Source: an uncultured virus (IMG/VR IMGVR_UViG_3300030616_000579)
Lineage: Duplodnaviria > Heunggongvirae > Uroviricota > Caudoviricetes
Strand: one strand, 5' to 3'
Virus record (IMG/VR): IMGVR_UViG_3300030616_000579
Length of the DNA stretch: 64,000 bases
A program made the translations under genes and the position numbers. How positions within the stretch are numbered: the first letter of the stretch is position 1; every line of letters begins with the position of its first letter. Below the pieces are notes generated by a model. It saw only the letters and a program-made list of their open reading frames with translations. It was not told the origin of the DNA and ran no database searches. Positions 1-64,000 of this stretch are shown here, piece after piece.

Positions 1-1
1 T

Positions 2-397
2 CCACGCATTCCAACCACCTTGTAAATTATAAATCTCACCATATGTATGATTCAGTAACTCACAACAAAATGTTTCACCTAACGTACCATCAACACTATA
101 CACTACAATATCACTCGTGTAATTGTAGAACATTGATGAATCTGTGCTTCTGATTGCACCTGGAAGATGGCCTTGTTTAAATTGACAAGTACCACAACCC
201 TCAAGTCCTCGAATATCTACAACTGTAATGTTTTCTGATGTGTTAATCAATTCTTTTACCTCTGTTACATTAATAGTTTCATAGAAAGTAGTATATTGTG
301 GCGTTGACAAATCTTCGTATATCTCCATTGTTATAAAAATAAAAATTATAGCACAAATCGAAAAGACGACAATATCTAGTACTCTTCCTTTTTCCAT
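2..397 (-). CDS. Membrane-anchored rhodanese-like domain protein (3' partial, runs off the window)
   Basis: Hand translation from ATG at 397: N-terminal TM segment, VVDIRGLEGCGTCQFKQGHLPGA and YNLQGGWNAW rhodanese signatures. Confidence 0.8.
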   Translation of the reverse strand, partial: MEKGRVLDIVVFSICAIIFIFITMEIYEDLSTPQYTTFYETINVTEVKELINTSENITVVDIRGLEGCGTCQFKQGHLPGAIRSTDSSMFYNYTSDIVVYSVDGTLGETFCCELLNHTYGEIYNLQGGWNAW

Positions 398-408
398 AGG
401 ATTTAGCG

Positions 409-465
409 GGGTAACAAGTAAGGTGAGTGGTGAGGAGATGTGATTTTAAAAGCCTCTTGTTACCC
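409..465 (-). other. Intergenic hairpin with anti-Shine-Dalgarno-like loop
   Basis: Perfect 10-bp inverted repeat gggtaacaag (409-418)/cttgttaccc (456-465); minus-strand loop contains CAUCUCCUCACCACUCACCU. Confidence 0.5.
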
Positions 466-475
466 TATCGCCTCC

Positions 476-1087
476 TTATTCCCATCCTTCAACAAAATTT
501 TTCATTTCTCTCCTGTCCTTATCACCGAATGGTAAATTCAGATAATGTTGCAATGCAGTAAGTTGTGTATGCCCCTGTGATAAGAAAACCTGATTGAACT
601 TATCTGGATAGAATGTTATCAACCAGGACTCCCACGTCTTTCTTGTTGTCTTTGGTGACATGTAATCTGGATATAACTTGCCTTTTAACATCCAACGTTT
701 TAGATTTTCCCTCCATGTTGCATAATCAGGTAGTGAAGTTTTGGACTTCAAGTAATGTGATATTGCACGTTTTCCAATTGGATTCAAATGGATGTATCGT
801 TCACTTACTGTTGCTTTTTTCTTTTTTGCACCAATTTTCGTTAAATGGATGGTTTCACCATTGAACCATTCAGGATGTTTGTAAAGTCTAACAATTTCAA
901 CATACCTACAGCCACTGTACAATAATGCTTCGAATTTATTAACATAATCAAGCTTTGGAATATTGTCAATTAAAATTTTACATTCGTAAGGTCGCAAAAT
1001 TCGTGTGTTTGACTTGAAAATCAAATCACTCTTTTTTTGCAAAAACCCATCACTTTCTTGTGGTTCTGAGTTGTTATTTTCGTCCAT
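476..1087 (-). CDS. Tyrosine recombinase, catalytic domain only
   Basis: LLYSGCRYVEI (catalytic R), SPKTTRKTW (xxR box, K in place of H), QGHT, QHYL (catalytic Y); 203 aa. Confidence 0.8.
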   Translation of the reverse strand: MDENNNSEPQESDGFLQKKSDLIFKSNTRILRPYECKILIDNIPKLDYVNKFEALLYSGCRYVEIVRLYKHPEWFNGETIHLTKIGAKKKKATVSERYIHLNPIGKRAISHYLKSKTSLPDYATWRENLKRWMLKGKLYPDYMSPKTTRKTWESWLITFYPDKFNQVFLSQGHTQLTALQHYLNLPFGDKDRREMKNFVEGWE

Positions 1088-1144
1088 TTATCCTTATCTC
1101 TCCATATATGGTCGCCACACTTTTATTGATAAAGTGATGGATTT

Positions 1145-1336
1145 TCATTTTTCCTTCAGTTTTCCAACCGTCTTCCAACATTTTTCACAAACAATGTAAT
1201 ACTCACCATCTTTAATTATACCCTCAAAATGAGCACCACAACATTTGCTATGGAAAAATTTGGCTTCCTCTCCACAATCACATCTAAGTATTTTGTTCCT
1301 CAGCATCCTCATCACCTTTTTGTTTACGTGCTCCAC
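1145..1336 (-). CDS. Small Cys-rich zinc-finger-like protein
   Basis: CDC, HSKCC and CEKC motifs; co-oriented. Confidence 0.55.
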   Translation of the reverse strand: MEHVNKKVMRMLRNKILRCDCGEEAKFFHSKCCGAHFEGIIKDGEYYIVCEKCWKTVGKLKEK

Positions 1337-1526
1337 TTTTTCGCATTGTACCTTTTTTGAAAAACATTGTCTGCAGATTAAACTTTACCTTTGACCAAAC
1401 ACTCTTTCGTTCAGGTGAAATAAACCCTCTGCGTTCAACACACATCTTACTTCCCTTCATCACGCTAGGCAAGCCTTTCCTGTTACACTTACCACAATGC
1501 CTACAATTTATCTTATCATAATCCAT
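1284..1526 (-). CDS. Small Cys-containing hypothetical protein
   Basis: CRHCGKC; GGTGGT RBS upstream. Confidence 0.5.
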   Translation of the reverse strand: MDYDKINCRHCGKCNRKGLPSVMKGSKMCVERRGFISPERKSVWSKVKFNLQTMFFKKGTMRKSGARKQKGDEDAEEQNT

Positions 1527-1584
1527 CTCGACACCACCATTGCAAATACATATATGAATATCGTGTTAATAAGTTTTATCTTTT

Positions 1585-2961
1585 TCATATCCACCAATCA
1601 ACACTCTTTTGCGGATTCTTTTCCATATTCTTCAATCTATACATTGATTCATCCTTCTCAACCACATCATCACATATTTTCAAAAGCTCCCTACGGTACT
1701 TACTATAAGGCGTTTGACATCCCATCCCAGAACCTGATTCTTTTGCACGTAGGCGTAATATCTCATCCTTTCCAATGATTGGTCTTTGAGCAAACAAACT
1801 CTTCACATCGTTCAACACTTTCGATTTATCTACATCCTTCAACTTATCAGCTGTCTTTGCATACTCATTGATATTCCATTCGTACATTTCCAAATACTGC
1901 ATCGCAAGATTCTTCCATTTGTATTTTTCCAAATCAAAATTTTTGCTAGCTAATCCACCCATGTTTTCAATAACATACTGCAAATCATCCAACGTATATG
2001 TATCCTGTCCTAACATTTCTGGATAGAAGATTTTGTTACTAGTTATAGGAATGTTATCACAATACAGTGCTTCCAGGAATGCAATACTCCATTGATTCTG
2101 TCCATTGTGCAATCCAAAACAGATATCACTCTTCCACAATAACTCAATATACTCTTTGTAGCTGTATCCACCTTCTTTCATTTTCAAAAATGGATACTTC
2201 CCTAATGCACTTCTTGTAAGTGATACACTCGGATTCGTGAATATCAACTGGAACTTCACACCATCATCCCAAATCTTCTGGCACTTCTTCAGCAACGTTT
2301 CATACCCAGTATATTGTGATATTCTGTGATTAAACACCAACGTTGGAACATCAAACTTATCTGTTGTTTTCATTTCATCCAGTTCTTTATCGTTGAATCC
2401 AACATTGAGAATTTTTAACTTCTTTGATATCTCATCAAACACATCGTCATTGTAAACTTGCGTAGCACTGTCCAAAATCAAGCGTTTACCGTACTTGCTG
2501 TTGCAATAAGTATTATAGCACCAGTAAATCGAACTGAACATAGCCCATTGTTGAGCTGTAACATCGTCACTCGTATCAATCCAGTGAACATAGTTCACGA
2601 TTGGAATATCAAAGTGCGATTTGTAACAAAATAGATTCTTGAAGTTGTTTCCCAGTATCACTTCGTTGCAGATAACAAGGTCGTAATCCCGTCTCCACAT
2701 GTCCATCAGTTTCCACAACTGATTGGTATCAAAGTGAAACTTGTGGCCACTTCCACTGGAATAGTTGTACTTCAACAATGTTAACCTATCTGATTCCAAT
2801 GGTTTCACCAATGGATATTGGTCAAAAGGTACTGTAAGATAGAAATGAATATCGTCACGTTTCTTCAGTATTTCTTGTATCACATTTCTTTGTACGTGGA
2901 AACCACTGTCCGCCCATATAGAACGTTCATTACTAACGTTCAAAAAATCAAATATTCTCAT
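1585..2961 (-). CDS. GT-B glycosyltransferase (GT4/GTDC1-like) with C-terminal PIP-box-like motif
   Basis: VFNHRI...YIELLWKSDI...SIAFLEALYCDNIP...YPEML GT-B nucleotide-binding domain; ends QKSVDWWI. Confidence 0.75.
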   Translation of the reverse strand: MRIFDFLNVSNERSIWADSGFHVQRNVIQEILKKRDDIHFYLTVPFDQYPLVKPLESDRLTLLKYNYSSGSGHKFHFDTNQLWKLMDMWRRDYDLVICNEVILGNNFKNLFCYKSHFDIPIVNYVHWIDTSDDVTAQQWAMFSSIYWCYNTYCNSKYGKRLILDSATQVYNDDVFDEISKKLKILNVGFNDKELDEMKTTDKFDVPTLVFNHRISQYTGYETLLKKCQKIWDDGVKFQLIFTNPSVSLTRSALGKYPFLKMKEGGYSYKEYIELLWKSDICFGLHNGQNQWSIAFLEALYCDNIPITSNKIFYPEMLGQDTYTLDDLQYVIENMGGLASKNFDLEKYKWKNLAMQYLEMYEWNINEYAKTADKLKDVDKSKVLNDVKSLFAQRPIIGKDEILRLRAKESGSGMGCQTPYSKYRRELLKICDDVVEKDESMYRLKNMEKNPQKSVDWWI

Positions 2962-3311
2962 AATAACACGTGCAACATCATATCGTTGTAAAAATCAATC
3001 GTTGTCTCATAGCCGTATGTTGTACCATTGTCAACATACCAAGCTCGTATATCATATGTATCATCTTTCAACAACACTGTAAATGGCAAATTGATATCTC
3101 CCTCGAAGTCACTCGCACCATCAGAACCAATAATTGCTATACTGAATGCTTCTCTCACATCACACTCGAATGACAAATAATGTTGTTCTGAAGAATGTAT
3201 TGTATTATCTGGTTGTAACAAAACATACATACCAATCACCACAACAATAACAATACCAAGAACAAACCATCCTCTATACTCATCAAAAAGTTCTGTTACC
3301 ATACTATCCAA
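2958..3311 (-). CDS. Membrane-anchored hypothetical protein
   Basis: One N-terminal TM segment, beta-rich C-terminus; overlaps neighbours. Confidence 0.6.
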   Translation of the reverse strand: MDSMVTELFDEYRGWFVLGIVIVVVIGMYVLLQPDNTIHSSEQHYLSFECDVREAFSIAIIGSDGASDFEGDINLPFTVLLKDDTYDIRAWYVDNGTTYGYETTIDFYNDMMLHVLL

Positions 3312-3546
3312 ACATCCTTCCTATATCTTTTAACACTTCATCTTCTGTTTCTTTCTTTTCTAATTTCTCAAGGCGTTGGAGAACGTTCAACAACGTATTC
3401 TGGTTTACTCTCATCGCATTTGCCGTTATTTTTATCTCTTTGTCCATTCGTTCCATTTTTTGCATCCGCAGTTTCTCCAACTCTAGCTGTCTTTGATACT
3501 CCAACTCCTTTTTGCTAATCTTCTTCTTGAACCACATCCTCTTCAT
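3304..3546 (-). CDS. Small coiled-coil protein
   Basis: E/K/L heptad-like composition. Confidence 0.55.
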   Translation of the reverse strand: MKRMWFKKKISKKELEYQRQLELEKLRMQKMERMDKEIKITANAMRVNQNTLLNVLQRLEKLEKKETEDEVLKDIGRMFG

Positions 3547-4258
3547 TCCCCCCTAGTATTTTACAATAGAACCGATAATTACATGTTCTGCATCCTTTAT
3601 CAGTCCTAGGTTGTTTTGGAAAATTACATTCCAATATATCATTCAATAATGATTCAACTTCCTTGCCAACTTCCTCCTGTTTTTTATCATTAAATTTTAC
3701 ACATCGCCATTGATTTGGATAGAGAAAAAAGAAATAAAAATGTGTCAATTTTTCTCCGAATTTTGATTCAAACAGTTTCCTATATACATGAGCTTGCATT
3801 CTGTACTCATATGATAGTGTTGCATATCTATTTGTTTTCCAGTCAATAACTTTGTGGTTCTGTAAATCAACATAGTCTATAAACCCATAAAGACCTTCTC
3901 CGTTAATTTCAACCTCTGTGAATGGTTTTGTACCTATTCCATTTGTTATGTTCTTATGTTCCCATTCTGCATGATGTAAGAGACAATCATATGCTTTCCT
4001 CAACTGTTCTGCTGGCAATGTCAAATCCCATTGTTCCTTCAATGCACCATATGATTTTATCAGTATATCATCAACCGTTCCTTCTGATACATAATAATGT
4101 CTGTAGTACTCATCAATTGCATCGTGAACATACCGTCCTACATCAAGTACGTCTTGACTAAAAAACATTGGTTCAGCCAAATCTACATAATGAAGTTTAT
4201 ATGCAAATGGACATCTCCTGTATAAAGATAAACCACTCTGACTAATTCCTCTGTTCAT
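3515..4258 (-). CDS. PD-(D/E)XK nuclease, Cas4/RecB-like with Fe-S cysteines
   Basis: SQSGL...CP, GRYVH, E...GFIDYV...IDWKT, QAHVY, C-terminal CRTCNYRFYC. Confidence 0.85.
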   Translation of the reverse strand: MNRGISQSGLSLYRRCPFAYKLHYVDLAEPMFFSQDVLDVGRYVHDAIDEYYRHYYVSEGTVDDILIKSYGALKEQWDLTLPAEQLRKAYDCLLHHAEWEHKNITNGIGTKPFTEVEINGEGLYGFIDYVDLQNHKVIDWKTNRYATLSYEYRMQAHVYRKLFESKFGEKLTHFYFFFLYPNQWRCVKFNDKKQEEVGKEVESLLNDILECNFPKQPRTDKGCRTCNYRFYCKILGGNEEDVVQEED

Positions 4259-4436
4259 ATTTTTTAGCCCATATCTTAATTTGTTTTAACGCACTAATAT
4301 CATATTTTGGGTTGCACAGTCTTCTATACTCATGATAACAATCTCTGCAACAAAAGTGCAGTTTGTTTTTCGCAATAGACGAGTTTTTCCTAGAAAATTC
4401 CTTGCCACATTTTGGGTTATCACATTTTAAATACAT
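4242..4436 (-). CDS. Treble-clef/TRASH-like zinc finger protein
   Basis: CDNPKCGKEF...HFCCRDC. Confidence 0.65.
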   Translation of the reverse strand: MYLKCDNPKCGKEFSRKNSSIAKNKLHFCCRDCYHEYRRLCNPKYDISALKQIKIWAKKYEQRN

Positions 4437-4539
4437 AGTCCTCCTTCCATAACAAATTTAACAATCAAAGCCAGAATAAAAAATATTGTTAACGTAACAA
4501 CAAATTTGAGTGTTTCATCCCAATTACACATCATATCGT

Positions 4540-4992
4540 TCACATTTTTCCCTCCTTAGGCCATCCAACAACATGCAACAATAGACCTGCAACACCTCCT
4601 ATACCTATGCCAAGATGTTCGATATATACACCATATACAAGAATGACGACAGATAAAGGCACCAAAAAAACATATGGAAACAACCCAATCTTTCTTCTGT
4701 CTTCCATAAATTTTTTCCTAGAACTATGATGACTGATTTCAAATCCCATCATTATTTTTGTGCGATACCACTTTGGTGTATATCCAAGTCTAATGGCTTC
4801 ATAATAATGCAAGAACTCGTGTGTAAATCCTATAGCTAATGCAATAATTATTGCAATCAACGTGTTTATAACGATAGGAATTTCAAAATACCGTTCTATA
4901 GAAAACACAACTAACATTAGTATACACAAAATAATTATTGATTTTGTAACCCATTGTTTAATACCCAGTTTGGTCTCCTCTTCCTCACTCAA
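4540..4992 (-). CDS. Membrane zincin-like metalloprotease (DUF3267/M50-like)
   Basis: HEFLH at the end of a TM helix; about four hydrophobic segments. Confidence 0.6.
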   Translation of the reverse strand: MSEEEETKLGIKQWVTKSIIILCILMLVVFSIERYFEIPIVINTLIAIIIALAIGFTHEFLHYYEAIRLGYTPKWYRTKIMMGFEISHHSSRKKFMEDRRKIGLFPYVFLVPLSVVILVYGVYIEHLGIGIGGVAGLLLHVVGWPKEGKM

Positions 4993-5006
4993 TGTTTCTC
5001 ACCACC

Positions 5007-5978
5007 TTATTCATATTGTTGTATTAAATATACCATATATGTCTTCAGTTGAATATATGGACTTGCACCCATTGAAATCCTAAATTCCACATCACCAAGT
5101 TTTGATAATGCATTCAACTTTGCTTTCATCGGGAGTGTTTTGGAACTCTTTATCAATCGTTCCAACGACTCAAGTATTTCTGTTGGTTCATACACGTTAA
5201 CATTTAACAATTTATTAACTTGTTTATCAACAGCATCAAGGTCTCCTTTTTTGATACCTATTAACAATGTACGAACAAAATCATCATTAACATAACTAGT
5301 AACTTCATAAATTTTCTCATCATCTATATCTGTAACACCAGACAACTTCAATGTATTCAACGTATTCAATGCTCTTCGCATAGAACCATTTGATAACGCA
5401 CACAAAGTAGAAACAGCAGAACTAGTAATATCTATTCCCTCTTTCTGTACAACCTGGTTAACCATCGGTATCATTTCATTTGTATTAATTGCACGAAACC
5501 GAAATACAACACACCTATCAATAATCGGGTCTATAACTTTATGTGGATAATTACAACTAATAATAAATCTGCACTTATCAGAATTCATCTCTATAACTCT
5601 TCGTAAAGCATTTTGTGCTGGCGGAGTAATTGAATCAGCCTCGTCAAGAAAAATAATTTTGAACTCATGTCCTATAATCTTAACACGTGCATACCCTTTT
5701 ACTCTCTCACGAACAGTGTCAATACCTCTATCATCTGATGCATTGATTTCTATAAAGAACTGTCTCCAATTTTCACCGTACAACTCTCTTGCAAGTGCCT
5801 TTGCTGTCGTTGTCTTCCCTGTTCCAGGTGGGCCACTAAACAACATATGCGGTACGTTCTTATTCTCAACAAACTTTTTGATGTATGAAAGAATATGGTT
5901 CTGTCCTACTATTGAATCCAATGTTTTTGGACGATATTTTTCTGCAAGAACAGATACATCAGTAGTACTCATATTCAT
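5007..5978 (-). CDS. rfcS: Replication factor C small subunit (clamp loader)
   Basis: EKYRPKTL, GPPGTGKT, EINASDDRGID, LDEAD, AQNALRR, DRC (SRC variant). Confidence 0.95.
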   Translation of the reverse strand: MNMSTTDVSVLAEKYRPKTLDSIVGQNHILSYIKKFVENKNVPHMLFSGPPGTGKTTTAKALARELYGENWRQFFIEINASDDRGIDTVRERVKGYARVKIIGHEFKIIFLDEADSITPPAQNALRRVIEMNSDKCRFIISCNYPHKVIDPIIDRCVVFRFRAINTNEMIPMVNQVVQKEGIDITSSAVSTLCALSNGSMRRALNTLNTLKLSGVTDIDDEKIYEVTSYVNDDFVRTLLIGIKKGDLDAVDKQVNKLLNVNVYEPTEILESLERLIKSSKTLPMKAKLNALSKLGDVEFRISMGASPYIQLKTYMVYLIQQYE

Positions 5979-6159
5979 CCCTGAAAAAGCGTTTTAAAAT
6001 ATAGTATGATGACAAAATAGCAATATACCCCAATGCAATAATGATAAATCCTGCACTCTGGAGAAACACAATTAAGTTTTTGCTTATCACTAAACCAACT
6101 ATCGTTATGATAGTCCATATAAAAAACAATATTAACATTACACCTCCAAACATATTCAT
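5959..6159 (-). CDS. Small two-TM membrane protein
   Basis: Two hydrophobic segments; co-oriented. Confidence 0.5.
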   Translation of the reverse strand: MNMFGGVMLILFFIWTIITIVGLVISKNLIVFLQSAGFIIIALGYIAILSSYYILKRFFRDEYEYY

Positions 6160-6163
6160 TTTA

Positions 6164-7234
6164 TCACTTCTGTTGAATCACAAAAAAGTAATACGCTAAA
6201 AATAGTATCACTACAATAAATATAACATACACTACTACTGCAAAAACAGGAATTCCTTCTGAATCATCAATATCTGTATCATTCGTATCGGGTATCTCTG
6301 TATCATTACCGTCACCATCAGGTGGTTCTTCAACATCGTTTACTATAACCAATGCAGTAGCATTGTTACTACTTCCGTTATTATCAACAACTGTTAGACG
6401 TAAAAGATACTCACCTGGTGAACTATAAATATGTTCCAAAAAAGAACAATCACATAAATCATCAGCTCCATCACCAGTATCCCAAATATACGTCACTATC
6501 TCTCCATCAGTATCATAACTGTTTCCACCTTCAAATTCCATTGTTTCACCAACAGTGCCAGTATATGTTTCTTCCAGAACTGCAACTGGAGGTTCGTTTG
6601 GGGGAGGCAAAGGAGGCGATGAACCACCTCCTCCGTTATCACCATCTCCATCACCGCCACCATTTGGAGGTTCTTCTCCGTTTCCTCCATTCCCTCCTGG
6701 GTCTCCGTTTTCACCAAGTATAGTAACATTCGTATTATTCCAATATGCACCATCAGAAATTGCAACCTCAAACCCTGGATTTCCACCCACATTTGCAGGC
6801 ATCACAAAGTGAACATTACCTGGATTTTTTGCTCTGAACTTAAATGCAACATAAGGATGATGCCCTGTTATCTCCTCTGTATTAAATGCCATAACATACA
6901 CTATTTTCCCTGTATGTACATCACCATCATCCTTTAACATCCACATCATTTCTGGAAATGTTGCATTATATGACTCCCCTGGAACACCACCTTCATTTGG
7001 CACTAACTCCACTAAATCATTCTCCCACGTTAACTCTCTTATAGTAAAACTTGTAATTGGAAAATCAACAGTACAATACAGTGTTACATAAAACTCATCG
7101 TCTACATGAACAACCGATTCATCGGCAACTAACTCTGCATACCCAATATCTCCCGTTTGTTCTCCATAATCATCTGCTGAAACACCAGTAAAAAAAACTC
7201 CCACCAATATCAAAAAGACGATAACTCCTCTCAT
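6164..7234 (-). CDS. Surface glycoprotein: signal peptide, cohesin-like domain, G/P linker, PKD domain, C-terminal TM anchor
   Basis: NEPPVA...SYDTDGEIVTYIWDTGDG...HIYSSPGEYLLRLTVVDNNG PKD signature; several N-x-S/T; start placed at ATG 7234, just downstream of a TATA-like box. Confidence 0.8.
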   Translation of the reverse strand: MRGVIVFLILVGVFFTGVSADDYGEQTGDIGYAELVADESVVHVDDEFYVTLYCTVDFPITSFTIRELTWENDLVELVPNEGGVPGESYNATFPEMMWMLKDDGDVHTGKIVYVMAFNTEEITGHHPYVAFKFRAKNPGNVHFVMPANVGGNPGFEVAISDGAYWNNTNVTILGENGDPGGNGGNGEEPPNGGGDGDGDNGGGGSSPPLPPPNEPPVAVLEETYTGTVGETMEFEGGNSYDTDGEIVTYIWDTGDGADDLCDCSFLEHIYSSPGEYLLRLTVVDNNGSSNNATALVIVNDVEEPPDGDGNDTEIPDTNDTDIDDSEGIPVFAVVVYVIFIVVILFLAYYFFVIQQK

Positions 7235-7293
7235 ACATTTGTAAATAAACGATACATATTTAATCCTTTTTGTTTTTTTAATATTTTTCATTT

Positions 7294-8673
7294 TCACACT
7301 CTCTGAAACATTTTATTAACATCAAAGATAGAAAACTTTTTTATTGATGTTCCAACATATTTTTTCAAAAATTTATACGGGTGTTTCCACAACAACCTTT
7401 TGTTAAATTTTACATTAAATGAATGCACCAACTGTTCAAGTTCGGTATCGGGAATTTCTGGATGTGGTATCGTCACTTTTATGTAATTAATTTTATTCAA
7501 ATCAACGATATCTTTGTACTCTTCATATATTCGACTTCCAGGCAACGGTGTAATAATATGAAACGATGCAGAATCAAAGTTGACATTTTTTGCATATTCA
7601 AAATCATTAATCATATCTTGTTTTGTTTGTTCAGGAAACCCACAGACAAAAAATGCATGGACATCAATATTTAACAAATGGCAATAATCAACCAATGGTT
7701 TCACTTTATCGACATGTAATGGTTTATTGATAACATCATGTAATATTTTTATGTTTGTTGTCTCTACTGGAAAAGTTAATTGATAACACCCTGCACTTTT
7801 CATAAACGCTAGTACTTCTCTGTCTAATCCATCAACCCATATTCCACCTGGATTTGACCATGCAATGTTTAAAGGCATAAACCCTTTCATTATCTCTAAC
7901 GTTCTCTGTTTGTCAAATACCAAATTCTCATCTATAATATTTATTTCTTCAACATCGTACTTTTCCTTCAACAATCGCACTTCATCAATAACACTTTTCG
8001 CTGTTCTCCCTCGCCACTTCCCGTGAAAATTTGTTGTAGCACAAAACACACATTTGAATGGACACCCTCTCGATGTAACTATTTGTGTTACTCGATTGTA
8101 TGGCGAAAAAATATTTTCAGGCATATTTATCTTCAAATATCTCTCCATAGGTAATAAATCCCGAGCAGGAAAAGGAAGTGTATTGATATCTATCGGTTGT
8201 TTCTGTATAATTCCCTTCTTTCTTTGTCGAACAACTTCTAACATTGCTTGTTCGCCTTCACCAACTACAACAGTATCAACAGATTTTTCTGCAAGTGTCT
8301 CCTTTGAAAAAACTGATGGGTGACAACCGCCCATAACTGTATGAATCTTCGAGTTCACTTGTTTTGCTATCTCACATACCTTTAATGCATTGTTTCGTTG
8401 TGTTGTCATCAAACATGATACACCAACAAAATCAGGGTTATATTCTGTAATTCTCTCCCCTATTTCATCAAACGATAAACCAAACCGTTTCTGTCCTTGT
8501 CCAACCTCTTGTTCCTGGTCATATCCCTCGACAACACAATCTAATAGTTTGACATCTATTCCATTTTCTCGCAAGTAGGCACCGATATATGCAATGCCTA
8601 GAGGAACCATACACCTTTTCTTTGATTGCGATGGTTGTACAAATGGTGGGAAAATTAACATTACTTTTTCCAT
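7294..8673 (-). CDS. Cobalamin-binding radical SAM enzyme (class B methyltransferase-like)
   Basis: PLGIAYIGA, VGVS, MGGCHPS, GEGE B12 domain; TSRGCPFKCVFC. Confidence 0.9.
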   Translation of the reverse strand: MEKVMLIFPPFVQPSQSKKRCMVPLGIAYIGAYLRENGIDVKLLDCVVEGYDQEQEVGQGQKRFGLSFDEIGERITEYNPDFVGVSCLMTTQRNNALKVCEIAKQVNSKIHTVMGGCHPSVFSKETLAEKSVDTVVVGEGEQAMLEVVRQRKKGIIQKQPIDINTLPFPARDLLPMERYLKINMPENIFSPYNRVTQIVTSRGCPFKCVFCATTNFHGKWRGRTAKSVIDEVRLLKEKYDVEEINIIDENLVFDKQRTLEIMKGFMPLNIAWSNPGGIWVDGLDREVLAFMKSAGCYQLTFPVETTNIKILHDVINKPLHVDKVKPLVDYCHLLNIDVHAFFVCGFPEQTKQDMINDFEYAKNVNFDSASFHIITPLPGSRIYEEYKDIVDLNKINYIKVTIPHPEIPDTELEQLVHSFNVKFNKRLLWKHPYKFLKKYVGTSIKKFSIFDVNKMFQRV

Positions 8674-9035
8674 AACTTCCTCAATTCCGTTCCACTCTGT
8701 CCTATTCCTTCTGAACGTTCTGTTTTTTTAACTGATAACCCAAGATTTAATCCCCACAACAACACGTCATCATTACCAGATGCTAGAACATCAAAAGAAG
8801 GAAAATCTTTCAAGTCTTTGTAATCAGTGAGAACGCCATCGAACAAATAATATTCCACTCGTCTTCCAAATATAGTAAAAAATATTTCTCGTACTTTCTT
8901 TTGCGGTAACACTCGTGGCGTATCTTGACTGATACCAATAACAACCGAGTACCCCTCTCGCATTAATTTAGAAATTGTTAGTACATGTCCTATATGTGGT
9001 GGTTGAAATTTCCCTGGGAAAAATACTGTATTCAT
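8661..9035 (-). CDS. Cytidylyltransferase-like (HIGH) nucleotidyltransferase
   Basis: FPGKFQPPHIGH and SGTELR; start at ATG 9035 overlapping the upstream TGA. Confidence 0.8.
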   Translation of the reverse strand: MNTVFFPGKFQPPHIGHVLTISKLMREGYSVVIGISQDTPRVLPQKKVREIFFTIFGRRVEYYLFDGVLTDYKDLKDFPSFDVLASGNDDVLLWGLNLGLSVKKTERSEGIGQSGTELRKLWKK

Positions 9036-10147
9036 CTTTTCATCTCCTTTATTTGTTGTTTCAAATAATCTCGTGTTCGTGAACACTCTTCCAAATAATT
9101 TTTCAATTCAATCTCCTCCTCATCTATCTCTTCAATATATTTTTTGTTATGTTTAATCTCCTCTTTGACAGTCACATTAGCAATAAACTCGTTCATATTC
9201 CGTGGTTTATCTTTATGCAGTTTTCTCAATGATACATTAATTTCAGGCCTTAGAAAAGGAAAGAAATGTCTTGTCGTTCGTGGTGGATATAAGTTACCAC
9301 TTCTTCCTCGTTCCACAACCTCTTCTTTTGATATCTTTGTATCACCGTGAACAAGTAATCGATGCATACGATGTGTTCCTACCCGTATATGCGGGTTATC
9401 ATAATCTACAGGAATAACTGGAACCTTTTGATATCCTGCTTCCATCAAAATGATATACCTATGAGAACCATCGAGAACAATGTTATATTTTTCATCTATA
9501 ATAAGTGGATATTTAATCATATCATCTCGAAATATCATTTCTTTTAAATGTTTTAAATGATTTGGAAATACTTTTTCCAGTGGTTTCAACTCTTCTATAT
9601 TTATTGTCTTGTAACTCATGTTCTTATACCCTCTCTTTATTAATTCATAATCTGTTAATACCAATATAGAACCAGAAAACATTGCAAAAAATCCTGTAAA
9701 CACTATAATACCTTGTAAATTTATAATAAGATACATCGTTGAAGCTATATCTGTCGAACCATCATACCAACTTAATCCACCAAAAAAACTTTGCAATCCA
9801 AACATTAACATATACATAAAGAAAAATGTAAGACCATATTTAATACACTTTTTTCCAAGAGAATACGTAACAACAAATGTTCTTGCTTTATCCAATGAAT
9901 AATTCATATTTGTAAACAAAAAAGTGCCCAAAAATGTCAAAGCTGTCATTAAAGGTATTTTCATCAAAAACAATATTGGAACGGTACTGTTGTTAAAACA
10001 ATTAGCAACATACCTATTTGCTTCAAACTCCATAAAATATTCAGAATCTATGTGTCTGTAATAGTAGTATGAAACACCTAAATCAAAAAATGCACCGATG
10101 CAAATAAACAATGATATCGTTACTGCTATTTTCCATTGATTTTTCAT
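9032..10147 (-). CDS. Four-TM domain in frame with a ParB/Srx-fold domain resembling SerK/SbnI kinases
   Basis: LKPLEKV...VLDGSHR...VDY...ISKEEVVER...YPPRTTRH; probable internal start at ATG 9619 after AGAGGG. Confidence 0.7.
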   Translation of the reverse strand: MKNQWKIAVTISLFICIGAFFDLGVSYYYYRHIDSEYFMEFEANRYVANCFNNSTVPILFLMKIPLMTALTFLGTFLFTNMNYSLDKARTFVVTYSLGKKCIKYGLTFFFMYMLMFGLQSFFGGLSWYDGSTDIASTMYLIINLQGIIVFTGFFAMFSGSILVLTDYELIKRGYKNMSYKTINIEELKPLEKVFPNHLKHLKEMIFRDDMIKYPLIIDEKYNIVLDGSHRYIILMEAGYQKVPVIPVDYDNPHIRVGTHRMHRLLVHGDTKISKEEVVERGRSGNLYPPRTTRHFFPFLRPEINVSLRKLHKDKPRNMNEFIANVTVKEEIKHNKKYIEEIDEEEIELKNYLEECSRTRDYLKQQIKEMKR

Positions 10148-10662
10148 TCATCTCCCTTTTCTTTCCACTTTAAATAAAACGCAATAGGCAAAATTAACAC
10201 AATTGCAATAACAAAGAATGATGTCCAACAAACTTGTGGTATATCTCCATAGTGTGATTCCCACAAAACATTATTTTCACAATCAACTATTTTGTCAATA
10301 TATGGCAACCATCTTCCTTGTGGTTCACCAAACTCTCTTGTAATAGCGTACTGAACTTCACTAGATGTATAATAAAACCCATACACCTTGCCTTCCTCCA
10401 AATTATCCTCCATGATATACTCACAATTATAATGAAACCACAACCAACCTTGTCCTTCTAACTTGATTTCAGTTGAACCATGATAACTACAACAAACAGG
10501 TTCTGAAATTTCATACTCCTCAAATACACCATACACCCATCCTTCTTCAAATTCACCATCTACGTTAACATTACTAATAGGAAAAATTACAAATATTCCA
10601 AGTAATCCTACAATAAGTAATCCTACAATAAGTGTAATAACTTGTGACATTATGCCCTCCAT
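10144..10662 (-). CDS. Membrane protein with TM at both ends
   Basis: Hydrophobic termini, acidic loop. Confidence 0.6.
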   Translation of the reverse strand: MEGIMSQVITLIVGLLIVGLLGIFVIFPISNVNVDGEFEEGWVYGVFEEYEISEPVCCSYHGSTEIKLEGQGWLWFHYNCEYIMEDNLEEGKVYGFYYTSSEVQYAITREFGEPQGRWLPYIDKIVDCENNVLWESHYGDIPQVCWTSFFVIAIVLILPIAFYLKWKEKGDE

Positions 10663-11387
10663 ATATGTTTCTTATCAATCAATACATTACCATATCGGTA
10701 TTTTCTCACCACTGCACCACCAACATAATCACGTGATGGTGTCCTCCAATCACCATATCGAAATGCTAAATATTCCTCAGTTTGCTCGGGAATTTTAAAA
10801 TCCATACCATAAAACTCCAGAGTTTTTAACGTTCTGAAATACCTAACTGGAACTGCCGATTCAATGATAACCGAATCAATCTTATGATAAATCGTATTAA
10901 CTACTTTTTCCAGTACTTCTCTGTACGGCAAAATACTGAATATCTTAACAAATGCATCCATCAATGATACTGGCAAAACACCACCGTAACTCTTTTTCAC
11001 CTGCGAACTATTCAATCGAATCATCCACAATAACTGGTCAAGAAACCGCCCAACGAAATGGATGGGCATGATACATTCATAAACATGTTCACCAACAATG
11101 TTTGGATTGAGAACTATAAATTCTACCTCAATATCACCCTTCATCACTCCAACCAAATTGCCTTTCCTATATTCATAAATGTACCCATCCAGTTTTTTCA
11201 ACTCCTTTTCCACTCTACCAGTATCAATAAACCAAAATCCAATATCAATATCATTATCATGTTCAATGAACTTTTTATCACGAACGGCACCCAATAACGT
11301 ACCAACATCTAACCAAAAGGTAATATCTGCATCATCAAGTGTTTGTTTGATTTCCTTTAAAACTGCAATAGCACGTTCCTCATTCAA
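10650..11387 (-). CDS. licD: LicD-family phosphotransferase
   Basis: FWLDVGTLLGAVRDKKFIEHDNDIDI; EEYLAFRYGDWRTP. Confidence 0.9.
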   Translation of the reverse strand: MNEERAIAVLKEIKQTLDDADITFWLDVGTLLGAVRDKKFIEHDNDIDIGFWFIDTGRVEKELKKLDGYIYEYRKGNLVGVMKGDIEVEFIVLNPNIVGEHVYECIMPIHFVGRFLDQLLWMIRLNSSQVKKSYGGVLPVSLMDAFVKIFSILPYREVLEKVVNTIYHKIDSVIIESAVPVRYFRTLKTLEFYGMDFKIPEQTEEYLAFRYGDWRTPSRDYVGGAVVRKYRYGNVLIDKKHIWRA

Positions 11388-12226
11388 TGTCTCCTCACCT
11401 CATACCACGGAACCTCTTTGATTACTTTTGTTCTTTTACCACCGTGTGAGTACCGCCCACCTTCGCCTAGTCTTTCACCGTGGTCACTTGTTATAACAAC
11501 ATTCCTATCAGGATAATCATCAATGATACCCTTGCACAATTTTAACATCATCAACAAGTCTTCACAATACCCCTTTACAATTCCTCCTTTTCCATGTTCC
11601 AACCACAAATGATTCAACCAATTCTCAGGTGGAAACCCAAGTTTTTTGCACACGTTCCAATATGTTTCATCACTAATAACTTCATAGAGTACCTTTCTCA
11701 AATTTCCTTTTATTTTTTGTTTGTACTCTCCACTAACAAATCCTCTCTTTAACCAATAGATATATGGGTCGTGAATTTGAATGAACTTTACAACTACTCT
11801 GTGACCACTCCTATCAAGATGATAACGCAATGCCTGATTAACTGTCTCAGGATAAATCAAACCTGGTTCAACCCATCCTTCAGTATATACATCCAAAACC
11901 CACTTAAAATATTTCGACACATCAATAGTATTACCATGTTTTATTTTATTTGACACATCATGAATTGAGTCTGTAATAGGTTCAGTACAAATAAATGTAG
12001 CATCAAATCCTTCTCCAAAGTTATTCATAATCCAACCAAACGTAAACGTTGTAGAAGTGATAGCCTTCTGAAGACTGCCACCAACTAAAATATCTTTGTA
12101 ATATTTCTGAAAGTAATCATATCGACATGCATCAATTACTAACAGAATATCCCAATTTGTATTATGAATTAGTTCTTTTTGGTTTTCACTCCTCTCCAAC
12201 AAGCAGGGTCTCCTCCAAAGAAACAT
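11384..12226 (-). CDS. Alkaline phosphatase/sulfatase-superfamily protein (start uncertain)
   Basis: LLVIDACRYD, IHDPY, ITSDHGERLGE, SHG, EVPW. Confidence 0.8.
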   Translation of the reverse strand: MFLWRRPCLLERSENQKELIHNTNWDILLVIDACRYDYFQKYYKDILVGGSLQKAITSTTFTFGWIMNNFGEGFDATFICTEPITDSIHDVSNKIKHGNTIDVSKYFKWVLDVYTEGWVEPGLIYPETVNQALRYHLDRSGHRVVVKFIQIHDPYIYWLKRGFVSGEYKQKIKGNLRKVLYEVISDETYWNVCKKLGFPPENWLNHLWLEHGKGGIVKGYCEDLLMMLKLCKGIIDDYPDRNVVITSDHGERLGEGGRYSHGGKRTKVIKEVPWYEVRRH

Positions 12227-13413
12227 TCAGGGTCTAAGTTCTTAACATTATATTCGCCTTCATCGTCAAACGCAGAGTCGTCATAAGAACGTGTCCTACA
12301 TCCATAACATAATCCTTTTGCAGACATTTCACAATTATCAGGACTGCACTTGCCATCTTTATGTAGTTCACTATACATATTTCTAAATCGATTTATTACT
12401 GGATTTTGTATAATATCCCTCAGTTTTTTCTTTCTGATGTCTCCTAATGCCCAATGGTCTGGTGCTTCAGAACAAGGAACAACAATACCATCAGCACGAA
12501 TATGTACTCCACCGTGATGCCGTGAACATGCTTTGTTTTCAATCCAAGGCATTTTTGGATACCACTGAATATCAAACTCTTCCCTATCAATCATAGCTAA
12601 CTTCTCAAATAGTTCTTTGATATCCAATGGACTAAGGTTTGTTTTTCCTTCTTTTGTTGTTCTATCTAATCCTAACTCTTCAGCTCCTTCCTTCTGTAAT
12701 CTTCCGTGGACATGAACAGGAATAATAAAAGGTTTAAATCCATGTGAACGTGACCAACGATACAAATCATCAACTTCATCATAATTTCTTGGTGTTACAA
12801 CAGTATTCGTTGATATTGTTGGGCTCCCAGGTTTTCCATATCCTGCATTAATAAGACTGTTGTATCCTTTTTCCATCAACGTATAGCCACCTTTCGTACA
12901 CAACAATTCATCTTGCAACACTGGATTGATAGAATCCAACTTACAACACAATCCAACACCAAGATTATACAGAACCTTTGCACCTTCATCATCTATCAAT
13001 GATACATTTGTAAAACTCACTATATCAAGTGGAATTTTTGCTTTCTTATATTCATCAACGATGTACTGTATAAAGTGATAAATTGCACTTCCATGTTTTC
13101 CTGTCCAATCTTTTGGATGCCAAAAGAACGGTTCCCCTCCTTGAATATTAATAATAGGAACTTTCATATCTATACACTGTTGTACAATATCTTTTGCTTC
13201 TTCCATTGTAAATTCTGGTAAGTCACCAGGAGCTGAATTTGCATAACAATATGAACACCTGAAATTACATTTCTGTGTAACCATAATATCAACAGATAAT
13301 AACTCTGCACCTTCCTCTCTCAACTGTTTAACAATATCTCTCGTCATTCCAGCCATTCCTGGAAACAGAGTAATACCTTTCTTTTCTCTAATTTTTTCAT
13401 CACTTATTGCCAT
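12169..13413 (-). CDS. Radical SAM/SPASM protein
   Basis: CNFRCSYC, GGEP; C-terminal C...DGIVVPC...C...CYGC...C...C. Confidence 0.9.
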   Translation of the reverse strand: MAISDEKIREKKGITLFPGMAGMTRDIVKQLREEGAELLSVDIMVTQKCNFRCSYCYANSAPGDLPEFTMEEAKDIVQQCIDMKVPIINIQGGEPFFWHPKDWTGKHGSAIYHFIQYIVDEYKKAKIPLDIVSFTNVSLIDDEGAKVLYNLGVGLCCKLDSINPVLQDELLCTKGGYTLMEKGYNSLINAGYGKPGSPTISTNTVVTPRNYDEVDDLYRWSRSHGFKPFIIPVHVHGRLQKEGAEELGLDRTTKEGKTNLSPLDIKELFEKLAMIDREEFDIQWYPKMPWIENKACSRHHGGVHIRADGIVVPCSEAPDHWALGDIRKKKLRDIIQNPVINRFRNMYSELHKDGKCSPDNCEMSAKGLCYGCRTRSYDDSAFDDEGEYNVKNLDPECFFGGDPACWRGVKTKKN

Positions 13414-13829
13414 TATTTTCCTCCTTTTATTTTTTGTTTTATATATGTTGATGAAGTCAACGGATAATATGGTGTTACAATAACACGACCATTGATTTTC
13501 GTCATATAATCTTCAACTCTTTTAATATGGTCTGGTTCATGGCTATCTGATTCCATCACCACATCTGGTTTTAGCCTATACAGATTTGGAAGTGGAGAAT
13601 ATGTTTCTTGTGGAACAACTAAATCTACAAACCTAATTGCATTTGCTAAATCTACTCGTTCATCAAAAGAAAGAATAGGTTTTGATTTTTTCTCCATTAC
13701 TGCCTCATCGGTTAAAATACCAACGATTGACCGTCCTTCTTTACCTGCAGTTCTTTTTGCATTCATCATTTGAATAAGGTGTCCTTTATGCACCAAATCC
13801 AATACATAATAACTATACACGATTTTCAT
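13413..13829 (-). CDS. Stand-alone cytidylyltransferase (TagD-like)
   Basis: DLVHKGH, VGILTDEAV, SSTYIK; paralogous to the N-terminus of the adjacent PepM fusion. Confidence 0.85.
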   Translation of the reverse strand: MKIVYSYYVLDLVHKGHLIQMMNAKRTAGKEGRSIVGILTDEAVMEKKSKPILSFDERVDLANAIRFVDLVVPQETYSPLPNLYRLKPDVVMESDSHEPDHIKRVEDYMTKINGRVIVTPYYPLTSSTYIKQKIKGGK

Positions 13830-15116
13830 TTATGTTCTCTCCATTAACTTAAATAATTCTTTAACATCACAACATTTTTGTTTCACATTACAACATTCCA
13901 TTATCAGAATATCCTCTGCAACATCTTTCATTGCTTGATAACTACTACGAATTAGGTGGTTTGCGTAAATAACAACATTCACACCAAAAATCTTCATTTC
14001 TTTTTCTGTAAACGTACAGTATGTCGTTGGTACAATAATCAACGGTACTCGTTTTTTAAATTTATTATACTCTGTAGCAAACTGTATTACCTCAGATGCA
14101 CTCTGTTCCTTACTGTGAATCATTATACCGTCTGTACCTGCTTCAATATATGCTTTTGCCCTCTTTAACGCATCATCAAGTCCATCTCCTGCAATAAATG
14201 ATTCTATCCTTGCAAATATCATAAAATCATCAGTAATTTGTGCATCTTTACCTGCACGTATTTTTTCACAAAACTTTTTGATAGTTTCACGTTCATGTTT
14301 AGCATTAGGCATCAAGGAATTGATTTTTGGAAACTTCTTGTCTTCAATGATAATCGCAGAAACACCTAACCGTTCCAATGTACGAACAATAAACTCAAAA
14401 TGTTCTCTTTGCCCTCCTGTATCACCATCAACAATAATCGGTTTTGTTGTTACCTCAAGAATCTCATTAATTGTTTGCACTCGTGAGGTAAAATCAACTA
14501 ATTCAATATCTGGTTTACCCTTAGAGGCTGAATCAGTAAATGATGATTCCCAGATTGCATCAAATTGTTTCCCGTTGTGATTGATATCTTCAACAATTTT
14601 AGCTGATAGACCACTATGTGCTTCCATCACACGAACAATTGGTTTAACATTAATTAATCTCCTCAACATATTCATTCGTTGTTCTGGAGTAACACCGTTT
14701 TTTCTAAAATCTTCAATAATAACTGTGGAAGAGATGCCCTTGGTATAGGGCACCTCAATAAGTTTACCACCCCACTCTTCCAAGACATCAATAACTTGCT
14801 GTCTTGTTTCTTTCTGAATTCCCGTCCTCCAGTCATCCCCGTTCACAACAAAATCAGGCTTCAGTTTACGAAGGTTTGGTCTGTAATCTAATGTTTCCTG
14901 TGGTAGTATCATATGTATGTCTTTTAAACTTTCTGCAATTATCTTTCTTTTTTCATATGACAATGATGGAACTCTTTTGTAACTTGCAACTGCTTCGTCT
15001 GTCATTAAACCAATAATAACCTTTCCATGTTTTTTGCATTCATTTATGATGTTCAGATGACCATGATGTAAATGGTCAAGACACATCGCTGTATATACTA
15101 TCTTATTTGATTGCAT
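13830..15116 (-). CDS. pepM: Cytidylyltransferase-phosphoenolpyruvate mutase fusion
   Basis: N-terminal DHLHHGH domain; EAHSGLSA, DGDTG, EDKKFPKINS (EDK-x5-NS PepM signature), ARIES, IHSK, IVPTTY, YANHLIR. Confidence 0.95.
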   Translation of the reverse strand: MQSNKIVYTAMCLDHLHHGHLNIINECKKHGKVIIGLMTDEAVASYKRVPSLSYEKRKIIAESLKDIHMILPQETLDYRPNLRKLKPDFVVNGDDWRTGIQKETRQQVIDVLEEWGGKLIEVPYTKGISSTVIIEDFRKNGVTPEQRMNMLRRLINVKPIVRVMEAHSGLSAKIVEDINHNGKQFDAIWESSFTDSASKGKPDIELVDFTSRVQTINEILEVTTKPIIVDGDTGGQREHFEFIVRTLERLGVSAIIIEDKKFPKINSLMPNAKHERETIKKFCEKIRAGKDAQITDDFMIFARIESFIAGDGLDDALKRAKAYIEAGTDGIMIHSKEQSASEVIQFATEYNKFKKRVPLIIVPTTYCTFTEKEMKIFGVNVVIYANHLIRSSYQAMKDVAEDILIMECCNVKQKCCDVKELFKLMERT

Positions 15117-15579
15117 CCATAAATCTCTCCTTTATTTTTTTATGTGATATACCTATCCGTGGTACATCACTTCCACCTCGTTTTACAAAAATAACTTTGC
15201 AATCACAAAGTAATCTAAAATCAATGGCATCACTGCAGGTTTTCTGTCCTCCAGTTGATTGATATTCATTGTTATCCAAAATAAATAACTTGAGATTTTT
15301 AACTTTATCTTCTTTTTGCAATTTATTTAATAATACAAGAGTATCAAGATTCATTAATATCTCTCCATCTCCTGCAATAACAACAACAACCATATCTGGT
15401 TTCGACAATGCTAGCCCGATACCTATACCTAATGATGCACCCATTGAACCCTGGACATAAAAATTTCTAGGTCTATCTTTAATTGCATATGTTTCTCTTG
15501 AAATCTTTCCTGCTGATGTTACAACAATTTCATCAGTCACTTGATTCATTATGTTTTGTATTGCGTTTTCTCTCCTCAT
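15103..15579 (-). CDS. ppd: Phosphonopyruvate decarboxylase, TPP-binding (beta) subunit
   Basis: FYVQGSMG, GDGEILMN...DNNEYQSTGGQ; adjacent to pepM; start at ATG 15579 inferred. Confidence 0.85.
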   Translation of the reverse strand: MRRENAIQNIMNQVTDEIVVTSAGKISRETYAIKDRPRNFYVQGSMGASLGIGIGLALSKPDMVVVVIAGDGEILMNLDTLVLLNKLQKEDKVKNLKLFILDNNEYQSTGGQKTCSDAIDFRLLCDCKVIFVKRGGSDVPRIGISHKKIKERFMDAIK

Positions 15580-15721
15580 AATAATCACTAAACACATCAT
15601 GTTGGTCAATCAGTTTTCCTTGACATACTGGACAAGTTAACGTCCACGGTGGTTGTGGTCGTTTAAAAGATACTGTAAACTCTACTCTACAATCCCCACA
15701 ATGACAACTTACATGAATCAT
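15533..15721 (-). CDS. Zinc-ribbon microprotein
   Basis: CHCGDC...CPVC. Confidence 0.55.
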   Translation of the reverse strand: MIHVSCHCGDCRVEFTVSFKRPQPPWTLTCPVCQGKLIDQHDVFSDYYEERKRNTKHNESSD

Positions 15722-15725
15722 ACTA

Positions 15726-15860
15726 TCAATCCTGGTCTACGTTTTCTGTTCCTCTTCTAGTAGTTGAATAACCACACTCTGAGCAATATCGTTCATACAT
15801 TTCATTTAACTTATACGTCATTTTTCCACACCCTGGGCATTTAATCACATCAGACGACAT
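15726..15860 (-). CDS. Zinc-ribbon microprotein (44 aa, not in ORF track)
   Basis: Hand translation MSSDVIKCPGCGKMTYKLNEMYERYCSECGYSTTRRGTENVDQD; GGAGG RBS. Confidence 0.6.
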   Translation of the reverse strand: MSSDVIKCPGCGKMTYKLNEMYERYCSECGYSTTRRGTENVDQD

Positions 15861-16194
15861 GTTCTGCCTCCTGTTCGACAATATCAACATTATCATATTG
15901 TAACAATTCTAACAAATTATATGTTATATTTCCAATAAAACTATGATGATATGGTTGTTTTCTTATACTTAAAATCAATTTTGGAAAAGAAATCTCATAT
16001 GGTTTATACAAACTTGTAAGAATATCAATACATCGACCAAACCCTGAGTTCTGCATATATACTGTTGGTTCTTTCCCTGCAAGAATGCATCCACATGCAA
16101 CTGCAAATGCTTGTTCTTCAGATGTGCAATTGATGTCTACATCAGCTATTTTGTCTTTGATTCTACTACCTGGTATACCGAACTTCAAATTCAT
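15850..16194 (-). CDS. ppd: Phosphonopyruvate decarboxylase, pyrimidine-binding (alpha) subunit, short
   Basis: GIPGS, SEEQAFAVACG, VYMQNSGFG. Confidence 0.8.
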   Translation of the reverse strand: MNLKFGIPGSRIKDKIADVDINCTSEEQAFAVACGCILAGKEPTVYMQNSGFGRCIDILTSLYKPYEISFPKLILSIRKQPYHHSFIGNITYNLLELLQYDNVDIVEQEAEHVV

Positions 16195-16844
16195 GTTGTG
16201 TAACTCCTATATTTTTGCATTGGTGTTCTCCAATCCTCTCCATATCGCATTATCAATAGTTCTTCTGCTTTTCCTGGCACTTTTACCTTGAAATCATACA
16301 GTTCTGCATCACGTGTTTTACCACAAAAAAAGATAGGCAAAAACTGTCGTATCAATCGACAATGAAAACTGTTTTCTCTGTCTTCACCATCATCAGGGCG
16401 AATAAATTCGTTTGTACTTTTACTGTACAACTCTTGCGTTGCTTTGATAATACTTCTTCGTATAACACTTGGCAAATAATAACAAACCTTTGACAACATC
16501 ATTGTCACAGGATTCTCTGGAAACCAACTGAGACTCATTCCCACATATCCATGCTGTCGTTCTATACTGATATAATACTCTTTTATTTCTGATTCAATAT
16601 TATAAAATAATTTAAGGTACATTACAAGTTTTTTGATAGTGTTCTGATTGGTATACCTGAAGTTTATTTCAATATCAGTATCCCAAGGAATAAATGCCTG
16701 TCCTCTGATTGTTCCAAGTAAAGCACCATAGTCAAACCAGTAATCAATTCCCAATCTATCTAACACTCCTGTAATCATCAAAGCAGTTCGTTTTGCTTCT
16801 TCTTCGTTCATATAGTCTTCTTCAACGTTCTCTGATACTCTCAT
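16191..16844 (-). CDS. licD: LicD-family phosphotransferase
   Basis: YWFDYGALLGTIRGQAFIPWDTDIE; RYGEDWRTP. Confidence 0.88.
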   Translation of the reverse strand: MRVSENVEEDYMNEEEAKRTALMITGVLDRLGIDYWFDYGALLGTIRGQAFIPWDTDIEINFRYTNQNTIKKLVMYLKLFYNIESEIKEYYISIERQHGYVGMSLSWFPENPVTMMLSKVCYYLPSVIRRSIIKATQELYSKSTNEFIRPDDGEDRENSFHCRLIRQFLPIFFCGKTRDAELYDFKVKVPGKAEELLIMRYGEDWRTPMQKYRSYTT

Positions 16845-17947
16845 TCAATACCCATCTTTTTCAATACAACATCCATAACCAACAAAAATGAAGAGATATC
16901 TACACCATTGATATCTCCAATATTGCAGACCCTGAACGTATCTTTTATTGCACCATCATATATGGTATATCCCTTTTCGTACAACAATTTTTTAAACTGA
17001 ATAAAATCAAAATTTTTGTGTTGCAAATAATAAAATGTTTCTAATATTTTTGACCGTGGAACAGAATCGTCAAAGTAACTTTTGAACCCTGCACTATGCA
17101 TTCCATTTACTAACATTTCCCAGTTTCTAACATACCGTTTGTATCTGTTATTTATTCCTTCCTTAAACAACTCATCAAGTGCCTGACGCAGAGCATATAT
17201 CACTTGAACAGGTGGAGTAAAACGAAATTGCCCTGTCTTTTCAAAAAAAGCATGTTGTTGACCAAGATTAAAATAATACGATTGTGAATTCCACTTTATA
17301 TCCTTCAGATGGTCTTTTGAACAAATAACAAATGATATTCCTGACATTCCTTGAATGCATTTATTTGCTGTTCCAATAATATAATCAGCATCACTCAATG
17401 AAACAGGAACCGCAGAAAAACTTGAAATGCAATCTACTACAAGTGGAACGTTATATTTTTTAACAACATTTTTCACTCTTTTAATATCATTTAATCGCCC
17501 TGTCGATGTTTCATGATGTGTCATAAACACGGCACTAACATCAGGCACACTTCTAAGAAAGGTATCTAACCATTCAATGTCCAATTCACATTTCGTATGC
17601 ACTCTCTTATGTTCATTTCTTATATTCAGATAATTAGCAATTGAACCAAACCTATCACCATACATTCCGTTTGACAATGTTACACTACAACTGTTAAACA
17701 CCCCAGTAGAATCCTTATCTCTAGGAATTGAACACATACATGCTTCCATAGCTCCAGTACCAGAACTTCCAAATAACACTGCAGTGTGTTCCTTATACTT
17801 TCCTTTCGCCATTCTCACTAAATCTTTTCTAATAGATTTAACAACACCAACAAAATCATCTGTACGATGCCACTTATCTAACACCATTTTTTCTTTTACA
17901 GTGTTAGTTGTTGTTGCAGGCCCAGGTGTCAGTAATATATTCCTCAT
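16841..17947 (-). CDS. aepZ: 2-aminoethylphosphonate transaminase (class V PLP enzyme, AepZ/PhnW family)
   Basis: LLTPGPATT, GSSGT, NGMYG, HHETSTG, DCISSF, TANKCIQG, FRFTPP. Confidence 0.9.
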   Translation of the reverse strand: MRNILLTPGPATTTNTVKEKMVLDKWHRTDDFVGVVKSIRKDLVRMAKGKYKEHTAVLFGSSGTGAMEACMCSIPRDKDSTGVFNSCSVTLSNGMYGDRFGSIANYLNIRNEHKRVHTKCELDIEWLDTFLRSVPDVSAVFMTHHETSTGRLNDIKRVKNVVKKYNVPLVVDCISSFSAVPVSLSDADYIIGTANKCIQGMSGISFVICSKDHLKDIKWNSQSYYFNLGQQHAFFEKTGQFRFTPPVQVIYALRQALDELFKEGINNRYKRYVRNWEMLVNGMHSAGFKSYFDDSVPRSKILETFYYLQHKNFDFIQFKKLLYEKGYTIYDGAIKDTFRVCNIGDINGVDISSFLLVMDVVLKKMGIE

Positions 17948-19419
17948 GTAACTCTCCCCAATAGTTTCTCCTTTTGTTCTGGGTGTTTCTTCAAAAACAC
18001 ATCAAACTTTTCCTTCCATTGATGTGAAAAAAGTTTTTTTGAAAATTCATTGAACTCTCTGGTTTTATCATCAACCATTTTTGTCAAATCATCACTAGAT
18101 ATAACATATTCAGGTGAATCCTTTGGTATTACAATCTCAGAGGTTTTAAAATCAATTTTACCACTGTCAACAAGATACCCTTTCTTTTGGCAATACTCAT
18201 GCAACCTAGAACCAGGTGTTGGACTAGCAATAAAAAATGATACACTGTTAAACTTCACATCAAATGGATAATTCAATGTTTCTAACATCTCACTTTTTGC
18301 TTCTCCTGGAAACCCAACAATAAACATCCCATGAACTTGAACACCATATCCTTGAGCTTGTTCAACTAATGCTCTCACTTCCTCCTTTGGTGGAACATTT
18401 TTATTAATGATTTCTTTCAACACTCTCCTTGAACCACTTTCAATTGCAAACGTCAACTGATATGCACCAGAATCAGCCATCAATTTTATCATATCTTTAT
18501 CTAATGTTTTAACCATCAATCCATTAGGAGTACACCACGATAAATTATATGGTTTAATACGTTCAAAAATTTCTCTGGCTCTTTTCTTATGAACAGTGAT
18601 ATTATCATCAGTAAATTGAACCTCCTCTACTCCATACTTTTTAACCATATAATCTATTTCTTTCACAACGTTTTCAACAGACCGCATTCTAAATTTATGA
18701 CCCCAAAACCGCACTGTTGAACAAAATACACAATTGAATGGACAACCACGTGATGTCATTATTTGGCACGTCCTCTCTCTCCGTGCAAATGGGCCATATG
18801 GAACACCTATATTCATATATTTTTCAAAATCAACTAAATGTCGAGCAGGAAATGGAATATCATCCAGGTTTTCTATCTTTGTCGTAATTGGATTAAGTAC
18901 CACTTTTCCATGTTTATCTTTATATGCAATTCCATCAAAGTCAAAGGTTGTTTTTCCTTGATTTAACATATCCAATAAAGTAGCCGAACGGAATTCGCCC
19001 TCACCAATTATAACAAAATCAACAGATTTGTTTTGTATTGATTCCATCGGAAATAAAGATGGATGAATCCCACCTAGAATAGTTATAATGTTTTCATCTA
19101 TGTCCTTGATAATATCGCAATAATGAATTGCCATATTCTGTCGTGCTGAAAACATCGAACTAACACCAATTACATCAGGTGCATAGTCTCTAATCCGTTC
19201 AATGATATCTTCATCAGAAAGACCATACGTTACATAATCACCAGAAACCTTTGTATTGTAATACCCCTCGCACGTTGAATCAATTACCTTTACATCATAC
19301 CCATTCTTCTCTAGTACAGCTGCGATATATAAAATACCAATAGGAGGAGCTAATCGTCTCACACTATCCTTAGGCATTGTATTAGACGGGTTTATCAACA
19401 TTACCTTTTTTATTTTCAT
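17944..19419 (-). CDS. Cobalamin-binding radical SAM enzyme
   Basis: PIGILYIAA, GGIHPS, GEGE, TSRGCPFNCVFC; paralog of 7294..8673. Confidence 0.9.
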   Translation of the reverse strand: MKIKKVMLINPSNTMPKDSVRRLAPPIGILYIAAVLEKNGYDVKVIDSTCEGYYNTKVSGDYVTYGLSDEDIIERIRDYAPDVIGVSSMFSARQNMAIHYCDIIKDIDENIITILGGIHPSLFPMESIQNKSVDFVIIGEGEFRSATLLDMLNQGKTTFDFDGIAYKDKHGKVVLNPITTKIENLDDIPFPARHLVDFEKYMNIGVPYGPFARRERTCQIMTSRGCPFNCVFCSTVRFWGHKFRMRSVENVVKEIDYMVKKYGVEEVQFTDDNITVHKKRAREIFERIKPYNLSWCTPNGLMVKTLDKDMIKLMADSGAYQLTFAIESGSRRVLKEIINKNVPPKEEVRALVEQAQGYGVQVHGMFIVGFPGEAKSEMLETLNYPFDVKFNSVSFFIASPTPGSRLHEYCQKKGYLVDSGKIDFKTSEIVIPKDSPEYVISSDDLTKMVDDKTREFNEFSKKLFSHQWKEKFDVFLKKHPEQKEKLLGRVT

Positions 19420-20293
19420 TTTTCACCACCTCTAACCAAGGAACATTTGTTACCTCTTTATCTTTTTTATATCCATGACCATATCGTCCACGCTCCCCAA
19501 GTCTCTCACCGTGGTCTGATGTAATCACAATTTTTTTGTTTGAAAGTTTTTTAATTGTATTATTAATACACGTCAAAGTGTACTTCAAGTCTTCAGTATA
19601 TCCTTTTATAATTCCTTCTCTCCCATATTTAGCCCATAACATGTTTAATCCGCCATCAGATACCATCCCAATATTCTTCCTGATTCTCCACAATTGTTCA
19701 TCATTCAAAAATTTATTAACAACAATTTTTAATCCTGTCCATTTATGCATCTTTTTCGTCCAAGATTCACTATCCCATATTTTTTTATAAACACCTGTTT
19801 CACCTTGTCGTAAATAATACAAAAACGGGTCGTGTATCTGAAAAAAATTTGTGATAAACCTATCATTTGGATATTTCTTAACTGTTTTTAGCAATTCCTC
19901 ACACATTACTTCTGGATAGACAAACCCAACTTTTTCGTCTTTACCATACTCCCACACATCAATAATTTTCTTGAAATGTTCACGCCCATCAAACCATTGA
20001 TTATTGTATTTTAACCGTTCAACAAAATCAAAAATGTCTTCTGTAAATCCATATGAATTAACAGATTTATCTGGAGAAAGAAAAACAACATCATCCATTT
20101 TTCCTTTAAACATTTCTAATAACCAACCGCCACTCCACGTTGACGGTGATACTGCTTTTTTCAACGTACAACTACTACCAAATATATCCTTGTACACTGT
20201 ACTAAAAATATCAAATCGTGTTGCATCTAACAAAAACATTACATCCCAGTCATTATTATGTACTAGATTTGTTTGTTCAACGACAGAGTACAT
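19382..20293 (-). CDS. Alkaline phosphatase/sulfatase-superfamily protein
   Basis: LLDATRFD, IHDPF, ITSDHGERLGE, GHG, VPW; paralog of 11384..12226. Confidence 0.8.
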   Translation of the reverse strand: MYSVVEQTNLVHNNDWDVMFLLDATRFDIFSTVYKDIFGSSCTLKKAVSPSTWSGGWLLEMFKGKMDDVVFLSPDKSVNSYGFTEDIFDFVERLKYNNQWFDGREHFKKIIDVWEYGKDEKVGFVYPEVMCEELLKTVKKYPNDRFITNFFQIHDPFLYYLRQGETGVYKKIWDSESWTKKMHKWTGLKIVVNKFLNDEQLWRIRKNIGMVSDGGLNMLWAKYGREGIIKGYTEDLKYTLTCINNTIKKLSNKKIVITSDHGERLGERGRYGHGYKKDKEVTNVPWLEVVKNENKKGNVDKPV

Positions 20294-21062
20294 TAATGAC
20301 CTCCTTATTTATCATATCGACAACTTCATTCTTAGACAATTGTTTTTCAGTATCTTGTCGATAAAAATTATAGTCAAGTGATGATAATAATTCTAGTAAA
20401 TCTACACACAAACTTGGTCGAAACTCAACCGACATCACTGGTTTATATTCTGTAAGAGTTTTCTCGCCACCTTTGAAAATTTTTACTTCATAACCATCAG
20501 TATCAATCTTGATAAAATCAACATGTTTTATTTCCTGTTTTTTGACATAATCATCAAGTTTCATAAATGAAACATTAATCATTGGTTCATCTATTGGTCT
20601 TCCAAGTTTACCATGTTCAGTTGATTCAAACTCTCCCTTCTCTGTTTTATCAGATAAAGCAATTTTTTCAGCAACAATGATATTATGTAAATGTCTGTTC
20701 AATTCAAGATTTCTAAGCAATTTTTCATACATCCAATCAGAGGGTTCAAACGCAAACACTTTCCCTTTCTGCCACTGAACTAAATCTGCCAACCGTAAGG
20801 TATGTACTCCAGAACTAGCTCCGATATCAAAAACATTCATTCCTGATTTAACATATTTATTGATAATTTTCGTTGTATCTGGTTCCCATACACCATAATG
20901 ATATAATTGTGCATGAACCAATCTACTCAAATCCAACTCATATGTTATACCATCAATCTCTTTGATAACTGTTTTTTTACTGGAAGGCAAAAACCTATAC
21001 CAGTTAACTATCCGTTTCTTTATTGAAACAGGCAACTTATTGTATGTACTTGCCAGACTCAT
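20277..21062 (-). CDS. FkbM-family methyltransferase
   Basis: VFDIGASSG, VFAFEP, FIKIDTDGYE. Confidence 0.88.
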   Translation of the reverse strand: MSLASTYNKLPVSIKKRIVNWYRFLPSSKKTVIKEIDGITYELDLSRLVHAQLYHYGVWEPDTTKIINKYVKSGMNVFDIGASSGVHTLRLADLVQWQKGKVFAFEPSDWMYEKLLRNLELNRHLHNIIVAEKIALSDKTEKGEFESTEHGKLGRPIDEPMINVSFMKLDDYVKKQEIKHVDFIKIDTDGYEVKIFKGGEKTLTEYKPVMSVEFRPSLCVDLLELLSSLDYNFYRQDTEKQLSKNEVVDMINKEVINVLCR

Positions 21063-22135
21063 TTCATAACCTTCCTAATCGTTTGGCATACATACCCAAT
21101 TTCTTCATTAGATAATGATACTGCAGAAGGTAACCATAATCCCCTTCGTGATACCCATATGGAATTTGGGAATTTTCCATTAACTAATTTATACGGTGCC
21201 TGAGTGTGTACAGCAGGATAGAATGGTCTAACACCAATTCCGTTTTTTTGTAGTAAAGGCACGATTCTAGAACGGTTTGTCACTAAAATATCATTCATCC
21301 ACGGGGTTGTCTGTGATAAATCCGTATCAATAAAATCAATTCCAGGAGTACCTTCTAGTAAATCTCGATATAGTTTGTATATCTCTCGTTTACGTTCAAC
21401 TCTCCACTCCAATTTCTCCATCTGTTCTATCCCTATTACAGCTTGCAAATCAGTAAATTTGAAATTCAAACCAAAAGACGAACACGTGTCTACACCGCTT
21501 GTTCTCCTCCCGAAATTCTTTATCATGTCAACTGATTTTTTCATCTTTTTATTTCCCATCACTAAAGCTCCTCCTTGTCCAGTTGTAACAATCTTCGGCA
21601 TACTAAACGAAAAACTTCCAATATCTCCATATGTTCCAACGTGTTTGTTGTAATGAAACGACCCTAATGATTGTGCTGAATCCTCAATTATAACAATATC
21701 GTGGTGATGACAACTTTCTAATATATCAGGTAACACAAATGGATATCGTCCATTGATACTCACCAACATTACTGCTTTTGTTTTCTTTGTTATCTTATCT
21801 TCAATATCTGTCATACAAAGTGTTTCCCGTTCTACATCAACAAAAACTGGTTTTGCACCAACCATAGACACTGCATTTGCTGTTGCAATCATCGTATAAT
21901 CAGGTACAAGTACCTCATCACCTGGTTTTACATCACATGCCATCAAAGCAGTCATCAATGTAACTGTACCATTGCATAACACAGAACAATATTTTGATTT
22001 CGTATATTCTGCTATCTTCTGTTCAAACTCACGTGTTTTCTTATATTCTGTTAACCATCCATCTGATTCAAGGTAATCCATTACAGCTTTTCTTTCCCTC
22101 GCATTAATAGATGGTTTCATCTGTTCTATTTTCAT
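21059..22135 (-). CDS. DegT/DnrJ/EryC1/StrS sugar aminotransferase
   Basis: NGTVTL, IEDSAQSLG, FSFSMPKIVTTGQGG, GLNFK, LWLPS. Confidence 0.92.
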   Translation of the reverse strand: MKIEQMKPSINARERKAVMDYLESDGWLTEYKKTREFEQKIAEYTKSKYCSVLCNGTVTLMTALMACDVKPGDEVLVPDYTMIATANAVSMVGAKPVFVDVERETLCMTDIEDKITKKTKAVMLVSINGRYPFVLPDILESCHHHDIVIIEDSAQSLGSFHYNKHVGTYGDIGSFSFSMPKIVTTGQGGALVMGNKKMKKSVDMIKNFGRRTSGVDTCSSFGLNFKFTDLQAVIGIEQMEKLEWRVERKREIYKLYRDLLEGTPGIDFIDTDLSQTTPWMNDILVTNRSRIVPLLQKNGIGVRPFYPAVHTQAPYKLVNGKFPNSIWVSRRGLWLPSAVSLSNEEIGYVCQTIRKVMK

Positions 22136-22734
22136 ACTAACTCCTTTGTAAAAAAATCAATGTTTTCTTGTAACTGTTCATTACTCCACGACCACCACTT
22201 TTTCTCCATAAGTTCATCACAAATCTTTTGTGGAAATCGTTTTCTAATAACTCGAGCAGGATTCCCTGCAACAATAGTATATGGCTCAACATCTTTAGTT
22301 ACAACACTCCCTGCACCAACCACTGCACCATGTCCGATATACACACCAGATAAAACAATTGTTCTGGTACCTATCCAAACATTGTGACCAATAACAATAT
22401 TACCCTTTGATTCTGTTGGTAAATCCTGTCCTGTCAATTCTTTGTAGAATTTCATTTGCATACATGGATAGTTCATACTATGATTCAATCCCTGGAAAAC
22501 AACATCACTTGAAATTGCACAATACTTACCGATAATCACTGTACCGATAACCACACAACTGTCTATACTACTCCCAATTTCTATGTTTCCTTTCAACACT
22601 GAATTTTTAATAGTAGCTCCACAATGGATACCAATGTCTCCTTCAAGAATAGACTTTTTTACTTTCCCATTATTGCTATCAACAACTAGTTTTCCTCTAA
22701 GCATCAGTATCTTATTTCTTAACCATCTGTTCAC
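22132..22734 (-). CDS. Hexapeptide-repeat acetyltransferase
   Basis: IGHNVWIG...GAGSVVTKDVEPYTIVAGNPARVIRKRF. Confidence 0.88.
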   Translation of the reverse strand: MNRWLRNKILMLRGKLVVDSNNGKVKKSILEGDIGIHCGATIKNSVLKGNIEIGSSIDSCVVIGTVIIGKYCAISSDVVFQGLNHSMNYPCMQMKFYKELTGQDLPTESKGNIVIGHNVWIGTRTIVLSGVYIGHGAVVGAGSVVTKDVEPYTIVAGNPARVIRKRFPQKICDELMEKKWWSWSNEQLQENIDFFTKELV

Positions 22735-23816
22735 GGAAAATCCCTATACATGTTATCTTCAATAATTACCTTCTCAATGATTTCATTGTATGCACCAAAC
22801 GTACACCGTGGGCATTTATTTGGGTCTATAGATTCAATCATATCCAAGTGTTCTTTACTTCCCCACACCTTGAGAATTTCCTCTGGGTCATCATGTCTAC
22901 AAAGAACCCATTCTTCTTTACCACGAAGGTCGTGACATAACTGTACTGTTCCATCTGCACAATACACAGCCATAATAGATGTTGCACGACACTTCTCAAA
23001 ATTCACTTTGCGTTCCAAATTTTCTCCAAATTTGTGTCTTACTCCATAGAAATGAAAGTTTTCATCGTTCAACTTCAATGCATCTCTTGATTGTTTATTG
23101 ATAAAATCGACATATCTGGTAAAATCAATTGGGTCTCGTGGTGTCTGGTCATATAAATTATCCCAACATACAGGTCTTGAATGAAATGCATTTACTCCTA
23201 TTTTTTTTGCTAATACAGCAGCTTTATAGACATCATTTGCATTATATGGATGCAACAAATACTTGTATGTTATCTGTATGTTTGATTTCTTCTCCTTTTT
23301 GATTTCAACTAACTGTTTAACGTTTTCAATAACTGCATCAAACTTGTCAACTCGATGTATTTTTTTAAAAGACTCCTGTGTTCCAGCATCAATAGAAACA
23401 CCACACCATTCACTCGATTCTACAATTGCTCGTGCTTGGTCTTCTGTCATATAGATACCGTTTGTTATTACACCCGTTTTCACTCCAACTTTTTTCATTC
23501 TCCGCAGAAATTCAGCTGTTCCATAGTTCAACATTGGTTCACCACCACCAGCTACACATGCAGATTTAACTCCCCACTCACCAAGAAAATTAGCTAACTC
23601 TAACATATGTTCAGTTGACATTGAATCAGGATGTTTTTTTCTAAACATTGCACTATTACACCAAATACAATTTGAATTGCACTGGTTAGTTGGGTCAAAA
23701 TCCACTGTTACTGGTGGTAGTAATTTGCCTGTTGCCATTCCTTCAAGATGTTGTCTCCACAACATTACTTTCATTGAATTGAATGGATTGTATGGTGTTT
23801 CCCATTGGTCTTTCAT
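22731..23816 (-). CDS. Radical SAM protein with SPASM/twitch domain
   Basis: CNSNCIWC, GGGEP, CRA...DGTVQLC, CPRC. Confidence 0.88.
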   Translation of the reverse strand: MKDQWETPYNPFNSMKVMLWRQHLEGMATGKLLPPVTVDFDPTNQCNSNCIWCNSAMFRKKHPDSMSTEHMLELANFLGEWGVKSACVAGGGEPMLNYGTAEFLRRMKKVGVKTGVITNGIYMTEDQARAIVESSEWCGVSIDAGTQESFKKIHRVDKFDAVIENVKQLVEIKKEKKSNIQITYKYLLHPYNANDVYKAAVLAKKIGVNAFHSRPVCWDNLYDQTPRDPIDFTRYVDFINKQSRDALKLNDENFHFYGVRHKFGENLERKVNFEKCRATSIMAVYCADGTVQLCHDLRGKEEWVLCRHDDPEEILKVWGSKEHLDMIESIDPNKCPRCTFGAYNEIIEKVIIEDNMYRDFP

Positions 23817-24829
23817 AATTTTTCCTCTATCAATTTTATCAATTTTTTTGCAAAGATATACGATGAAAAGTTATCAGATTCATCAGACGTAAGAAATTTT
23901 TTGATTCGTTTTCTATATTTTTCTCGTTCCTTGTCATCCATTGTTTTTATCTCATTACATAATTGAAATGGTGTATATCTGTCAGTATCAAGAAATGTTC
24001 CTTCAGGAAGATAATTATATACATCAGGTGCTCCACAATAAACAGGAATAGTTCCACAACACATCGCTTGAATTGGTTTCTCTGTTACATATCCATTAAA
24101 TCGTGAGTTCTCTGGACAAAAATTAAACTTGAATCTACTTATCACATAATATTCAGGTGGTATAGGATTGATATATTTTCGTTCTCCTTGAATACGCATA
24201 ATTTTTTCTCCATCAAACCCAACCTCTCCTTGATAGCATCGTTTATCCCATCCTTTACCAAATGATTCATAATCATCCTTAAAGTAAGAACAAAAACCCC
24301 TATCTGCTTCAACTCTCAACTTGTGATTACTATATTGATTCCACTTACTGCACCCTGGAACTAGTTTATTCAAATAAATCGTTTTCATTTTGTTCTTCAG
24401 AATCATACACAACAAACCACTTCGTTCTCGTTTAAAAAATTCAGGCATGTGGTCAAAAGCGTTTTGCGGTGAATTGTAGTGAACCTCATCAAGCCCTTCT
24501 GTTATTGTGTTACTCATCACACCAAGAAACTGATTTAAGTATCTTTTATCATTGAGTTTTCTACCAAAATAGATATTATAAATTGGTGGTTCGCCCTTCA
24601 AGAGAATGCATTTATGTTCAGGAACACCTTGTACTGGGTCTCCATGTAAAGAAAACCCGATGTCTGCTTTATTTTCTCCTCTAACAATAAATATGCCATG
24701 AGCATTCAACAAATGTATTCCTTTCCTTCCCTTCCCATCAACTCGGTTCAATGCTTTTTCTAACCATATTCCATCACTAATTAATCCTGGCCTCCAAGAT
24801 GAATGATAACTCTCCTTAATTTTAATCAT
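23813..24829 (-). CDS. GT10-like (alpha-1,3-fucosyltransferase family) glycosyltransferase
   Basis: FKFNFCPENSRFNGYVTEKPIQAMCCGTIPVYCG motif. Confidence 0.85.
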   Translation of the reverse strand: MIKIKESYHSSWRPGLISDGIWLEKALNRVDGKGRKGIHLLNAHGIFIVRGENKADIGFSLHGDPVQGVPEHKCILLKGEPPIYNIYFGRKLNDKRYLNQFLGVMSNTITEGLDEVHYNSPQNAFDHMPEFFKRERSGLLCMILKNKMKTIYLNKLVPGCSKWNQYSNHKLRVEADRGFCSYFKDDYESFGKGWDKRCYQGEVGFDGEKIMRIQGERKYINPIPPEYYVISRFKFNFCPENSRFNGYVTEKPIQAMCCGTIPVYCGAPDVYNYLPEGTFLDTDRYTPFQLCNEIKTMDDKEREKYRKRIKKFLTSDESDNFSSYIFAKKLIKLIEEKL

Positions 24830-25814
24830 AATTCCACCACCGTGCTACAAGTGATTCATTCATATCACACGTTGCACAAATTCCTGGATATTCTCCAGAC
24901 AAATGTTTCTGTCGCAATTCCCTTAATTTTTCTCCTTGCCATATTTCTTCAAGTGTTTCTTTGTGAACATTGCCCAGTGTCATTGTTCCTTCGTAATCCA
25001 TACAACAAGGTACAACGTCACCGTTGCTCAACACGATAAACTGCGACCATAAAAACAAACAAGGATTATTTACATACTTCTTGTTTTCTCCTTTACAGAA
25101 ATCATGTATTCTTCCAAACTGAATTTCATCAACTTTATCTCGCCATGTCCTCACAAAATTCCGTACATCTTTTTTGTTATCTTTCTTTACCATAATGCGA
25201 ACAATTATTTTCGGATTGTTTCTTTGCATCTGTCTCTTGAGTGATATCAATCCATCAACATTATGTATCACCTTTTCAAAAGACCCTTTACGAACCTTCT
25301 CATATTCTTCCTTCGTTGATGCATCCAAACTAAACAAGACTTCATCAACACCTGCATCAATGATTTCTTTTGCTCGGTTTTCTTTTAAAATTAAACCATT
25401 TGATACTAACTGGACATATGACCGATGGACGTTTTTTATTTGTTTAATTCGTTGAGGTAACTGTGGGTCTGTTAATGGTTCACCAAAAAAATACATACCT
25501 ATATTAAAAATGTTAAAATCATTTAACTGTTGCAGTACCAATTTAAAAGTATCATCATCCATCACCTTTTTCTCCCGTTGCATTGTGTTGTGAGGGCAAA
25601 ATGAACAACTGGTATTGCACACACTTGATGTCTCAACACATATTTGCCCTGTCGGTTTGTTAAAAGAATATGGAGACAACGTACCAAGATTATTTTTGAT
25701 ATATCGATTCCTAAAATAATGTCGTATTTGTCGCATAGGAAAACTTTGAGAAAATTTCACGTAATCATAAAAGAAATCACTGCTAATAACAAAATGATGT
25801 ACCAACTGTTTCAC
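24822..25814 (-). CDS. Radical SAM/SPASM (twitch) protein
   Basis: CNTSCSFC, GEPL, PCLFLW...NGDVVPCC...CATC; start GTG 25814 after GGAGG, overlapping the upstream TGA. Confidence 0.88.
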   Translation of the reverse strand: MKQLVHHFVISSDFFYDYVKFSQSFPMRQIRHYFRNRYIKNNLGTLSPYSFNKPTGQICVETSSVCNTSCSFCPHNTMQREKKVMDDDTFKLVLQQLNDFNIFNIGMYFFGEPLTDPQLPQRIKQIKNVHRSYVQLVSNGLILKENRAKEIIDAGVDEVLFSLDASTKEEYEKVRKGSFEKVIHNVDGLISLKRQMQRNNPKIIVRIMVKKDNKKDVRNFVRTWRDKVDEIQFGRIHDFCKGENKKYVNNPCLFLWSQFIVLSNGDVVPCCMDYEGTMTLGNVHKETLEEIWQGEKLRELRQKHLSGEYPGICATCDMNESLVARWWNYD

Positions 25815-26674
25815 AATGTCTCCTCCAACTCCAACTTGAATGCATAAATGATTTTCCAGATTCGATTGTGAAAAACATACCCCAAACAATACACCGATAT
25901 TAAACCAACAGTAAGAAATCCTTTATTCAACCACTTGACAAATCCTAACTTTTTAAAAACATCAACGCCATATCTATTCCAAAACTCAAACTGTTCTGAT
26001 ATTTTCCAATAGATACTCCCCAACTGTTCATCATAATTTCTATTACGAATCATTAATTCTTCATAAACTGAATAAATACTGTACCCCTTCTTTGCTATCT
26101 TCAATGCAACATCGTATTCGTGCATCCCTCGTACATCCTCATCCCACCAACCAACTTCTTCCAACACATCTTTCCTCAACAAATATGATGATGTCGATGA
26201 TAAACTAAAATTTTTCAATAAATCTTTGTACTCTATTTTTCGTTTTGTTCTATCAACACAATATGTATGTTTTCCTGTATATACCCTTGAAGAACACGTA
26301 ACTAAACCACACCTTGGATAAAGATAAAACAACAGAATTTGATGACTCAACTTGTTTCCTTTCCATTCATCGTCATCGTCCAACAATGCAATGTACTTAC
26401 CTTTCGCTAGTTTACAACCAACATTCCGAGCATGTTGAACACCTTTTGCACCAGGATAATCAACGGCTTCAGGTTCAACTGAAACATAATGAATTCTTTT
26501 GTCTGTCTTTCGGAATGATTGAACAATATCTTTATTCTTTTTTGAATTTGCACCATCAACAACTAATATCTCTAAATCAGAGTACTGTTGATTTTTAACA
26601 GTCTCTATCGCTCTTGGTATTCGTTCTGGATTTTTATAGGTTGTAATTACTACTGAAATCATTAATATCTCCAA
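25811..26674 (-). CDS. GT2-family glycosyltransferase
   Basis: ISVVITTY, LVVDG, ARNVG, ALLDDDD. Confidence 0.92.
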   Translation of the reverse strand: MEILMISVVITTYKNPERIPRAIETVKNQQYSDLEILVVDGANSKKNKDIVQSFRKTDKRIHYVSVEPEAVDYPGAKGVQHARNVGCKLAKGKYIALLDDDDEWKGNKLSHQILLFYLYPRCGLVTCSSRVYTGKHTYCVDRTKRKIEYKDLLKNFSLSSTSSYLLRKDVLEEVGWWDEDVRGMHEYDVALKIAKKGYSIYSVYEELMIRNRNYDEQLGSIYWKISEQFEFWNRYGVDVFKKLGFVKWLNKGFLTVGLISVYCLGYVFHNRIWKIIYAFKLELEETL

Positions 26675-27423
26675 TTGTATGTACGTGCTTCTGGTATATT
26701 CAAAAATATTACTTCATTTGTATGTGGTTTTCCTCGTGGTGCATACCAATAAAAAACATATCCATCTTTGTATGCTTTCTCCAAAAGATAATGAGTAACA
26801 CCAACAATTGACAATGGTCGATTATAATCGTCAAAAACAACCACGCCACCAACTTTTAATCGTGGTAAGACCAATTCTTCAAAGTTATGTCGAACTGAGT
26901 CATAGTCGTGCCCTGCATCGATAAATGCAAAGTCAACTTTTTCTCCTTTCAACTCCTTATCTACTTTTTCTTGGCAATCAAGAGATAAACTATCTGCATA
27001 TACCTGATGAATTCGTGATTTTACTGGTGTTTTCTTATATAATGCTCCAACTTTCTGTTTCGATTGGTAATAGTCAACATCAGTTCCTGAAAACGTTTTT
27101 GTACCAATATTTGCAATGTCAACAGTAATAATCTTTGATTTTGGCGAGTTCTTTGCCATATTATATGTTGTTCTTCCTCTATATGTACCAACTTCAAGAA
27201 TTGTTTTCGGTTCCAAAAAAGAAACAATACCGTTGATAACCTCAAGATTATATGGTTCCAAATCACCTTTTTCATACATATGGTAATCATAAAACATAAG
27301 TGTCTGAATACCTGGAAAAATTTTTGTAAAATCGTTTTCATCTACAGCAAAAGGGCCAGGATAGTTTTTGTATCTTTTTCCTGTTTCATTGATTTTTGTC
27401 GGATGTAAAAAATTACTTTTCAT
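26662..27423 (-). CDS. Class I SAM-dependent methyltransferase (Methyltransf_24-like)
   Basis: ILEVGTYRG, FAFIDAGHDY, GGVVVFDDY; start at ATG 27423 inferred. Confidence 0.85.
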   Translation of the reverse strand: MKSNFLHPTKINETGKRYKNYPGPFAVDENDFTKIFPGIQTLMFYDYHMYEKGDLEPYNLEVINGIVSFLEPKTILEVGTYRGRTTYNMAKNSPKSKIITVDIANIGTKTFSGTDVDYYQSKQKVGALYKKTPVKSRIHQVYADSLSLDCQEKVDKELKGEKVDFAFIDAGHDYDSVRHNFEELVLPRLKVGGVVVFDDYNRPLSIVGVTHYLLEKAYKDGYVFYWYAPRGKPHTNEVIFLNIPEARTYNWRY

Positions 27424-28147
27424 GTTTACAAAACTCCTTCCACGCATTATCAAATTCCTTTAACGTCTCCTCTGTTTTCTCATTAAAAACCATCTGTTTC
27501 AAAATTGGTGTTGGTATCGTAATGATATCTGGTGCAACTGTTAATATTTCTTCAACATCAATTGGATTTCTGATACTTCCAACAATTAATTGTGTACGAA
27601 ACCCACTTGTTTCAAATGTATTCATCGTACTAGATATAGTAGACAATGCATACATTCGTCCATCTATCATTTCTGGAACATTTTTTTCTTCCTTTTGTGA
27701 CAATGCCCAATCAATCATTCTATTGTAAAACAAAGAAACATATGTTGCACCTGCACTAGCTGCTAAAAATGCTTGATTGAGTGTCATACATGCAGTAACA
27801 TTAGTAAAAATGCCTTGATTTGACAACTGTTTAACTGCTTTTAATCCATCGCCATTCCCTAACATAGGAACTTTGATAACAATATTGTTGAACGTCTGGT
27901 CGTTATCATCAACCCAATCTACATATTTCAATGCAGTATACACTAAATCATCTAAATTATTTGGCCCTTCAATACTAACAGGTAAAGGATAAACCAAATC
28001 AAGAATCTGTTTAGCCCGTTCTTCAAATTTACATCCTTTCTCCTTCAAAAAAATCTTTTGATTTGTTGTCACACCTTTGACAATGTTCCACTGCATCATT
28101 TCTTTAATTTCATCTAGATTTGCTGTATCTAAAAATACATGACTCAT
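27413..28147 (-). CDS. tal: Transaldolase (TalC-type)
   Basis: FLDTAN, GVTTNQ, PVSIE, IVIKVP (Schiff-base K), TNVT, GATYVSLF, GSIR. Confidence 0.9.
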   Translation of the reverse strand: MSHVFLDTANLDEIKEMMQWNIVKGVTTNQKIFLKEKGCKFEERAKQILDLVYPLPVSIEGPNNLDDLVYTALKYVDWVDDNDQTFNNIVIKVPMLGNGDGLKAVKQLSNQGIFTNVTACMTLNQAFLAASAGATYVSLFYNRMIDWALSQKEEKNVPEMIDGRMYALSTISSTMNTFETSGFRTQLIVGSIRNPIDVEEILTVAPDIITIPTPILKQMVFNEKTEETLKEFDNAWKEFCKHEK

Positions 28148-28467
28148 TTTTTCTTGCCCTCCTTTTTCATTTTTTTTATATCAAACACTTTTTTAGGAAT
28201 GCCAAACGTCTTCCATACAAATAGTAAACCCAACAATGTCATAATACTAAACCATGCAAGTATCATATTGTATGAAAACTCCTTAACCCAGTCTTTCATA
28301 GGACTGTAGCCCGCTGTTCCTCTATATATTTCATCGTAATCATCATACGCACAAGCAAGGTCATATGTTAGTATAGTAACTGGCACAAGCATGGAACTTA
28401 CCAACGTAATCGTCAAAAGCAAACACAGACAAATCCTTAATGAATGCAATAATTCTATTCCTTTCAT
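28144..28467 (-). CDS. Two-TM membrane protein
   Basis: Two hydrophobic helices, basic tail. Confidence 0.55.
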   Translation of the reverse strand: MKGIELLHSLRICLCLLLTITLVSSMLVPVTILTYDLACAYDDYDEIYRGTAGYSPMKDWVKEFSYNMILAWFSIMTLLGLLFVWKTFGIPKKVFDIKKMKKEGKKK

Positions 28468-28662
28468 TTATATCACGTACTTAAATTCTCTTCGTAAAAT
28501 TCTTTTATATGGGAAGTTTTTCAAAGAATCAGTTGGAACAACAACAGTGTTATAATGCAACATAAATGCCAACACTTTGATTCTGTTTTCCACTGTATCT
28601 CTCATTTTTATCAATGCATCTAATTCGTTTTTCATTTCCTCTCTTAACTCACTCTCTACCAT
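28468..28662 (-). CDS. Small hypothetical protein
   Basis: GGAGG RBS; co-oriented. Confidence 0.5.
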   Translation of the reverse strand: MVESELREEMKNELDALIKMRDTVENRIKVLAFMLHYNTVVVPTDSLKNFPYKRILRREFKYVI

Positions 28663-28817
28663 TTTCTATGCCTCCTATCATTCCATAGATTACATCTGGT
28701 ACAATAATATCGTTCATGTGGAAAAAATCCATGTTTAAAAGCAGAATACCCACACCTAGGACAAACATCTCTGTTCTTCCAGTGTTTCACCAAATAATAA
28801 ATATCACTCAGTATCAT
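28656..28817 (-). CDS. Zinc-ribbon microprotein (53 aa, not in ORF track)
   Basis: Hand translation contains CPRCG...YYCTRC. Confidence 0.55.
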   Translation of the reverse strand: MILSDIYYLVKHWKNRDVCPRCGYSAFKHGFFPHERYYCTRCNLWNDRRHRKW

Positions 28818-28902
28818 ACACCTTCAGTACTCCTCCACATTTTGGACAACGACCTGCATACTTCAATCCATCAGGTTCATATCCACATTTACAACAAATC
28901 AT
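28804..28902 (-). CDS. Zinc-ribbon microprotein (32 aa, not in ORF track)
   Basis: MICCKCGYEPDGLKYAGRCPKCGGVLKVYDTE. Confidence 0.55.
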   Translation of the reverse strand: MICCKCGYEPDGLKYAGRCPKCGGVLKVYDTE

Positions 28903-29812
28903 CACCTAACTCTCTCACCGTCCTTCTAATAGCTTCCTCACAACTCAACTTTGGTTTCCAACCCGTTGATACTGCTTTATCTATAGACAACATAATCGTT
29001 GGTATATCTCCAACCCAACCACGGTCACCACCTGTATAATGATATTCTGGATTCAACCCTAACTCATCACATACAATATCTGCAAGTTCTGTCACTGTCT
29101 TCCAATCGTGTGTTGCAAGATTGTAGACTTCTACATTTTTATTTTTATCATTTTTATAAATATGAAAGATGCCATTAATACAATCAGACACATGAAAATA
29201 CGACTTTACTTGTTGTCCGTTGCCTAAAATTTCTAAATTGTTTTTATCTATACGTAACTTATTGAGAAAATCATAGATAACACCTCGATGTTCGTATTTC
29301 CCTATGACATTCCCAAAACGAAACACCCATGCTTTTATCCCATAAGTATTAGAATAAGCACGAATAAATGCCTCAACAGAAATTTTAGAAGCTGCATATT
29401 GGGATATCGGGTCAAAATCTACTCCCGATTCAGGCGTTGGTTTATCTACGTCTTCTCCATATACTGCAGATGTTGAGGAAAAAACAAGATGTTTTAATTT
29501 ATTTTTTCTCATATATTCCAAAACACTATGTGTTCCAACAACATTCTCAGCTAAATCATATGATGGATTAACTGAACTTCTTTCGATATCACTTGCAGAT
29601 GCAAGGTGGTAAATAACCTCAACACCATTAAGAATATCCTTGTAGTAATCAATGTATTTGATATCATCCCATACCATCAATACATCTGGATGCAAAAATG
29701 GTTCTCTACTTCTGTCTTTATCCATTCCAACAACAGTATGTCCATCATTTAACAACCGTTCACAGAGATTTAACCCTATAAAACCAGCTGCTCCTGTAAC
29801 TAATACCTTCAT
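28889..29812 (-). CDS. NAD-dependent NDP-sugar epimerase/dehydratase
   Basis: TGAAGFIG, FSSTSAVYG, YAASK, FRFGNV. Confidence 0.93.
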   Translation of the reverse strand: MKVLVTGAAGFIGLNLCERLLNDGHTVVGMDKDRSREPFLHPDVLMVWDDIKYIDYYKDILNGVEVIYHLASASDIERSSVNPSYDLAENVVGTHSVLEYMRKNKLKHLVFSSTSAVYGEDVDKPTPESGVDFDPISQYAASKISVEAFIRAYSNTYGIKAWVFRFGNVIGKYEHRGVIYDFLNKLRIDKNNLEILGNGQQVKSYFHVSDCINGIFHIYKNDKNKNVEVYNLATHDWKTVTELADIVCDELGLNPEYHYTGGDRGWVGDIPTIMLSIDKAVSTGWKPKLSCEEAIRRTVRELGDDLL

Positions 29813-30264
29813 TTTTTCAACTCCTTTTTTAATGCATCTACCTCTTTTCTCAACTCATCATTCTGTCGCCACAAAAGATAAAACCCTGGATTCATTTTAG
29901 TACCAAGTTCAAGAGAACTTTTGTACGTTCCAACCACTCTTACTGCTATAATACCGAATGCCACAACACATAAGATAAATAGAAAAGCAATACCAACAGA
30001 AATACCAAGTGGAAATTGGAATTGTATACCAACATATGTCAAAAACCCATTGACGTTAATAATAACATCATCCATCAACCCAAAGAAAATCACAGCTGTC
30101 TGGATGATACCAAGATATGTAAGGGCTTCACCCCAAGAAACTTTTCCAAACACAATCTTATCTCTTATCTTTGGAGCTCCTTTTCTTTTGGTTTTACTTG
30201 CTTCCTTTAACACAATACAATCATTTGCTTGTTCTACTTCTTTAGTAAACTTGTTGAAACTCAC
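29809..30264 (-). CDS. Two-TM membrane protein
   Basis: Two hydrophobic helices, C-terminal coiled coil. Confidence 0.6.
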   Translation of the reverse strand: MSFNKFTKEVEQANDCIVLKEASKTKRKGAPKIRDKIVFGKVSWGEALTYLGIIQTAVIFFGLMDDVIINVNGFLTYVGIQFQFPLGISVGIAFLFILCVVAFGIIAVRVVGTYKSSLELGTKMNPGFYLLWRQNDELRKEVDALKKELKK

Positions 30265-33200
30265 AGAGTAACCTCCACTGTATTGTTTCCTGGATTCAAA
30301 AAGTGATAATCACTATACAACACACTCTCCGTTTCATTTGTCACCACAAATTGATATGTATCAGGAACAAGATTTTCAAATCTGTAGAAAGAAGATTCAA
30401 CAACACCAGAGAAAGCTGTAAGTTGATGAGTCATAGAAACAACAGATAGATTAACTGTCTCATTGAAAGTTGGTAATGTAACATTCACTGATGCTTTATC
30501 TACATGAAACTCAACTGTTCTATCTGTAAATGTCTTTCGTGTAGCATCACTATAAGAAACATTTTCAATTGTAATTTCTTTCTCCAAAAAGGTGTTTCCA
30601 ATATAAAGATTTAATACAGATGTTCCCTCTGGAACCAACACTTCAAACTGACCGTTTTCTACAATACCATAATCATGTGGTATTTGATATTCATCTAAGA
30701 CATAAACAACAGTTCCATCATATGCAGTTCCATCAACATCAACTGTTCCTGTAACTTTTGCACCTTCATAAAATTTTAAAATGGTAACAGCCTGTGAAAC
30801 AAAATGTGGGTACCAATATTTCAATAAATACCCTGGTACTCTATTCTCTGGTAAACTTCCATCTCCTGGGGAATATCCATAATACGACTTGTAAATCATT
30901 GTCTCAAAAAATGCTGGTTTTCGGTCTGTCTGTGTTCCAATATCCATTTCTCTAAGAACTGATGACGACATATTGTTTATCTGTTCAAGTGTATATGTCT
31001 GGCCAGTATCCCTATCAACATATAACGTCACATAATAATCATCTTCTGTTGTAACAAAACCATGAGTACCCTTATCAGATAAGAATGGAAACACACCAAA
31101 AATTGATGTTAAATCTCGTCCATCAATACCGTAATAACGAATTTGTTTCCCAGTTGCATCCATTATACTCATATAAAATTCGATTGTCTCGTCTTCAGTT
31201 AAATTTGCCATAATAATATCTGTTGCATCGTGGTACATTGCATTGATATCGTCTACTTTCACCTCTGTATTTCCATATTCTGGTTTTATCAATGAATCAT
31301 ACGAAGGTGCAAATTGCACTGGGTCTTCAACGATTTGTATGAAATCAACTGAGGCATTGTGTAAATGGGTGTTAATAACGTTTTTTATTGAATTAGGTAA
31401 TTCTCCCTTCGCAACCCGTTTCGGTGTTTTTTGACTCTCTAACAACCGCACAATCAAAACCGCAATACCTTCTTGTTCATTTTCAGCAGTATGAAAATTC
31501 CCTGCAGTTCGTAATCCCTCTTGGAAATTGTCTGCAACAGTTGGGTGTTCACTCATCGATGCAATGTAGAAACCATAATCCCACCATGATATCACTCCTG
31601 GTCTGTCTTCTGGTAATTCAATCTCGGTATCTTGTTGTAACAACCAATAACAAGCCTCAGCCCAATATAGTTGATATCCTAATGCATTACCAAAAAACCC
31701 TTGGAAGCCATCACCAAATACTTCACTATCCATCTCTGGTGGAACAGCTGCATCAAGAGCTAAATAGGTGTTCGGTATAATCAAAATAACGACAACAAAA
31801 ACAATGCCAAGAATGTGAACTGGTTTCACACCTTTCCGTATACCTCTTAATCCCCCTATCCCCTTTACATTCTTTACCATCTGTGAAAAATCAATTTTAT
31901 CTACGACAATCCACGTACAATATGCAGTAAATAATGCCATCAAAGGAATTAAATCATTGATAAATCTACCAGCTGTTGTTGTCAACCAGAAATACATAAC
32001 AAACAAAACAACAACAAAGATGTGATGTGCTTTCCATTTCTCTTTGTGCATCTTAAACAAAAAGAATACAAACCCACTTAACCCAATCCAATAAACTGCA
32101 GGGCCAAACGACATCACAGTCTGACTTAACCCAAACGTGTGAGCTTCGCCAATGGTTAAGGATACTTGACTTCCATAAATCCCTTCACCAAATATAACCG
32201 ATGAAATGGAATATAACGCACCAGCTGTTTTACCAATAACTCGATTGATATAAAACAAACCACCAAATGCAATGCCTGTAAGAGTAAACAACCCAGGAAC
32301 TGTTATAATCCACGGCAGTTTAATTCTTCGCAGTATCAAATGGATAACCATTACTGCAACAGAAAACAGAAAGGTAAAGAACAAATAATTAACAACACTC
32401 TGTTTGACGTATGCATATGGAAACGCAAGTAAAAACGCAACACCAATTGCTGTTACTACCGCATAAGTATTTTTGAGATTGTACTGTCCTTTTAATACAT
32501 CAATAAAAAAGTTTACAACAAAGAACACAGCAATCATAAGATATACTACTTGCGATGCAACCCACGTCATTTCAATAGCACCAATAAAAAGTCCAGCCCC
32601 CACTGCATATATCAATGATGTCTTCGTGTCTTTTTCTTTCAAACTTTTTATCATAAAAAAGAAAACACACGTTGCAAGTAATAGAATAAAAGAGTCGTGG
32701 TCAAACAGAGATAAAGAAGAACCATGCCCAGAACCAAGGTGTATAGGTATAAGTGCAACAAAGAACGCAGCCAACAACCCTGTTTTTCTGTTAAACAATG
32801 TTGCACCTATTCCATACACTGGCAAGACAAGTAACGCACCATAGATTGCGGGTAAAAATAACATTGACATTCCCAATGCATCAACGGTTGGCATAAAATT
32901 CTCCAACACCTTTGTTGAAAATATTGCAACCATGTTAAATAATGGTGGTCTTGCACTTCCATAATGTCCAACTGGATAGTTCAATAACATATCCTCTTCT
33001 GTTACGAACCGATAATATCCTGATTCCATCGTCTCAGTACATAACCGCATATTGTAGTATGGGTCAGGCCCTGATAGAAAGAACCGTGTACCAATTGTTT
33101 CACCGTCTGGATTGAACGGTGTTCCAGATGTAAAATTGAAATACGAATTCAAAAATAACACTAGAAAGAAAATCCCAACTAGTGATATTGCAGTAATCAT

Positions 33201-33287
33201 CTTTTTATTTATTTTTTTCTTTGGTGTACTTTTTATTTCTTTTTTCTTTTCTACAGTCGTTGATTTTCGAGACCTTTTTCTAGACAT
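30261..33287 (-). CDS. aglB: Oligosaccharyltransferase AglB (STT3 family)
   Basis: Polytopic N-terminal half with GPDPYY, DHD, TIGEA; ISWWDYG; HPTVADNFQ; beta-rich C-terminal domains. Confidence 0.95.
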   Translation of the reverse strand: MSRKRSRKSTTVEKKKEIKSTPKKKINKKMITAISLVGIFFLVLFLNSYFNFTSGTPFNPDGETIGTRFFLSGPDPYYNMRLCTETMESGYYRFVTEEDMLLNYPVGHYGSARPPLFNMVAIFSTKVLENFMPTVDALGMSMLFLPAIYGALLVLPVYGIGATLFNRKTGLLAAFFVALIPIHLGSGHGSSLSLFDHDSFILLLATCVFFFMIKSLKEKDTKTSLIYAVGAGLFIGAIEMTWVASQVVYLMIAVFFVVNFFIDVLKGQYNLKNTYAVVTAIGVAFLLAFPYAYVKQSVVNYLFFTFLFSVAVMVIHLILRRIKLPWIITVPGLFTLTGIAFGGLFYINRVIGKTAGALYSISSVIFGEGIYGSQVSLTIGEAHTFGLSQTVMSFGPAVYWIGLSGFVFFLFKMHKEKWKAHHIFVVVLFVMYFWLTTTAGRFINDLIPLMALFTAYCTWIVVDKIDFSQMVKNVKGIGGLRGIRKGVKPVHILGIVFVVVILIIPNTYLALDAAVPPEMDSEVFGDGFQGFFGNALGYQLYWAEACYWLLQQDTEIELPEDRPGVISWWDYGFYIASMSEHPTVADNFQEGLRTAGNFHTAENEQEGIAVLIVRLLESQKTPKRVAKGELPNSIKNVINTHLHNASVDFIQIVEDPVQFAPSYDSLIKPEYGNTEVKVDDINAMYHDATDIIMANLTEDETIEFYMSIMDATGKQIRYYGIDGRDLTSIFGVFPFLSDKGTHGFVTTEDDYYVTLYVDRDTGQTYTLEQINNMSSSVLREMDIGTQTDRKPAFFETMIYKSYYGYSPGDGSLPENRVPGYLLKYWYPHFVSQAVTILKFYEGAKVTGTVDVDGTAYDGTVVYVLDEYQIPHDYGIVENGQFEVLVPEGTSVLNLYIGNTFLEKEITIENVSYSDATRKTFTDRTVEFHVDKASVNVTLPTFNETVNLSVVSMTHQLTAFSGVVESSFYRFENLVPDTYQFVVTNETESVLYSDYHFLNPGNNTVEVTL

Positions 33288-33544
33288 TCTCTTTCCTCCT
33301 TTTTGTTCCAGTAATATTCCGTGTAATCTTTAAACAAACGTGGAAAACAAAACCACATAAATACAATAAACTCAGCAAATCCAGCTAAAAACCCCATTGC
33401 AATCCACTCTGGGTCTTCAAAAACATAAGCAAATATGAGCATATTCCCCAAAACCAAACCAGAAAGTAGTAATATATTTATTACTACTTTCACAAACGTC
33501 CAAAACTTCATAGCAAATTTTTCCATTCTCACCACCTCATTCAA
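33251..33544 (-). CDS. Two-TM membrane protein
   Basis: Two hydrophobic helices. Confidence 0.55.
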   Translation of the reverse strand: MNEVVRMEKFAMKFWTFVKVVINILLLSGLVLGNMLIFAYVFEDPEWIAMGFLAGFAEFIVFMWFCFPRLFKDYTEYYWNKKEERECLEKGLENQRL

Positions 33545-34199
33545 ATATTTCTTTTATTTCCCTCGCAAGTTTTTTACCAAACCCTGCAACATCTTTTATT
33601 TCTTCTTCAGTTGCATCTGATATATTCCCTATCGAATCACCAAAGTGGTCAAGCAATGCACGACCCTTCTTCATACCAACCTTCGGTATTCGAGAAATGA
33701 TATCAAGTTTAACTTCCTCTGCAGTAGCCCCTCTCCTTATAGGCGTATACTCAACTTCTTTTACTTTATTTTTCAAATCATAAAATTTTTCGATTGTTTT
33801 ACATGTCATTGATATGTACAATCCACCAACAAAACAAACTGTAACTTTGTGTCGTGCAAGTATAGAGGTAATCGACCCAACAATCACTCCTGGGTTCGTT
33901 GATAAATTTTTTGATATCATATCTGGAATTCCATCATATTCAATAAACAAAAATGGATATGCAAAATTGTCCTCTAATTCCTTTAACTGTTTGTACAACT
34001 TACCATCAAACAATGATTGAACATAGTCATCGCCCTTCCGTTCAATACCAATATTGCCAAACCCATCGTGGACATCACTTACTTGTGCAGTCACCACTTC
34101 CATTCCAGTGATAACTTTACATTTTTTGTCAATATATCGTTGAAACAATGGTATCTGTTTCCGTTCTCGACTGTCAACATAAATCTTCAATCCAACCAC
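33537..34199 (-). CDS. ERCC4/XPF/Mus81-family nuclease with tandem HhH
   Basis: IYVDSRE, SD, IERKGDD, QL; IPKVG and VAGFG HhH motifs. Confidence 0.9.
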   Translation of the reverse strand: MVGLKIYVDSRERKQIPLFQRYIDKKCKVITGMEVVTAQVSDVHDGFGNIGIERKGDDYVQSLFDGKLYKQLKELEDNFAYPFLFIEYDGIPDMISKNLSTNPGVIVGSITSILARHKVTVCFVGGLYISMTCKTIEKFYDLKNKVKEVEYTPIRRGATAEEVKLDIISRIPKVGMKKGRALLDHFGDSIGNISDATEEEIKDVAGFGKKLAREIKEIFE

Positions 34200-34573
34200 C
34201 TCTGAATTCCTCGTTTTATAGGAGAAATATCTGTAAGTTTTTTATTTTTTAAAATGGTTCCATCTTTATAATAATCAATGAATCGGTAATGGTCAAGCAC
34301 CTTTAAAGACAAATGATAATATTTGTAGTATCCACCTGTAGGCCTCAAAAGGTTTGTCTTCAACTCTGGTTTTGTTTTACAAAGTTCTTTTGCTATATCT
34401 TCTGCGGAAATATAACAGTCCTTATATTTCATCTCGTTGATTCCCATCAGTATGTTTATGATTTTTTCATGGTCATCAAAATAGACAGTGTGTTTCTTTC
34501 CTTCTTTATCTACAATTACGTAAAAATCTGAATGTTCCGTGACATCAACACTATCTACTCTAACTTTACTCAA
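34187..34573 (-). CDS. Hypothetical protein, possible winged-helix, PIP-like end
   Basis: SAEDIAKEL helix pattern; ends KRGIQRWLD. Confidence 0.55.
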   Translation of the reverse strand: MSKVRVDSVDVTEHSDFYVIVDKEGKKHTVYFDDHEKIINILMGINEMKYKDCYISAEDIAKELCKTKPELKTNLLRPTGGYYKYYHLSLKVLDHYRFIDYYKDGTILKNKKLTDISPIKRGIQRWLD

Positions 34574-34787
34574 TTTTTAGACCTCTTCTATCCATTTCTC
34601 GTTTGATGATATCACCTGCAATTTTACACTGTTCATTACCAGTTTCTTCATAATCCAACATTGCAGCTTTATATCCTTTAATCAATTTTTCATCTGGTCT
34701 TTTTTTCAGATGTTGTTCCATTCTTTTCAACTCTCTATTCATTCCTCCAAACATATCTATCTTCCTCGCAGTGTACATTTTGAACAT
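34566..34787 (-). CDS. Small hypothetical protein
   Basis: Co-oriented, overlapping neighbours. Confidence 0.5.
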   Translation of the reverse strand: MFKMYTARKIDMFGGMNRELKRMEQHLKKRPDEKLIKGYKAAMLDYEETGNEQCKIAGDIIKREMDRRGLKIE

Positions 34788-35755
34788 AATTCTTTATAAC
34801 TTCTTGATAAGTATTTACAATCAGGAAACCGTGGTTTTACTGTTGAAACCTGATAAGACGTTATTGCATATGCATAATCTTTCCACCCTAATTGTTTGAT
34901 GAATGCAACAATCGCTAAGTCGGTGTATCCCATCAACTTCAAAAATGATGCTAACTCAATTCGTTCACGGTGATTAGGATGTGTATTTTGAGCAATTTTT
35001 TTTAAACAAGGAACACCAACAGCTTCCAACGTTGGAGCTGTCATTCCTGCTCTCATCACCTCAATTTTATCTCTTCCATTTGTATGTAAATGCAATTTAA
35101 AATTAGGTAACAAACCCACAATATCTTCCAGTGTCTTCACTGTCCGTGGTCTCTTAGGAATCACTCCAGGTTCTTTAGCAATTTTTGATATGTGTTTTAA
35201 ACTTGCAGATAAACTTCCTTGTTCAAATTCATCTATTGGAATATTTCTGCAATACATACCATTAGTCGTAAGTTTTCCCTCCTCAAATCTCACATATTTA
35301 CTCGTTGGAAACCGAATCAAAAAATGCAACCTCCCCATCGTTGGATAATCAATAGCACCAATATCACACTCCTTTACTAATGCTTCCTGGACAGAATAGA
35401 TTGTATCTTTAATCAGTTGTTTTTCTTGTTCGTTCTTTGGTATCTTTTCTTTGAAAGTAATAAAAAAGTGAAATCCCTTTCCGCCACTAAAATTTATAAG
35501 ATATGATAATCCATGTTGGTCACAGAATTCCTTGAGAGACTTCACATTTTTATATGGTATACGATACCCAAAATGCGAATCAATATCAAAGACCATAGAA
35601 TCAATAACAGGTGTTGTTCTATCCTTGAACCTGTATGTACTTACAAACAAGGGCGTTTTTCCGTTGAATGTCTTTATAAAACTATCAAATGCAAACTGTT
35701 TTTGCACATATATCTGGTTTGGAAATCCAACATACCTCGGTAGCCTTACAAACAT
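34757..35755 (-). CDS. Archaeo-eukaryotic primase, PriS catalytic domain fused to PriL Fe-S domain
   Basis: VFDIDSH, FSGGKGFH, IRFP; C-terminal PCLKK...HRERIELASFL...YQV...PDC...LCSKC. Confidence 0.88.
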   Translation of the reverse strand: MFVRLPRYVGFPNQIYVQKQFAFDSFIKTFNGKTPLFVSTYRFKDRTTPVIDSMVFDIDSHFGYRIPYKNVKSLKEFCDQHGLSYLINFSGGKGFHFFITFKEKIPKNEQEKQLIKDTIYSVQEALVKECDIGAIDYPTMGRLHFLIRFPTSKYVRFEEGKLTTNGMYCRNIPIDEFEQGSLSASLKHISKIAKEPGVIPKRPRTVKTLEDIVGLLPNFKLHLHTNGRDKIEVMRAGMTAPTLEAVGVPCLKKIAQNTHPNHRERIELASFLKLMGYTDLAIVAFIKQLGWKDYAYAITSYQVSTVKPRFPDCKYLSRSYKELCSKCTLRGR

Positions 35756-35769
35756 TCAACTACCCATGT

Positions 35770-36045
35770 TTAAGCGATTGTTTCCACTTCTTCAATACTA
35801 AGAGCAAGACCTATCCATTCATCGCATTCACCTTTGTATTTAACAACAAATTTGTGTAATGCATCTAGGATATTTATTCCCTTAACCACAATGTTTTCCT
35901 CTGATTCAGCATCAGCGAGTTTTAACAGAAAGGTTCTCACTGGCGGTTGAATCGGTGGTTGTGGTGGTTTTGGTATCGTCTGCTCTTGATGTCGCATAAC
36001 TTCTTCTTGATTTTCGTGTTTTTTCTTTTCAAACATTTTTCTCAC
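35770..36045 (-). CDS. Hypothetical protein
   Basis: Co-oriented; Pro-rich linker. Confidence 0.5.
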   Translation of the reverse strand: MRKMFEKKKHENQEEVMRHQEQTIPKPPQPPIQPPVRTFLLKLADAESEENIVVKGINILDALHKFVVKYKGECDEWIGLALSIEEVETIA

Positions 36046-36800
36046 TACTCCTGGACATAAGGTGGCACTAAGACACCCAACGTATATTCTTTTGTTGCTT
36101 CATAGAACCAACCTGGTGCATTCGTTTTTGTTTTTATATGCACCGTTGAATTAAATGTACTAGCAATCTGAGGGATTCCATATGTAAAAATAACATTCAA
36201 CTCATCCCCGCTTTTAATCTCTCCATCTGGATTAAATACAACATAGTCACTGAAATCATGTAAATCACCAATACGTGAAACAATTTTACCATTATCAATA
36301 CCGAATTTGTAAAACTCTGTTCCAAGGGAACCTGCATAACCGACAATATCTTTAAAATCAACAACCTTGACTGTTAAATATGTCGACAAAGGAATGTTTT
36401 CTTTCCCAATTAATGGCACACCTTCCTTGATATCAAATGGTAATTCTGTTATTACTTCAGCCTTTGGGTCTTCATATGATACATTCACGTTAACATTCTT
36501 ACCTGTAATTGATATCTTGTTTCCTTTCGTCTCAAATACCAACATGGTCTCTGGCAAGATATTCTTAACAACACTCAACGTCTTCTCAATATCAAGTTCA
36601 ATTGATTCTGTTGCATCATCTATTTCTTCAAAAAACGTTTCCTCAACTTTGAGAAACCGTAATGCTCTCCCGTGGTCTTCGTGTTGTATCGAATACAAAC
36701 TTTTATCTTTCACTGAGATTACTGATGTTCTAAATACGTCTTTGAGTATCAACTTCTCCAACAAATCAATTAATTTTTCCTGTTTCAATTTAAATTTCAT
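36045..36800 (-). CDS. pcn: Divergent DNA sliding clamp (PCNA)
   Basis: 251 aa, MKFKL start, twice-repeated beta-alpha-beta pattern, C-terminal LGVLVPP (equivalent to LAP); replication context with RFC. Confidence 0.75.
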   Translation of the reverse strand: MKFKLKQEKLIDLLEKLILKDVFRTSVISVKDKSLYSIQHEDHGRALRFLKVEETFFEEIDDATESIELDIEKTLSVVKNILPETMLVFETKGNKISITGKNVNVNVSYEDPKAEVITELPFDIKEGVPLIGKENIPLSTYLTVKVVDFKDIVGYAGSLGTEFYKFGIDNGKIVSRIGDLHDFSDYVVFNPDGEIKSGDELNVIFTYGIPQIASTFNSTVHIKTKTNAPGWFYEATKEYTLGVLVPPYVQE

Positions 36801-36834
36801 TTTACCACCTCAATGAGAAATATAGATTTTTAGG

Positions 36835-36888
36835 TTCTGATATTTGGTTTCGTATGTGTGGATGCAATACCTATACCTAACATCAGAA
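36835..36888 (-). other. Intergenic hairpin upstream of PCNA
   Basis: ttctgatatttggt (36835-36848)/acctaacatcagaa (36875-36888); G-U pair on the minus strand, one mismatch. Confidence 0.45.
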
Positions 36889-36897
36889 TTTCCTCAT

Positions 36898-37935
36898 CTA
36901 TATCTCCCAGTTTTGGTCTGATGTTTCCTCTTTCGGCTTTTCTTCTTTTTTCTCTGCAGTCTCCTCTTTCTTTTCTGGAGGAGTAATCTGCGTTTCAGTT
37001 TCCAGTTCTATCATTGGTGTCTGTTTATATCCACGAGTATCCAGTTCCTCTAGTGATTTCCTGTGTACAGCATATCCGTTTTTTCCAGTGATTTCTGTCT
37101 TTCCATATAACCGTTTGTACCCTGTCAACTTATATGGTCTTATAAAAAACTGGTTACCTTTATGTGATAAATAAAGAATCGTATCAACACGGTGCATGTT
37201 GTCCTTTTCACCTGCAGGTCTATATCCTAAATCAAAGAAAATTGAGTCCTTGTTTCCTTCTTCTTTAATCTCTGCAGTGAATACAATATTGAATGGCATC
37301 CGTTTTATTTTATCAATCCAATTAAAATTATGGAAATATTTGATAATTGTCCAGTCACCCCATCCTTCTAATGCACGATATGCTGTTGTATCCTCTTTCA
37401 TTGCTTTAACATCTGCACGTTTTTTAGCAAAATACTCACCAAGTGTTTCACCATATGCAAGTCTGCAGTAATAATCCTGTACTGATTTCCAAGAGTCCTC
37501 CAGAAGTTCAATCACTAACCATCCAAGTTTTCCTGTTTTCTTCCTGTGTTCTTGAAGTTTTTGTTCAGCGATTGCTGTTGATGATACTAACTCCTCATAT
37601 GTATTAATCGGAAATACAAGTATATTCTCCTTATAATCATCAGGTATAGCATTCATTAGTTTCGTTATACCTGTTGGTCTATCTGGATAAATAATACACA
37701 TCAACAATTCTTCTTTTTTTATTCCTTTACTTTTCAAATACGCAAGTATGCTTAAATAAAACGATGTTTTTCCTGTGTTCGATTCACCAAACGCTATCAT
37801 TTTCTCTGTATCAGCAATCTCACTTGCGTACTGTTTGATGGTCAACGGTTTGACCAAATCCTGCTTCCATAAATCCTTCGGTTTCTGAGAAACCGTCTCC
37901 TTCTTAACTATCACACACTCACCCTTAAATTTCAA
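36898..37935 (-). CDS. RecA-like/AAA_24 (Sak4-like) P-loop ATPase (start probably GTG 37914)
   Basis: FGESNTGKT, WLVIE Walker B, IVFTAE; acidic tail. Confidence 0.7.
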   Translation of the reverse strand: MKFKGECVIVKKETVSQKPKDLWKQDLVKPLTIKQYASEIADTEKMIAFGESNTGKTSFYLSILAYLKSKGIKKEELLMCIIYPDRPTGITKLMNAIPDDYKENILVFPINTYEELVSSTAIAEQKLQEHRKKTGKLGWLVIELLEDSWKSVQDYYCRLAYGETLGEYFAKKRADVKAMKEDTTAYRALEGWGDWTIIKYFHNFNWIDKIKRMPFNIVFTAEIKEEGNKDSIFFDLGYRPAGEKDNMHRVDTILYLSHKGNQFFIRPYKLTGYKRLYGKTEITGKNGYAVHRKSLEELDTRGYKQTPMIELETETQITPPEKKEETAEKKEEKPKEETSDQNWEI

Positions 37936-38938
37936 AGTTTATTTCTTCGTCACTTTTCTCCTCTTTCTTTTCTGGTTGTTCAGTTTCCGTTGTTTCTTCT
38001 GTTTTTGTTTCCGTTTCCTCTTCACTAGGCAACGACAAATCAACTTCTTCCTTTCCACCAGAAACAGGTTTTACATTAAGTTCCCGTGGCATTGCAAGGT
38101 CTGTTGCTATCTGGAATTGATGAGTCCATCGAATGTTTTCCTTTTTGTCTGTTTCTCCTGTTCCACCTAACTTGATAATCGAACCCTGTTCAAACAATAC
38201 ATCTCTTGGGTCAAGAAATATTGTATAATAACTACCTGCAATTGATTCATCCATCAACACATACTTCCCGTACTCATCACCATCTGATGTTTCTCCAACT
38301 GTTGCATCAACAACTGTTGCAGTAACAATTCTAATGTCTGTGTTTGTCTCTTTTGTATTCAAATCCATTTCTCCGATGCCAATCTCCAAATCCATATCTT
38401 TCAATGTTGATTCATAGAATTCCTCTATAGATGGCATCTCATGGTCAACTGCTGTAAACCCTGCACGGTCAGATGTAATAGATTTTCCCCAACTGTTTTC
38501 CTTAACAATCAGTGATGTTTTATACACTTTACCAACAGATAATTTACTAATGTTTTTCGCACCTGTTCTCCAAAAAGTTCCAGCTGCATATTCAACCTCT
38601 CCAAGTTGTTTTTTGTCGTTTTCATCTTCAGTAATCACTTGTATCAAACCAGCAATGTCACCAACATTAGTAGCTTCACCCTTCACTTGAATTTCTCGTG
38701 CTCGGCTATGACATGTCGGTCTGAAATACAAATCAACAGTTTTTCCTGTCACTGCATTCTCTCGATACAATATCGCCCACGCATATCGTATTTTAAAATC
38801 TGGTTTTTGCATTGACTGTATATTCTCGTCTGTATCAATGATTTCTTTTAGTCTGTTCAACAGAGATTTAACTGGTACATCAGATGCCTCACTTAATTTT
38901 TTTATTCCATCCTGAATATCAGGTGGTATGCTTGCCAT
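37925..38938 (-). CDS. Putative single-stranded DNA-binding (OB-fold) protein
   Basis: Beta-rich, acidic C-terminal tail, located between helicase and RecA-like ATPase. Confidence 0.55.
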   Translation of the reverse strand: MASIPPDIQDGIKKLSEASDVPVKSLLNRLKEIIDTDENIQSMQKPDFKIRYAWAILYRENAVTGKTVDLYFRPTCHSRAREIQVKGEATNVGDIAGLIQVITEDENDKKQLGEVEYAAGTFWRTGAKNISKLSVGKVYKTSLIVKENSWGKSITSDRAGFTAVDHEMPSIEEFYESTLKDMDLEIGIGEMDLNTKETNTDIRIVTATVVDATVGETSDGDEYGKYVLMDESIAGSYYTIFLDPRDVLFEQGSIIKLGGTGETDKKENIRWTHQFQIATDLAMPRELNVKPVSGGKEEVDLSLPSEEETETKTEETTETEQPEKKEEKSDEEINFEI

Positions 38939-38951
38939 ATTTTTTCCTCCA

Positions 38952-40301
38952 TTATTTTACATCTTTTATTTTTTTCAAATATGCTACGTCACCAAAGTAC
39001 TTCCTTTGAAAGAACTTATCTTTTTCATACCTTGCGACTTTTTTGAATTCTAACTCTGGTAGTTTCTCCAATTTACGCAAATTATTATCTGCAGTTTCTA
39101 AACTACAATTATCCCACAATTGTTGCAAGTTCGTAACCATTGTTGGTCTTCGTACCCATACTTTTTCCTTTACGTGTTTACCTAATTTAATTTGTTTATC
39201 GTACTCCTTAATCGATGTTCTAATTATCCGATGTCGTCTACTGCGTTCAATTGGACTAATAATAAGTAATGACTCTATACTAATGATGAGGTTTCGCCAA
39301 ATATCCATATATGTTAATCGTGCATACAACACATCTTCGATTTCAACAGTAGTACGCAATGATAACAATGAATGATGGATTGATAATTTCATCAAATTTT
39401 CATATAATCTACTAACAAAATGTTCCAACTTCTCTCGTGCTTTTGGTGATGCATCCAGAATTTTCATAGCAAATTCATCAATTATTTGTAACATTAATTT
39501 ATCAATTTTTTCAGGAACAGTTACACAGATGTTTCCTTTCTGAAATTTCTTGACAATTACTTCTAATCGTTGAACCAATTTCTTATACTCAGCTTGAAAC
39601 GATTCAGTTGTAGATTGATTGATGTTTTCACTCATCTTTTTAATTACTTCCAATCTATCTACAAGAGTAACATCTTCAAACACAGCTATCATTCTGTCAA
39701 TGAATCCAGTTTTGATAAGTTTATCAACGAGTTTATCTGGCGGATACGATGTCATAACCAATGATGCATGTGGTTTGTAATCGATATCACCAGACAATAA
39801 ATCTATTGTTATTCGACATGAAGTATCTTCCAATGGATTCATCGTTATCTGAAAGTACGTCATATTCATTTTACTAAACTCATCTGTTAAATCAAACAAC
39901 GGTGATGCCTCTTCCATACCAACAATATCCGCAGTTTTTAGAATACCTGGTTTCTCTACAGGTTTTTTTGTACTTGGGTCTACAACATTTGACCCTGCAA
40001 GAGCAGCTCCAGTAGACTTCGTAACATGTCTAAACTCTAACCCCAAATCAGTAGCAACCCGTTCAATAAAACCATACCCTGCACCCTTGCCAGAACCTTG
40101 CGGTTTGATAAGTAGCAAATGCACTCGAATATCAATTTTTCTAGCACCAACACGGTAATAAACATTTTTCAATAGTTGACCAATAAGAACATGCAATGAT
40201 ATCTTACCATACATTTCATTTTTAAAACTATATGACCCAAAGACCTTTGAATAATCGTCAATCAGTTTACTACCAAAATCAGTTGCTCTTACTGTTACCA
40301 T
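38952..40301 (-). CDS. MCM-like AAA+ helicase lacking the N-terminal domain
   Basis: HLLLIKPQGSGKG, STGAALAG, PGIL, VGMEE, DRM, SRL; start at ATG 40301 inferred. Confidence 0.75.
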   Translation of the reverse strand: MVTVRATDFGSKLIDDYSKVFGSYSFKNEMYGKISLHVLIGQLLKNVYYRVGARKIDIRVHLLLIKPQGSGKGAGYGFIERVATDLGLEFRHVTKSTGAALAGSNVVDPSTKKPVEKPGILKTADIVGMEEASPLFDLTDEFSKMNMTYFQITMNPLEDTSCRITIDLLSGDIDYKPHASLVMTSYPPDKLVDKLIKTGFIDRMIAVFEDVTLVDRLEVIKKMSENINQSTTESFQAEYKKLVQRLEVIVKKFQKGNICVTVPEKIDKLMLQIIDEFAMKILDASPKAREKLEHFVSRLYENLMKLSIHHSLLSLRTTVEIEDVLYARLTYMDIWRNLIISIESLLIISPIERSRRHRIIRTSIKEYDKQIKLGKHVKEKVWVRRPTMVTNLQQLWDNCSLETADNNLRKLEKLPELEFKKVARYEKDKFFQRKYFGDVAYLKKIKDVK

Positions 40302-40512
40302 TATTTTCTTCCTTTTTTTCTTTCCTTGCGTGTTGAGTAAATTCATAAATTATTGTTTTTTTGCCACTGCGGTAATCAGTATAAATATCAAAAAAGGATT
40401 TCTTCACTGATGTATCAATGCCTAACTCATCAACAACCTCTTTCGGTATCGTCAACACAGCAGAACTGGAACCGACAGAGAATGCATTTGTTTTACCTCT
40501 AAATGTCCTCAC
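40279..40512 (-). CDS. AbrB/SpoVT-type DNA-binding protein
   Basis: GSSSAVLTIPKEVVDELGI. Confidence 0.75.
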   Translation of the reverse strand: MRTFRGKTNAFSVGSSSAVLTIPKEVVDELGIDTSVKKSFFDIYTDYRSGKKTIIYEFTQHARKEKKEENNGNSKSN

Positions 40513-40595
40513 TATTATACCACCTCATTGATGTCAAAAAGGTAAATAATGCAAATAATACAAGTATTTAAAAATCTTTTTATTTTTTTATCAGC

Positions 40596-40841
40596 TTATT
40601 CAAAAAAAGACAAATCAGTTTGACGAGTTAATGGTACATCAGACTTTATTCTAACACTATACATTTTACGTACTAACTCATCTCTGATTTCATGTAACTT
40701 TTCTGCAGGAAAAACCCACGTTTTTTCCTTACGAATATAGTATCCCTTGTGGTCTCTCATTATCTCCACAAGGTCTGGATTGTAAGAGAAATTAATTTTA
40801 ATTCTCTTACCTTCTTTCCTTATAATAATTGTCGGTTGCAT
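40596..40841 (-). CDS. Stand-alone HARP-like domain protein with PIP-like end
   Basis: INFSYNPDLVEIMR...KTWVFP; ends RQTDLSFFE. Confidence 0.6.
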   Translation of the reverse strand: MQPTIIIRKEGKRIKINFSYNPDLVEIMRDHKGYYIRKEKTWVFPAEKLHEIRDELVRKMYSVRIKSDVPLTRQTDLSFFE

Positions 40842-40842
40842 T

Positions 40843-41472
40843 TTATGTCGGATGATACTCAGGAAATCCGTCTTCATCGTATTTCATATATGCTTCTTTT
40901 TTATCAATAAGATAATGCAGTGTAGCAGATACCCTTGATAGTGGAATTTTTGTCTCCTCTGATATCGTTTTTGTTGTTGCTTTAAACATATATCGATGGA
41001 GTATCTTTTTCACACTCAAGTAATGGTCTTTCTTTATCCAAACACCATATGTCTTGTCAAACCCAACAGAGTCCTTTGGTTTTCTTCTAGTGTATCTGCG
41101 TTTTCTATTCGGTTTTTGTTGTTCTTCGTGATTCTCTATGTACTTCCTATAGACCGATGCAACTGCTCTAATTGAAGTCGGTTTGTTTCCTACATAATAC
41201 TTTTGTATAATGTCTTCTATTTCAGATGGAGAAACACAATCTTTTATTTCATTTAACACGTTATCATAAATAGTCGTATGATGTTTCCTATCAATAGCTT
41301 TCCCCTTATCAATTGGTAATTGCACTTGTTTTGGTTTTGTTTCAACCTCCTGTAGAGGTGTTTCGTCAACTACTTTGAATATCAAACCATCATATTCAAG
41401 TTCTGTTACCTTGCCAGCCTTCATACTATGCAGATATGCATCTACACGTACTTTTCCTTCAACTATATCCAT
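40843..41472 (-). CDS. Protein with C-terminal winged HTH
   Basis: TTKTISEETKIPLSRVSATLHYL. Confidence 0.65.
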   Translation of the reverse strand: MDIVEGKVRVDAYLHSMKAGKVTELEYDGLIFKVVDETPLQEVETKPKQVQLPIDKGKAIDRKHHTTIYDNVLNEIKDCVSPSEIEDIIQKYYVGNKPTSIRAVASVYRKYIENHEEQQKPNRKRRYTRRKPKDSVGFDKTYGVWIKKDHYLSVKKILHRYMFKATTKTISEETKIPLSRVSATLHYLIDKKEAYMKYDEDGFPEYHPT

Positions 41473-42014
41473 TTACTTTCCTCCTTTTCTACAACAAAGA
41501 AAATTGTCTTTGCGTATTTTTTTCGGATTACTTCTTTTACTAGTTTCGCCAATGTCTTATCTTCTGTCTTCACAGTTAACACTTTGTCTTCAAGTGTAAT
41601 AACCGTATTCAAAAGAGGAGACATCCTATCTTTTATACTTACTAAATCGATTTTGTTATCATTAATATATCTATAATATTCTCGGAGAGTATCACTAAAA
41701 GCACAACATTCTGTATATGTCGTATTATTATCATCCAAAATAGGTGTCTTCAAACTATCTGGTAGAAACCATCCTCTCATAAATTTATCTTTTCGTTTTT
41801 CAACTAATTGACGTATCATATACAACCGTTCATTTAATACATCCCATTCCATTTCTGCATTAACAGACTTGCGTTTTTTTATTTTCTTTCGTTTGAAAAA
41901 ATTGCAAGTATACATAACAGAGGATGGTTGTGTTCTAGAAAAATTCTCACATGGATATAATAAACAATCCTTACACGTCACTGGTTTTGCCTCAAAATAT
42001 CTAAAACTTAACAT
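41463..42014 (-). CDS. Hypothetical protein with N-terminal Cys cluster
   Basis: CKDCLLYPC...C. Confidence 0.55.
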   Translation of the reverse strand: MLSFRYFEAKPVTCKDCLLYPCENFSRTQPSSVMYTCNFFKRKKIKKRKSVNAEMEWDVLNERLYMIRQLVEKRKDKFMRGWFLPDSLKTPILDDNNTTYTECCAFSDTLREYYRYINDNKIDLVSIKDRMSPLLNTVITLEDKVLTVKTEDKTLAKLVKEVIRKKYAKTIFFVVEKEESKWI

Positions 42015-42331
42015 TTCATTTTCTCCCTTGTTTCTTCTATAAATTGTTTAATATATGGGTCATCTACTTCCTTATCTTTGAAATATTCATACAACGATAG
42101 TCGTTGAGAAACACAAAAATGGTCTTCTTCACAATTTGCACCTTTATGTGCTAACCATAAGATACGAATCATTATATCCTTTGGCATTGTGAATTCACTA
42201 TATCTATATACTCCTTTGATACATTTAACAATTGCACCTTTTGTTGATATGTCATGATTTTTTGTTATTTCGTTTTCATCATCTATTACTATCCGTACAT
42301 CATCACTTTTCAAATGAATAATTGGTTGCAT
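42008..42331 (-). CDS. Hypothetical protein (probably leaderless)
   Basis: ATG 24 nt below a TTTATATA box. Confidence 0.6.
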   Translation of the reverse strand: MQPIIHLKSDDVRIVIDDENEITKNHDISTKGAIVKCIKGVYRYSEFTMPKDIMIRILWLAHKGANCEEDHFCVSQRLSLYEYFKDKEVDDPYIKQFIEETREKMKC

Positions 42332-42354
42332 TGTTAACTATATTCAACACTTGA

Positions 42355-42385
42355 TATATAAATATAATCTAAAATTTAATACTTT
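42355..42385 (-). promoter_or_regulatory. Bipartite promoter AAAGTATTAAATTT-N9-TTTATATA
   Basis: Same motif and spacing as 47338-47368 and 48592-48622. Confidence 0.65.
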
Positions 42386-42459
42386 TTTACTTACCGTGTT
42401 TTTTATTAAAATTTAAGGTTTTTAGAGATTTCCCCTGTTCCTTTAATTTATGAGTTATA

Positions 42460-42533
42460 GGAGTTACGGTGTTATAGCAACGTAGCCAACCGTAACCCCA
42501 ACGTCTCCACGCCTTCTTGGAATATGGCTACCC
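42460..42533 (-). ncRNA. Candidate pseudoknotted RNA
   Basis: 11-bp stem GGGGUUACGGU/ACCGUAACUCC, whose loop UGGCUAC pairs with upstream GUAGCCA; small GGCGU/ACGUU hairpin; wobbles favour the minus strand. Confidence 0.45.
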
Positions 42534-43149
42534 TAAGATTTTAATTTATGTTTGTGGAATGAGTAATAGGCAATGCACAAGGATTTTTTCCATAATAACC
42601 TACCACTCATTTTTCCACCACTTTTAATTTAAGTTTAAATACTACCATTCCTTTTTTCACATCAACTGATACAAGATTTTCATCAAAATCAACTACAAAT
42701 GTTTCCTTATCATCATAAAATGAATTAAGAACATTATCATCATCTATTGATTTCATTTCCCTTACCTCCTAATTTATAATATCCAATTAAATAATATATA
42801 CATTCCAATTCCAAATGATATACTAAAACCCAATACAAATCCTAATATTTGCAATTGCAAATCAGTCATATACAATTCCATTTCCCTTATCACCACATTA
42901 CAGGTTTTTCCTACGATAATAACAGGTTATTGTTTTAATCCACATATTTCACAACGGAACATTATACCATCCCATGTGAAATTATGTTTACATTTAGTTT
43001 CCATTCTTATTCATCTCCATCTACAATTACAGGTTTATCTTTTCTTGCATCCAGAACAAAGCCAAAGTAAATGTCCATGACTTCGCACTCGTTCAACTGT
43101 CGTTCTCATACGACAAAACTCACATCTTCCAGATTTCTTTTTTCCCATT

Positions 43150-43338
43150 TTATTTTCCTCCATCTACTTTTACAGGGTTTATTTCGTTTACATGAATATC
43201 CATGACATACATTGCATTAGCAAATGTTAAATGTAACACTAATTTTTGGTAATGGTCTATGTGTTCTGCCTTATGCAATTTATCTATGTCTTCAAATATT
43301 CTTATTCTTAATTCATCAACTATATCGTTTTTTACCAT
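43150..43338 (-). CDS. Small hypothetical protein in the micro-ORF array
   Basis: ORF track; follows the motif copy at 43360. Confidence 0.5.
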   Translation of the reverse strand: MVKNDIVDELRIRIFEDIDKLHKAEHIDHYQKLVLHLTFANAMYVMDIHVNEINPVKVDGGK

Positions 43339-43719
43339 CCTTTCACAAACTCCTTCATCTTTAATTTATGACATCAACAAATCCCACCATAATGCTTTAA
43401 TAATCAAACCTACAACCACTATGAGAAATATTATCATTCCAACCAATACTATATCCATTTTAACCCTCCATTTTTAATTTAGTCCTCATGCTTAAATGAT
43501 ACATGACATTCACCATCTGGATAATAACTAATTGTATATTCGATAATCTTTCCACATTTAGGACATGTTGTTTTTTTATCTTCCCAGTAATCAACCATTC
43601 CCATTATTTCACCGATGATTTTAATTTATCTTTAATAATTATATAACATACATATGGAAACAAAAATACACCCACAACAATCGACATTAATTTTTCATCC
43701 ATTTCCATCACATTTTAAT

Positions 43720-43875
43720 TTACAATCTATAAAACACACCTTCTCTCAACTTATTTTTACATTTAATTATTAAATCATAAATATAAAACAAAGAAACCAT
43801 AATCATCATCATTGATAGACCAAACAAAAATGTATATCCAGCAATCATTAAAGCCAATTCAATCAACATTTCCAT
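43720..43875 (-). CDS. 51-aa single-TM microprotein
   Basis: MEMLIELALMIAGYTFLFGLSMMMIMVSLFYIYDLIIKCKNKLREGVFYRL; stop is the TAA of the repeat motif. Confidence 0.55.
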   Translation of the reverse strand: MEMLIELALMIAGYTFLFGLSMMMIMVSLFYIYDLIIKCKNKLREGVFYRL

Positions 43876-43899
43876 TACCTTTTAATTTAAGTTGTAGAG

Positions 43900-43966
43900 G
43901 ACAGGTGCATATAAAAGGAAGTGAAATTGACATGATTTGAATGGAAATCATATATATACACCTGTC
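43900..43966 (-). ncRNA. Candidate antisense sRNA hairpin
   Basis: 14-bp stem GACAGGUGUAUAUA/UAUAUGCACCUGUC enclosing UUUCCAUUCAAAUCA, complementary to the MoxR and VWA start regions. Confidence 0.5.
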
Positions 43967-43975
43967 TTTCTCCAC

Positions 43976-44281
43976 TTATGATGACCTAGGTAAATGAAAG
44001 ATATCATACATACCATATTCACTTACCGATGACCACCCTAATTTCTTTTTACCCGTTTCATCATAAATCTTTTTGATTCGTGGTTGTCTGTATTTTGTTT
44101 TCTTCTGTAAATGATATAGAGCTTGACCAACTTTATCATTTAGATTTTTTGTTTTTGGAAACTGTTTCTTTACTTCTGTCACAATCTGTTTTTTAGTGAT
44201 ATATTGCAAACCATTTAACTTACTTTGTTTGATAATCTCCAACACCAAGTCTTGCATACCTACTTGATACTTTTTTGTCAT
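43976..44281 (-). CDS. Basic winged-helix-like protein
   Basis: ITKKQIVTEV...VGQALYHL; GGAGG RBS. Confidence 0.55.
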   Translation of the reverse strand: MTKKYQVGMQDLVLEIIKQSKLNGLQYITKKQIVTEVKKQFPKTKNLNDKVGQALYHLQKKTKYRQPRIKKIYDETGKKKLGWSSVSEYGMYDIFHLPRSS

Positions 44282-44558
44282 GTTTTACCTCCTTTTTTTT
44301 ATATGATTTAATATGTAAGTAACTTGAATATAATATTATTGGTAGCATTAGACTATAAATAATGTATTCTATTAATCCTTCATTGAAATGATTAAAGTAC
44401 ACCGTGACAACACCATCATTCATCATTGCAACTGCAAGGAAGATATAAAAGTTGACGGTAATCATCAACATTATTATAACTCCTGATATCTTAATTATTC
44501 CTTTCATATTGAATACCCGCACCTTGGACATCTGTTTCCAATCACCAACATATAACAC
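44220..44558 (-). CDS. Two-TM membrane protein (start uncertain)
   Basis: Two hydrophobic helices. Confidence 0.5.
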   Translation of the reverse strand: MLYVGDWKQMSKVRVFNMKGIIKISGVIIMLMITVNFYIFLAVAMMNDGVVTVYFNHFNEGLIEYIIYSLMLPIILYSSYLHIKSYKKKEVKHDKKVSSRYARLGVGDYQTK

Positions 44559-45031
44559 TGAGGACAGTACCAGGAACCCTCAGACGGTTGATTATAGTGT
44601 TGTTGGGGGATTGATATTCGTGGTTGTCCTCGTTGCGTAGGCACCGTCTCTGTGCGTTTTGGAGGAATACGTCTTACTGTCTTTTTTTCAGTAATGGTTT
44701 CCTCTATTGGTTGTGGTTGTACTGGACGTGGTTGATATCGTGGTCGTGGTACTGGTTGCGGTTTCGGTTTTGATTGTTTTGGTTCACCTGGAAACTGCAA
44801 TTTTCCACCAGTTAACATCTTCCAACCAAAGAACAGAAATATCAATAACACTGCGACTGTTAAGAATTCACCAGATTGAAAGAATGCCATAAAGTTTGCA
44901 CCATATCTCACTACAGAAAAGAATGCATATACAAACGTGAATATGATTGCAACTGACATCAAGTTTTGCAATAACTTTAATTGTTTTGGTTTCATTTGTG
45001 CTATTCGTGTTTCTAAACCCATATTTTTCAC
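44504..45031 (-). CDS. Two-TM protein with Pro/Gln linker and C-terminal zinc ribbon
   Basis: WYCPQC...CPRCG. Confidence 0.65.
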   Translation of the reverse strand: MKNMGLETRIAQMKPKQLKLLQNLMSVAIIFTFVYAFFSVVRYGANFMAFFQSGEFLTVAVLLIFLFFGWKMLTGGKLQFPGEPKQSKPKPQPVPRPRYQPRPVQPQPIEETITEKKTVRRIPPKRTETVPTQRGQPRISIPQQHYNQPSEGSWYCPQCYMLVIGNRCPRCGYSI

Positions 45032-45034
45032 TCC

Positions 45035-45226
45035 TTAACTTGCAACTCCTCTTCCTTGAATTTCTTGAGTTGCTTTATCTTTGCTCATTTCATATAATTT
45101 CATAAGTGCAAGACTGTACAGTTGGTCATCAGTAACATCATCAGGAACGTTTTGAATGATAACCTTGCATTTACCCACTTTTACTGTTCTCGTTGGTATC
45201 TGCATCACCTCCGTGTTTCTTTTCAT
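45035..45226 (-). CDS. Small hypothetical protein
   Basis: Co-oriented, RBS. Confidence 0.5.
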   Translation of the reverse strand: MKRNTEVMQIPTRTVKVGKCKVIIQNVPDDVTDDQLYSLALMKLYEMSKDKATQEIQGRGVAS

Positions 45227-45356
45227 ACTCCCGTTCTATTTTTTTAATCTCACGTGCGAGTGCAGGTGATAATGGATATTCTTTCAGTAATTCCTCTGCA
45301 GTTTTAAGTTTTCTTTTTTTAGGTTCATCATCAACAACTTTCATATTTAACCCCAC
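45171..45356 (-). CDS. Small hypothetical protein
   Basis: Co-oriented, follows a TTTAAA box. Confidence 0.45.
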   Translation of the reverse strand: MGLNMKVVDDEPKKRKLKTAEELLKEYPLSPALAREIKKIEREYEKKHGGDADTNENSKSG

Positions 45357-45475
45357 CTATACGTGTATTGATACACAGTGTGATTTAATCCAATAAACCC
45401 TATACTAGTAAGTTTAAAGAATATAGGACGGAAAGGTTTGAATGTTACGATTTTCCATTTTAAGTTGTTCATCAT

Positions 45476-47302
45476 TTACCCACCTCGTTTTGACTTGAGG
45501 AGGATATTTTTGATAACTCCCTGCATTTGTACTGGAAGGTCTGCAACGTTATTACACACTATTTCTCTGTTTTCTGGGAACAAATTCCTATATGAATAAT
45601 CGATAACGATTCCAATGACACTGATTCCTTTTTTCTCCATCTCGTTCATTTTAACTTTGCAACTTTTCATTCTATCAGGTGCTCCATCAGTAATCACAAT
45701 AACCACTTTACGTTTTGACTCTTGGTTCATCAATGATTTCTCTGCACCAATGAGTGCAGGTAGAAGTGGTGTTCCTGCGACTGCAAGAGGTACAAACTTG
45801 TTTTTTGCATAAACAAGATGTTGGTTGAATGACTTAACACCATAAACATGTTTGTTATATGAGTATCCACGAACACCGAATTGAACTATTTCCGATAAGT
45901 ACTTACCAGTTTCCAATGCACGTGCAATAACATATGCAGCTTTCGTTGCTTGTTTGCATCGTCTTTGCATCGAACCAGATGCATCAAGAAGTATCGCAAC
46001 TGCAAGGTCTGTTTTTTCTTTTTGGATTTTTCTTTTGAAAATGCGTGGTTGTTCACCTGATTGCAGTAGAGATGTAAGTTTATGCATCTCAAGTTTACCA
46101 CGGGTTTGATTGTGGTTCCAGTTTTTACCAGATTGTGCAATAATCTTGAATGTATGTGCCATTCGGTTACCAATTGATTCAAGTGATGTCGTATTAATTG
46201 GGTTAACAAAGTTACCATATCCTCTGCGGTGACTTGGTGTTCCTTCACCAACATCATAAGTACTAAAATCACCCTCAACGTTTCCCGCAGAAATAACATC
46301 AGATTCATTTCGTAACTCTCTCATTACTTCGTTGCGGATGTTTTCCTCCATTGAATTAAAAACATCATCACTTGGTTCATCACCAGATTCATTTCCAGAA
46401 CCACTACCACCAGACTCACCTGCATCATCTGTTTGTTCATTACCACCCAATGAAGTACCACTGTCCTCTCCCATGTCACCAAAAGGTTCATTCGTTTCAA
46501 CTTCACCATCTGCATCGCTTTTATCATTGGTGTTTTGTTCACTTTCTTTTTTGTTAAGTTTATTCAACTCTTCAACTAACTGTTTACCTTCTTCGGTTTG
46601 TTTTGGGAGTTGTCGTGCAGTAGAACCACTTGAATGAACTGATGATTCACTTGACACTGAACCAACATTTGGAAGAGAATCAAACATTGGTTTGTTAAAC
46701 AATAATTTAAATTTATCTTCAATATCACCAGAAATCTCTGCGGATTCCTTCTCAGTTTTTGCTTCAACAGCTTCACGGGTTTTTTTCAAAAACCACTGAT
46801 AATCATCTCCCAGTTTCTCTTTTAGTAATTGATGAATATCTTCAGATAATGGTGGTATTCCTGTGGTGCGTTTTGATTCACGGAAAATAAGTTCCATTGT
46901 ATACTTTTCTATATCATCCTGTTCTTGTCTCTCAAATTTTCCAAGAAGTTTACGATTGCAATAAATAAAATACATTCGTGCTTTTGAGAATAATCGTGAG
47001 ACACCTTCCTCAACTCTTCCATCAGAAATAATGTTTGCAAGGTTGTGGTCAATACCTTCCCATTCTTTTGCAGAGGTAAACAAAATGTGACCTAACTCAT
47101 GCAAGGTAATTGATTTCTGCAGAATAAGATTTATGATTTCATCATTGTCAATATCTGGGTTAATCCAAATACGGTTTGCAGTATTACAACATCCCAACTC
47201 GGTAGAATCATTTAATTCCAATTTAATTCTGTAACGATTGGACAGAATTCTACTATACTTCTGCAATCGTTGTTGTCTCAATACCATTCTTGTGTGTTCC
47301 AT
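45476..47302 (-). CDS. VWA-domain protein (CobT/NorD-like) with N-terminal HExxH domain
   Basis: HELGH...DGRVE; acidic linker; LLDASGSM, GTP, VITDG MIDAS. Confidence 0.88.
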   Translation of the reverse strand: MEHTRMVLRQQRLQKYSRILSNRYRIKLELNDSTELGCCNTANRIWINPDIDNDEIINLILQKSITLHELGHILFTSAKEWEGIDHNLANIISDGRVEEGVSRLFSKARMYFIYCNRKLLGKFERQEQDDIEKYTMELIFRESKRTTGIPPLSEDIHQLLKEKLGDDYQWFLKKTREAVEAKTEKESAEISGDIEDKFKLLFNKPMFDSLPNVGSVSSESSVHSSGSTARQLPKQTEEGKQLVEELNKLNKKESEQNTNDKSDADGEVETNEPFGDMGEDSGTSLGGNEQTDDAGESGGSGSGNESGDEPSDDVFNSMEENIRNEVMRELRNESDVISAGNVEGDFSTYDVGEGTPSHRRGYGNFVNPINTTSLESIGNRMAHTFKIIAQSGKNWNHNQTRGKLEMHKLTSLLQSGEQPRIFKRKIQKEKTDLAVAILLDASGSMQRRCKQATKAAYVIARALETGKYLSEIVQFGVRGYSYNKHVYGVKSFNQHLVYAKNKFVPLAVAGTPLLPALIGAEKSLMNQESKRKVVIVITDGAPDRMKSCKVKMNEMEKKGISVIGIVIDYSYRNLFPENREIVCNNVADLPVQMQGVIKNILLKSKRGG

Positions 47303-47337
47303 TCAAATCACTTCACTATTAAATATGTATAGTTTCA

Positions 47338-47368
47338 TATATAAAGGTTGTGGTAAATTTAATATTTT
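47338..47368 (-). promoter_or_regulatory. Bipartite promoter AAAATATTAAATTT-N9-TTTATATA
   Basis: Identical blocks at 48592-48622. Confidence 0.7.
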
Positions 47369-48560
47369 ACCACTCATCATCATCGTCATTGTTGTCGTGC
47401 TGTTCACTATCAATTGACTTTGTTTTGTGGATGAAGATATCCAGAAGGTCAGAGATTACTGTCTTATCGGTTTCACGGAACCTGTTAACAATAAGTTGCG
47501 TATCACCATCTTTCATCATATTCGCAAGGTTCTTGATACTTCGTGTTGACCAAGGCGTAAGAATCTCAGACTTTGCATAAGACTCACGAACATACTTCGT
47601 GAACTTCATGATGTCGTCTCGAACACCTGCAGACACGTTCATGTCCTTTAGAATTCTGTTTTCGACTGTTTCATTGTAATCAATGTAAAGTGTCTTGTGG
47701 AACCTATCACGGAGTGCCTCATTGATTTCGTTGGTTCCTGCATATCCCTGTTCAGTTGGGTTTGCTGTTGCAATAAGTCGGAAGTCAGGATGTGGTTTAA
47801 CTACTTCACCATCTTTTGATGCAAGAATCAGTTTTCTCTCACCATCAAGGAGTGCATTAAGAACAAACAAAATCTCACTGGGAGCTGCGTTTATCTCATC
47901 AACTGCAAGAACCCAACCGTGTCGCACCGCAGAAGTTAAAATCCCGTCAATCCAGATGGTTTCTCCATTGATTAATACATAATGTCCAACAATATCTTCA
48001 ACTGTACATGCACCGTTTAAATTAATCCTCTTGTATGGTATTTTGTTTTTTGCACAATAGTAACGAATAAGTGTTGTTTTTCCTGAACCAGTTGGGCCAA
48101 GTAACATAACGTTATCACTTAATTCCATTGCACGTTCAAAGGTTTCAACATCAGTTTTACCAGTTTCAATTTTTCTTGAAAAATACTTGAACTCTGATGG
48201 TATTAAATCAACATCGTGAACTTCCCGTTTTGGTTTAGGTTTAACAGGTTCTGGTTCTGGTGTTGGTTCAGGGGTCGATGAAGGAGTTGATGGTTGTTTA
48301 ACTTCTGCAATAACAGTAATTGCATCAACAAGGTCTTCAAAAGTATCAAACCGTCTTGTTGACCAGTTGTCACCATCAAAAGGTGCTCTCCAACTAAAAC
48401 CACCAGTCTTTACAGGACGAACATGACCCAAACGTTTTCCCCTAATGGTAACGTGAGTTCTGTTTTGGTTATCAACACGAATAGATACCCCATCAACAGT
48501 AATCTGAGGTACTACTGGTATTCCAGCATTATTTTTTTGAGTTGTGTTTTTCGTTTCCAT
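47367..48560 (-). CDS. MoxR-family AAA+ ATPase (CbbQ/NirQ/CobS-like)
   Basis: LGPTGSGKT, DGILT, AVDEIN, HPDFRLIATANP, YAGT, ALRDRF, STR. Confidence 0.92.
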   Translation of the reverse strand: METKNTTQKNNAGIPVVPQITVDGVSIRVDNQNRTHVTIRGKRLGHVRPVKTGGFSWRAPFDGDNWSTRRFDTFEDLVDAITVIAEVKQPSTPSSTPEPTPEPEPVKPKPKREVHDVDLIPSEFKYFSRKIETGKTDVETFERAMELSDNVMLLGPTGSGKTTLIRYYCAKNKIPYKRINLNGACTVEDIVGHYVLINGETIWIDGILTSAVRHGWVLAVDEINAAPSEILFVLNALLDGERKLILASKDGEVVKPHPDFRLIATANPTEQGYAGTNEINEALRDRFHKTLYIDYNETVENRILKDMNVSAGVRDDIMKFTKYVRESYAKSEILTPWSTRSIKNLANMMKDGDTQLIVNRFRETDKTVISDLLDIFIHKTKSIDSEQHDNNDDDDEW

Positions 48561-48591
48561 TCAAATCACAATTTCATAATGCTTTTAACAG

Positions 48592-48622
48592 TATATAAAT
48601 ACTTTGCTAAATTTAATATTTT
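48592..48622 (-). promoter_or_regulatory. Bipartite promoter AAAATATTAAATTT-N9-TTTATATA
   Basis: Upstream of the MoxR gene. Confidence 0.7.
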
Positions 48623-48639
48623 TCTAGCATTCTAGCAAA

Positions 48640-49146
48640 CTATGATTTTCTTGTTTTTTCCTCAAGAGATACCCTATGTCCAGTTACTTCTTCTCGCACT
48701 GGTGCTTCTCTACTCATATGTAATGCTTCTTCCTGAGTATAAGTTTTTGTATACCAGATTTTTTCCAGTATCATTTTCCAAATGGTTTTAAATTCAACTT
48801 TAAAAAAAGTACCAGATGCTTTATCCTCAAGAAAAAAATGTTTTCCTTTAACACCAATACTCTCCTCAGCAAACCCACTCACAAAATTACCAAGGTTCCC
48901 ATACGGTATCACACCCCATCCCTTTATTGGAAATGAAAATCTATACTGTCCATGTGATAATACAGCAAAGTCAAACAAATCAGTAAAGTAATCAAACTCC
49001 TCTTCGTCTTTGATGCCCTCATTGTCTTTTATTTTTTTGCGAATAAACTTCCTCAACAGACGGATACTTTTGGAGACATCATTATATGTCATCCGTTCTT
49101 GTCGTGGTTTCCATCGTTGTTTAGGCATCATCGTCATTGCTATCAT
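48640..49146 (-). CDS. Hypothetical protein
   Basis: Co-oriented, overlaps the ATPase end. Confidence 0.55.
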   Translation of the reverse strand: MIAMTMMPKQRWKPRQERMTYNDVSKSIRLLRKFIRKKIKDNEGIKDEEEFDYFTDLFDFAVLSHGQYRFSFPIKGWGVIPYGNLGNFVSGFAEESIGVKGKHFFLEDKASGTFFKVEFKTIWKMILEKIWYTKTYTQEEALHMSREAPVREEVTGHRVSLEEKTRKS

Positions 49147-49996
49147 CTATGGAATGATAATCTGGTTTTTGTAATATATGTGCTTCAATACTATATTTTG
49201 GATTAGGTTTAAAAATATCAGTAAATGTAATCAATCCAAAATCACCAAACCGTGATATATATGCATCGTTTCCATGATGTTCGTTTCCAACCAAATTATC
49301 TATAGCCTTTTGTGTTACTCGACAATGTTTATCAGCCATAGCACCAGGTAAAAAGATTCGGAACATAAACTTGTCACGTACTCTCCAATCCATATCTCGT
49401 ACTGACTGTGTGTTTGTAATAACTTTCAACATACACTTTCGGATATCTTTAGAAAACACAGAGAACTGTCCTATCTTCTTGTGCATCGCACCTGAAGTAT
49501 CACTTGGTATTACTTCACCTATTTCATCAAAATAGACATGACACCACTCTCCAACGTGCCTTAGGTGTTCAACAAACCGCATCCATTCTGTTCTATCACC
49601 AAAGAATACAACATTGATATAACCAGGTAATGCTTTATTCCATAAATCATCAAAATCATCGAAATATGTTTCCTTTAAATGTGTTTGTTCTAAATGTTTG
49701 TGTCTATCTCGAAAGACAACCTTTGACCCCTTCTTTACATAGAAACGAATCTTATCTAAGTTTTTTGTTTTGAAACACTGCAGTGGTGCATCATATGTCT
49801 CACTCAAAAACAACTTTTGGTTTGGAAACATCTGTAACGTGTACTCTATCATAAAAAACATTGCAGATGTCTTTCCTCCACCTTGAGCGCCAGTAATATA
49901 ACAGAACGCACCACCATAATCTGCTTTCTGAGATAATAGAAAATTAAGAAGTCGTTGCCCAATAATTTCTGGTTTTGACGGCATCTCAGACCTCAA
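49121..49996 (-). CDS. FtsK/HerA-superfamily (A32/Zot-like) genome packaging or morphogenesis ATPase
   Basis: ITGAQGGGKT, VYFDE, RK...ITNTQ...DWRVR. Confidence 0.7.
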   Translation of the reverse strand: MRSEMPSKPEIIGQRLLNFLLSQKADYGGAFCYITGAQGGGKTSAMFFMIEYTLQMFPNQKLFLSETYDAPLQCFKTKNLDKIRFYVKKGSKVVFRDRHKHLEQTHLKETYFDDFDDLWNKALPGYINVVFFGDRTEWMRFVEHLRHVGEWCHVYFDEIGEVIPSDTSGAMHKKIGQFSVFSKDIRKCMLKVITNTQSVRDMDWRVRDKFMFRIFLPGAMADKHCRVTQKAIDNLVGNEHHGNDAYISRFGDFGLITFTDIFKPNPKYSIEAHILQKPDYHSIDDSNDDDA

Positions 49997-50498
49997 ACTT
50001 TTCTTGTTTTGTTGGTTTTACTGAAAGATGAGGTTTCTTTTCTTCTTGAGGTTCTTCTACTATTTCAGGTTCCTCAATTTCTTTTTGTTCTGGTTGACTT
50101 GAAAAACCACCCAGGACTATATTTCGTTTCGGCATCAAATTATGTTGTTGCATAATATCGATAATTAATTCCTCATATACTTCTCGATACTCCCATAACA
50201 CAACATAACTTTCTTTGTTGAAAATAGAATCAGCATCAATCTGGTCTTTAGCGTGATTTGCTTTTTGTTTAACTCGATATAGTTCCTCTTCAAGTTCAGA
50301 ATCCATTTCGTCCTTCTCTCGCATTAACTGTTGATATGCATCAGGAACAGCACGTAAAAGAATTTCAATACTTTTAGCAATCTCATCGAAAACAGCATCG
50401 TTTCTACTTTCTCTCGTTAATTGTAATGTTTCAAATTTTGATAGTAATATATCTTCCAATGTTTTATGTGTTCTTTCTCTCTCCTCTGGTTGTGCCAT
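49986..50498 (-). CDS. Acidic helical protein
   Basis: E-rich; ends KFEV. Confidence 0.6.
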   Translation of the reverse strand: MAQPEERERTHKTLEDILLSKFETLQLTRESRNDAVFDEIAKSIEILLRAVPDAYQQLMREKDEMDSELEEELYRVKQKANHAKDQIDADSIFNKESYVVLWEYREVYEELIIDIMQQHNLMPKRNIVLGGFSSQPEQKEIEEPEIVEEPQEEKKPHLSVKPTKQEKFEV

Positions 50499-50703
50499 TT
50501 TTATTATACCTCCTTTGAATAATAAACAAAACTACTACTGATATCACAACAATAACAAACGCTGGCAATGGTTGTGCAGTTGGAACTTGTGTTTCCAGAC
50601 CACCAAAATCTGTATCCTCAACATTGACAATAATAAAAGTATACACACCAACTAATAGAGTTATAACAACATATACTATAAGGGCAATCGTTCCTACTTT
50701 CAT
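50464..50703 (-). CDS. Small two-TM protein, candidate virion membrane or coat protein
   Basis: Two hydrophobic helices, basic C-terminus. Confidence 0.55.
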   Translation of the reverse strand: MKVGTIALIVYVVITLLVGVYTFIIVNVEDTDFGGLETQVPTAQPLPAFVIVVISVVVLFIIQRRYNKNGTTRGERKNT

Positions 50704-51053
50704 CCTTTCACCGCTGTTAGATTACAAACTGTTATGTTTGTAGATATCGAAAAAGAAATCCATCCTATTCTATAACATGAATATACCGTACCAGGAAACA
50801 CAACACCAATAACAAGAATAGAAATAATCTTCAAAACTACAGATGTCATCGGTTTCTCACCAGACATTGCATCTGACATCGACCATAAGAAAACACTTAT
50901 CATAACATAGAACGCAAATATACCTACAATTACAAACGATGATAGTGTTCCTTCTACAGACATCATTTTTTCTTTTTCCTTTCCACTAAGTTTTGAACTC
51001 GTTCTGTATCTCTTTTTTTCATCTGTTTCCCTTTTTCTGCACCCTGGTTCCAC
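50700..51053 (-). CDS. Small two-TM protein (start uncertain)
   Basis: Two hydrophobic helices, NIT and NLT sequons. Confidence 0.55.
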   Translation of the reverse strand: MEPGCRKRETDEKKRYRTSSKLSGKEKEKMMSVEGTLSSFVIVGIFAFYVMISVFLWSMSDAMSGEKPMTSVVLKIISILVIGVVFPGTVYSCYRIGWISFSISTNITVCNLTAVKG

Positions 51054-51084
51054 ATTGCTTTCAAATACTCAACAACCCAACCCA

Positions 51085-51564
51085 TTAGATACCAGCCTGA
51101 AATGATTGCATTATTTGTGGCATAAAGAATATAAACAAAATTCCTAAAACAGCCATACCAACAGCAAACAAAATAATCAATATTGTTTTTGAGTTAACTT
51201 TTAGAGAACCACCGAAACGACCATATCCTTTTACTTCTTCTATCGTCCTTGCATTGTGATATCGCAGAATTGTCTTTATGTTAAAAGGACTGATTCTTAC
51301 AACATAATCCTCTATAGCATGAAGGTCAACTGGTTTCCCACCAATCAACAGTGGAAACGTTCCTTTTGGTGATGGTATCTTTTGTATCTCTTCAAGAATA
51401 GAAAGTGGTGATGTATCCATTGGTTGTTCTTCAGGTTGATAATACTCTTCTTGTGGTTGTTGATATTGCTGTTCTGGAACTGGTTCATAATACGGAAGTT
51501 CCTCTGCATATATTTCATCATAGTCTGATTGAAACCTTTTCTTTAATCTACCCAAAAACATCAC
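51085..51564 (-). CDS. Protein with C-terminal TM anchor
   Basis: Q/E/P/Y-rich N-terminus, one TM. Confidence 0.6.
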   Translation of the reverse strand: MMFLGRLKKRFQSDYDEIYAEELPYYEPVPEQQYQQPQEEYYQPEEQPMDTSPLSILEEIQKIPSPKGTFPLLIGGKPVDLHAIEDYVVRISPFNIKTILRYHNARTIEEVKGYGRFGGSLKVNSKTILIILFAVGMAVLGILFIFFMPQIMQSFQAGI

Positions 51565-52112
51565 CCTAACTCTTGTGGTCTTGCTATATATTCTTTACTT
51601 GGTATTTCCTTTCGTCCTTTGAACAATCCTTTAAACCCATTTTCTCGTGCTTCACGCAGACTTGCAAATCCCCATTTTGTCTTTAACAACCCTGTATACA
51701 AACACAAGTCAAGGTCAACAGAATGCCCTATACCTTCAGGTACAAACCGTATTGAATGGTCAAATAACTTGTAACTCTTGAAATCGTGGATTTGAGCATC
51801 AAGTTCTTTACTGTACAACTGTCCTTCAACTTCACGAATTGATGGTGTTATTTTTACTGTACCATCACGATAAACATAAAACCATATCAGGTTTCCTGGT
51901 CTTCCAAACTCCAAAATATGTCCTGCACCTGTCTTTGATGCTCTTGAATGAACCAATGATATGCCAACAAATGTTATCACCAATCCAATAAAAAACATTC
52001 CAAATCGTAGCCAGTCTGGTATGGCAAATTGTTGTTGTAAAGGCAACAATCCAACAATACCAGCCATTACAATACCAAAAAACACCATCATGTATACAAG
52101 AAAAAATATCAC
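51561..52112 (-). CDS. Two-TM protein with soluble C-terminal domain
   Basis: Overlapping start and stop with neighbours. Confidence 0.6.
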   Translation of the reverse strand: MIFFLVYMMVFFGIVMAGIVGLLPLQQQFAIPDWLRFGMFFIGLVITFVGISLVHSRASKTGAGHILEFGRPGNLIWFYVYRDGTVKITPSIREVEGQLYSKELDAQIHDFKSYKLFDHSIRFVPEGIGHSVDLDLCLYTGLLKTKWGFASLREARENGFKGLFKGRKEIPSKEYIARPQELG

Positions 52113-52561
52113 TCAATTTCCTCCCATTCTTCTCTGTCTTTTCTAAATGCTGAACCAACTCTTCCCATAATTGTCTTCTTTCGTTTCCTTGCAAGAACCC
52201 GCTGAATTGATTCCGATTTGTCAATTCCACGACCATACAACGTGTAGAACCCATCAACACTGCGACTGCACTGAATCTTCATTAACTCTTTTCCCATCAT
52301 CTGTCGTGCTTCTTCATATAATCCTATTTCTAACAACATACAGATTTCTTCAAAAGCAAGAATAAGAGGAAAAACATCCTGTCGTTTGATGTTTCCCAAA
52401 GCCATAATCTTAGAGAACATCAAATAGAACTTTTCAAAATACCGTCTCTCCTTTAATGGAATATCAGGAGATAGCATAAACTGTGTAACTGTCAGAGCTG
52501 CATCACGTTCATCAAACTCTTCAGGCGGTCTTCTTGCCTGGTAGTAGTACTCTTCACTCAT
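52109..52561 (-). CDS. Hypothetical protein
   Basis: ATGA overlap with the upstream gene. Confidence 0.6.
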   Translation of the reverse strand: MSEEYYYQARRPPEEFDERDAALTVTQFMLSPDIPLKERRYFEKFYLMFSKIMALGNIKRQDVFPLILAFEEICMLLEIGLYEEARQMMGKELMKIQCSRSVDGFYTLYGRGIDKSESIQRVLARKRKKTIMGRVGSAFRKDREEWEEIE

Positions 52562-52884
52562 TGTGTTTTAATCCTCTTTCGTTCTCGATAGTATAACAAC
52601 GATGTTGATATTGCTAACACACCAGCGAGAATTGGTAGTACTGCACGTATTGATATGTACATTGGTGTTGGTGTTAACGCTATTCCTATCAGAGCAACTG
52701 AAAAAACTATACCCATAATAGAAATAAAAAATACCAATGGTGGTACAACCTCTTTTCTAGGATACATCATCTTTAAAACAGCCTGCCTAAAAAGTTCACT
52801 TCTATTTATTTCCCTATGTTCATCCAACCAAATCTTCATCTTTCTTGGAATAGTAAGATTGATTTGTTCGGTTTCTTCTCCCAT
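52558..52884 (-). CDS. Ribbon-helix-helix domain fused to two TM helices
   Basis: QINLTIPRKMKIWLDEHREINRSELFRQAV followed by two hydrophobic helices. Confidence 0.7.
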   Translation of the reverse strand: MGEETEQINLTIPRKMKIWLDEHREINRSELFRQAVLKMMYPRKEVVPPLVFFISIMGIVFSVALIGIALTPTPMYISIRAVLPILAGVLAISTSLLYYRERKRIKTQ

Positions 52885-52894
52885 AGTTCCACCT

Positions 52895-52970
52895 CATTAT
52901 ATAATGTAACAAATCCATTATATAATCTCATACAATGGTTATATACTATAGGGAATAAGTAATATATAAA
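52895..52970 (-). promoter_or_regulatory. TATA box with downstream 21-bp-spaced operator-like repeats
   Basis: cattatataat at 52895 and 52916, ggttatatact at 52937; TTTATATA at 52963-52970. Confidence 0.5.
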
Positions 52971-52979
52971 CGTTATTAA

Positions 52980-55304
52980 TTATGTATATCCTCTAACTCG
53001 ACAGTAATATGAACCATAATTTGTCAGTCCATAGCCTGTCGGTAAGGTAAACGATACATTACTCGAATCAGATGTATAATATGAAGGATAATTATAAACA
53101 TTGATGTCATCTAAATCTACAACCAAAGATGTAAACTCAGCATCCGTTGCTATTTGTAAATTGTACCGACCTGCATCAATATTCGTCCAATTAAACGTTG
53201 GTGTCGATGTATAAATTGTTGTTTGATTACCGTTTCCTTGAATAGAAATAAATTGTATTGTTTCTCCAGTTGGTACCCAACCTCCAGACCCAGAAAAAGA
53301 TGGCATCGTTTCAGAATATGTTGTAACAAACAAAGAATCAATAGTTACATTACAATCTGAACCTGTTGTTGATGTAAACCAGAAACTCATATTACCACTA
53401 GGTATATTTGTAGTAATTTCTCTATCCAATGTTCCATTGTAATACACCTTAATACTTGTACTATTAATAACAAATGTTCTCAACTCATATTCATCCAACG
53501 TAGCATTCACCGAATCATTTGTACCGCACCAACTATCTGATACACGAGTTTTCAACTGCACATTTGTTGAATTCATTATATAAGCACATCCATTCTCTGG
53601 ATAGTAAGATGGTGTACCAGATGCATCACCAAACCCAAGTATTGCATCATTAACTGAATCATCACTTACTTTTACTTTCATATTCAAAACACACGGTATT
53701 GAAAACTGTTCCTCCGAATTTATATATTTGTTTGACCCAGATATGGTAAATTCACCATCACTATAATTCGATGTAGAACTTACACTTTCGACATCACCTT
53801 GCCAATATGGTGCAAAGAACCAATCAATCGGTACTTTCATCATACGCACTGAACTTGCCACATCAGTTTGATTTGCATAGGTAACAAGAACACAATCATC
53901 TTGTGTTAACACTGTTGTTGGATAGGACGTTCTTGAAGATTTATAAATTAAATTCCTTTCTAGACTTTTAAAAGACGTACAATCATCAACTGAGTATGTA
54001 ACGTTTAATGGTATTCGCACTGCCTGATTGTCATATGTATTGTTATGTAATAAGAAAATGATGCGGTTCGGGTTCTCGGATATTCTTTGTAAAAACTGCG
54101 GAGCCTTCCCGTTATATCTACCAGATGAAGTTGATGTTCCCCATTCCCAACCACCATCAGGTGAGAAACTATGATATATATCTAAAATTTCAGTTCTGCT
54201 ACTCTGATATATCGAACCGTTTAACAATTCAACCATTGTTGTTTCATCAGAGTCAACCCCTTCTATTTGCGGTATCAAACTTATCGTATTCCAATTTGTA
54301 CCATTGTCATCACTATAACATAAGTATGTACCCCACTCACCTGGGTCATCTCCAATATCAGCCGTTGCACCTATCAACATTGTACCATTAGACAATTTTA
54401 TAAATGGAAACACAGCACCAGAATAAGCATGAGGAATATTCAAGTCTTCTCCTCCATCCCAAGTAGTTCCATTATCATAACTTGCATATACATAACACGG
54501 GGAGTTATCTCTTGAATGCCAGTTTAAACACCCAGATAACAATGTACCATTGTCTGAAACACACAGAGAACTAGACAAAATAGACCACGTTCCTTGAACA
54601 CCGATTGGATGTGTTTGTACTGGGTCTGTCCATGTTGTTCCATTATCAAATGAATAGGTATGATATGCTCTATAATTTCCATTATTTCTTGGTGCAACAC
54701 CAGAATTGTACATAATAATAGCAGTACCATTTTGAAGTGTTGTACTTGCAGTTCCAGCTGCATATGGTCTACCAGCACTATTATTAGAAATCTGTATATC
54801 ATAAAATGTTGCTGTTGAATTTACAAAATAATATCCATATGTGTCACTGAATGGAAATACAGCTTCTGCACTACTGTTCAATGATGCATTTTCATTACCA
54901 GTAAAAAGATAAATAGTTGAATAATTGTTTGTTGTTGTATTTATCCAATATGTAGCAAGTGTTGTACTGTTTTCTTGCAACCATTGAGGTAATTGTTCAC
55001 CTTCCGTTGCATTGTTTGATGAACAAAACCTGATGTCATTTGGAAAGTCCTCAGAATAATCATTCAAATAGAACGTTCCATTTTCTGCATCATCTATTCC
55101 ATTTCCCTTATATAAATTGACTTTCATTTGATGGCACTCAAGTGAGTTTGATATAGAAATTGATTTATAATATTGCCATCCTGTCGATTCCTCCAACTCA
55201 GCACGAATGTTGATATTATAATTTAAAACACTCACGCCCATCACTAGTGATACTACAACTATTATCACGAATATACTTACTTTCTTTCCTTCCATTTTTT
55301 CCAC
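52980..55304 (-). CDS. Membrane-anchored glycoprotein: DUF2341-like domain with Asp-box (BNR/sialidase-like) propeller
   Basis: GWQYYKSI...DFPNDIRF...LPQW; Asp boxes SFDNGTTW, SYDNGTTW, SDDNGTNW, SPDGGWEW; dense N-x-S/T. Confidence 0.8.
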   Translation of the reverse strand: MEKMEGKKVSIFVIIVVVSLVMGVSVLNYNINIRAELEESTGWQYYKSISISNSLECHQMKVNLYKGNGIDDAENGTFYLNDYSEDFPNDIRFCSSNNATEGEQLPQWLQENSTTLATYWINTTTNNYSTIYLFTGNENASLNSSAEAVFPFSDTYGYYFVNSTATFYDIQISNNSAGRPYAAGTASTTLQNGTAIIMYNSGVAPRNNGNYRAYHTYSFDNGTTWTDPVQTHPIGVQGTWSILSSSLCVSDNGTLLSGCLNWHSRDNSPCYVYASYDNGTTWDGGEDLNIPHAYSGAVFPFIKLSNGTMLIGATADIGDDPGEWGTYLCYSDDNGTNWNTISLIPQIEGVDSDETTMVELLNGSIYQSSRTEILDIYHSFSPDGGWEWGTSTSSGRYNGKAPQFLQRISENPNRIIFLLHNNTYDNQAVRIPLNVTYSVDDCTSFKSLERNLIYKSSRTSYPTTVLTQDDCVLVTYANQTDVASSVRMMKVPIDWFFAPYWQGDVESVSSTSNYSDGEFTISGSNKYINSEEQFSIPCVLNMKVKVSDDSVNDAILGFGDASGTPSYYPENGCAYIMNSTNVQLKTRVSDSWCGTNDSVNATLDEYELRTFVINSTSIKVYYNGTLDREITTNIPSGNMSFWFTSTTGSDCNVTIDSLFVTTYSETMPSFSGSGGWVPTGETIQFISIQGNGNQTTIYTSTPTFNWTNIDAGRYNLQIATDAEFTSLVVDLDDINVYNYPSYYTSDSSNVSFTLPTGYGLTNYGSYYCRVRGYT

Positions 55305-55685
55305 CTATAAAAAATGCATTCCTTCAAATGGTAATTCCCGTGAATCATCGTACCATTCATAGGACAATGATTCTTGGCCCCATTCTTTCTTTTTTCTCTG
55401 TAAATATCGTTTTAATACCATATCGTTTTTGTTCCACTTTCTTTGAGTAGTAAACGATTCTACTTGTAAAACACCATCACGAATAACTCTTTTTTTATGT
55501 TTCCACGTTCCTTGTGAACTAACTTTTGTTGTTCCACCAAACAGTTTTCTTAACTCTGTTTCTACTTCTCGTGCTCGTTTTTTATGTTCTCGTTTTGATA
55601 TCTTCTTTGAAATACCAGTTGTATCTGGTACATAAACAACAATATGAACTGATAATCCTCTTTTTACTGGCCAATCATGTGTCAT
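55305..55685 (-). CDS. Basic hypothetical protein (DUF3574-like fold possible)
   Basis: LFGGTT...QGTW...GQESL. Confidence 0.55.
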   Translation of the reverse strand: MTHDWPVKRGLSVHIVVYVPDTTGISKKISKREHKKRAREVETELRKLFGGTTKVSSQGTWKHKKRVIRDGVLQVESFTTQRKWNKNDMVLKRYLQRKKKEWGQESLSYEWYDDSRELPFEGMHFL

Positions 55686-55790
55686 TTACCAATCTCCACA
55701 TACAGGACAATATGTAAATGATTCATGTTCTCCATCATCGATTGTTTTCATTACACTCCCACAATTTGAACAAATTTTTGATTTTTGCAT
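55686..55790 (-). CDS. Zinc-ribbon microprotein (34 aa, not in ORF track)
   Basis: MQKSKICSNCGSVMKTIDDGEHESFTYCPVCGDW. Confidence 0.6.
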   Translation of the reverse strand: MQKSKICSNCGSVMKTIDDGEHESFTYCPVCGDW

Positions 55791-56035
55791 TATTCCAATC
55801 CGCCTATAGTGTTACCCCAATAGTCTTTTGTTTTTTTCCTCGATGGAACAACATACCCTGCATTTATCAAAGCATTTGCTGTACGTCCATAATGTCCTTG
55901 TAAATGCCACGCTTGTCCTGTATCTACAAGGTGTTGGAATAATTTTATTATTCCTTTTTTGTCTAACTGGCCTGTTTCGTATGCAATAATATTTGATGTT
56001 AAATCATACGGTTTTGGCACCTTTACTTTTTTCAT
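55790..56035 (-). CDS. Small phage-type hypothetical protein
   Basis: FQHLVDTGQAWHLQGHYGRTA pattern, recalled from viral hypothetical proteins. Confidence 0.6.
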   Translation of the reverse strand: MKKVKVPKPYDLTSNIIAYETGQLDKKGIIKLFQHLVDTGQAWHLQGHYGRTANALINAGYVVPSRKKTKDYWGNTIGGLE

Positions 56036-56238
56036 TTTCTCATCCTCTCCATATTTTTTCCAGTATAGATAAACAATTTAGACTTATGGAATTCCGACTT
56101 TAGTATTTTTTCATATTTGTTTCCACATTTCGGACACTTTTTAGACATCGGACTTTTTCTATTGTAAACATGCTTACATTTCAAGCAAATTACCGTATGG
56201 TGTGGATATGGTTCCTGGATTGAGTCGTACATTCTCAT
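56032..56238 (-). CDS. Zinc-ribbon protein
   Basis: CLKC...CPKCG. Confidence 0.6.
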   Translation of the reverse strand: MRMYDSIQEPYPHHTVICLKCKHVYNRKSPMSKKCPKCGNKYEKILKSEFHKSKLFIYTGKNMERMRK

Positions 56239-56906
56239 TTAAATGCTCTGCTTATAAATTTTTGAATAATAACAGGATGTGGTCTATCTGCTTCAAGATA
56301 TAATTCTTCTTGTTGTTCTGGTGTTTTTCGCATTTTAATTCGTGGAAGTGTTCGTTCAATCACTAAAAACGTTGGTCGTGGTTCAGTTGTTAACGCCTTT
56401 GACATTGTTCGTGCTTGTTCAACAGTTGGTCTATGTACCATCTGTGCATACATTCCTCTTCCACGTGTCTTTCTATACCTGATTGCACCTTCACGTTCAA
56501 AATCTCTAATTGCAGCTTTACCATGTAACCCTGTTGCCTGTCCTACTTCCCAGTGGGCTATCTGTCTGTCTGATGTTGTTTCAGGTCTTCGTGGGTCATC
56601 ATAGAGTTCATCGAGTTTCTCTTCAGAGAAATCTAACATTTCACCACTAGGTAAAATCCATCCACCTTTATGTGGGTCAGTAGTAACACCAAATTTTTTT
56701 CGAGCCCGTTCAATGTCTCCTTCTCTGTGAAACCGTGGATTAAATATTCTACAATCACGAAAGTTTGGAACACCATCATGGTCAATATCACTGGTGTCTA
56801 GTTTTTTAAAATCAACTGTCCAACTAACAAAACGATTTTTTCTACTAGGAAACCTCTTTCGTTTTGGTATCTTGATTATTGGTTTTGAATATATATTTTT
56901 ATACAT
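56235..56906 (-). CDS. Basic protein with DxDxDG motif and a domain resembling phage polyvalent-protein domains
   Basis: DIDHDGVPNFRDC; FGVTTD...GWILPSGEMLDFS...HWEV; start at ATG 56906 below a TATA box. Confidence 0.6.
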   Translation of the reverse strand: MYKNIYSKPIIKIPKRKRFPSRKNRFVSWTVDFKKLDTSDIDHDGVPNFRDCRIFNPRFHREGDIERARKKFGVTTDPHKGGWILPSGEMLDFSEEKLDELYDDPRRPETTSDRQIAHWEVGQATGLHGKAAIRDFEREGAIRYRKTRGRGMYAQMVHRPTVEQARTMSKALTTEPRPTFLVIERTLPRIKMRKTPEQQEELYLEADRPHPVIIQKFISRAFK

Positions 56907-56927
56907 GATATTTAATCTCACCAATTT

Positions 56928-56958
56928 TATTTAAAGATTTGTGAAATTTTAATATTTT
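56928..56958 (-). promoter_or_regulatory. Bipartite promoter variant AAAATATTAAAATT-N9-TTTAAATA
   Basis: Same spacing as the other copies. Confidence 0.55.
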
Positions 56959-57235
56959 AGAATATAACTTTATCTCCTTCTTCATCAAATACTCTTCCTC
57001 TGTATTTTTTCAACAGTTCAAAAGCTGGTTTGTGTTTTATGTACGTGTTTTCTGAATAAACATTTGCACCACTACCAATAACAAATTTCTTGTTTTTGTC
57101 AAGCACCTCTAAGTGTCTATGTCTTCCAAAAACTTCTGTTTTATACCTGTACCCAATATCTTTTATCATTTTTTTAAACTCTTTTAATGTTATTGGTTCT
57201 CCTGGATTTATTATCATAGTTCGTCTCATAGGCAT
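56957..57235 (-). CDS. Basic hypothetical protein
   Basis: GGAGG RBS before ATG 57235. Confidence 0.55.
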   Translation of the reverse strand: MPMRRTMIINPGEPITLKEFKKMIKDIGYRYKTEVFGRHRHLEVLDKNKKFVIGSGANVYSENTYIKHKPAFELLKKYRGRVFDEEGDKVIF

Positions 57236-57236
57236 T

Positions 57237-57593
57237 TTATAACCTCCCAAATGATTGTACTTTATAGATGTTTTCTGTCCATCCATGCGTTTTTTTATTT
57301 TCGTGTAACGCTCTTTTCAATAGTTTAACTAACATCTGATAATTCCACTTATGACATTCATCTCGTCTGAATATTGTTGTACCTGCTTGATATAGTTCGC
57401 CAAACGATAACGATGTCACATTTCCTTGTGTATCGTGATATCCAGTGATTTCATAGTGTGGTCGTTGTTTAGTCATCAAGTTGATACCGAAATTACCACC
57501 AGACTTGTTTTTGTTATGCCATCGTTTTATGACCCTCTCAAGACCCAAATCTCGTTTGAGACTTGTTCCTCTCAGTTCTTTGATATTTATCAT
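57237..57593 (-). CDS. Hypothetical protein
   Basis: ATGA overlap with the RelA/SpoT gene. Confidence 0.5.
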   Translation of the reverse strand: MINIKELRGTSLKRDLGLERVIKRWHNKNKSGGNFGINLMTKQRPHYEITGYHDTQGNVTSLSFGELYQAGTTIFRRDECHKWNYQMLVKLLKRALHENKKTHGWTENIYKVQSFGRL

Positions 57594-58234
57594 TTATCCA
57601 ACTCCCTATTTCTCATCATAATTTTTTTCAATTTTCTTTTTTCATCATATGTAAATCCATCACGTTTGTAATTCTCGTGAGTTTTACTGAGATAGAACTT
57701 ACCTTGGCGTTTTGTTTGAATCTGTATTTCAATTGGTCGTTCTCCTCTCCCTGCACGAATTATCATATGATATGCAACGTAATATCCATCCTTTGGGTTC
57801 TTGTAGAAGTTCTTTTCTTTGATAACTGGATACATTTTTCGTATTTCTTTCACTTTCGGCATGATATCCTTTTCTTTATCAACATAGATACGCATCGCAC
57901 CAATATCATTGAATGAATCAAGGTGTTTTCTCCTTAGTTTATTGATACAAGACCTAACTGTCTTTACTCGATAATCCTTTGCACCAACCCTTTTTGCTAC
58001 ACTCTTTGTTGTTTTTGTATATGGAATAGTGTGTTGTCTTATTTTCCGTAATTCCTCTGTCAATAATATCTCTGGATTTACTTGTATTGTTTTGTTTGGA
58101 TTGAACGGATACATATCATCAGCATTAGGAATACCGTCCTCATCAAAATCACCAAACATAAATGAGCGGTTATTGATGTTTTTATTTAAACAGAATGTTT
58201 TTATTTTAATTGGTTTTTGTTTCATGTCTACCAA
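57590..58234 (-). CDS. Small alarmone synthetase-like (RelA/SpoT SYNTH domain) protein with N-terminal DxDxDG motif
   Basis: RVKTVRSCINK, DIGAMRI, PKDGYYVAYH, IEIQIQT, THENYK. Confidence 0.85.
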   Translation of the reverse strand: MVDMKQKPIKIKTFCLNKNINNRSFMFGDFDEDGIPNADDMYPFNPNKTIQVNPEILLTEELRKIRQHTIPYTKTTKSVAKRVGAKDYRVKTVRSCINKLRRKHLDSFNDIGAMRIYVDKEKDIMPKVKEIRKMYPVIKEKNFYKNPKDGYYVAYHMIIRAGRGERPIEIQIQTKRQGKFYLSKTHENYKRDGFTYDEKRKLKKIMMRNRELDK

Positions 58235-58452
58235 TATCTCGTTCTGATTCTATATGGTGTGTGTCTTGGTGGTTTATATGCCAATCGTGGTCGTTTCTTT
58301 TTCCTTCGATATGTACTTCTTGCTGGTCGTGCAATATTCTCTGTTTGTTGTGCAATACTGTTAGCTGTACGTGCTAACAAACCAAGACTTATGCCCATCC
58401 CTGCAATACCAAACACAGTGTTTGCAGTATTAGCTGGGTTATATGTTGCCAT
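58228..58452 (-). CDS. Small protein with hydrophobic N-terminus and Arg-rich tail
   Basis: GGAGGT RBS; YRRKKKRPR. Confidence 0.6.
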   Translation of the reverse strand: MATYNPANTANTVFGIAGMGISLGLLARTANSIAQQTENIARPARSTYRRKKKRPRLAYKPPRHTPYRIRTRYW

Positions 58453-58456
58453 ATTT

Positions 58457-58576
58457 TTACCTCCTTTTCTTTTTTGGATGTCTACATATTGGAGTTCGGT
58501 TTCGTCCTCGCCCTCCTTGCTTTCTTCCTATCTGCGTTCCATCCTTTCTACCAAATACCCCTCGTGGTCGTGACAT
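58457..58576 (-). CDS. 39-aa R/G/K-rich peptide (not in ORF track)
   Basis: MSRPRGVFGRKDGTQIGRKQGGRGRNRTPICRHPKKKRR; TAATG overlap. Confidence 0.55.
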   Translation of the reverse strand: MSRPRGVFGRKDGTQIGRKQGGRGRNRTPICRHPKKKRR

Positions 58577-58776
58577 TACTGCACCCTCTTAATCAATCCT
58601 CTTTCCATAAATACTCGTGCATACCACTTTCTATTTGTATATGGGTCAGGGCCAACTACTGTCAACCATCCATTCTCACTGTATTCAGGCCCAAACATTG
58701 ATGTCTCAATATACCTAAGGGGTTTCCCGACAGCCTTCTTTAAATCCTTTTTTGTAGCATAACTTGCCCCTAACAT
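58576..58776 (-). CDS. Small phage-type hypothetical protein
   Basis: YATKKDLK...IETSMFGPEY...RKWYA; AGGAG RBS. Confidence 0.6.
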   Translation of the reverse strand: MLGASYATKKDLKKAVGKPLRYIETSMFGPEYSENGWLTVVGPDPYTNRKWYARVFMERGLIKRVQ

Positions 58777-58793
58777 ATTATCTTCTCCTTCTC

Positions 58794-59018
58794 TTATTTC
58801 TCTCTACTCCACACCTTAATGATGTTTTTGTCAAATTCATCAGGTTCAACCCTAATAATTAAATTATGTCGTTTATACAAACGAATGATATCAAATCTCA
58901 TTTTTTTCGGAACTGTTCCATTATACTGAAACTTTTTACCATTAAATTCTTTGTACACGTTGAACACATTTAATTGCAAGTTTTTTTGGTTTTTCATATA
59001 TACACCTGTTAGCCACAC
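58794..59018 (-). CDS. Small basic hypothetical protein
   Basis: Co-oriented. Confidence 0.5.
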   Translation of the reverse strand: MWLTGVYMKNQKNLQLNVFNVYKEFNGKKFQYNGTVPKKMRFDIIRLYKRHNLIIRVEPDEFDKNIIKVWSREK

Positions 59019-59079
59019 CTTTTTTCTATGTCAGCACTAGGGTTGGCGTGCATATTACCCAATGCTCGAGAATGGGAAA

Positions 59080-59146
59080 ATGAACTGCAGTGTTTTTGCA
59101 CCACAGTTCATCATAAAACGGAAAGGTTAACCTTTGACACCGTTTT
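59080..59146 (-). other. Tandem RNA hairpins in a GC-richer intergenic stretch
   Basis: AUGAACUGUGGUG/CACUGCAGUUCAU 13-bp stem with two G-U pairs; AAAACGG..AAAGG UUAA CCUUU CCGUUUU. Confidence 0.5.
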
Positions 59147-59225
59147 TCCCATATTTTTTTCTGCGAGTCCGCCACGCTTTCTTTGCAGCTTTGGCTTTCT
59201 TCGCAGATTTCCTTTTCTTTGCCAT
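59127..59225 (-). CDS. 32-aa histone-tail/protamine-like peptide (not in ORF track)
   Basis: MAKKRKSAKKAKAAKKAWRTRRKKYGKNGVKG; GGAGGT RBS. Confidence 0.65.
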   Translation of the reverse strand: MAKKRKSAKKAKAAKKAWRTRRKKYGKNGVKG

Positions 59226-59245
59226 ATTGTATTACCTCCTATGGT

Positions 59246-59362
59246 CTAAGGTTTTCTTCCTCGCACTTTCCGTGGACTTCTCTTAACTTTCAGGCGTTTC
59301 ACGTGTTTCGCTCTTTTAACACGCATTGGTTTAACACGTTGTGCTACCCTTGTTTTTTTCAT
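59246..59362 (-). CDS. 38-aa K/R-rich peptide (not in ORF track)
   Basis: MKKTRVAQRVKPMRVKRAKHVKRLKVKRSPRKVRGRKP; GAGGT RBS. Confidence 0.6.
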   Translation of the reverse strand: MKKTRVAQRVKPMRVKRAKHVKRLKVKRSPRKVRGRKP

Positions 59363-59367
59363 TTTTT

Positions 59368-59607
59368 CTACCTCTTTTGTTTTAATTTACTAAAGAAATA
59401 TTTTGCATCTGCACGAGCTTTACGTTCCGTATCTTTATCTTCAGTAACGTTTGCAAGTGATTGTGCTTTTCTTCCTGCTGATAAATATCGTGATTTCATT
59501 GTTTTACGTTTATCAGTTGCTGATAAAAGTTTTGCACGTCTAGTTGATGGTTTTTGGTCTTTTTTCCAACCAGAATGTTTCTTTGGATTGAACCATTTTT
59601 TAGCCAT
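59368..59607 (-). CDS. Small basic protein
   Basis: MAKKWFNPKKHSGW...; start at TAATG overlap. Confidence 0.65.
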   Translation of the reverse strand: MAKKWFNPKKHSGWKKDQKPSTRRAKLLSATDKRKTMKSRYLSAGRKAQSLANVTEDKDTERKARADAKYFFSKLKQKR

Positions 59608-59729
59608 TACTTTTTCCTTCTCTTTTTTGCTTTCCATTTTTTAATCGTCCACTTTCCTGCCACTCCAACATCCCGTCTCAATTTCACTAATCCCTCGTTT
59701 GCCTCATCTAACATTAATTTTGTTTTCAT
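59607..59729 (-). CDS. 40-aa peptide with basic tail (not in ORF track)
   Basis: MKTKLMLDEANEGLVKLRRDVGVAGKWTIKKWKAKKRRKK. Confidence 0.5.
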   Translation of the reverse strand: MKTKLMLDEANEGLVKLRRDVGVAGKWTIKKWKAKKRRKK

Positions 59730-60686
59730 TTATGTCCAACTCCCAAAATTAAATGCGGTGAAGTTTGTTTCACCGTATGGTTTATAATTGTAACCATTGA
59801 TATCATACCCTTCTACACAATTCAAAAAATTATTCAACATGTAACTACAATAATTGGTGTCACATTGTTCGTCTATTCCCATAGACAAATTGTATCCCAT
59901 ATTGTTGATAAAAGAACAGTTTTGTGCTTCACACAACCACATTCCATTTGTACCTCCATCAAAAATATTATTCAATACCATAATATGAGAAACATACTCG
60001 AAGTTGATACCATAGAAATTTTCATAAAAATAATTGTTTGATATTGTACTACAACGTATAAGTGATGGGTCTGCATCTCCTTCACATCGAATGCCATAAA
60101 GATTATCTATAAAATCACAGTATGTAATGCGAACATTTGATGCATCATCATCTGAGTTAGGTAGAATAGCTATGCCTGCTGATGTTGTTTTAGAAAAGTT
60201 TTTAAAAACACAATTGTCAACTGTAAGACCAATCATGTCGTCATCAGTACAAAAACATATACCATTGACAATGCCAGTTGCAGTATCTCCAAGGAAATTT
60301 AAATCTCTAAAACTGATAAATCCAGGAGGAGTAACACAATTAAATATACCATTAGGTAAAGAACAACTATTTACTTGAAGGATTGTATGGTTTCCTTGAC
60401 CAGTTATTGTCACATTACTGATTACATCTATCGAACTACTAATTAATATTTCACAAGAAGGTAAAATGATAGAACCACCTGCAGTACTATTCAAATCCCA
60501 GATAGCAAGTTGTAAGTTACTCTCATTCGTTGACCAATAGTTTCCTTCACTGTTTCTAATATATGTTATAACGTCATCTTTCTCATCAGAGATTGTTCTA
60601 TTTACAGATAACACAGATGCTATGCCTACACAAACTAAGAACATTACTACAAGAATGATTTCTATTTTTGTTCTTATTCTTATCAT
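59730..60686 (-). CDS. Membrane-anchored right-handed beta-helix (pectin lyase/NosD-like) glycoprotein
   Basis: N-terminal TM, LQLAIWDL...GG.I.LP cap, ISNN/LNN repeats, sequons. Confidence 0.8.
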   Translation of the reverse strand: MIRIRTKIEIILVVMFLVCVGIASVLSVNRTISDEKDDVITYIRNSEGNYWSTNESNLQLAIWDLNSTAGGSIILPSCEILISSSIDVISNVTITGQGNHTILQVNSCSLPNGIFNCVTPPGFISFRDLNFLGDTATGIVNGICFCTDDDMIGLTVDNCVFKNFSKTTSAGIAILPNSDDDASNVRITYCDFIDNLYGIRCEGDADPSLIRCSTISNNYFYENFYGINFEYVSHIMVLNNIFDGGTNGMWLCEAQNCSFINNMGYNLSMGIDEQCDTNYCSYMLNNFLNCVEGYDINGYNYKPYGETNFTAFNFGSWT

Positions 60687-60696
60687 TTTTTTATAC

Positions 60697-63396
60697 CTAT
60701 ACAATTGGTAAATTAGATGAATTTACAGTGTTACTTCCAAGAAGAACATTTCCATTTGTTGTACCCAAACAATTATTCGCAACAAAGATATTAAAATCAC
60801 AAGTACCAAATTCACGGAACCCATAATTACAATTATAAATTCTATTTCCAAATACAGTACAATTATGTACGCCACTAAGCATAATGCCTTCTGAAACACA
60901 ATCAAAAATCATGTTATTACTGATAGTTGTATTATCGTTATCAGTAAAGATTCCATCCAACGTACAATTCCAGATATAATTATCTGTAATTAAATTATTT
61001 TGATAATATTGACATGAAATACCTGTTCCTGTAATATTGTATATAGTGTTTCCTGATACATGTTGACATCTTTCTATTCCTTCATCTCCACCAAAAGAAA
61101 TAAGATTATTTGTAGCAGTATGCACCCTAAATATCGAAAAACTTTCAGTATTATTTATTGTATTACCAGATGCAATATCATAATTAATGTATGAATCGTT
61201 TCCTGAACCCCAAATCCCTCCATAACAATTTATAATAACATTACCATTGATAGTTGCAGACCCAACAGATGCATCATATCTCCTGATTGCTACTGACCCA
61301 GTATTAACAAGTTTGTTATTTGATATTATAGGATATCCACTATCAAAAAAGATTCCATAACCAGATGTGTTTTCTATGTAATTATCAGTTACAATATTTT
61401 CTTTTACTCCTATAGATGGATTGTCTGATAAATGCATACCATACTGTTCCATATTTTTAATATGATTTCCAGTTACAATACAACCATCAGTACGAAAGGC
61501 TGTCTCAACATTATAAACATAATTACCTGTTACTGTTGCATTTAAAGCTAAGATTCCTCTACTCCAAAAAGGTGTTGATTCATATGCATATGCTGATGAA
61601 TTAAGGTCGTGAATAAAATTATTAGAAATTATGGCTCTATTTGATTTTTGCCCTTCCATTCCTATACCAATACTAGTATTACCAGTAATGATATTGTTTG
61701 TCACAATCATATCATGTGACGTGTTTGTATATTCACCACCAACAACATGGGTGTCTTCTAAATATACTCCAACTGCCCACGTATCTGCAATGTAGTTATC
61801 ACTGACAATGAGATTTTGTCCTGCTAGAAACACTCCTCCTCCATAGAAATGGTCTTTTTTACCTTTCACAAAGCAATTCTTAATAGTAATATTTGATATA
61901 TTTAAACAATGAGTTGAAGAGTCATAATCACCAACATAGATGCTTGTTCCACTAGAGTTGTAGACCCAACAATTATCAATAGTTATATTTTCAGCTTCAT
62001 CTCGTATCCACATTACTGATGGATATGCGTGTGTTTCTTGTCCTTCTTCGTTACCGTCCAGTCGTATCTTCTCTATTTCAATGTTATGCTCATCTTGTAT
62101 CTGAACCATTGTAACATTTGCTGTATCATTCAAGAACAACAATGTACTGTATCCTTGTCCTACAATACGTACATTACTCCATACATTGATAGTGCTATCA
62201 ATAGTTATTTCACCAGATGGAAGATATACTGTTCCTCCATTAGAACTGTTTAAGTCATCAATGGCTTCTTGGATATAGTTATCTGTTACATCCCAGTATC
62301 TACCATTTGAATTACGAATATATGTTTCTTCTGGTTCATAGAGACCAGAACCAAAGTTTCTACAATTAACAAATATCGATGGGCGATTGCCATTATCTTC
62401 AACTAATTCCATCCCATCATGATATACTGTCAAATCACCTGATGCAGTACAAGCTGTAAAGATGTTGTTTCCTGTTCCACCGCCACCAGTAATATTCACT
62501 AATCTTCCGTTGCCTTCAAACCGTAAATCATTGAATTTGTTATTTGTAACACCACCAGTTCCACCTAAATATATACATGAACCATTGGAACTATTTATAC
62601 CCTCAAAATTGATGTTTGAAAACACATTACTATCTGCATCTACAAGAGAAAGTCCTCTTACTGGTTTATTTGACCATCCTATTGCAAGTTGTCCGTCTCG
62701 TATTATATTGATATTTGCAGTGTCACTAAGAGATATTCCATATACACAATTATCTATACGAAAACGTTCTATTACATTGAAAGCAGATGTAGCCCCAGTA
62801 AAATCACCACCAGTGATATTTATACCAACTGAATAAGTGCTACCCGTATCTCTCCAGAAATCATCAATCCAAACAGCTTCAATGTGTCCATATTGCATTG
62901 CTCTAAATCTGATGCCACCAAGAGGAGCTGTACGTTGTTTTCCATTGATAACCATGTTTTTAATTTCTACAAACCTGGAACCGTTTCCATTAGAACCTTC
63001 ACCACAATCAATGATATATTCATTGCCAAATGTAACTGATGGATAAAGTTCAGTTACAGAAAGTTGATGTCCTGAAGAACCATATCCTGTTTCCCAACCA
63101 GAACCAATAAGTGAAATAGACCTATTATATGTTTTAATTCCTTCGTCTAACTCAAACACACCTGGAGGTAACCATACAATACCACCATTTGTTGTATTTA
63201 AATCATTAATTGCAAGTTGAATATTACCTGCATCACTTGTGTTCCAGTAGTTCCCTTTACTGTTTCTTATCAGTGCTGTAAAATCATCCCCTGTATCTGT
63301 TATTGTTCTATTTACAGATATTACAGAATATATAACAACAGATACTAGAAGTAACACAACCAGAAATGTTTCTATTTTTGTTCTTAAACGTATCAT
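60697..63396 (-). CDS. Large membrane-anchored tandem beta-helix glycoprotein (candidate spike/adhesin)
   Basis: Two IRNS.G.YW...IQ.AI.DLN..NGG.V.LP caps, many TGN/SNN repeats, dense sequons. Confidence 0.82.
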   Translation of the reverse strand: MIRLRTKIETFLVVLLLVSVVIYSVISVNRTITDTGDDFTALIRNSKGNYWNTSDAGNIQLAINDLNTTNGGIVWLPPGVFELDEGIKTYNRSISLIGSGWETGYGSSGHQLSVTELYPSVTFGNEYIIDCGEGSNGNGSRFVEIKNMVINGKQRTAPLGGIRFRAMQYGHIEAVWIDDFWRDTGSTYSVGINITGGDFTGATSAFNVIERFRIDNCVYGISLSDTANINIIRDGQLAIGWSNKPVRGLSLVDADSNVFSNINFEGINSSNGSCIYLGGTGGVTNNKFNDLRFEGNGRLVNITGGGGTGNNIFTACTASGDLTVYHDGMELVEDNGNRPSIFVNCRNFGSGLYEPEETYIRNSNGRYWDVTDNYIQEAIDDLNSSNGGTVYLPSGEITIDSTINVWSNVRIVGQGYSTLLFLNDTANVTMVQIQDEHNIEIEKIRLDGNEEGQETHAYPSVMWIRDEAENITIDNCWVYNSSGTSIYVGDYDSSTHCLNISNITIKNCFVKGKKDHFYGGGVFLAGQNLIVSDNYIADTWAVGVYLEDTHVVGGEYTNTSHDMIVTNNIITGNTSIGIGMEGQKSNRAIISNNFIHDLNSSAYAYESTPFWSRGILALNATVTGNYVYNVETAFRTDGCIVTGNHIKNMEQYGMHLSDNPSIGVKENIVTDNYIENTSGYGIFFDSGYPIISNNKLVNTGSVAIRRYDASVGSATINGNVIINCYGGIWGSGNDSYINYDIASGNTINNTESFSIFRVHTATNNLISFGGDEGIERCQHVSGNTIYNITGTGISCQYYQNNLITDNYIWNCTLDGIFTDNDNTTISNNMIFDCVSEGIMLSGVHNCTVFGNRIYNCNYGFREFGTCDFNIFVANNCLGTTNGNVLLGSNTVNSSNLPIV

Positions 63397-63836
63397 CTAA
63401 TTCTTCTCCCAAATCTTAAATGTGGCATACGAACTGGTTTAAAATCAATTATCGGCATCATACCCATAGGTCGTTCTCCGCCACCAAGAGAATACTCACG
63501 TGCAACAAAAGGTCTCTTAGGAAGATATGATTCCTCTTTTGATATTGGTGCATACTGTTGAACACCTGGTGGTAATCTTCGTTGTTCAACCGAATACTCA
63601 TCTGATATCTGTATGGGTTCTTCTTGTACTGGTATTTGTTGAACAACAACTTGTTGTTTTGGTGGTGCTTTTCTCCACCAACCAGGTGGCGAAGGTGGTT
63701 TTCCAGCAGGCGCCACTGCTCCCCGTTGAAGTTGTTGTGCTCCTTCTTTTCTTATCTTTATTCCCTCTTTCATGTTTTCTTTAAATTGTTGCCGTTTCTC
63801 ATACCCACGTAAATATGCTTCGCCTCCTTCTTTCAT
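63393..63836 (-). CDS. Pro/Gln-rich hypothetical protein (probably 5' partial)
   Basis: ORF track; low-complexity composition. Confidence 0.5.
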   Translation of the reverse strand: MKEGGEAYLRGYEKRQQFKENMKEGIKIRKEGAQQLQRGAVAPAGKPPSPPGWWRKAPPKQQVVVQQIPVQEEPIQISDEYSVEQRRLPPGVQQYAPISKEESYLPKRPFVAREYSLGGGERPMGMMPIIDFKPVRMPHLRFGRRIR

Positions 63837-64000
63837 ATGTGTTGCTGTACGAGCTATTCCTTTTGTTATTTCCTTTCTGTTCCGTCTACTTGCTTCATTT
63901 TTGTTTGTCGATACTATTACTTGTTCAACGTCTGGTCGTTTTTTTGCTTGATTGACAACTTTACTAACATTATCAGAAGTAAAAGCTCCCCAATTGTACC

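Follow-up and report, generated by a model that had tools for sequence, protein, structure and literature searches.

Layout of the array

The window, meaning the whole stretch of 64,000 nucleotides analysed here, comes from a genome of 135,095 bp (G000) in which nearly all genes lie on the minus strand. Archaeal-type genes are found in it (AglB/STT3, a clamp-loader ATPase, an ERCC4 nuclease and a primase), and the host is likely an archaeon. Between two conserved core genes, at a position that we call the slot, lies an array of very short ORFs joined by a nine-base word, TAAATTAAA. As a preliminary description of this DNA had stated, eight exact copies fall within 1.45 kb (42442-43889, minus strand); they are spaced 83-592 bp apart, and six of the eight extend to the ten-base TAAATTAAAA. 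From the left flank of the slot to the right, followed by two distant genes that enter the argument below, the features are:

43976-44281, minus: conserved core gene left of the slot
43890-43978, minus: left flank, long hairpin (z -6.5), in array-less relatives as well
43881-43889, minus: linker copy 1, the 5′ edge of the array, occupying the TATTAAAA promoter-element position of empty alleles
43720-43875, minus: cargo ORF, 51 aa, hydrophobic; stop is the TAA of linker 2
43714-43722, minus: linker copy 2
43604-43711, minus: cargo ORF, 35 aa, hydrophobic; linker 3 read through as KLK
43620-43628, minus: linker copy 3
43479-43604, minus: cargo ORF, 41 aa, CxxC; stop is the TAA of linker 4
43473-43481, minus: linker copy 4
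43366-43458, minus: cargo ORF, 30 aa, hydrophobic; stop is the TAA of linker 5
43360-43368, minus: linker copy 5
43150-43338, minus: cargo ORF, 62 aa; homologue search found only itself
43035-43163, minus: cargo ORF, 42 aa, two CxxC
42897-43179, minus: block of the second linker family, TAA(A)CCTGT.. plus leader
42927-43004, minus: cargo ORF, 25 aa, Cys-rich
42774-42896, minus: cargo ORF, 40 aa, hydrophobic; stop is the TAA of the variant linker
42768-42776, minus: variant linker TAAATTAGG, present in relatives L003 and L036 too
42607-42756, minus: cargo ORF, 49 aa; linker 6 read through as KLK; weak PHROG match (E 0.004), function not known
42623-42631, minus: linker copy 6
42533-42610, minus: cargo ORF, 25 aa; linker 7 read through as KLK
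42540-42548, minus: linker copy 7
42451-42539, minus: folded unit, non-coding and richer in GC, lying between two linkers (RNA z -3.0); matches no Rfam family
42442-42450, minus: linker copy 8, the 3′ edge of the array, followed by a gene-less leader
42355-42381, minus: right flank, conserved bipartite promoter-like element of gene 42008-42331, TATTAAA-N11-TTTATATA, with a TATA box
42008-42331, minus: conserved core gene right of the slot
36898-37935, minus: P-loop ATPase, candidate helper; a Sak4-like profile is matched in its family, not by the protein itself
476-1087, minus: small ORF of the tyrosine-recombinase family, 203 aa, not linked to the array

Both readings of the word given in the preliminary description, its TAA as the stop codon of the preceding ORF and its in-frame reading as KLK, are borne out at the ORFs so marked above. 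The variant copy likewise exists, one base away from the 42769 at which it had been placed. The ten cargo ORFs span 25-62 aa as had been described; by inspection four are hydrophobic, three are Cys-rich and three are neither. None of the ten was matched by Pfam and one was matched, weakly, by PHROGs, while a protein-cluster look-up of eight placed five in singleton clusters and found three absent from the collection. Searches of the region for tRNA and Rfam families gave no matches. A second junction motif had also been proposed, and we find it where it was said to be, as AAACCTGTAAT at 42897-42907 and 43026-43036 with a variant at 42918-42928, to which a further variant at 43170-43176 can be added. 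The two longest copies share 77% over 39 nt, and this second family was not seen in the other arrays described below. Elsewhere in G000, a block that includes an ATPase and membrane proteins occurs twice by inspection (genome 688-4683 and window 48640-52884).

Enrichment of the word

The preliminary description had proposed that the word be compared with Markov and local AT-rich backgrounds, and the enrichment persists under both. When the local 1551 bp were shuffled 2000 times at each k-let size from 1 to 5, the count of TAAATTAAA never exceeded 4; any 9-mer at all reached eight copies in 0-7 of 2000 shuffles, a figure that may count overlapping words of low complexity. Markov models trained on the genome at orders 3-6 predict 0.02-0.07 copies, versus the eight observed. 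Both strands of the whole 135,095-bp genome hold only 17 copies, eight of them in the array, and none of 102 ends of ordinary genes (at least 100 aa) in G000 carries one; the word is therefore array-specific. Seven AT-rich look-alike 9-mers used as controls occur 0-5 times, versus 56 for the word in the same 15 kb.

Anatomy of the junctions

Arrays from the relatives and other viruses treated below allowed junctions to be aligned on the first base of the word (+1). Across 52 junctions positions +1 to +7 are fixed (the collecting pattern forces that core), -1 and -2 are free, and 47 junctions have A at +10. Downstream, a Shine-Dalgarno-like AGG is commonest at +15/+16, and most start codons lie at +19 to +31. 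Position -3 is A or T at 51 of the 52, against 34 of 41 background copies, and this bias together with the sharp left edge of the word hints at a protein footprint. The exact word stands upstream of 39 of 89 array ORF starts versus 0 of 124 core-gene starts. By a heuristic frame call on 60 junctions, the upstream ORF ends at the first TAA in 22 and at the second in 5, stops just before the word in 10 and is read through as KLK in 19, so that many joints are not at a stop. The word also borders non-coding units and gene-less leaders. The junctions show no excess of sigma-70-like sites (15 versus 13.8 expected) and no terminators, and their folding is unremarkable (3 of 59 and 2 of 59 segments reach z <= -3; medians -0.3 and -0.1).

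The real promoters of the window's family are unlike the linker, having TATTAAA, 11 bases and then a separate TATA box. Their promoter-like element can be written TATTAAA-N11-TTTAWATA, with a TATGGAWA variant in L014, L016, L019, L045 and L049. The ATTAAAA core of the word does match the upstream element of these promoters.

The first word of the window's array comes directly after the conserved hairpin, at the TATTAAAA position of empty alleles. In the window (43890-43978), L006 (6450-6545), L007 (3957-4030) and L016 (8150-8262), the same core gene is followed by a long hairpin whose stem has a 3-nt bulge close to the base. These four hairpins differ in sequence (z -4.2 to -6.5) and have no Rfam match; they are possibly a structured RNA or a terminator-like element. 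We considered the window's hairpin as a cassette and rejected it, as it is an ancestral flank element that array-less relatives also have.

Arrays among relatives

Single-protein scans for relatives gave no matches; alignment of a conserved helicase-like gene yielded 71 loci, of which the 53 of at least 3 kb were screened, and L003, L004, L010, L006 and L016 were compared over 10 kb on each side of the helicase. Five of the 53 carry arrays (L003, L004, L010, L011 and L022), each a single cluster of 3-9 same-strand copies, and L036 has two copies plus a variant. Two different slots are occupied within the family. At the window's slot, ten relatives retain both flanks: the word is present in one (L011), other words in one (L014) and none in eight. 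Three of these eight (L019, L039 and L067) contain other inserts of 0.5-1.2 kb, so the word is not required for change at the slot. The second slot holds arrays in 3 of 16 relatives; three rows with overlapping or reordered flanks are excluded from these slot counts. No exact word is present in the empty slots as a landing site.

Arrays are patchy on a 28-row helicase tree. L022 and L036 fall within a clade (support 100/99) with word-less L037 and L039, and the window pairs with the empty L006 (86/93). Between L003, L004 and L010 the flanks are 78-81% identical, the cargo is not shared at all, and homology resumes at the last word, which upholds the earlier proposal that cassettes are bounded by the word. 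A gene found on its own in these three, with its own promoter, is a whole cassette in L022, where it has the word instead and its natural stop is fused to it; in L004 the lone gene ends TAAATG.

Other words can play the same part. In L014 the window's slot is filled by 5.1 kb joined by other words, among them TCAATGGAAAC, found 7 times versus 0.007 expected, whose copies share 24-34 nt. Four such words link the roughly 20 ORFs of this 5-kb array (L014 2930-7800), one of which encodes a methyltransferase. L014 and L010 have one cargo protein in common, 54% identical, which stands under a different word in each. L027 has a row of small ORFs (4150-6030), many of which start M-N-K, with TATGAAT 8 times versus 0.28 expected; this TATGAAT is a start-anchored linker.

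Arrays in unrelated viruses

Motif scans of IMG/VR returned 97, 54, 79 and 92 stretches, which were ranked by copy number and the top ones inspected. True arrays among those inspected come from three records, G001 (5 copies), G125 (4) and G004 (7); apart from L073 (below), the other inspected stretches were rejected as tandem repeats, runs of KLK in coding sequence or chance matches in AT-rich DNA. All three are tailed viruses (terminase, capsid, portal or tail genes), with completeness of 36% for G001, an estimated 94% for G125 and 68% for G004, and none has a core block in common with the window's family. G001 and G125 agree in their downstream genes and differ in cargo. Among IMG/VR records, L073 (2589-4113) has five word copies, several of them before leaders, and is a candidate array. 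In L321, L293 and L283, near 3877-4123 on the minus strand, the word lies inside a palindromic AT stretch of a 62-bp tandem repeat, a different feature.

A 94-bp unit is identical (104/104 nt) in L003 and in the tailed virus G001 (locus L223). The match begins with the opening base of one word and stops with the closing base of the next, and the four neighbours of the unit are all different. Movement of units exactly at the word, which the preliminary description had asked to see between genomes, is thus observed in one case among 12 compared regions, this being the only full-length nucleotide-identical cassette among them. The unit folds (z -3.4) and could also encode a peptide of 25-27 aa. 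A 19-nt piece of it has 18 matches in species genomes, bacteria by title, which we judged to be chance, and its likeness to CRISPR repeats is below threshold (E 0.58 and 2.5) and not significant.

Folded, apparently non-coding units are seen in the arrays of L003 (2240-2325 and 3480-3573) and of the window (42451-42539); the L003 unit at 2240 displays in its loop CCTCCTAA, complementary to a Shine-Dalgarno leader. Among the array cargo of the tailed viruses are intact DNA methyltransferases, 168-208 aa long. Five such enzymes, drawn from several families, occur as cassettes (L223 1581-2768, L276 2634-3194, L468 1207-1710, L014 5926-6678), which suggests anti-restriction cargo.

How the units may move

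An identical word-bounded unit in unrelated viruses, arrays whose cargo differs and the enrichment of the word together establish that the units are real mobile cassettes. Enrichment, array-specificity, different cargo between conserved flanks and one exact shared unit are matters of observation; how the units recombine, the existence of circles, the capture of new genes and the host are our inferences.

Because the word joins other genes in related and unrelated viruses, with one unit shared, it is likely a point of general recombination and not the site of the element's own integrase. With modest confidence, reasoning from sequence comparison, we propose that short-homology recombination at the stop/leader linker swaps the small units. 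The linker (TAAATTAAAA plus a short ribosome-binding leader) would offer a short patch of shared sequence where whole units are gained, lost and exchanged by general recombination, the machinery for which probably comes from the host or a co-infecting virus. Exchange between two linkers would move a word-to-word unit, possibly as a small circle. New genes would likely be captured by microhomology, TAA(AT) at the donor stop and the A-rich Shine-Dalgarno/ATG at the start. The linker would persist because it ends the upstream frame (with stops in two of three frames) and feeds the next start, and because only units carrying it keep moving. A block would first enter a new virus by chance microhomology, here probably with the ATTAAAA of the promoter element, as the position of the first word at the TATTAAAA site of empty alleles, right after the hairpin, suggests.

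Identical or near-identical leaders are found on unrelated ORFs (26/26, 35/35 and 32/34 nt), and a match of 46/53 nt crosses the word from the tail of the previous unit. The shared leaders and the other linker words of one relative lead us to favour short homology rather than an enzyme dedicated to the site. For homologous recombination, ten invariant bases make a short match, and the sharp left edge of word conservation, the single full-length identical cassette among the 12 regions, the joints read through as KLK and the word-less changes at the slot also count against the homology account. A possible helper is the P-loop ATPase at 36898-37935, with 4 of 14 members of its family matching Sak4-like single-strand annealing proteins and the window's own protein not doing so; on these profile matches the assignment of the family is weak, and G125 has no homologue of this ATPase. 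Among 36 scanned ORFs of G125, which is 94% complete, no integrase or annealing protein was found.

The leading alternative, which we regard as possible though unlikely, is a sequence-specific recombinase or nuclease acting in trans, from the host or another element, and excising and inserting units at a fixed point; the system would then be integron-like with a 10-bp unstructured site, serving several virus families of one host. The exact word-to-word limits of the 94-bp unit suit such an enzyme, as do the sharp edges of the word with the bias at -3, the same word in three virus groups, and G125, where scans recognised no recombination gene. Set against it are a site with neither symmetry nor fold, leaders that change partners separately from their ORFs, the use of several words in L014 and of a second one in the window, and empty slots that offer no exact word as a landing site. 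No candidate enzyme was found, and among 118 genomes of one candidate host order, that around a Thermoplasmata bin, we found no spacer-like match and no array (one gap range searched). If a dedicated enzyme does exist, it would represent a new recombinase, one acting on a very short site. In the boldest and likewise unlikely form of this reading, an uncultured archaeon or its element would supply a sequence-specific enzyme that recombines the unstructured 10-bp word, with several unrelated virus families of that host sharing one cassette pool of micro-peptides, DNA methyltransferases and small structured RNAs, unlike integrons.

Less probable again is a chiefly regulatory or translational role for the word (as a protein-binding site on DNA or RNA, or a stop-plus-restart), like the start-associated sequences of Cluster K phages; selection would then keep it, while genes are swapped at gene borders anyway. 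Its fixed place just 5′ of the AGG would fit this, and so would the match of its core to the upstream promoter element; the L014 word likewise shares ATGGAAA with the L014 promoter variant, one case that L027 does not follow. Against it, the ends of ordinary G000 genes lack the word, which also flanks non-coding units and gene-less leaders, and real promoters have a separate TATA box. In archaea, a start codon 19-31 nt from the first base of the word is too near for a TATA promoter. A regulatory role can coexist with short-homology exchange.

The preliminary description had suggested capture by the element's own minimal tyrosine recombinase (476-1087), and this now appears very unlikely. The ORF is a genuine member of its family: R61, K146-x-x-R149, H173 and Y182 are invariant in 44 homologues, 18 of the 44 match PF00589, and it aligns with XerD (E 0.005). 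That alignment, however, has no insertion corresponding to the extra domain specific to IntI, the gene lies 41 kb from the array, and none of 27 homologue loci has three or more same-strand word copies. Nor did a search with the family profile, used because a Pfam PF00589 search of the genome misses G000's own recombinase, find a homologue in the three array-bearing tailed viruses G125 (94% complete), G001 and G004, with the G000 control at E 2e-99.

Decayed tandem duplication, AT-rich chance or assembly artefact, to which the AT-richness of the arrays (25-31% GC) might point, is highly improbable and largely refuted, as the local and genome-wide nulls miss by many orders, look-alike AT-rich words stay rare, the units are unrelated and some are intact DNA methyltransferases, and they lie between syntenic flanks in several records.

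Comparison with known systems

The attC site of integrons is a single-strand hairpin with RYYYAAC...GTTRRRY ends. This core pattern occurs at none of our 59 junctions, and with a median folding z of -0.3 the integron-like mechanism of the preliminary description finds no support; its integron-like organisation does, in the tandem same-orientation short ORFs and the word-to-word unit. Site-to-site movement is seen in the one 104/104-nt case, and leaders also move without ORFs. In integrons and CALINs, archaeal ones among them, an integrase need not adjoin the array (Ghaly 2022, PMC9668308), and short ORFs in tandem, a repeated junction and units that move between arrays are shared features; our array differs in lacking an attC fold or core, attI and an adjacent IntI-type enzyme, and in exchanging leaders apart from ORFs. 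A CRISPR array, with its repeats of about 30 bp and spacers of nearly constant length, is contradicted by the spacing of 83-592 bp and by the lack of any Rfam CRISPR match in the window region.

The intergenic repeats of halovirus HF2 are also AT-rich repeats between genes of an archaeal virus; they are promoters of 29-58 bp whose position is conserved among relatives (Russ 2021, PMC8707807), whereas our word is not a TATA promoter by its spacing and varies in position. Cluster K mycobacteriophages have start-associated sequences (SAS), which resemble the word in being short, asymmetric, one-orientation repeats just upstream of the starts of differing gene families; they are 13 bp, stay with the same gene families across phages and have a function that is still open (Pope 2011, PMC3203893). 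In our case close relatives differ in cargo, and the word, placed 5′ of the Shine-Dalgarno, is confined to a single array in each genome; no cargo is shared among L003, L004 and L010, and one gene has the word only in L022.

The closest likeness is with the PeSL cassettes of T4-type phages, which are intergenic elements running from stop to Shine-Dalgarno/start between non-essential ORFans in hyperplastic regions, composed of a sigma-70 promoter and stem-loop terminators (Arbiol 2010, PMC2839356; Comeau 2014, PMC4122927). Exchange between PeSL repeats swaps whole genes and gives mini-circles, with no integrase invoked (PMC2839356; PMC4122927). Our repeat likewise runs from stop to Shine-Dalgarno/start between variable ORFans that are gained, lost or replaced at it; unlike a PeSL, it has 10 invariant bases and a variable leader of 10-25 nt, no promoter or hairpin, and one identical unit shared across virus families. 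Since it lacks the promoter and stem-loop, the array works most like a PeSL and is not a PeSL member.

In a literature survey at the level of titles and abstract openings, with closed journals and supplements outside it, we found no description of the word or of these viruses. How viruses acquire and reshuffle their many orphan micro-genes is an open question, and here the point of exchange is pinned to ten bases. A tailed virus and a virus family without tails have one unit in common, letter for letter, which shows a cassette pool shared across families. The array belongs with mobile cassettes of repeat-mediated gene shuffling, and is distinguished by its very short invariant core and by the sharing of both word and unit across virus families.
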